Assembly (NCBI GenBank): GCA_016866975.1
Contig: VGKP01000015.1
Location: 1-17,078 of the forward strand
DNA length: 17,078 nt
Origin: Candidatus Pacearchaeota archaeon
Lineage (GTDB): Archaea; Nanobdellota; Nanobdellia; Pacearchaeales; GW2011-AR1
Direction: 5' to 3'
Program-made: the position numbers and the translations under genes
In this document: in pieces, positions 1-17,078 of the stretch
How positions within the stretch are numbered: position 1 is the stretch's first letter
Layout of the letters: the number at the start of each line of letters is the position of its first letter
Notes under the pieces: generated by a model
What the model was told of the DNA's origin: nothing
Database searches by the model: none
What the model saw: only the letters and a program-made list of their open reading frames with translations

Positions 1-96
1 GGCTTAAAAGCCGAGGTTTGTTGCAGGCGCTCGTTTTTGGAGATGCTCGGGAACCACCACACCTTGAAAGGTGTGGTTTTCATCGGTTCCCGACAT
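1..96. mobile_element. Double-hairpin non-coding element, copy 1 (left part cut off by window start); PATE/REP/MITE-like
   Basis: 1-48 is identical to 13302-13349. Then ATG-C-TCGGGAACC(47-55)...GGTTCCCGA(85-93)-CAT encloses the perfect hairpin ACCACACCT-TGAA-AGGTGTGGT (56-77). Mobility is inferred from copy 2. Confidence 0.65.
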
Positions 97-120
97 AAAT
101 ATTTTATTTCTCGTTGAGGC

Positions 121-972
121 ATGGCGAGCCTTATTGCTGATGAACGAGATATGCCTGTTGAAGATTCGTTCCTCGGATTCGCCTCTTTCCAAACACCGCC
201 GTTATCAGATTTTCCTGAATTCGGCGATCTTATCCGTGATAAGAACCCTTTGCATAGAGATCAGGCATATGCTCAAGCACAAGGATGCCTGGCTCCTCCC
301 GTGTTTGGAGTTGCTTTAGAAGCGCTTGCCTATGAAGTAATCACCAAAAATAAAATATTTACAGATTTTCAAGCACAGCACTATGTTCCAACACATCTTT
401 CCTTTAAATTTTCAGAGCCAGTCTACGCAGGTGAAAGAGTGATCCTCGCTAATGGAAACCTTTCCCTACCTGAAGGGTCTCTAACACTCAAATATTGTGC
501 GCTCTCTAACAGCAAGGATGTTTTTAACGGATCCATTAAAATAGGAAATGAATACCCTTCGTTTGTCCCTCCCGAAGGAGAAGTACTTATCGACTATCAA
601 CAAGAAATCACAGAAGATGATGCTCAGAGGTTTTATGCTCTGCTCGGATGCAAACAATCTGAAAGCGTTTCACCGCTTCAAGTCGCGGCGCAGATCCCTG
701 CCGCGCTGCTTCAGCTTTCGCAGGAACGCTCAGGCACCCTTCAAGGCAAGTATGCCGGCATGAGGCTTGAACTATATGCTGATCCCAGGCCTGGCAGATA
801 CCATACCACCATCTCTCTTCGATCCGCCAAAGCCCGTCAACAGCCAGAAAAAGTATATATCTATAACATCCAAGGTACCTGCTATCAAGAAGAACAACCC
901 TTCCTTGTAGGGGAGATGATGGTCTTTCATCCGTGCGAGCTTCGAAATACGCCAACCGAAGCAAAAACATAA
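121..972 (+). CDS. MaoC-like dehydratase / double hotdog-fold protein
   Basis: 283-aa ORF. FGDLIRDKNPLHRDQAYAQAQG..PPVFG matches the MaoC D-x-N-P-x-H motif, and FKFSEPVYAGE is a MaoC beta-strand signature. A second degenerate hotdog repeat begins near QEITEDDAQRFYALLG. Confidence 0.8.
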   Translation: MASLIADERDMPVEDSFLGFASFQTPPLSDFPEFGDLIRDKNPLHRDQAYAQAQGCLAPPVFGVALEALAYEVITKNKIFTDFQAQHYVPTHLSFKFSEPVYAGERVILANGNLSLPEGSLTLKYCALSNSKDVFNGSIKIGNEYPSFVPPEGEVLIDYQQEITEDDAQRFYALLGCKQSESVSPLQVAAQIPAALLQLSQERSGTLQGKYAGMRLELYADPRPGRYHTTISLRSAKARQQPEKVYIYNIQGTCYQEEQPFLVGEMMVFHPCELRNTPTEAKT

Positions 973-997
973 ATAGGCCTGGATGATAGCATTTTCT

Positions 998-1618
998 ATG
1001 GACAGACAACGAAAATCCTATTGGCCTCTTGCTATAAGGGATACATCAGTAGGCATTCGGATTTCTGATGAAGAATGGAAAGAAGTAGAAGAAAGCGCTC
1101 GCTTTAATCGTGGATTGCGAGCGCAGACACAAGCAACACCTAAACTCATTGAATTTATGCATGAAAAAGTCGTGAACTCACTATACCTTCCTTTTGCGGA
1201 GCATGATGCGCGGAAAGATTACATCCAACAGACATTAACTTCTGGATTCACCCCTGAACACCTCTTGACGGTTGATCTTGATAGTTCTCATCCTCCCCTT
1301 ACTACTTTATTATTTCCCTATTCTTTTGTTCCTGAAAATGAATCGGTACTTGAATTCGCAGTCTTGAAAGGAAAAATTCCCCAGTATCATGAAATGAAAG
1401 GAAGGCTGTATTTTGGCCGTTATGAAAATTACTCTCGTGAGGAATTTCACGCGCGACCTGCACTCACAACTCTTCTACCTCTGCCTTTGCAGAAAACAGA
1501 GGAAGTACTTGCGCTGAAAGGTAACGAAGGATGGATCGGCAACGCCGCACTCATTGAACGCTGTGGCCTGAATGACTGGTATCTTTTATTGGCAGAAGAT
1601 GATGAGCCTTGTGATTAG
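998..1618 (+). CDS. Hypothetical protein (ORF open from 983; ATG 998 preferred)
   Basis: Long open frame directly after the MaoC-like gene with similar codon style. No recognisable motif. Confidence 0.7.
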   Translation: MDRQRKSYWPLAIRDTSVGIRISDEEWKEVEESARFNRGLRAQTQATPKLIEFMHEKVVNSLYLPFAEHDARKDYIQQTLTSGFTPEHLLTVDLDSSHPPLTTLLFPYSFVPENESVLEFAVLKGKIPQYHEMKGRLYFGRYENYSREEFHARPALTTLLPLPLQKTEEVLALKGNEGWIGNAALIERCGLNDWYLLLAEDDEPCD

Positions 1619-1722
1619 TTATAGCAAACTACATTGATTTTCTTAGTTCCGCTAGATAGGAAATTTACGAGGAAAAAGTAATATTTTTACAGATATTAAT
1701 GTGATTTCCTATAATTTTAAGT

Positions 1723-2478
1723 TTAAAAATTCAGAAGATATCTCTTGAAAAAGTCAATTGCCTCCGATTCATATTTTTCTTCTGGAATATCGTGAGGCTC
1801 TGGTAACATTATCTTGACACTGTTATCTGGATCTGCAAAATAATTATGATGCGCTTCCATGGATTCTGGGGAAACCTTTTCATCTTTCATCCCAATTACT
1901 GACATCATCGGTATCTTATGTCTACTTTGGCTATTTCTCAGAGCCTCCAAAGCATCAGTTCTTATCAGATTTTCAATACTTGCCTGCTTGATGACCCTCT
2001 TTACGCCATTTAACTTATCTCTGCTAGATGAGATATTCACATCAACAGCAGATTTCTCAATTGACCACCTTACATGTGGAGAGGCAAAATAAGGCCAACC
2101 TGGCAATGGGGAGATTGAGACTTTGCACGCAGGATTCCAAATAGTGTTTCTTGCAAGCCAATTGCCTGCAATGCCTGAGCCTATGCTAGAGTCAAGAAGC
2201 CCTATCCTAGACGTATCTACCCCCATGTCTTGAAGCATCTCAAAAGTCTCTTGCGCATGCTGGACAAAATTTGAAAGATTGTAATTGCATTCTATCAATT
2301 TGCTTCCATTTTTCAATTCTATGCCTGGATAATTCAATCTAATTCCTAATATGCCATATTCTGACAATTTTTTCAGGTGATTGTCAATCCTCGTTGGCTC
2401 TGAAGAGTGCACAAATCCTGGAAAACCTATTACTGCAGGCCTATTCTCATTGCATTGTGGGGAATACAAAGTATTCAT
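1723..2478 (-). CDS. Alpha/beta-fold serine hydrolase (esterase/peptidase-like)
   Basis: AVIGFPGF oxyanion region, RIGLLDSSIG nucleophile elbow, GMKDEKV acid and EPHDI His appear in canonical order. Confidence 0.85.
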   Translation of the reverse strand: MNTLYSPQCNENRPAVIGFPGFVHSSEPTRIDNHLKKLSEYGILGIRLNYPGIELKNGSKLIECNYNLSNFVQHAQETFEMLQDMGVDTSRIGLLDSSIGSGIAGNWLARNTIWNPACKVSISPLPGWPYFASPHVRWSIEKSAVDVNISSSRDKLNGVKRVIKQASIENLIRTDALEALRNSQSRHKIPMMSVIGMKDEKVSPESMEAHHNYFADPDNSVKIMLPEPHDIPEEKYESEAIDFFKRYLLNF

Positions 2479-2499
2479 GATTAGAAAACCTGGGAGGTA

Positions 2500-2507
2500 T
2501 TTTTAAA
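2500..2507 (-). promoter_or_regulatory. TATA box of hydrolase gene
   Basis: TTTAAAAA ending 22 nt before ATG 2478. Confidence 0.55.
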
Positions 2508-2522
2508 TTTAACTATAGCAAC

Positions 2523-3290
2523 CTATTTGTGATCTTCATCGAAAAGCTCAAAAGTTGCCAAAACTGCTGCTGCCCCAAAAATAATAAAGAAAAATAGTTC
2601 TTCAACTGGAAAAGAAAGTCCTAGCATAGTAACTTCTCCTAGAAATTGATTATTCTTTGGAAAATACCACCAACCTAATTTGAGAGCTGTAAGTTCGTAA
2701 ATAATGTTGAAATAAAAGAAATATGCTGTGGCTTTCAAAAATTTTGAAATATATTTAGGGGCACGATAAATCTGAACTATAATTGGAAGAATGATTCAAA
2801 TAAGCCCTATCAGGAGATAAGCATGAGGAATATTAAGAAAATGAGGAAAGGCGAAAAAGAACAATATGAAAAAAGAAAGTAATACTAGTGTAATGATAAG
2901 AAAGTACTTGAATTTTCTTGAAGCTATCTTTTTAGTAATGTGATGATCTAAAAAATATTCGTAAAACATCACTGTAAAATAGAGCATGAAAAATGCCCAG
3001 ATGCAGCCCTCAATAGAGGCTCCTAAAACAATAAAACTACTTGGGACAATCCAGATATTTGAAATGGTACCAATACTCTCTAGAAAAATATACCCTATAG
3101 TCCCTACAAGAGAAAAGATAACTGCTTTTGGGATTTCTTCTTTAATTCTTACTGAAATAATGATTGATGGAACCACATAAAAAATAATAACTTAAACTAG
3201 CAGATTTACTTTGAAGAATAAAGATATTAGCGATGCTATTATTGGCCATAGGAGGATAAAAATAAGGTCTTTCTTTTCTCTCTTTTTCAT
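2523..3290 (-). pseudogene. Membrane protein with two lycopene-cyclase-like domains, interrupted by two in-frame stops
   Basis: One frame runs from ATG 3290 (MKKREKKDLIFILLWPII) to TAG 2525-2523 with internal TAA 3194-3192 and TGA 2798-2796. Track ORFs 2796-3176 and 2523-2738 are both in this frame. The repeats ESIGTISNIW..SIEGCIWAF and ELTALKLGWW..PVEELFFF resemble the CarR/lycopene cyclase domain. Confidence 0.8.
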
Positions 3291-3311
3291 ATCTAATAAT
3301 ATCCTATTTAA

Positions 3312-3319
3312 TATATAAA
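3312..3319 (-). promoter_or_regulatory. TATA box of the interrupted membrane-protein gene
   Basis: TTTATATA ending 22 nt before ATG 3290. Confidence 0.55.
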
Positions 3320-3344
3320 TCCTTATTGGCGAAGATATTTCTAT

Positions 3345-4655
3345 CTAAAGCAACAGGTCTGCTCTTATGGAGACTGGAGCTTCTCCGCCATGCCAGGTGA
3401 AGCGAGGTCTGACTCTAAGAGGGTAGAGGCGTTCTGAATTGTCGTCGAGGAGAATGGCCGAGCCTTTCTCACTTGGCAGATCGTCCATCTGCTGACGGAT
3501 ATTCTCCAGAAGATAAGTCTGCATTATCTCGTTCAATGCGTCTATATCTGGCTTTGCAGTGAGACGGTGGGCTATGACAATGTCTGATTGAGTCATCACA
3601 TCCCGATGAATCTGCCCAGGCTGTTGTGTCGCCATGACAAGAGATATTCCAGGCTGTCTGCCTTCCCTTAACAACTGCATCAATGCATCTGTTGCGGGAG
3701 TTTTTGCATCTTTTGGCATGAACTCGTGCATCTCATCTATAAAAATCCAAATAAGGGGCTTGTCTCTCTTTCCAGTTGCGGAAAGATATTCCTGCCCTTG
3801 CTGGATAGCTTCCAGTTCTTCTCTCTTTCTTGAATCCATCCTATCCTGAAACATTTTCCTAGAAAGAAGAGATATCACTAAGGCGCGAATGTTAAATGTC
3901 GCGGTAGATGAGTATGTAGAAATATCTAGGACAGTTGTAGTCCCTGCAGTAATCAGGTCTTTAAGCTCTGTGCCTCCCTCTGTCTTTGAAAAAATTCCCC
4001 AAGTCTCTGCAGCCTTAAAGAGAGCAGATGCAACTTCTTTTGTCTCCTGTCTTGCACTTTCGTCCTGCTCTATATTTCGCTGTATATCATCAAGTGTGAA
4101 TGGTAGATCTCGAGACTTAAGCTCTGTAACGACTCTCTGTATAAGGACTCCATGCAATGAAGTCATATTTAAATTGAAAAGAGAAATCCAATCGTCTGCC
4201 TCTATCTCTGAGACTTTTAGAGCGAAATTTGAATCATAAGGGATCCCTTTATCATCGTACATAGATTGTTTTCCGAATGGGATGAAGACTTTTACGGGAA
4301 GACTTTTTGTCTTCAGACCCCATTTGTCAAGGAGAGGCCTCTCTTTTTGGTTTTCATATTTCATTGTCCAGAATATGCCCATAGTATCAAAGATGAATGG
4401 GGCTATGTTCTGGGCATTCTCTTCAGGAAGATTAGAAAGCTCTTCTGCTATAGCTGCCAGAGTGTAGGATTTTCCCGTCCCTCTCTTGCCTGCAATAAGT
4501 ATCACGTGACTTCTTGCAACATCAAGCCATATCTTGTTTGATAATGAAGTAGTGTTGCCCATCTTCACATACCCTTTTCCTAGAAAAATAAGGCCCTTAT
4601 CCCCAAATCTCTCTTTATCCGATGCGTCCCTGCCCAATACTATATCGTAGACCAT
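3345..4655 (-). CDS. HerA/FtsK-superfamily ATPase (DUF87/DUF853-like)
   Basis: Walker A GKRGTGKS, Walker B IWIFIDEMHEF, REGRQPG arginine region and ATQQP motif. ATG 4655 (MVYDIVLGR) is preferred over the track TTG at 4685. Confidence 0.9.
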   Translation of the reverse strand: MVYDIVLGRDASDKERFGDKGLIFLGKGYVKMGNTTSLSNKIWLDVARSHVILIAGKRGTGKSYTLAAIAEELSNLPEENAQNIAPFIFDTMGIFWTMKYENQKERPLLDKWGLKTKSLPVKVFIPFGKQSMYDDKGIPYDSNFALKVSEIEADDWISLFNLNMTSLHGVLIQRVVTELKSRDLPFTLDDIQRNIEQDESARQETKEVASALFKAAETWGIFSKTEGGTELKDLITAGTTTVLDISTYSSTATFNIRALVISLLSRKMFQDRMDSRKREELEAIQQGQEYLSATGKRDKPLIWIFIDEMHEFMPKDAKTPATDALMQLLREGRQPGISLVMATQQPGQIHRDVMTQSDIVIAHRLTAKPDIDALNEIMQTYLLENIRQQMDDLPSEKGSAILLDDNSERLYPLRVRPRFTWHGGEAPVSIRADLLL

Positions 4656-4924
4656 TCTAAGAATCCAGGGTTTCTTTTGGGTCAACTTCCTTTAATACCA
4701 ACATTCCTATAGAAACACTCCTCCTTTTTACCATTGAACTAATGAGAATAGAGATTTAATAAAGTTTAGTGTGTTCTCTTTGTTTGAGACATCGAGAACG
4801 TTGAAGAGTAACATTTCTGATATAAGAGAGAATAAGGAGTTTTCTAGTGTATTCAAGAACTAAGGATACACATTAGATATTAGTTTGAGTGTTATTGACA
4901 CATCTCCTCTATAAGTGAAAATCA

Positions 4925-5032
4925 AAAGCACGATGCGCCACCGCGCCTTAAACCTCGAAGATGTGAATCCTCTATGGCAGTCAGGAATCTTAGATTCCTG
5001 ATGAAGCGCAGTTTGCGTCAAGTTCCTTACAT
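4925..5032. mobile_element. Divergent/chimeric copy 3 of the hairpin element
   Basis: ACGATGCGCCACC (4930-4942) equals 13287-13299. GTCAAGTTCCTT-ACAT (5017-5032) matches 13384-13400 with a 1-nt gap. The interior differs and holds the perfect inverted repeat TCAGGAATCT-T-AGATTCCTGA (4981-5001). Confidence 0.5.
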
Positions 5033-5063
5033 GTGAATTATGTATCTTCCTAGTGCACAAAGA

Positions 5064-5071
5064 TTTTTAAA
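5064..5071 (+). promoter_or_regulatory. TATA box of DsbA-like gene
   Basis: TTTTTAAA preceded by a purine-rich BRE-like stretch, ending 22 nt before ATG 5093. Confidence 0.55.
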
Positions 5072-5092
5072 CCTCTTTTGTATTTGGAAGGT

Positions 5093-6037
5093 ATGAAAGA
5101 GAATAGTGAAACTTCGAAAGACACTATAGATATCCCTGTAGGAAAGTGGCTTCAAGGAGTGAGAAGGAACCCATGGATTCTTATTAGTATAATCCTGGCA
5201 ATAGTGATAGTAGTCATGTTCTTTTGGAGAGCCCCAGTGGTATCTCCTGGTATAGTCAATGCGCAAGTTGCTGCAGACAATGCAGTGAAGTTCATCAATT
5301 CTCAGGGCCAGGGCACGGTAACACTGTCTGGAGTCGCTCAGAAAGGGCCATTCTATGAAGTCAAGTTGAGTTTTCAAGGCCAAGAAGTCCCTGTTTTCGT
5401 AACAGTTGACGGGAACTATATCGTACCTAATCCACTGGCAATATCTCCAACCGCTCCTTCTCTCGTCCCACAGCAGCAGCAGCGGCCTCCAGCAGATACA
5501 AAAGTAGAAGTCACTGAAGGAGATAGTCCAGTAAAGGGAAGCAAATCTGCCAAAATAGCAATTGTTGAGTTCAGCGATTATGAGTGCCCATTTTGCAAGA
5601 AATTCTATATTGAGACATATAAACAGATAGTGAAAGATTATGTTGATACTGGAAAGGCAAGAATAGTGTTTAAGGATTTTCCTCTTAGTATACATTCTAA
5701 GGCCCAGAAAGCACATGAAGCAGCACTCTGTGTAAAAGAGCAGCTAGGAGACATGGGATATTTCAAGATGCATGATAAGCTATTTGAAAATCAGGAAAGT
5801 CTTAGTATAGAAAACTACAAGAAGTGGGCGCGTGAGTTTGATTCATCTGGAGTAAAATTCGACCAATGCCTTGATACTGGAAAATATGAATCCAAAGTTA
5901 AGGAGAATCTTGCATATGGACAGCAACTTGGAGTTACTGGCACTCCTGCATTCTTCATCAATGGAAAACCTGTGAGAGGAGCACAGCCTTATGAAGTCTT
6001 AAAGCGATTAATAGATGCTGAATTGACTTCTGCTTAA
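5093..6037 (+). CDS. Membrane-anchored DsbA-family thiol-disulfide oxidoreductase
   Basis: N-terminal TM helix (WILISIILAIVIVVMFFW), EFSDYECPFC active site and GVTGTPAFFING cis-Pro loop. Confidence 0.9.
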   Translation: MKENSETSKDTIDIPVGKWLQGVRRNPWILISIILAIVIVVMFFWRAPVVSPGIVNAQVAADNAVKFINSQGQGTVTLSGVAQKGPFYEVKLSFQGQEVPVFVTVDGNYIVPNPLAISPTAPSLVPQQQQRPPADTKVEVTEGDSPVKGSKSAKIAIVEFSDYECPFCKKFYIETYKQIVKDYVDTGKARIVFKDFPLSIHSKAQKAHEAALCVKEQLGDMGYFKMHDKLFENQESLSIENYKKWAREFDSSGVKFDQCLDTGKYESKVKENLAYGQQLGVTGTPAFFINGKPVRGAQPYEVLKRLIDAELTSA

Positions 6038-6039
6038 AC

Positions 6040-6492
6040 ATGAATGTAAAAGATCTTAAACCTGGGCAAGGGAAAGTTGACATCAAATTGTTAGTCAAGA
6101 GTGTAAGCGATATCCGAAGCTTTAATAAGTATGGTAAGGAGCTTAGAGTTGCGAGCGCAGCCTCTTCTGATGAGAGTGGCGCTGAGATAAAAGTGAGTCT
6201 CTGGAATGATGATATTAAGAAGGTGAATGCTGGAGACACTATACAAATTACTAATGGTTATGTTTCTGAATTTAATGGAGAAAAACAGCTTTCTGCTGGC
6301 AAATTTGGAAAAATAGAAGTAGTCTCTGGGAGCTCGTCTGGAGAATCAGTATCTGCTCCGGCCAAGTCTGCCGCAAAACCTTCAACAAAAGCTCCTGCAA
6401 AGAAACCAACAAAAAAGGAAGAAGAAAAGAGTGAAGCAGTCGAGGCAGAGGAAGACGAAGAGGATTTCAATTATGAAGAGAAAGAGTTCTAA
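6040..6492 (+). CDS. ssb: Single OB-fold single-stranded DNA-binding protein with acidic tail
   Basis: VKDLKPG..DESG.IKVSLW..GDTIQITNGYVSEFNGEKQLSAGKFGKI matches the archaeal single-OB SSB/RPA pattern, followed by a flexible linker and acidic C-terminus. Confidence 0.85.
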   Translation: MNVKDLKPGQGKVDIKLLVKSVSDIRSFNKYGKELRVASAASSDESGAEIKVSLWNDDIKKVNAGDTIQITNGYVSEFNGEKQLSAGKFGKIEVVSGSSSGESVSAPAKSAAKPSTKAPAKKPTKKEEEKSEAVEAEEDEEDFNYEEKEF

Positions 6493-6512
6493 TTGTTTTA
6501 TGCATCCACAGG

Positions 6513-6520
6513 TTTAAATA
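6513..6520 (+). promoter_or_regulatory. TATA box of CxxC-x17-CxxC gene
   Basis: TTTAAATA ending 21 nt before ATG 6541. Confidence 0.5.
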
Positions 6521-6540
6521 GACACAATCGATTGAAAGGT

Positions 6541-6993
6541 ATGGGAAATTTTCATTCTAAGCCTGATAGGAGAAGTGGATTTAGGAAGGATCGTGGAAGT
6601 GGCGGTAGCTTTGGTGGCGAATCCAGAGGATTTGGAGGACGTCCAAGGTCACGTGGAGCTAGAAGATTTGGATCTGAAAACCGAGAAATGCATGAAGCCA
6701 CCTGCGATAAATGTGGAAAGCAATGTAGCATCCCTTTCAGGCCAAGTGGTGGCAAACCTGTCTATTGCAGTAATTGTTTCAGAAGTAATGGCGGAGACTC
6801 GAGAGGAAATGAATCAAGACAAAGCTTTGCTCCAAGATCTGAAAGGCCTGTTCAAGCAAATGGAATCTCTCAGGAACAATTCAAACAGTTGAATACGAAA
6901 CTGGACAAAATTTTGGCTTTACTTGAACAACTTGAAATTGAAGTTATTGAAGATGATGAAGATGAAGATGATAGTGAAGATGATGAAAAGTAA
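6541..6993 (+). CDS. CxxC-x17-CxxC zinc-ribbon protein with RG/RGG-rich N-terminus and acidic tail
   Basis: REMHEATCDKCGKQCSIPFRPSGGKPVYCSNCF is the family signature. ATG 6541 is preferred over the track start 6493. Confidence 0.85.
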   Translation: MGNFHSKPDRRSGFRKDRGSGGSFGGESRGFGGRPRSRGARRFGSENREMHEATCDKCGKQCSIPFRPSGGKPVYCSNCFRSNGGDSRGNESRQSFAPRSERPVQANGISQEQFKQLNTKLDKILALLEQLEIEVIEDDEDEDDSEDDEK

Positions 6994-6995
6994 GC

Positions 6996-7436
6996 CTATT
7001 TCTTACTATTCTTCTTTACTATGAAATATATCAGTCTATAAAGGCCATAAATAACTGCAATAAAAAAAGCAAAAACACTTATCATTGTCCATGTCCAAGG
7101 ATTAAGCAGGGATATGGTAATGCGTTCAGAAAAATGGCGGCAAGTTGCCTGCCCAATATAACCTTGAGGGAGATAAGGTGCCCCTTGGCAACATCTATCA
7201 TACTCGAAGACTGGCTCTCCAAGAGGAACGCAACGTTGCTCCCTACGGTATTCTTTTCCACACGTTCCTTGATAGAACTCCCTAATTTCACAAGATTTCC
7301 CATCATCAAATACGCAGGTTACATTGTCCCCTGTTCTTTCAATTTTATATCCTTGATGCTCACAAAAAGGAGGAGCAGGATCCATAGCTGCAGAAACCAG
7401 AGATAAAGAAAAGAACACTGCTATAAAGATAATCAC
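6996..7436 (-). CDS. Exported, C-terminally anchored DUF333-domain cysteine-rich protein
   Basis: Signal-peptide-like N-terminus, DPAPPFCEHQG..CVFDDGKSCE..FYQGTC (DUF333 pattern), 8 Cys and a C-terminal TM helix. Start is uncertain (GTG 7436 or CTG 7445). Confidence 0.75.
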   Translation of the reverse strand: MIIFIAVFFSLSLVSAAMDPAPPFCEHQGYKIERTGDNVTCVFDDGKSCEIREFYQGTCGKEYRREQRCVPLGEPVFEYDRCCQGAPYLPQGYIGQATCRHFSERITISLLNPWTWTMISVFAFFIAVIYGLYRLIYFIVKKNSKK

Positions 7437-7466
7437 CCATTTCAGATATTATGCAAAAATCAAATC

Positions 7467-7474
7467 TATATATA
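7467..7474 (-). promoter_or_regulatory. TATA box of DUF333 gene
   Basis: TATATATA ending 22 nt before in-frame CTG 7445. Confidence 0.45.
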
Positions 7475-7479
7475 CCTAT

Positions 7480-8097
7480 CTATTTCTTCCTGGCCTGCTC
7501 GAACAATTCATTGACTTTCTTCCAATTTATTACACTCCAAATATTCTCCATGTAACCTTTCCTGTTTGATTGCCATTTGAGATAATATGCGTGTTCCCAG
7601 ACGTCTACGCCTAAAAGTGGGACTTTGCCTTCCATTAGTGGAGAATCCTGGTTAGCAGTTGAAGTGATTTCCAGTTTGCCTTTATTGAATACAAGCCAGG
7701 CCCATCCGCTTCCAAACCTGCCTAAAGCTGCCGTGTTGAACTGTTCCTTGAACTTATTAATACTGCCAAAGGTCTTGGTTATTTCATCAATCATCTTGCC
7801 TTTTACTTCTTTTGCTTTTGCATCGGGAGTAAGGATTTGCCAGAAAAGAGAATGATTGAGATGGCCGCCACCATGATTCCTTACTGCAGTTCTTATATCT
7901 TCAGGAATCTTGTTGATGTCTGCCAATAGCTGTTCGACTGATTGTTTCTCTAATTCAGGATGTTTGGAAAGAGCTTCATTTAGCTTGTCAATATATACCT
8001 GATGATGCTTTGTGTGATGTATCTCCATAGTCTTTGCATCTATGACTGGCTCAAGGGAATTGTAAGAATATTCTAGTTTAGGGAGTGTAAATGGCAT
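7480..8097 (-). CDS. sodA: Superoxide dismutase, Mn-type signature
   Basis: HHTKHH, NHGGGHLNHSLFW, FGSGWAWL, NQDSP and DVWEHAYY. ATG 8097 (MPFTLPKL) is preferred. Confidence 0.96.
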   Translation of the reverse strand: MPFTLPKLEYSYNSLEPVIDAKTMEIHHTKHHQVYIDKLNEALSKHPELEKQSVEQLLADINKIPEDIRTAVRNHGGGHLNHSLFWQILTPDAKAKEVKGKMIDEITKTFGSINKFKEQFNTAALGRFGSGWAWLVFNKGKLEITSTANQDSPLMEGKVPLLGVDVWEHAYYLKWQSNRKGYMENIWSVINWKKVNELFEQARKK

Positions 8098-8119
8098 GTG
8101 CATATCAGAGAGCATAAAC

Positions 8120-8127
8120 GTTATAAA
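8120..8127 (-). promoter_or_regulatory. TATA box of sodA
   Basis: TTTATAAC after AAGAAACA, ending 23 nt before ATG 8097. Confidence 0.55.
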
Positions 8128-8133
8128 TGTTTC

Positions 8134-8412
8134 TTATTTTTTTGCAGGAAGTTGAGGCAATTTCTTCTTCGATTTAGAAGGTTTAGATTCTGCAACAGGA
8201 GGATTCTTGGTCTCTTCAGCCTTCTTTGCTGCTTTTTCCTTCTCTTCTCTATAAGCAGAAGTCCATTTCAGCTTTCTTTTATCTCTTTTGAGCTTCAGAG
8301 CATTCTTCTTGCATTTGCTTGAGCAAAAATAGCTTATTGAACCATCATTCTTTATAAGATGAATACCCCTGAATGGATCGTCTTCATTGCCGCAGAATAT
8401 GCATTTTACCAT
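8134..8412 (-). CDS. rpl24e: 50S ribosomal protein L24e
   Basis: CIFCG...YFCSSKC zinc motif and LKWT. Its ATG overlaps the rps28e stop (TAATG). Confidence 0.97.
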   Translation of the reverse strand: MVKCIFCGNEDDPFRGIHLIKNDGSISYFCSSKCKKNALKLKRDKRKLKWTSAYREEKEKAAKKAEETKNPPVAESKPSKSKKKLPQLPAKK

Positions 8413-8708
8413 TATTCCTTAGGCCTCCTGTCATAACTGCCTTTTATCCTTCGAGCCTCAATCTCTGTCTCTCTCAATGTAAGAAGATCGCCAATCTTGA
8501 CAGTGCCCTTTACATTTCGGCGCATCACGCGGCCCTTGTTCCTTCCGTCCAGAACCTTACACATGACCTGAGTAACCTCTCCCCTTGCGCCTGTCCTGCC
8601 AATCATCTCCTCTACTATTCCATTGACAGGAGCATCATTGCTGAGTCTCTCTACCTTTGTTGTTGCGCCTTCTGATGTTTTGTCCTTAATTTGCTGTTGT
8701 TTTGCCAT
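8412..8708 (-). CDS. rps28e: 30S ribosomal protein S28e with ~25-aa N-terminal extension
   Basis: [41 protein letters not shown], in conserved order with L7Ae and L24e. Confidence 0.97.
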
Positions 8709-8723
8709 TCGAGCTCCTCAAAA

Positions 8724-9032
8724 TTACTTTGATTTCTTTGCCTGTGCTATGTCCTTGTCAGCTTCGCCTGGTTGGATTACTGCTACTGCGGCAGTGCTTA
8801 CGCCAATGCCTACAGCAACACCAAGCTTCTGCTTTGAGTCCACTTCAACACATAGGATGTTTTTTTCCTTGCAGAGAGCAGGAAGGTGTGCAACAATCTC
8901 CTTAGGGCTAACGTCTGCTGCATACACAACTAGTTTTGCGACGCCAAGCTCAATAGCCTTCGTCACTTCATTTGTTCCTTTGTCAACTTTTCCTGTTTTC
9001 TTTGCTTTTTCAACAATGCTATAGAAGTCCAT
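8724..9032 (-). CDS. rpl7ae: 50S ribosomal protein L7Ae
   Basis: [43 protein letters not shown] at 9041-9036. Confidence 0.97.
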
Positions 9033-9120
9033 GTGACCTCCGTAGTTTAATTAAGTATGGTGTCTACCACACTACGCCGAGAACTTTCGTTCTCAAGGAC
9101 CCTTTCGGGCCTCATCGGTT
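9033..9120 (-). promoter_or_regulatory. Structured 5' leader of rpl7ae (candidate autoregulatory element)
   Basis: Two GAAA-tetraloop hairpins (9111-9098, 9094-9079) plus a CGTAGT/ACTACG stem reaching the first SD base. GATGA lies opposite TTGA as in box C/D kink-turns. Confidence 0.55.
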
Positions 9121-9141
9121 AAACGTACTCCGAGAAGTGGC

Positions 9142-9149
9142 TTTATAAA
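9142..9149 (-). promoter_or_regulatory. BRE/TATA promoter of the rpl7ae-rps28e-rpl24e operon
   Basis: ACAAAAACA-TTTATAAA on the minus strand, about 110 nt upstream of the ATG. Confidence 0.6.
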
Positions 9150-9172
9150 TGTTTTTGTAAATTCAATAAAGA

Positions 9173-9610
9173 CTAAGTGCTGTATTTTTGCGCCCATGCA
9201 GACTCATCTTGCAACTGCGATGTAAATTCCATCAGCTTAGACATCTCTCTCCAGCAGATCACAGGGATATTTTCTCTCTCAGCATTAATCTTCTCGTACT
9301 TGTCCCCTGTGAACATCCTGAAACCTACCCTTCCGTCCATAATCTCTTCCTCAAGGAGAGAAAAAATCCATTTAGCGCCACTTACATCTCCAGAATTCCC
9401 ATCAAAACTTCCTCCCATAATGACCCAGTCAAAGTAACTTTTTGGAGTAGCTGGAGGCACATCCTGTGGAGAAATACCTAGCTCCGTCAGCATCATCTTG
9501 AGAGTTGGCGCGCGTATTATCCTATGACCTTGGTCTCTTATCAAAGTAGATAAATAATAATCTGCAGCAGAATTATACGAACCAAATCCAGCGAGTATTC
9601 TTAACGACAT
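9173..9610 (-). CDS. Hypothetical protein, possibly a degenerate CheY-like receiver fold
   Basis: Open frame. ATG 9610 lies 22 nt from TATA 9632-9639. Alternating beta/alpha pattern RILAGF, HRIIRA, FDWVIMG, FRMFTG. The fold call is weak. Confidence 0.65.
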   Translation of the reverse strand: MSLRILAGFGSYNSAADYYLSTLIRDQGHRIIRAPTLKMMLTELGISPQDVPPATPKSYFDWVIMGGSFDGNSGDVSGAKWIFSLLEEEIMDGRVGFRMFTGDKYEKINAERENIPVICWREMSKLMEFTSQLQDESAWAQKYST

Positions 9611-9631
9611 GTAAATCATGCACCTTGGAGA

Positions 9632-9670
9632 TTTAAAAATCCTCCTGATTATAAGCGATATCTTTATAAT
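9632..9670. promoter_or_regulatory. Divergent TATA boxes (9632-9639 minus, 9663-9670 plus)
   Basis: TTTTTAAA ends 22 nt before ATG 9610 (minus) and TTTATAAT ends 22 nt before ATG 9692 (plus). Confidence 0.55.
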
Positions 9671-9691
9671 GATTAAAAGGATAAATTAGCA

Positions 9692-12600
9692 ATGAAAAGA
9701 GAGGTATTTTTGATTCTTATTGGAGCTATTCTGTTTGTTAGTATCGGAGCATGGTATATGACTGGAAGAACAGTGTACACTCAAATTCAGGACAATGGAA
9801 TGTGTATTGAGTTAAATGTTGGGCAGATAGATTTCTATATAGACCCTAAAGGAGTATGTGCACCATGCAGCGATAGCAATGTTGGTAACATCACAAAACC
9901 CTGGTGCACATTAAGGAGGGCACTCAATTTCTCGGAACCTGTGCATTTCTCTGGAGGAAAGAGATTATACCTTAGAGAAGGAGTACACCGTTTTGACGGC
10001 CTTGAATTTTTTGTCCCTAAATATGGACTGAGTGGTAGCCCTGATAAAAAAACTTTGATTAGCAGTTACCCTGGGGAGAAAGTTTATGTTCATGCATCTG
10101 AGAGAGTCCAAGGTTGGCAGAAGCAGACTTTGCCTGATGGAAAGAATATCTGGACATTTGAGTGGAGAAAATACCTGCAGGAGAAAAGACCAAAATATCT
10201 AGCAAAAGAGCATCCTCTGGGAATAAGCCTTAGAGACTCAAATGGTAAAATAACGAATTTTGCGCAGAACTATACTGATGTACCGCAAGCACTATTCATA
10301 GATGCATTCTATCCCTTAACTTCCAAGCCAATAATAATACCTCAGGCTAATGAAACAAAGACTATGGCGAAGCGTGATGGAACAGAGAGCTTTGATTATA
10401 TCAATATAACTTATCCTAGACCATATTATTCTACTGTAACAAGATTGAATGTCACAGTTGTAGCTTATCCAAACCCAGAATCAATGCCTCCAGGTACTGC
10501 TTATTATGAAAATGATCCTGCCCATCCTAATTATGGCAAGCTATTCATAAGACCACCTGAAGTTTTTAATAGTATTGACCCAGACATAGTTCCTATAGAG
10601 ATCCCAGTCAATTACCTCGGATTTCTTGGAATAAATCAATCATCAAATATCCACATCGCGAATTTCTCATATAGATATTCAAATGGATTTCCTGACAGTG
10701 GGTTTGATGGAGGATTAATCTTAAATGGAGACGACATATTGATAGATAATATGGATCTCTCTTATCATGTATTGGGAGCAATGATTGGAGGGGGCGCGAA
10801 CAATACAATAAGAAACTCCACGATATTATATAATGGTGCGACAGGTTCTTGGAGAGTCGGCAATAACATCACATATGACTCCAATATCTTCATGTGGAAT
10901 GGGTGGAGGCCTTTCTATCAAGCTTGGGCAGTGGCAGGAATGAAACTTATAGATGCCAAAGGGACATATAATTTTACTATAAGAAATAATCTGTTCAGGG
11001 ACAACGGGATAGGGCTGTGGATAGATTATACTGGAGATGGGCCGGAGATTCTTCATGGAAAAAAGACATGGCAGAATTACATTGGCTCGGGCCACCTAAT
11101 AGAGAACAACATGTTCATAAGTGACTGCCTTGCATTGGAGACCTCTCCAGGTAGTGAAACCAACCCAATTATCGTAAGAAACAACTATTTCTCGGGAAAA
11201 TATTATAATCCTAATCGCGTAGGTATCGCAATCCAATCAAGTCCTTATATAAACATAACAAATAACATATTTGTGGACATTGACCAAGGAATAATGGCTC
11301 TCGGACCTGTTACACCTCTTTGGGAACCAGAGTATGTGACACGTTCCCGTGTACATAATATTAGAATTGATCATAATATTTTCATGAACGTGTCTTTTCC
11401 TATAATCTTTGGTCACGATTCCACAAATGCTGCAAATTCCCAGAAGAAGATGATATTTGCAAATGATACAAGTGATTTCAACGTATTCTATGGAGGTAAA
11501 AGCCCAAATGTATATTTCAGAGCAGTAAAAGAAAATGTTGACTTCAGCAAGCCGTTTGCCCCGTTGCAGTTATCTGACAAGCATCCACTATATATGGGTT
11601 CAAGGACTGTAGCAAGCCACGCTTATGATGCAGATGGCAACCCTTCCAACGGAGTATTTCCCGAAATATTCCTGAGTGCTGAGGATTATGCATGGTTCAA
11701 ATCTCGCCCGATAGAAGAACTTGAAAGTAAGTTCTATTTCAGTAATGGATTTATTCACTCCCTCAATTATAAGGAACCTGGCGCGTACAAATTCTTATCA
11801 TTTGAAGAATGGAAGACTGCAAATAAAAACGAGACTAACTCATTGATAGGAGACCCAAAACTGACAAGTAACACATCTTATAGTGTCAGGGCAGGGCAAG
11901 GAAGCCCTGCTGAGCAGATTGGATTTAAACCGATAGATTTCTCCAAGGTCGAGCTCCCGCCATTGAAGATAGATTATCCCAAGAACAATGGGAAATATAA
12001 TATAACTTCACTGAGTCTTAATATTTCTTATAGCGGCATGCCACTACGGTACTGCAGTTATATCGTAAATGAAGGACAATCAGAATCATTCAGATGCGAT
12101 GAGAATGTAAGTGCCAAACTATTCAGCGACAGGAACAACTCGTTGATTGCCTCTTTCCTTGATGAATTAGGGAGCACAAGAATAGTGCAATCCAATTTCT
12201 CAGTTGATAGTGTTGCTCCAAATTATAGCATATCTCCTCAAAACGGAACAGTTCTCATTTCAAGAGGATTTACACTTCAATCTGACATGACTGACAGGCA
12301 TCCTGAATCAATATCTTATATCCTATTCAATAGCACCGGGACAGTTGTACAGGGCATAGTTAAAGAGTCCAAACTATCGCAGTCACTCGGGCCTTTTCCA
12401 TTCGGCAAGTACCATTATAAGATAATTGCAGCCGATACTCATGGAAACATAAATGAAAGCCCCATATTTACTCTGACTCTCTCTGAGCAGCCTGCGCAAC
12501 CTCCAACGCAACCTCCACAAACCCCTCCAACTCAACCTCCAACAAAAGGTGAAGATAAAAAGCCATCGCGAGAATCTACTACATTCTTAATTACAGATGA

Positions 12601-13174
12601 GCAACTCAAGAAAGGAGTGTATGAGACGCTGATAAAGGATGATGCGATGAGCATTGAAGTCAACAAGAAAAAAGTTATCCTAAATATATTGAACATAAAT
12701 TCAACAGGGATGCTTGTGAGCAGTGGTGGAAAGGTACAGACTCTGCCATTCCCTGAATATGTTTTCATTGACCTTGACAAAGATGGGACTCCAGATGTTG
12801 TCGCACAAGTAAGATTCCTAGATGCTAATTCTCAAGATGGAATTCTTGCCCTCAGCAAGTACATCCCTCTGTCAGCTGAGCAAAGATCAGGATTTGAGCC
12901 AATTATACCAAATCAGCAACAAGAAAAAAGAGAAGTAACTAAGGAAGAGCCAAAGCAAGAGTCATTCTTAGAAAAACAAAACATTCAGCCACCAAAGCTG
13001 CAAGAAGAGAATACAAAAACAGATGATGGCCTACAGAAAAATATTATCATAGGATTCTTCATATTTGTCATACTTATATTGATAACAGTTATTGTCGTGA
13101 CAATCTGGAAAATAACTCACAAGCCTAGCAGGAATATTACTGGGCCTCAAATATATTATCCCGAGCTTAAATGA
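9692..13174 (+). CDS. Large surface protein: right-handed parallel beta-helix (pectate-lyase-like) + Ig-like domains + Pro/Thr/Gln linker + C-terminal TM anchor
   Basis: N-terminal hydrophobic signal, FYIDPKG..SDSNVGNITKPWCTL (DUF1565-like start), repeated N-rich turns (NNTIRNSTILYNG, IRNNLFRDNG, IENNMF, VRNNYF, ITNNIF, IDHNIF), QPPT linker, DLDKDGTPD motif and TM IIIGFFIFVILILITVIVVTIW. Confidence 0.9.
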   Translation: MKREVFLILIGAILFVSIGAWYMTGRTVYTQIQDNGMCIELNVGQIDFYIDPKGVCAPCSDSNVGNITKPWCTLRRALNFSEPVHFSGGKRLYLREGVHRFDGLEFFVPKYGLSGSPDKKTLISSYPGEKVYVHASERVQGWQKQTLPDGKNIWTFEWRKYLQEKRPKYLAKEHPLGISLRDSNGKITNFAQNYTDVPQALFIDAFYPLTSKPIIIPQANETKTMAKRDGTESFDYINITYPRPYYSTVTRLNVTVVAYPNPESMPPGTAYYENDPAHPNYGKLFIRPPEVFNSIDPDIVPIEIPVNYLGFLGINQSSNIHIANFSYRYSNGFPDSGFDGGLILNGDDILIDNMDLSYHVLGAMIGGGANNTIRNSTILYNGATGSWRVGNNITYDSNIFMWNGWRPFYQAWAVAGMKLIDAKGTYNFTIRNNLFRDNGIGLWIDYTGDGPEILHGKKTWQNYIGSGHLIENNMFISDCLALETSPGSETNPIIVRNNYFSGKYYNPNRVGIAIQSSPYINITNNIFVDIDQGIMALGPVTPLWEPEYVTRSRVHNIRIDHNIFMNVSFPIIFGHDSTNAANSQKKMIFANDTSDFNVFYGGKSPNVYFRAVKENVDFSKPFAPLQLSDKHPLYMGSRTVASHAYDADGNPSNGVFPEIFLSAEDYAWFKSRPIEELESKFYFSNGFIHSLNYKEPGAYKFLSFEEWKTANKNETNSLIGDPKLTSNTSYSVRAGQGSPAEQIGFKPIDFSKVELPPLKIDYPKNNGKYNITSLSLNISYSGMPLRYCSYIVNEGQSESFRCDENVSAKLFSDRNNSLIASFLDELGSTRIVQSNFSVDSVAPNYSISPQNGTVLISRGFTLQSDMTDRHPESISYILFNSTGTVVQGIVKESKLSQSLGPFPFGKYHYKIIAADTHGNINESPIFTLTLSEQPAQPPTQPPQTPPTQPPTKGEDKKPSRESTTFLITDEQLKKGVYETLIKDDAMSIEVNKKKVILNILNINSTGMLVSSGGKVQTLPFPEYVFIDLDKDGTPDVVAQVRFLDANSQDGILALSKYIPLSAEQRSGFEPIIPNQQQEKREVTKEEPKQESFLEKQNIQPPKLQEENTKTDDGLQKNIIIGFFIFVILILITVIVVTIWKITHKPSRNITGPQIYYPELK
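12496..12543 (+). repeat. Four imperfect 12-bp repeats encoding the (Q/T)PPT-type linker
   Basis: gcaacctccaac gcaacctccaca aacccctccaac tcaacctccaac. Confidence 0.75.
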
Positions 13175-13281
13175 CTGAAAATAAATTCAACGAAAAATAT
13201 TCTGAACCAGAAAGCGCACCCTGGACTTTCACCGACATAAATGGTGAGATTGCCAGACTTATGGATGAAAAATACTTATCA

Positions 13282-13401
13282 CAAAAACGATGCGCCACCT
13301 CGGCTTAAAAGCCGAGGTTTGTTGCAGGCGCTCGTTTTTGGAGATGCTCAAGGAACAACTCCAGCTTAAAAGCTGGAGTTTTAGTCAAGTTCCTTGACAT
13401 A
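13282..13401. mobile_element. Double-hairpin non-coding element, copy 2 (complete; ends uncertain by a few nt)
   Basis: Hairpin A: CAAAAACGA-T-GCGCC/GGCGC-TCGTTTTTG around ACCTCGGCT-TAAA-AGCCGAGGT. Hairpin B: ATG-C-TCAAGGAAC/GTTCCTTGA-CAT around AACTCCAGCT-TAAA-AGCTGGAGTT. It interrupts a gene. Confidence 0.78.
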
Positions 13402-13407
13402 AAAAAT

Positions 13408-13920
13408 ATGAGAGTTCTTGAAGTAGGATGCGGTGAGGGGCACCAAGCAATATACCTTGCAAATAAAGGCATGATTGTCCATGCTGTAGATTCTTCCCAA
13501 AAAGCAATCAAATATGCGATTGAAAATGCAAAGACTTCCCGAGCAGATGTTGAATTTGAGGTCAAGGGACATCATGAACTAGACAGAATGAAAGGGAAAT
13601 TTGACTTCATATTTGACTGGAGATTCCTGCAGGAGATAACTGATGAAGATATGAGAGAGAGATTTTTCATAAGCATAAACAGGCTTCTTGGACCAAAGGG
13701 AAAATATCTTTCCGTAGAATTTAGCGGAGATTCTGATTTCATGGGCAATGGCAAGCTGCGCACATCCTCTGTGGGAATCAAAATATACTTTGCGACATTG
13801 GAAGAAAGCAAGAGGATCTTTGGAAAGTATTTCAGGATAATCGAGGCAAGACATATAACATTGCCACAAAAGCCAAACATGAATATTTTAGCGAACTATA
13901 TGTTATGTGAAAGAATATGA
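13408..13920 (+). CDS. SAM-dependent methyltransferase, catalytic (C-terminal) portion
   Basis: Motif I VLEVGCGEG, VHAVDSS, FDFIFD and LLGPKGKYL. Confidence 0.85.
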   Translation: MRVLEVGCGEGHQAIYLANKGMIVHAVDSSQKAIKYAIENAKTSRADVEFEVKGHHELDRMKGKFDFIFDWRFLQEITDEDMRERFFISINRLLGPKGKYLSVEFSGDSDFMGNGKLRTSSVGIKIYFATLEESKRIFGKYFRIIEARHITLPQKPNMNILANYMLCERI

Positions 13921-14324
13921 TCACTCAAGACACACTCCAAGTAATTGTATTTAGCATACATCAGAAGGAGGTGAAATATCTTCTGTTAAGAAGGATTCCT
14001 GCAAAAGGAGGATTCTGGCAACCAATAACTGGGAGGAAAGAGAAAAACGAGAGCCCTAAGGACGGAGCATTAAGGGAATTGCAGGAAGAACTTGGGATAC
14101 CTATCCAGAAAATAATTGATGTTGATAATTTTCCAAATGGGCAAGGGGAAGGTAAAGACTATATATTTGCAGCAGAAGTGCTACCAAGCGTCGAAATACG
14201 TCTTGACAGGCCGTCTGTAGAACATGATCACTATCAGTGGTGCACATACCAAGAGGCGCGTACTCTGCTTTATTGGCCTCAATACACCAAGGCCTTGGAT
14301 AGACTTAAGAGGATGATAAAATAG
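13917..14324 (+). CDS. NUDIX hydrolase (NudB-like)
   Basis: Complete Nudix box G-x5-E-x7-RELQEELGI preceded by FWQPIT, and EHDHYQW. Coupled to the upstream gene by ATGA. Confidence 0.92.
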   Translation: MITQDTLQVIVFSIHQKEVKYLLLRRIPAKGGFWQPITGRKEKNESPKDGALRELQEELGIPIQKIIDVDNFPNGQGEGKDYIFAAEVLPSVEIRLDRPSVEHDHYQWCTYQEARTLLYWPQYTKALDRLKRMIK

Positions 14325-15491
14325 TTATTTCTTAAGGAACTCGATTTCTTCTTCTGACAATTTAAGCTGCTTTTGTATCTCCGCCTGTTGCAGAACAGGC
14401 TTAAGTAATATAAAATCCCTCATCGCTCTTTTAGATGAACAGTGGACAAGGCGTGCAAACTTTTTTGAGATAGATTTCTTTCTCTCCAATTTTTGATTGT
14501 TCATCCAAATCTTAAGAACGCGCTTTGGAGGCTCGTATTTAGTAAATCCTGTGAGAGGAGATGATTTTGAATATGAAATGCCTGCGCTCTGGAAGATATT
14601 TTGGTAGACAAGGAAGCGCCATGACTGGTTTCTGTATATCCTGCCCCTAAATACGTCTGCTTTCCCGAGGGCATCATAAGCTTTTGCAAGTGCGAGATTC
14701 TTGTATTCTTTTGGAATGTTCTCCTCAAGCCAGAGAAGTATCTCGTCAAGAGACATCTTTGTTGAATCATATAAGTCGAGGAAGTCTCTTCTCTCCTTGA
14801 AGACTTTCCTTAGAATGTTGAATATGGTATCCTCGACATCTCTTTTCTCAGATAAATCAATGGAGATAGGTTCATATGCATAAGACTGCAAGTCGTTCAA
14901 AGCAGCCCTTAGATCTCCCTGTGATTTTATAGCCAACTGAGTGAAGAACATGGGCTCTCTGCGGATGCCTTCCTTGTCTGCAACATTCTTCAATATAATT
15001 GAGATAGTACTGGCAGGCAGAGCTTTCATCTCCACTAGCTTGCACTGAGACCTGAGTGTAGAAAATTTTGACTGCCAGATATCATTGCAGGTCATCAAGA
15101 TTGGATATTTTGTCGTCTCGATAATTCTAAGAAGCTCTGGAATACCTCCGATATCTGTGCCAGTAACGCCATCAACCTCGTCCATAAGGAGTATCTTTCC
15201 TTTCTTGAATAAGCTCTGCTGCAATGTGGCAGGCTTCAGAACTTCTTCTAGTTTTGCACGGTTGCGCAAGTCAGACGCATTGAGCTCAAGTATCTCTAAC
15301 CCGTTCTCTTTTGCGACTGCGATAGCAAGAGATGTCTTTCCTGTCCCTGCAGGACCATATAGGATGGCTGCCTTTCTTTTTGGAAATTCTTTTATAAAAG
15401 TTTTTATCTCATCAACTGCCTTATCCTGGCCAATTAAATCTGAATATCTCTCTATCCTGTATTTCTCTGCAAGATTTTCATTATCGTTCAT
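14325..15491 (-). CDS. rfcL: Replication factor C large subunit
   Basis: EKYR, GPAGTGKT, ELNASDLR, LLMDEVDG, LRSQC and GDLRAALNDLQ. SD GGAGG upstream. Confidence 0.95.
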   Translation of the reverse strand: MNDNENLAEKYRIERYSDLIGQDKAVDEIKTFIKEFPKRKAAILYGPAGTGKTSLAIAVAKENGLEILELNASDLRNRAKLEEVLKPATLQQSLFKKGKILLMDEVDGVTGTDIGGIPELLRIIETTKYPILMTCNDIWQSKFSTLRSQCKLVEMKALPASTISIILKNVADKEGIRREPMFFTQLAIKSQGDLRAALNDLQSYAYEPISIDLSEKRDVEDTIFNILRKVFKERRDFLDLYDSTKMSLDEILLWLEENIPKEYKNLALAKAYDALGKADVFRGRIYRNQSWRFLVYQNIFQSAGISYSKSSPLTGFTKYEPPKRVLKIWMNNQKLERKKSISKKFARLVHCSSKRAMRDFILLKPVLQQAEIQKQLKLSEEEIEFLKK

Positions 15492-15550
15492 CCCTTTTTC
15501 CTCCTAACGGTTATAAAGAACAAAGATATAAGCATTGTGGTGCAAGAATA

Positions 15551-15558
15551 CTTATATA
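15551..15558 (+). promoter_or_regulatory. TATA box of orphan gene between rfcS and rfcL
   Basis: CTTATATA ending 22 nt before ATG 15580. Confidence 0.5.
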
Positions 15559-15579
15559 GTAATTAGGAGTACTTTCCAT

Positions 15580-15954
15580 ATGGATAAAGGAACTCGTGAC
15601 AAAATAATTGACCTACGGCGTGACCTTTCCACTGTCCTTAACCAGCTTATTGTCGTCGAACTTAATAATGAATCTCGACTTTATGTTGACAACTTTAATC
15701 CTGATATAAATTCTTTTATTGTGGGTTCAATTAAAAACCCTCCAAATCAGACGAAAGCTCAACGCAACTTAGGTCCTCTTCGTAGTGTAAGGTCTCTTGC
15801 AGGATATCTTATAGAATATACTATAAGTGCGCCTTATCCATTGGAGCATGATAGACTTATCATCTCTCCCAGCCCTCCTCTTGAAAATGAACCTACTCAT
15901 ATTGGATGCATTCATATTCCTTATGGATATGTAAAGCAGTGCAAAAAAGCATAA
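15580..15954 (+). CDS. Hypothetical protein (124 aa)
   Basis: Open frame filling the rfcL-rfcS gap on the opposite strand, with its own TATA at the standard spacing. No recognised motif. Confidence 0.7.
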   Translation: MDKGTRDKIIDLRRDLSTVLNQLIVVELNNESRLYVDNFNPDINSFIVGSIKNPPNQTKAQRNLGPLRSVRSLAGYLIEYTISAPYPLEHDRLIISPSPPLENEPTHIGCIHIPYGYVKQCKKA

Positions 15955-15959
15955 AAATA

Positions 15960-16928
15960 TTACGTGCTCTTTCCCTGACCTGCCAAAACAAATGATGCAA
16001 GAAGAGCCTGCAACTGGACGAACTCGTCGCTGCCCTCAGTCATCCTGAACTCAATCTCTCCTGTCTTCTCAGTAATTCTTACCTTCACTTCTGGTTCTAT
16101 TTGCAGATTCCAGACTTCTTTCTGAATCATCCTTATCACATCAGTGCCTGATATGCTCTCTTTAAGCATCACCTCAAGCAATTTGTCCCTTGCCGTAACA
16201 TAATCTCCTGAAAGCGCATAATCCAAAACGACGCGGATGCCTTTTGGCTTCGCCGATGCGGCAATCATGTTAATCATCTCTGAATTAATATCCATTGCTA
16301 TAGATGCAGTCGCCTGCAATAAATTTATCGCTCGCCTGCAGTCGCCTTCACTCGACTCGTACAATGTCTGGAACACATCCTCTGAAAGAGTAAGTTTCTC
16401 CTTCTCTGATATTCTCTTGATGACTTCAGAAACGTCTTTTTTCTCAAGTAACTTGAAGCGGAATACGACGCAACGAGATTGAATTGGATCAATTATATTA
16501 CTTGAGTAATTGCAAGAAAGAATAAATCTGCAAGTATTTGTGTAATTTTCCATTGTTCTTCTCAGAGCTTGCTGTGCTTCTCTTGTCAGAGCGTCGGCCT
16601 CATCTAAGAATATTACCTTGAAGGGTACATTCTCCAGAGCTTTTGTCCTTGCGAAGTCCTTGACTTTCTGCCTTACGACATCTATTCCTCTTTCATCACT
16701 CGCGTTTAATTCCAGATAATTTTCCCTCCAAGCATCCCCAAAAAGTTCCTTGACTATTATAAGTGCGAGAGTAGATTTTCCCGTGCCTGCAGGCCCTGCA
16801 AAAAGTAGATGAGGTATATTCAATGCCTGTACGAGGGACTTAACTCTTTTCAGAATCTCTTGCTGGCCAACTACTTCCTCAAACTTTGAGGGTCTATATT
16901 TCTCTGTCCAGATATCACTCTGTCCCAT
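15960..16928 (-). CDS. rfcS: Replication factor C small subunit (no intein)
   Basis: WTEKYRP, GPAGTGKS, ELNASDERG, FLDEAD and IQSRC. SD GGAGGT at 16943-16938. Confidence 0.97.
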   Translation of the reverse strand: MGQSDIWTEKYRPSKFEEVVGQQEILKRVKSLVQALNIPHLLFAGPAGTGKSTLALIIVKELFGDAWRENYLELNASDERGIDVVRQKVKDFARTKALENVPFKVIFLDEADALTREAQQALRRTMENYTNTCRFILSCNYSSNIIDPIQSRCVVFRFKLLEKKDVSEVIKRISEKEKLTLSEDVFQTLYESSEGDCRRAINLLQATASIAMDINSEMINMIAASAKPKGIRVVLDYALSGDYVTARDKLLEVMLKESISGTDVIRMIQKEVWNLQIEPEVKVRITEKTGEIEFRMTEGSDEFVQLQALLASFVLAGQGKST

Positions 16929-16951
16929 GTGAAGACAACCTCCGGTTTTCT

Positions 16952-17078
16952 CTCAACACTTTCCCTTCAACACCCAGCATCCGACTCAACACTTTCCCTT
17001 CAACACCCAGCATCCGACTCAACACTTTCCCTTCAACACCCAGCATCCGACTCAACACTTTCCCTTCAACACCCAGCA
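16952..17078. repeat. Perfect 33-bp tandem repeat, 3 full units + 28 nt, cut by window end
   Basis: Unit ctcaacactttcccttcaacacccagcatccga at 16952, 16985, 17018 and 17051 (partial), with no spacers. Confidence 0.98.

Follow-up and report, generated by a model that had tools for sequence, protein, structure and literature searches.

The double hairpins that recur in the window, the 17,078-nt stretch of DNA analysed here (contig C15 of the host assembly), are very probably copies of a non-autonomous mobile hairpin repeat of 120 to 123 nt that was recently amplified as the subfamilies A1-B1, A2-B2 and A3-B2; on this reading, B1 and B2 are diverged forms of one unit type, and the second copy in the window is an inter-subfamily recombinant. 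We consider it moderately probable that the explanation holds as a whole, namely, that a mobile repeat with recombining subfamilies is moved as single-stranded DNA by a route like that of IS200/IS605 elements. The host is a small-genome freshwater DPANN archaeon, present in lake-water metagenomes, whose genes include those for replication factor C, an RPA-type SSB, and HerA; its assembly spans 805,708 bp in 31 contigs and is 89% complete. The features of the window that bear on the repeat are as follows.

1..42, + strand: A1 part of copy 1, the 3' two thirds of an A1 unit, identical to 13302-13343.
43..96, + strand: B1 unit of copy 1, with an ATG...CAT frame, outer stem, inner stem, and 3' bulge TTTCATCG.
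4921..5035, + strand: degenerate third copy, with an A-like 5' arm, a 51-nt C-type module, and the 3' end of a B2-like unit.
13171..13308, + strand: N-terminal fragment of a SAM-dependent methyltransferase, from read-through translation and homologues.
13278..13343, + strand: complete A1 unit of copy 2, from sequence and fold.
13344..13400, + strand: B2 unit of copy 2 (B-unit covariance model, 81.8 bits).
13408..13920, + strand: remainder of the methyltransferase gene (Pfam Methyltransf_25, E 1.5e-15).

Copy 2 represents the full element (13278-13400), in which a unit A of 66 nt, including a GGAG linker, is followed by a unit B of 57 nt. Its A1 unit consists of an outer stem (CAAAAACGA.GCGCC/GGCGC.TCGTTTTTG), an inner stem (ACCTCGGC/GCCGAGGT) closed by the loop TTAA(AA), a 3' bulge (TTGTTGCA), and the linker; its B2 unit has the outer stem TCAAGGAAC/GTTCCTTGA, the inner stem AACTCCAGC(T)/(A)GCTGGAGTT, the loop TAAA, and the bulge TTAGTCAA. 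Copy 1 is truncated: the contig start falls within unit A, and a full A would begin approximately 24 nt upstream, as at 13278 (complete A1 copies elsewhere in the genome begin ATCACAAAAACGATGCGCCAC). What remains of its A unit is the inner hairpin (GGCTTAAAAGCC...), the bulge, and the 3' outer arm (GGCGCTCGTTTTTGG), and the B1 unit that follows reads ATG-C, outer stem TCGGGAAC/GTTCCCGA, inner stem (C)ACCACACC(T)/(A)GGTGTGGT with loop TGAA, 3' bulge, and CAT. Positions 1-48 and 13302-13349 are identical letter for letter, and divergence begins past ...GGAGATGCTC, which bears out the preliminary description of two copies that agree for 48 nt and then switch abruptly to a different second hairpin (B1 at 43-96, B2 at 13344-13400). 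The covariance model of the B unit scores 43..96 at 64.8 bits (E 4.9e-16). Folded with its whole A unit, copy 2 reaches −64.2 kcal/mol, compared with −32.2 ± 3.4 kcal/mol for shuffled sequences (z −9.3; equaled by 0 of 200 shuffles), and copy 1, cut by the contig start, reaches z −3.7. In the third copy the C-type double-hairpin module (51 nt) replaces the A loop, and the B2-like 3' end reads GTCAAGTTCCTTACAT.

The window holds two further repetitive tracts. A perfect 33-nt tandem repeat (CTCAACACTTTCCCTTCAACACCCAGCATCCGA) of at least 3.8 copies occupies 16952-17078 and runs off the contig end; it lies within an open frame from 16886 and may encode an 11-residue protein repeat or mark an assembly break. 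A GAA/GAT-rich tract with a 9-nt period (6940-6993) forms the 3' end of an open reading frame for a treble-clef zinc-finger protein (6493-6993) and gives it an acidic D/E tail.

Units A and B are built alike, each with an outer stem, an inner stem, an A/T loop of 4 to 6 nt, and a 3'-side bulge of 7 to 8 nt that starts with T's. The B-unit model matches A units at 25 to 35 bits (28.5 bits, E 2.9e-5, at 13292-13331 in copy 2), and A and B are therefore related (paralogous) units. B1 and B2 share 21 comparable pairs in a model-based alignment, all of them Watson-Crick in both; 14 are the same, 7 are changed on both sides, and none is changed on one side only, so the earlier statement that the stems stay perfectly paired through compensatory changes stands. 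Beyond the host, 25 of 100 other genomes searched within the order contain a match to the model; they represent 13 of the 16 species in the genus, additional genera in the family, and two families besides.

Thirty-seven distinct B units from many genomes extend this comparison. Standard pairs fill 95.7% of their 796 pair cells versus 78.4% after shuffling, a contrast in which the alignment, fitted to the covariance model, favours structure, but whose size far exceeds that bias; pairing falls to 28 to 44% when partners are slid. Two-sided changes occur in 16 of the 22 pairs and amount to 163 cells, versus 48 in shuffles (0 of 500 shuffles reach that number), while one-sided cells number about 17. 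The mispairs comprise 18 G.T, 14 A.C, and 20 others; because G.T and A.C are equally rare, neither strand is favoured as RNA. Across species, sequence is conserved in the ATG...CAT termini, in the loop, in the T's that follow the inner stem, and in the GTCAAG of the bulge. The preliminary description was right that random decay cannot give such a pattern. A likeness of the B2 inner stem to an origin recognition box (ORB) was considered and ruled out, as this stem varies freely between species.

Within the host genome, BLAST yields 74 merged regions, and anchors for 63 A units, 22 near-identical B1 cores, and 38 near-identical B2 cores merge into approximately 67 loci in 0.8 Mb. Copies are dispersed at about one per 12 kb, and among perfect hairpin stems genome-wide the inner stems of B2 (38), B1 (21), A1 (20), and A2 (20) rank as the four most frequent. 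In an independent metagenome, a contig carrying A1 has a depth of 326.6 versus approximately 14.5 for flanking single-copy DNA, which agrees with the number of copies assembled. Several more contig ends likewise lie within the repeat family; such repeats fragment assemblies, and gene callers may take them for gene starts or ends. The densest cluster of the genome lies on contig C3 (29700-53082), where 10 elements occupy 23 kb in a single orientation at spacings of 0.5 to 6.5 kb.

Hairpin A, which the preliminary description took to be constant, falls into three types. A1 and A2 differ in the 5' tail, in both arms of the inner stem (with compensation), in the bulge (TTGTTGCA versus TTGATGCA), and in the 3' tail; in A3 the outer stem is also changed with compensation, and the inner hairpin nearly matches B1's, with 18 of 22 bases shared by manual count. 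The 49 complete copies with both flanks comprise about 15 A1-B1 (120 nt), about 19 A2-B2 (122 nt, some with nested modules), 4 A3-B2, 9 recombinants, and 2 that are unclassifiable; copies with nested modules reach 171 to 223 nt. B2 stands behind A1, A2, and A3, and B1 stands behind A1 and behind A2 or A2/A1 chimeras. The swap of B units is thus real, but as a minority state: with types mostly linked and 9 of 49 copies recombinant, the image of B units as interchangeable modules holds only in part. Breakpoints fall in at least four shared segments (ATGCTC, GGCGCTCGTTTTT, the A loop, and the A 5' arm), a scatter that looks like homologous exchange between copies and not like a dedicated module junction. 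Copy 2 of the window (A1-B2) has its breakpoint in the shared ATGCTC and an identical twin at C3:50404; two pairs of recombinants are identical, and two chimeras with a mismatched inner stem are each present in two copies. Near-identity of copies within the genome, set against differences of 10 to 25% between species, is the pattern of recent bursts.

The element is itself a site of insertion. Double-hairpin modules of 50 to 51 nt (C and D) are set exactly at TTAAA|A within the A loop or, in inverted form, within the T run of A's 3' arm, and neither A site is duplicated. Intact A units with a C module in the TTAAA|A loop are found at C24:4558, C8:117, C13:7463, C3:37457, and C2:40547.

Copy 2 interrupts a SAM methyltransferase gene. 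The upstream piece (45 residues) extends into unit A as far as a TAA in the A loop, while the downstream gene (170 residues) starts exactly at motif I (MRVLEVGCGEG); the two share a frame that only this TAA interrupts. Metagenome homologues, compared at the protein level, carry the N-terminal part and motif I in one frame (52 to 57% identity over the best segment, for the best 14 of 19 loci), and the spacing from PWT[YF] to [RKN][VI]LE[VI]GCGEG is 18 to 20 residues in the closer homologues and 17 in L091, a more remote one (37% identity). Removal of 123 nt (ATCAC...GACAT, ±1) or 120 nt (TCAC...GAC) from copy 2 restores colinearity with these homologues, which resolves the borders of the element, at this one site, to within 120 or 123 nt. 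A search of the genus for an orthologous empty site returned a nearest methyltransferase of only 32% identity. In Logan contigs of four lake-water metagenomes, none joins across 13278-13400, 1-96, or 4921-5035; contigs end at the repeats, the joints listed have short sides (22 to 30 nt) and derive from other copies, and no empty-site polymorphism emerged. A second gene-internal site is found in a sister species (L076, G009:C123, ~700-900), in which an IS200-like tnpA is split between KYRY and KMF by a multi-unit element of B type.

No target duplication accompanies these insertions: no register of 2 to 5 nt is duplicated in more than 12 of the 49 complete copies, and none is duplicated at the element borders. 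A duplication of AT or TA, which fits L076, was rejected, since at copy 2 it would break the reading frame of the methyltransferase and it is absent over the 49 copies. The flanks do share a short consensus: on the 3' side, position +2 is A in 47 of the 49 copies and position +1 in 37, and on the 5' side, more weakly, A stands at −3 in 31 and at −2 in 33. If the terminal AT were part of the target, the target would read TTAT on the other strand at both gene-internal sites, the borders not being fixed.

Adjacent copies point in the same direction in 38 of 44 pairs, and orientation in the host genome follows GC skew, computed in ±10 kb around each element with the element excluded. The + form, as in the window, falls in stretches with C > G on the + strand 26 times out of 34, and the − form falls in stretches with G > C 30 times out of 32 (Fisher 2.8e-9); a calculation that averages the skew of genes on both strands, to take out the coding-strand part, leaves 23 of 33 and 28 of 31 (8e-7). 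By contig, agreement is 16 of 20 (P = 0.02). Because neighbouring copies are not independent, these P values make the association look stronger than it is. A second genome of the genus, G005, agrees in direction (11 of 16 and 6 of 7; P = 0.027) over 20 contig pieces chosen for holding matches, with two skews of exactly 0 counted as positive. The whole-genome set of 16 loci in G008 is not significant (8 of 8 and 3 of 8; P = 0.2), and 26 units in G032, from a different family, give no replication (+ form, 7 of 18; − form, 6 of 8; P = 0.67). The bias is clear where copies are recent and is not general. Equating the G-rich strand with the leading strand is an assumption for this lineage.

From the hairpin ends, the lack of duplication, the short conserved flank, and the replication-linked orientation, we infer single-strand movement of the IS200/IS605 type. 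The element would likely travel as folded single-stranded DNA at the replication fork, to be cut and rejoined beside a short A/T-rich target without target duplication, and an IS200-type Y1 transposase could act in trans. In its layout, each unit, with its outer stem, inner hairpin, and 3' linker, would correspond to the right-end topology of IS608 (guide, hairpin, linker, and cleavage site), with the bulge as a fixed linker or recognition segment and not a programmable guide. For the IS608 family, the relevant passages of one account describe insertion into the template of the lagging strand, beside a 4-nt target recognised by a guide at the foot of the hairpin (PMC5027513). That a Y1 transposase moves the repeat as single-stranded DNA is a serious candidate that falls a little short of probable.

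The distribution of Y1 genes bears on this candidate in both directions. The host genome (G000) encodes at least two kinds of IS200-type Y1 transposase (77.8 bits against NF033573, cut-off 55), and a Y1 protein scores 31.2 against the REP-associated model REP_Tyr_transpos (cut-off 80); the genes are multi-copy and located at contig ends. All six other Y1-bearing genomes of the genus carry the element, and several Y1-bearing genomes of the family are without it. Run over the ends of 14 Y1 loci at E ≤ 0.01, the B-unit model found nothing, its sole match there being the element inserted in tnpA. IS200-like right ends (GGAAAC, hairpin, GGAGGATGTCA[TC]) resemble B by eye, in short motifs only; derivation of A-B by deletion from an IS200-like element was considered and dropped, as the covariance model does not find the IS ends. 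A search of G000 and G008 with loose motifs for an autonomous copy of the form A, gene, B returned only noise. One IS200-like element of the host (tnpA, 155 aa, at C10:122-589; element at C10:1-650, the end of C2, and the start of C21) has two different assembled left flanks, and on C21 a complete, reversed A-type 5' arm comes after its left-end hairpin, an arrangement that suggests recombination between an IS end and the repeat family.

The same mobile hairpin repeat might instead have a mover other than a Y1 transposase, whether a tyrosine recombinase that works on folded single strands in the manner of integron integrases on attC, an unrecognised transposase, or host replication and repair. 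PF01797 has no match in 6 of the 12 other genus genomes that match the A-B DNA query, including G008 (12 contigs, 0.95 Mb) and G005 (51 B units), although assembly of metagenome-derived genomes often loses IS copies, so a missing Y1 gene is weak evidence. TnpB and IS110 are absent from five of five genomes tested, and four of these five encode Xer-like recombinases, often in two copies; such a recombinase is a common archaeal housekeeping gene, and its presence says little. The element lies approximately 50 to 200 nt from the end of an Xer-like gene at two of six loci (L128 in G050:C15 and L129 in G005:C16), a closeness that could be chance; the other four have no element inside 1.5 kb. The core motifs of attC sites, RYYYAAC and GTTRRRY, are absent from the units. 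Precedent for a missing mover exists in the small mobile repeats (SMRs) of Haloquadratum, for which the passages concerned likewise name no known mobiliser and report PATE insertions where all IS200-type genes are broken (PMC3119063). On this balance, a mover other than Y1 is possible, and we lean against it.

Other readings leave mobility aside and concern what keeps the hairpins paired or what the units are for. Loops occur as exact reverse complements (TTAAAA to TTTTAA in A and B2, TTGAAA to TTTCAA in B1) in 4 of 49 complete copies, with both loops inverted in 2 of these; these inversions show that strand switching also reshapes the hairpins, a process that could explain some of the perfect pairing with no need for selection on every pair. 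Pairing might then be kept mainly by template switching or gene conversion between hairpin arms and between copies. In keeping with such correction, one-sided changes are nearly absent, and in chimeric A units the inner stem is mismatched, with ACTGCGGC opposite GCCGAGGT (two copies). It leaves unexplained the order-wide conservation of the loop, the bulge start, and the termini, as well as the amplification of only those copies with intact architecture; we doubt that it is the main cause, and it is compatible with a mobile repeat. Selection on structure, as the preliminary description proposed, therefore keeps its support in an architecture retained through many compensatory changes (163 versus 48 cells) but is not the sole alternative to decay. 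The same description envisaged a dedicated mechanism that places B cassettes beside a constant A, with a variable bulge that picks the target. Some observations agree with it: B2 has three different A partners and B1 more than one, and the B1-like inner hairpin of A3 implies that hairpin parts move between frames. Against it stand the strong linkage of types (parental combinations in about 34 of 49), the lack of a single junction, and above all the bulge, which is invariant among the 22 (B1) or 38 (B2) copies of a type though their flanks differ, is among the better conserved parts across species (TTTyGTCAAG), and matches the DNA beside it no better than that beside other copies: the longest bulge-complementary run averages 3.40 nt in a copy's own flanks and 3.52 nt in the flanks of other copies (n = 45). 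Flank consensus is also equal for B1-ended and B2-ended copies. The comparison of flank complementarity largely refutes this model, which we regard as highly improbable. We give as little credence to a structured RNA or expression signal (a terminator, stabiliser, or small RNA) under selection at the RNA level. On the + form each inner hairpin is followed by a T run, and copies are mostly intergenic (42 of 63 A anchors, versus 14% non-coding DNA by crude ORF calls), as such a signal would have it. The whole window has no Rfam match at gathering score, however; copies also lie inside genes and break them, and the balance of G.T and A.C mispairs and the recent bursts both speak against selection on a transcript. 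Relative to the genes beside them, A copies lie both ways (co-directional, 8; opposite, 10; convergent, 8; divergent, 6), a lack of bias that led us to reject a terminator.

If the window indeed carries copies of a recently amplified mobile repeat, its abundance is unexpected for its host: streamlining is expected of small DPANN genomes, yet about 1% of this one would be a selfish repeat that lands even inside genes. The 37 distinct units form a natural compensatory series, which shows the parts that must pair and the letters that are fixed, and may serve as a mutational map for enzyme work.

Several known kinds of small repeat differ from the element in basic features. Classical MITEs (DDE) have terminal inverted repeats and target duplications, and the element as a whole has neither. 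Integron attC sites were rejected as a match: the stems TCAAGGAAC/GTTCCTTGA misfit the cores, copies are dispersed, and the only recombinases found are Xer-like, adjacent at two of six loci. BOX elements of Streptococcus pneumoniae are modular (boxA, boxB, and boxC) small structured repeats, and Rickettsia palindromic elements (RPEs) insert in coding sequence while the host frame stays open. Both belong to other lineages and have other sequences; unlike an RPE, the element here keeps the frame but stops it with the TAA in the A loop. In IS200/IS605 left ends, guide and target both lie 5' of the hairpin, an arrangement that unit A does not share. Among titles and abstract openings of the literature on repeats in Woesearchaeota and other DPANN, the A-B family was not found.

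The closest kinds are single-strand hairpin elements of the PATE and REP type, together with the SMRs of Haloquadratum. Like the REP, BIME, and REPIN sequences described in parts of PMC6006769, the units here are abundant, intergenic, imperfect palindromes with several subfamilies per genome and form mosaics with other motifs. The same source states that REPs are believed to travel as single-stranded hairpins, mobilised by a Y1 HuH enzyme, and that, among Archaea, only the IS200 subclass of Y1 proteins has been found (PMC6006769). Our units lack the REP head GT[AG]G, and A and B stand head to tail and not inverted; a REPtron would comprise a single-copy RAYT gene with the repeats on either side, no RAYT was found in the host genome, and its Y1 proteins score as IS200 and below the REP_Tyr_transpos cut-off. 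To our knowledge, no REP-type transposase is known from archaea.

PATEs (palindrome-associated transposable elements) are gene-less derivatives of IS200/IS605-type elements in haloarchaea; as characterized by Dyall-Smith et al. 2011 (PMC3119063), they have no terminal inverted repeats and no target duplication, and their near-terminal palindromes are invaded by other small repeats. Our element resembles them in being gene-less, archaeal, and present in tens of near-identical copies, and its palindromes hold small repeats, the C and D modules. It is likewise too short for a transposase (120 to 123 nt, or 171 to 223 nt with modules), has palindromes near both ends, and has element ends (ATCA(C/A)AAAAACG... 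and ...GTTCCTTGACAT) that are not mutual inverted copies; over 49 copies it makes no duplication, with a net gain of 123 or 120 nt at the methyltransferase site. Differences remain. The end units here are homologous nested hairpins with a 3' bulge, each with short inverted termini of its own (ATC...GAT and ATG...CAT); by the B-unit model at the 14 Y1 loci, the end palindromes are not related to resident IS200/IS605 elements or to those of related genomes; and the presence of the element does not track Y1 genes. The best analogue of the C and D modules is SMR-A of Haloquadratum, which the sections concerned describe as a repeat of ~110 bp with prominent inverted terminal repeats that makes no target duplication and inserts in palindromes of PATE and IS605 type (PMC3119063), whereas the modules here are 50 to 51 nt with two hairpins.

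Seen beside these systems, the element leads us to a more speculative proposal, offered tentatively and with the expectation that parts of it may fail: that this DPANN order has a REP/BIME-like system of its own, in which a nested-hairpin unit that copies the layout of IS200/IS605 ends forms dimers and mosaics, exchanges inner hairpins by strand switching, and is moved in trans with replication by an IS200-type transposase or another enzyme. If the link to IS200-type enzymes is true, archaea would have their own version of the bacterial REP/RAYT relationship, though one that lacks a domesticated transposase.
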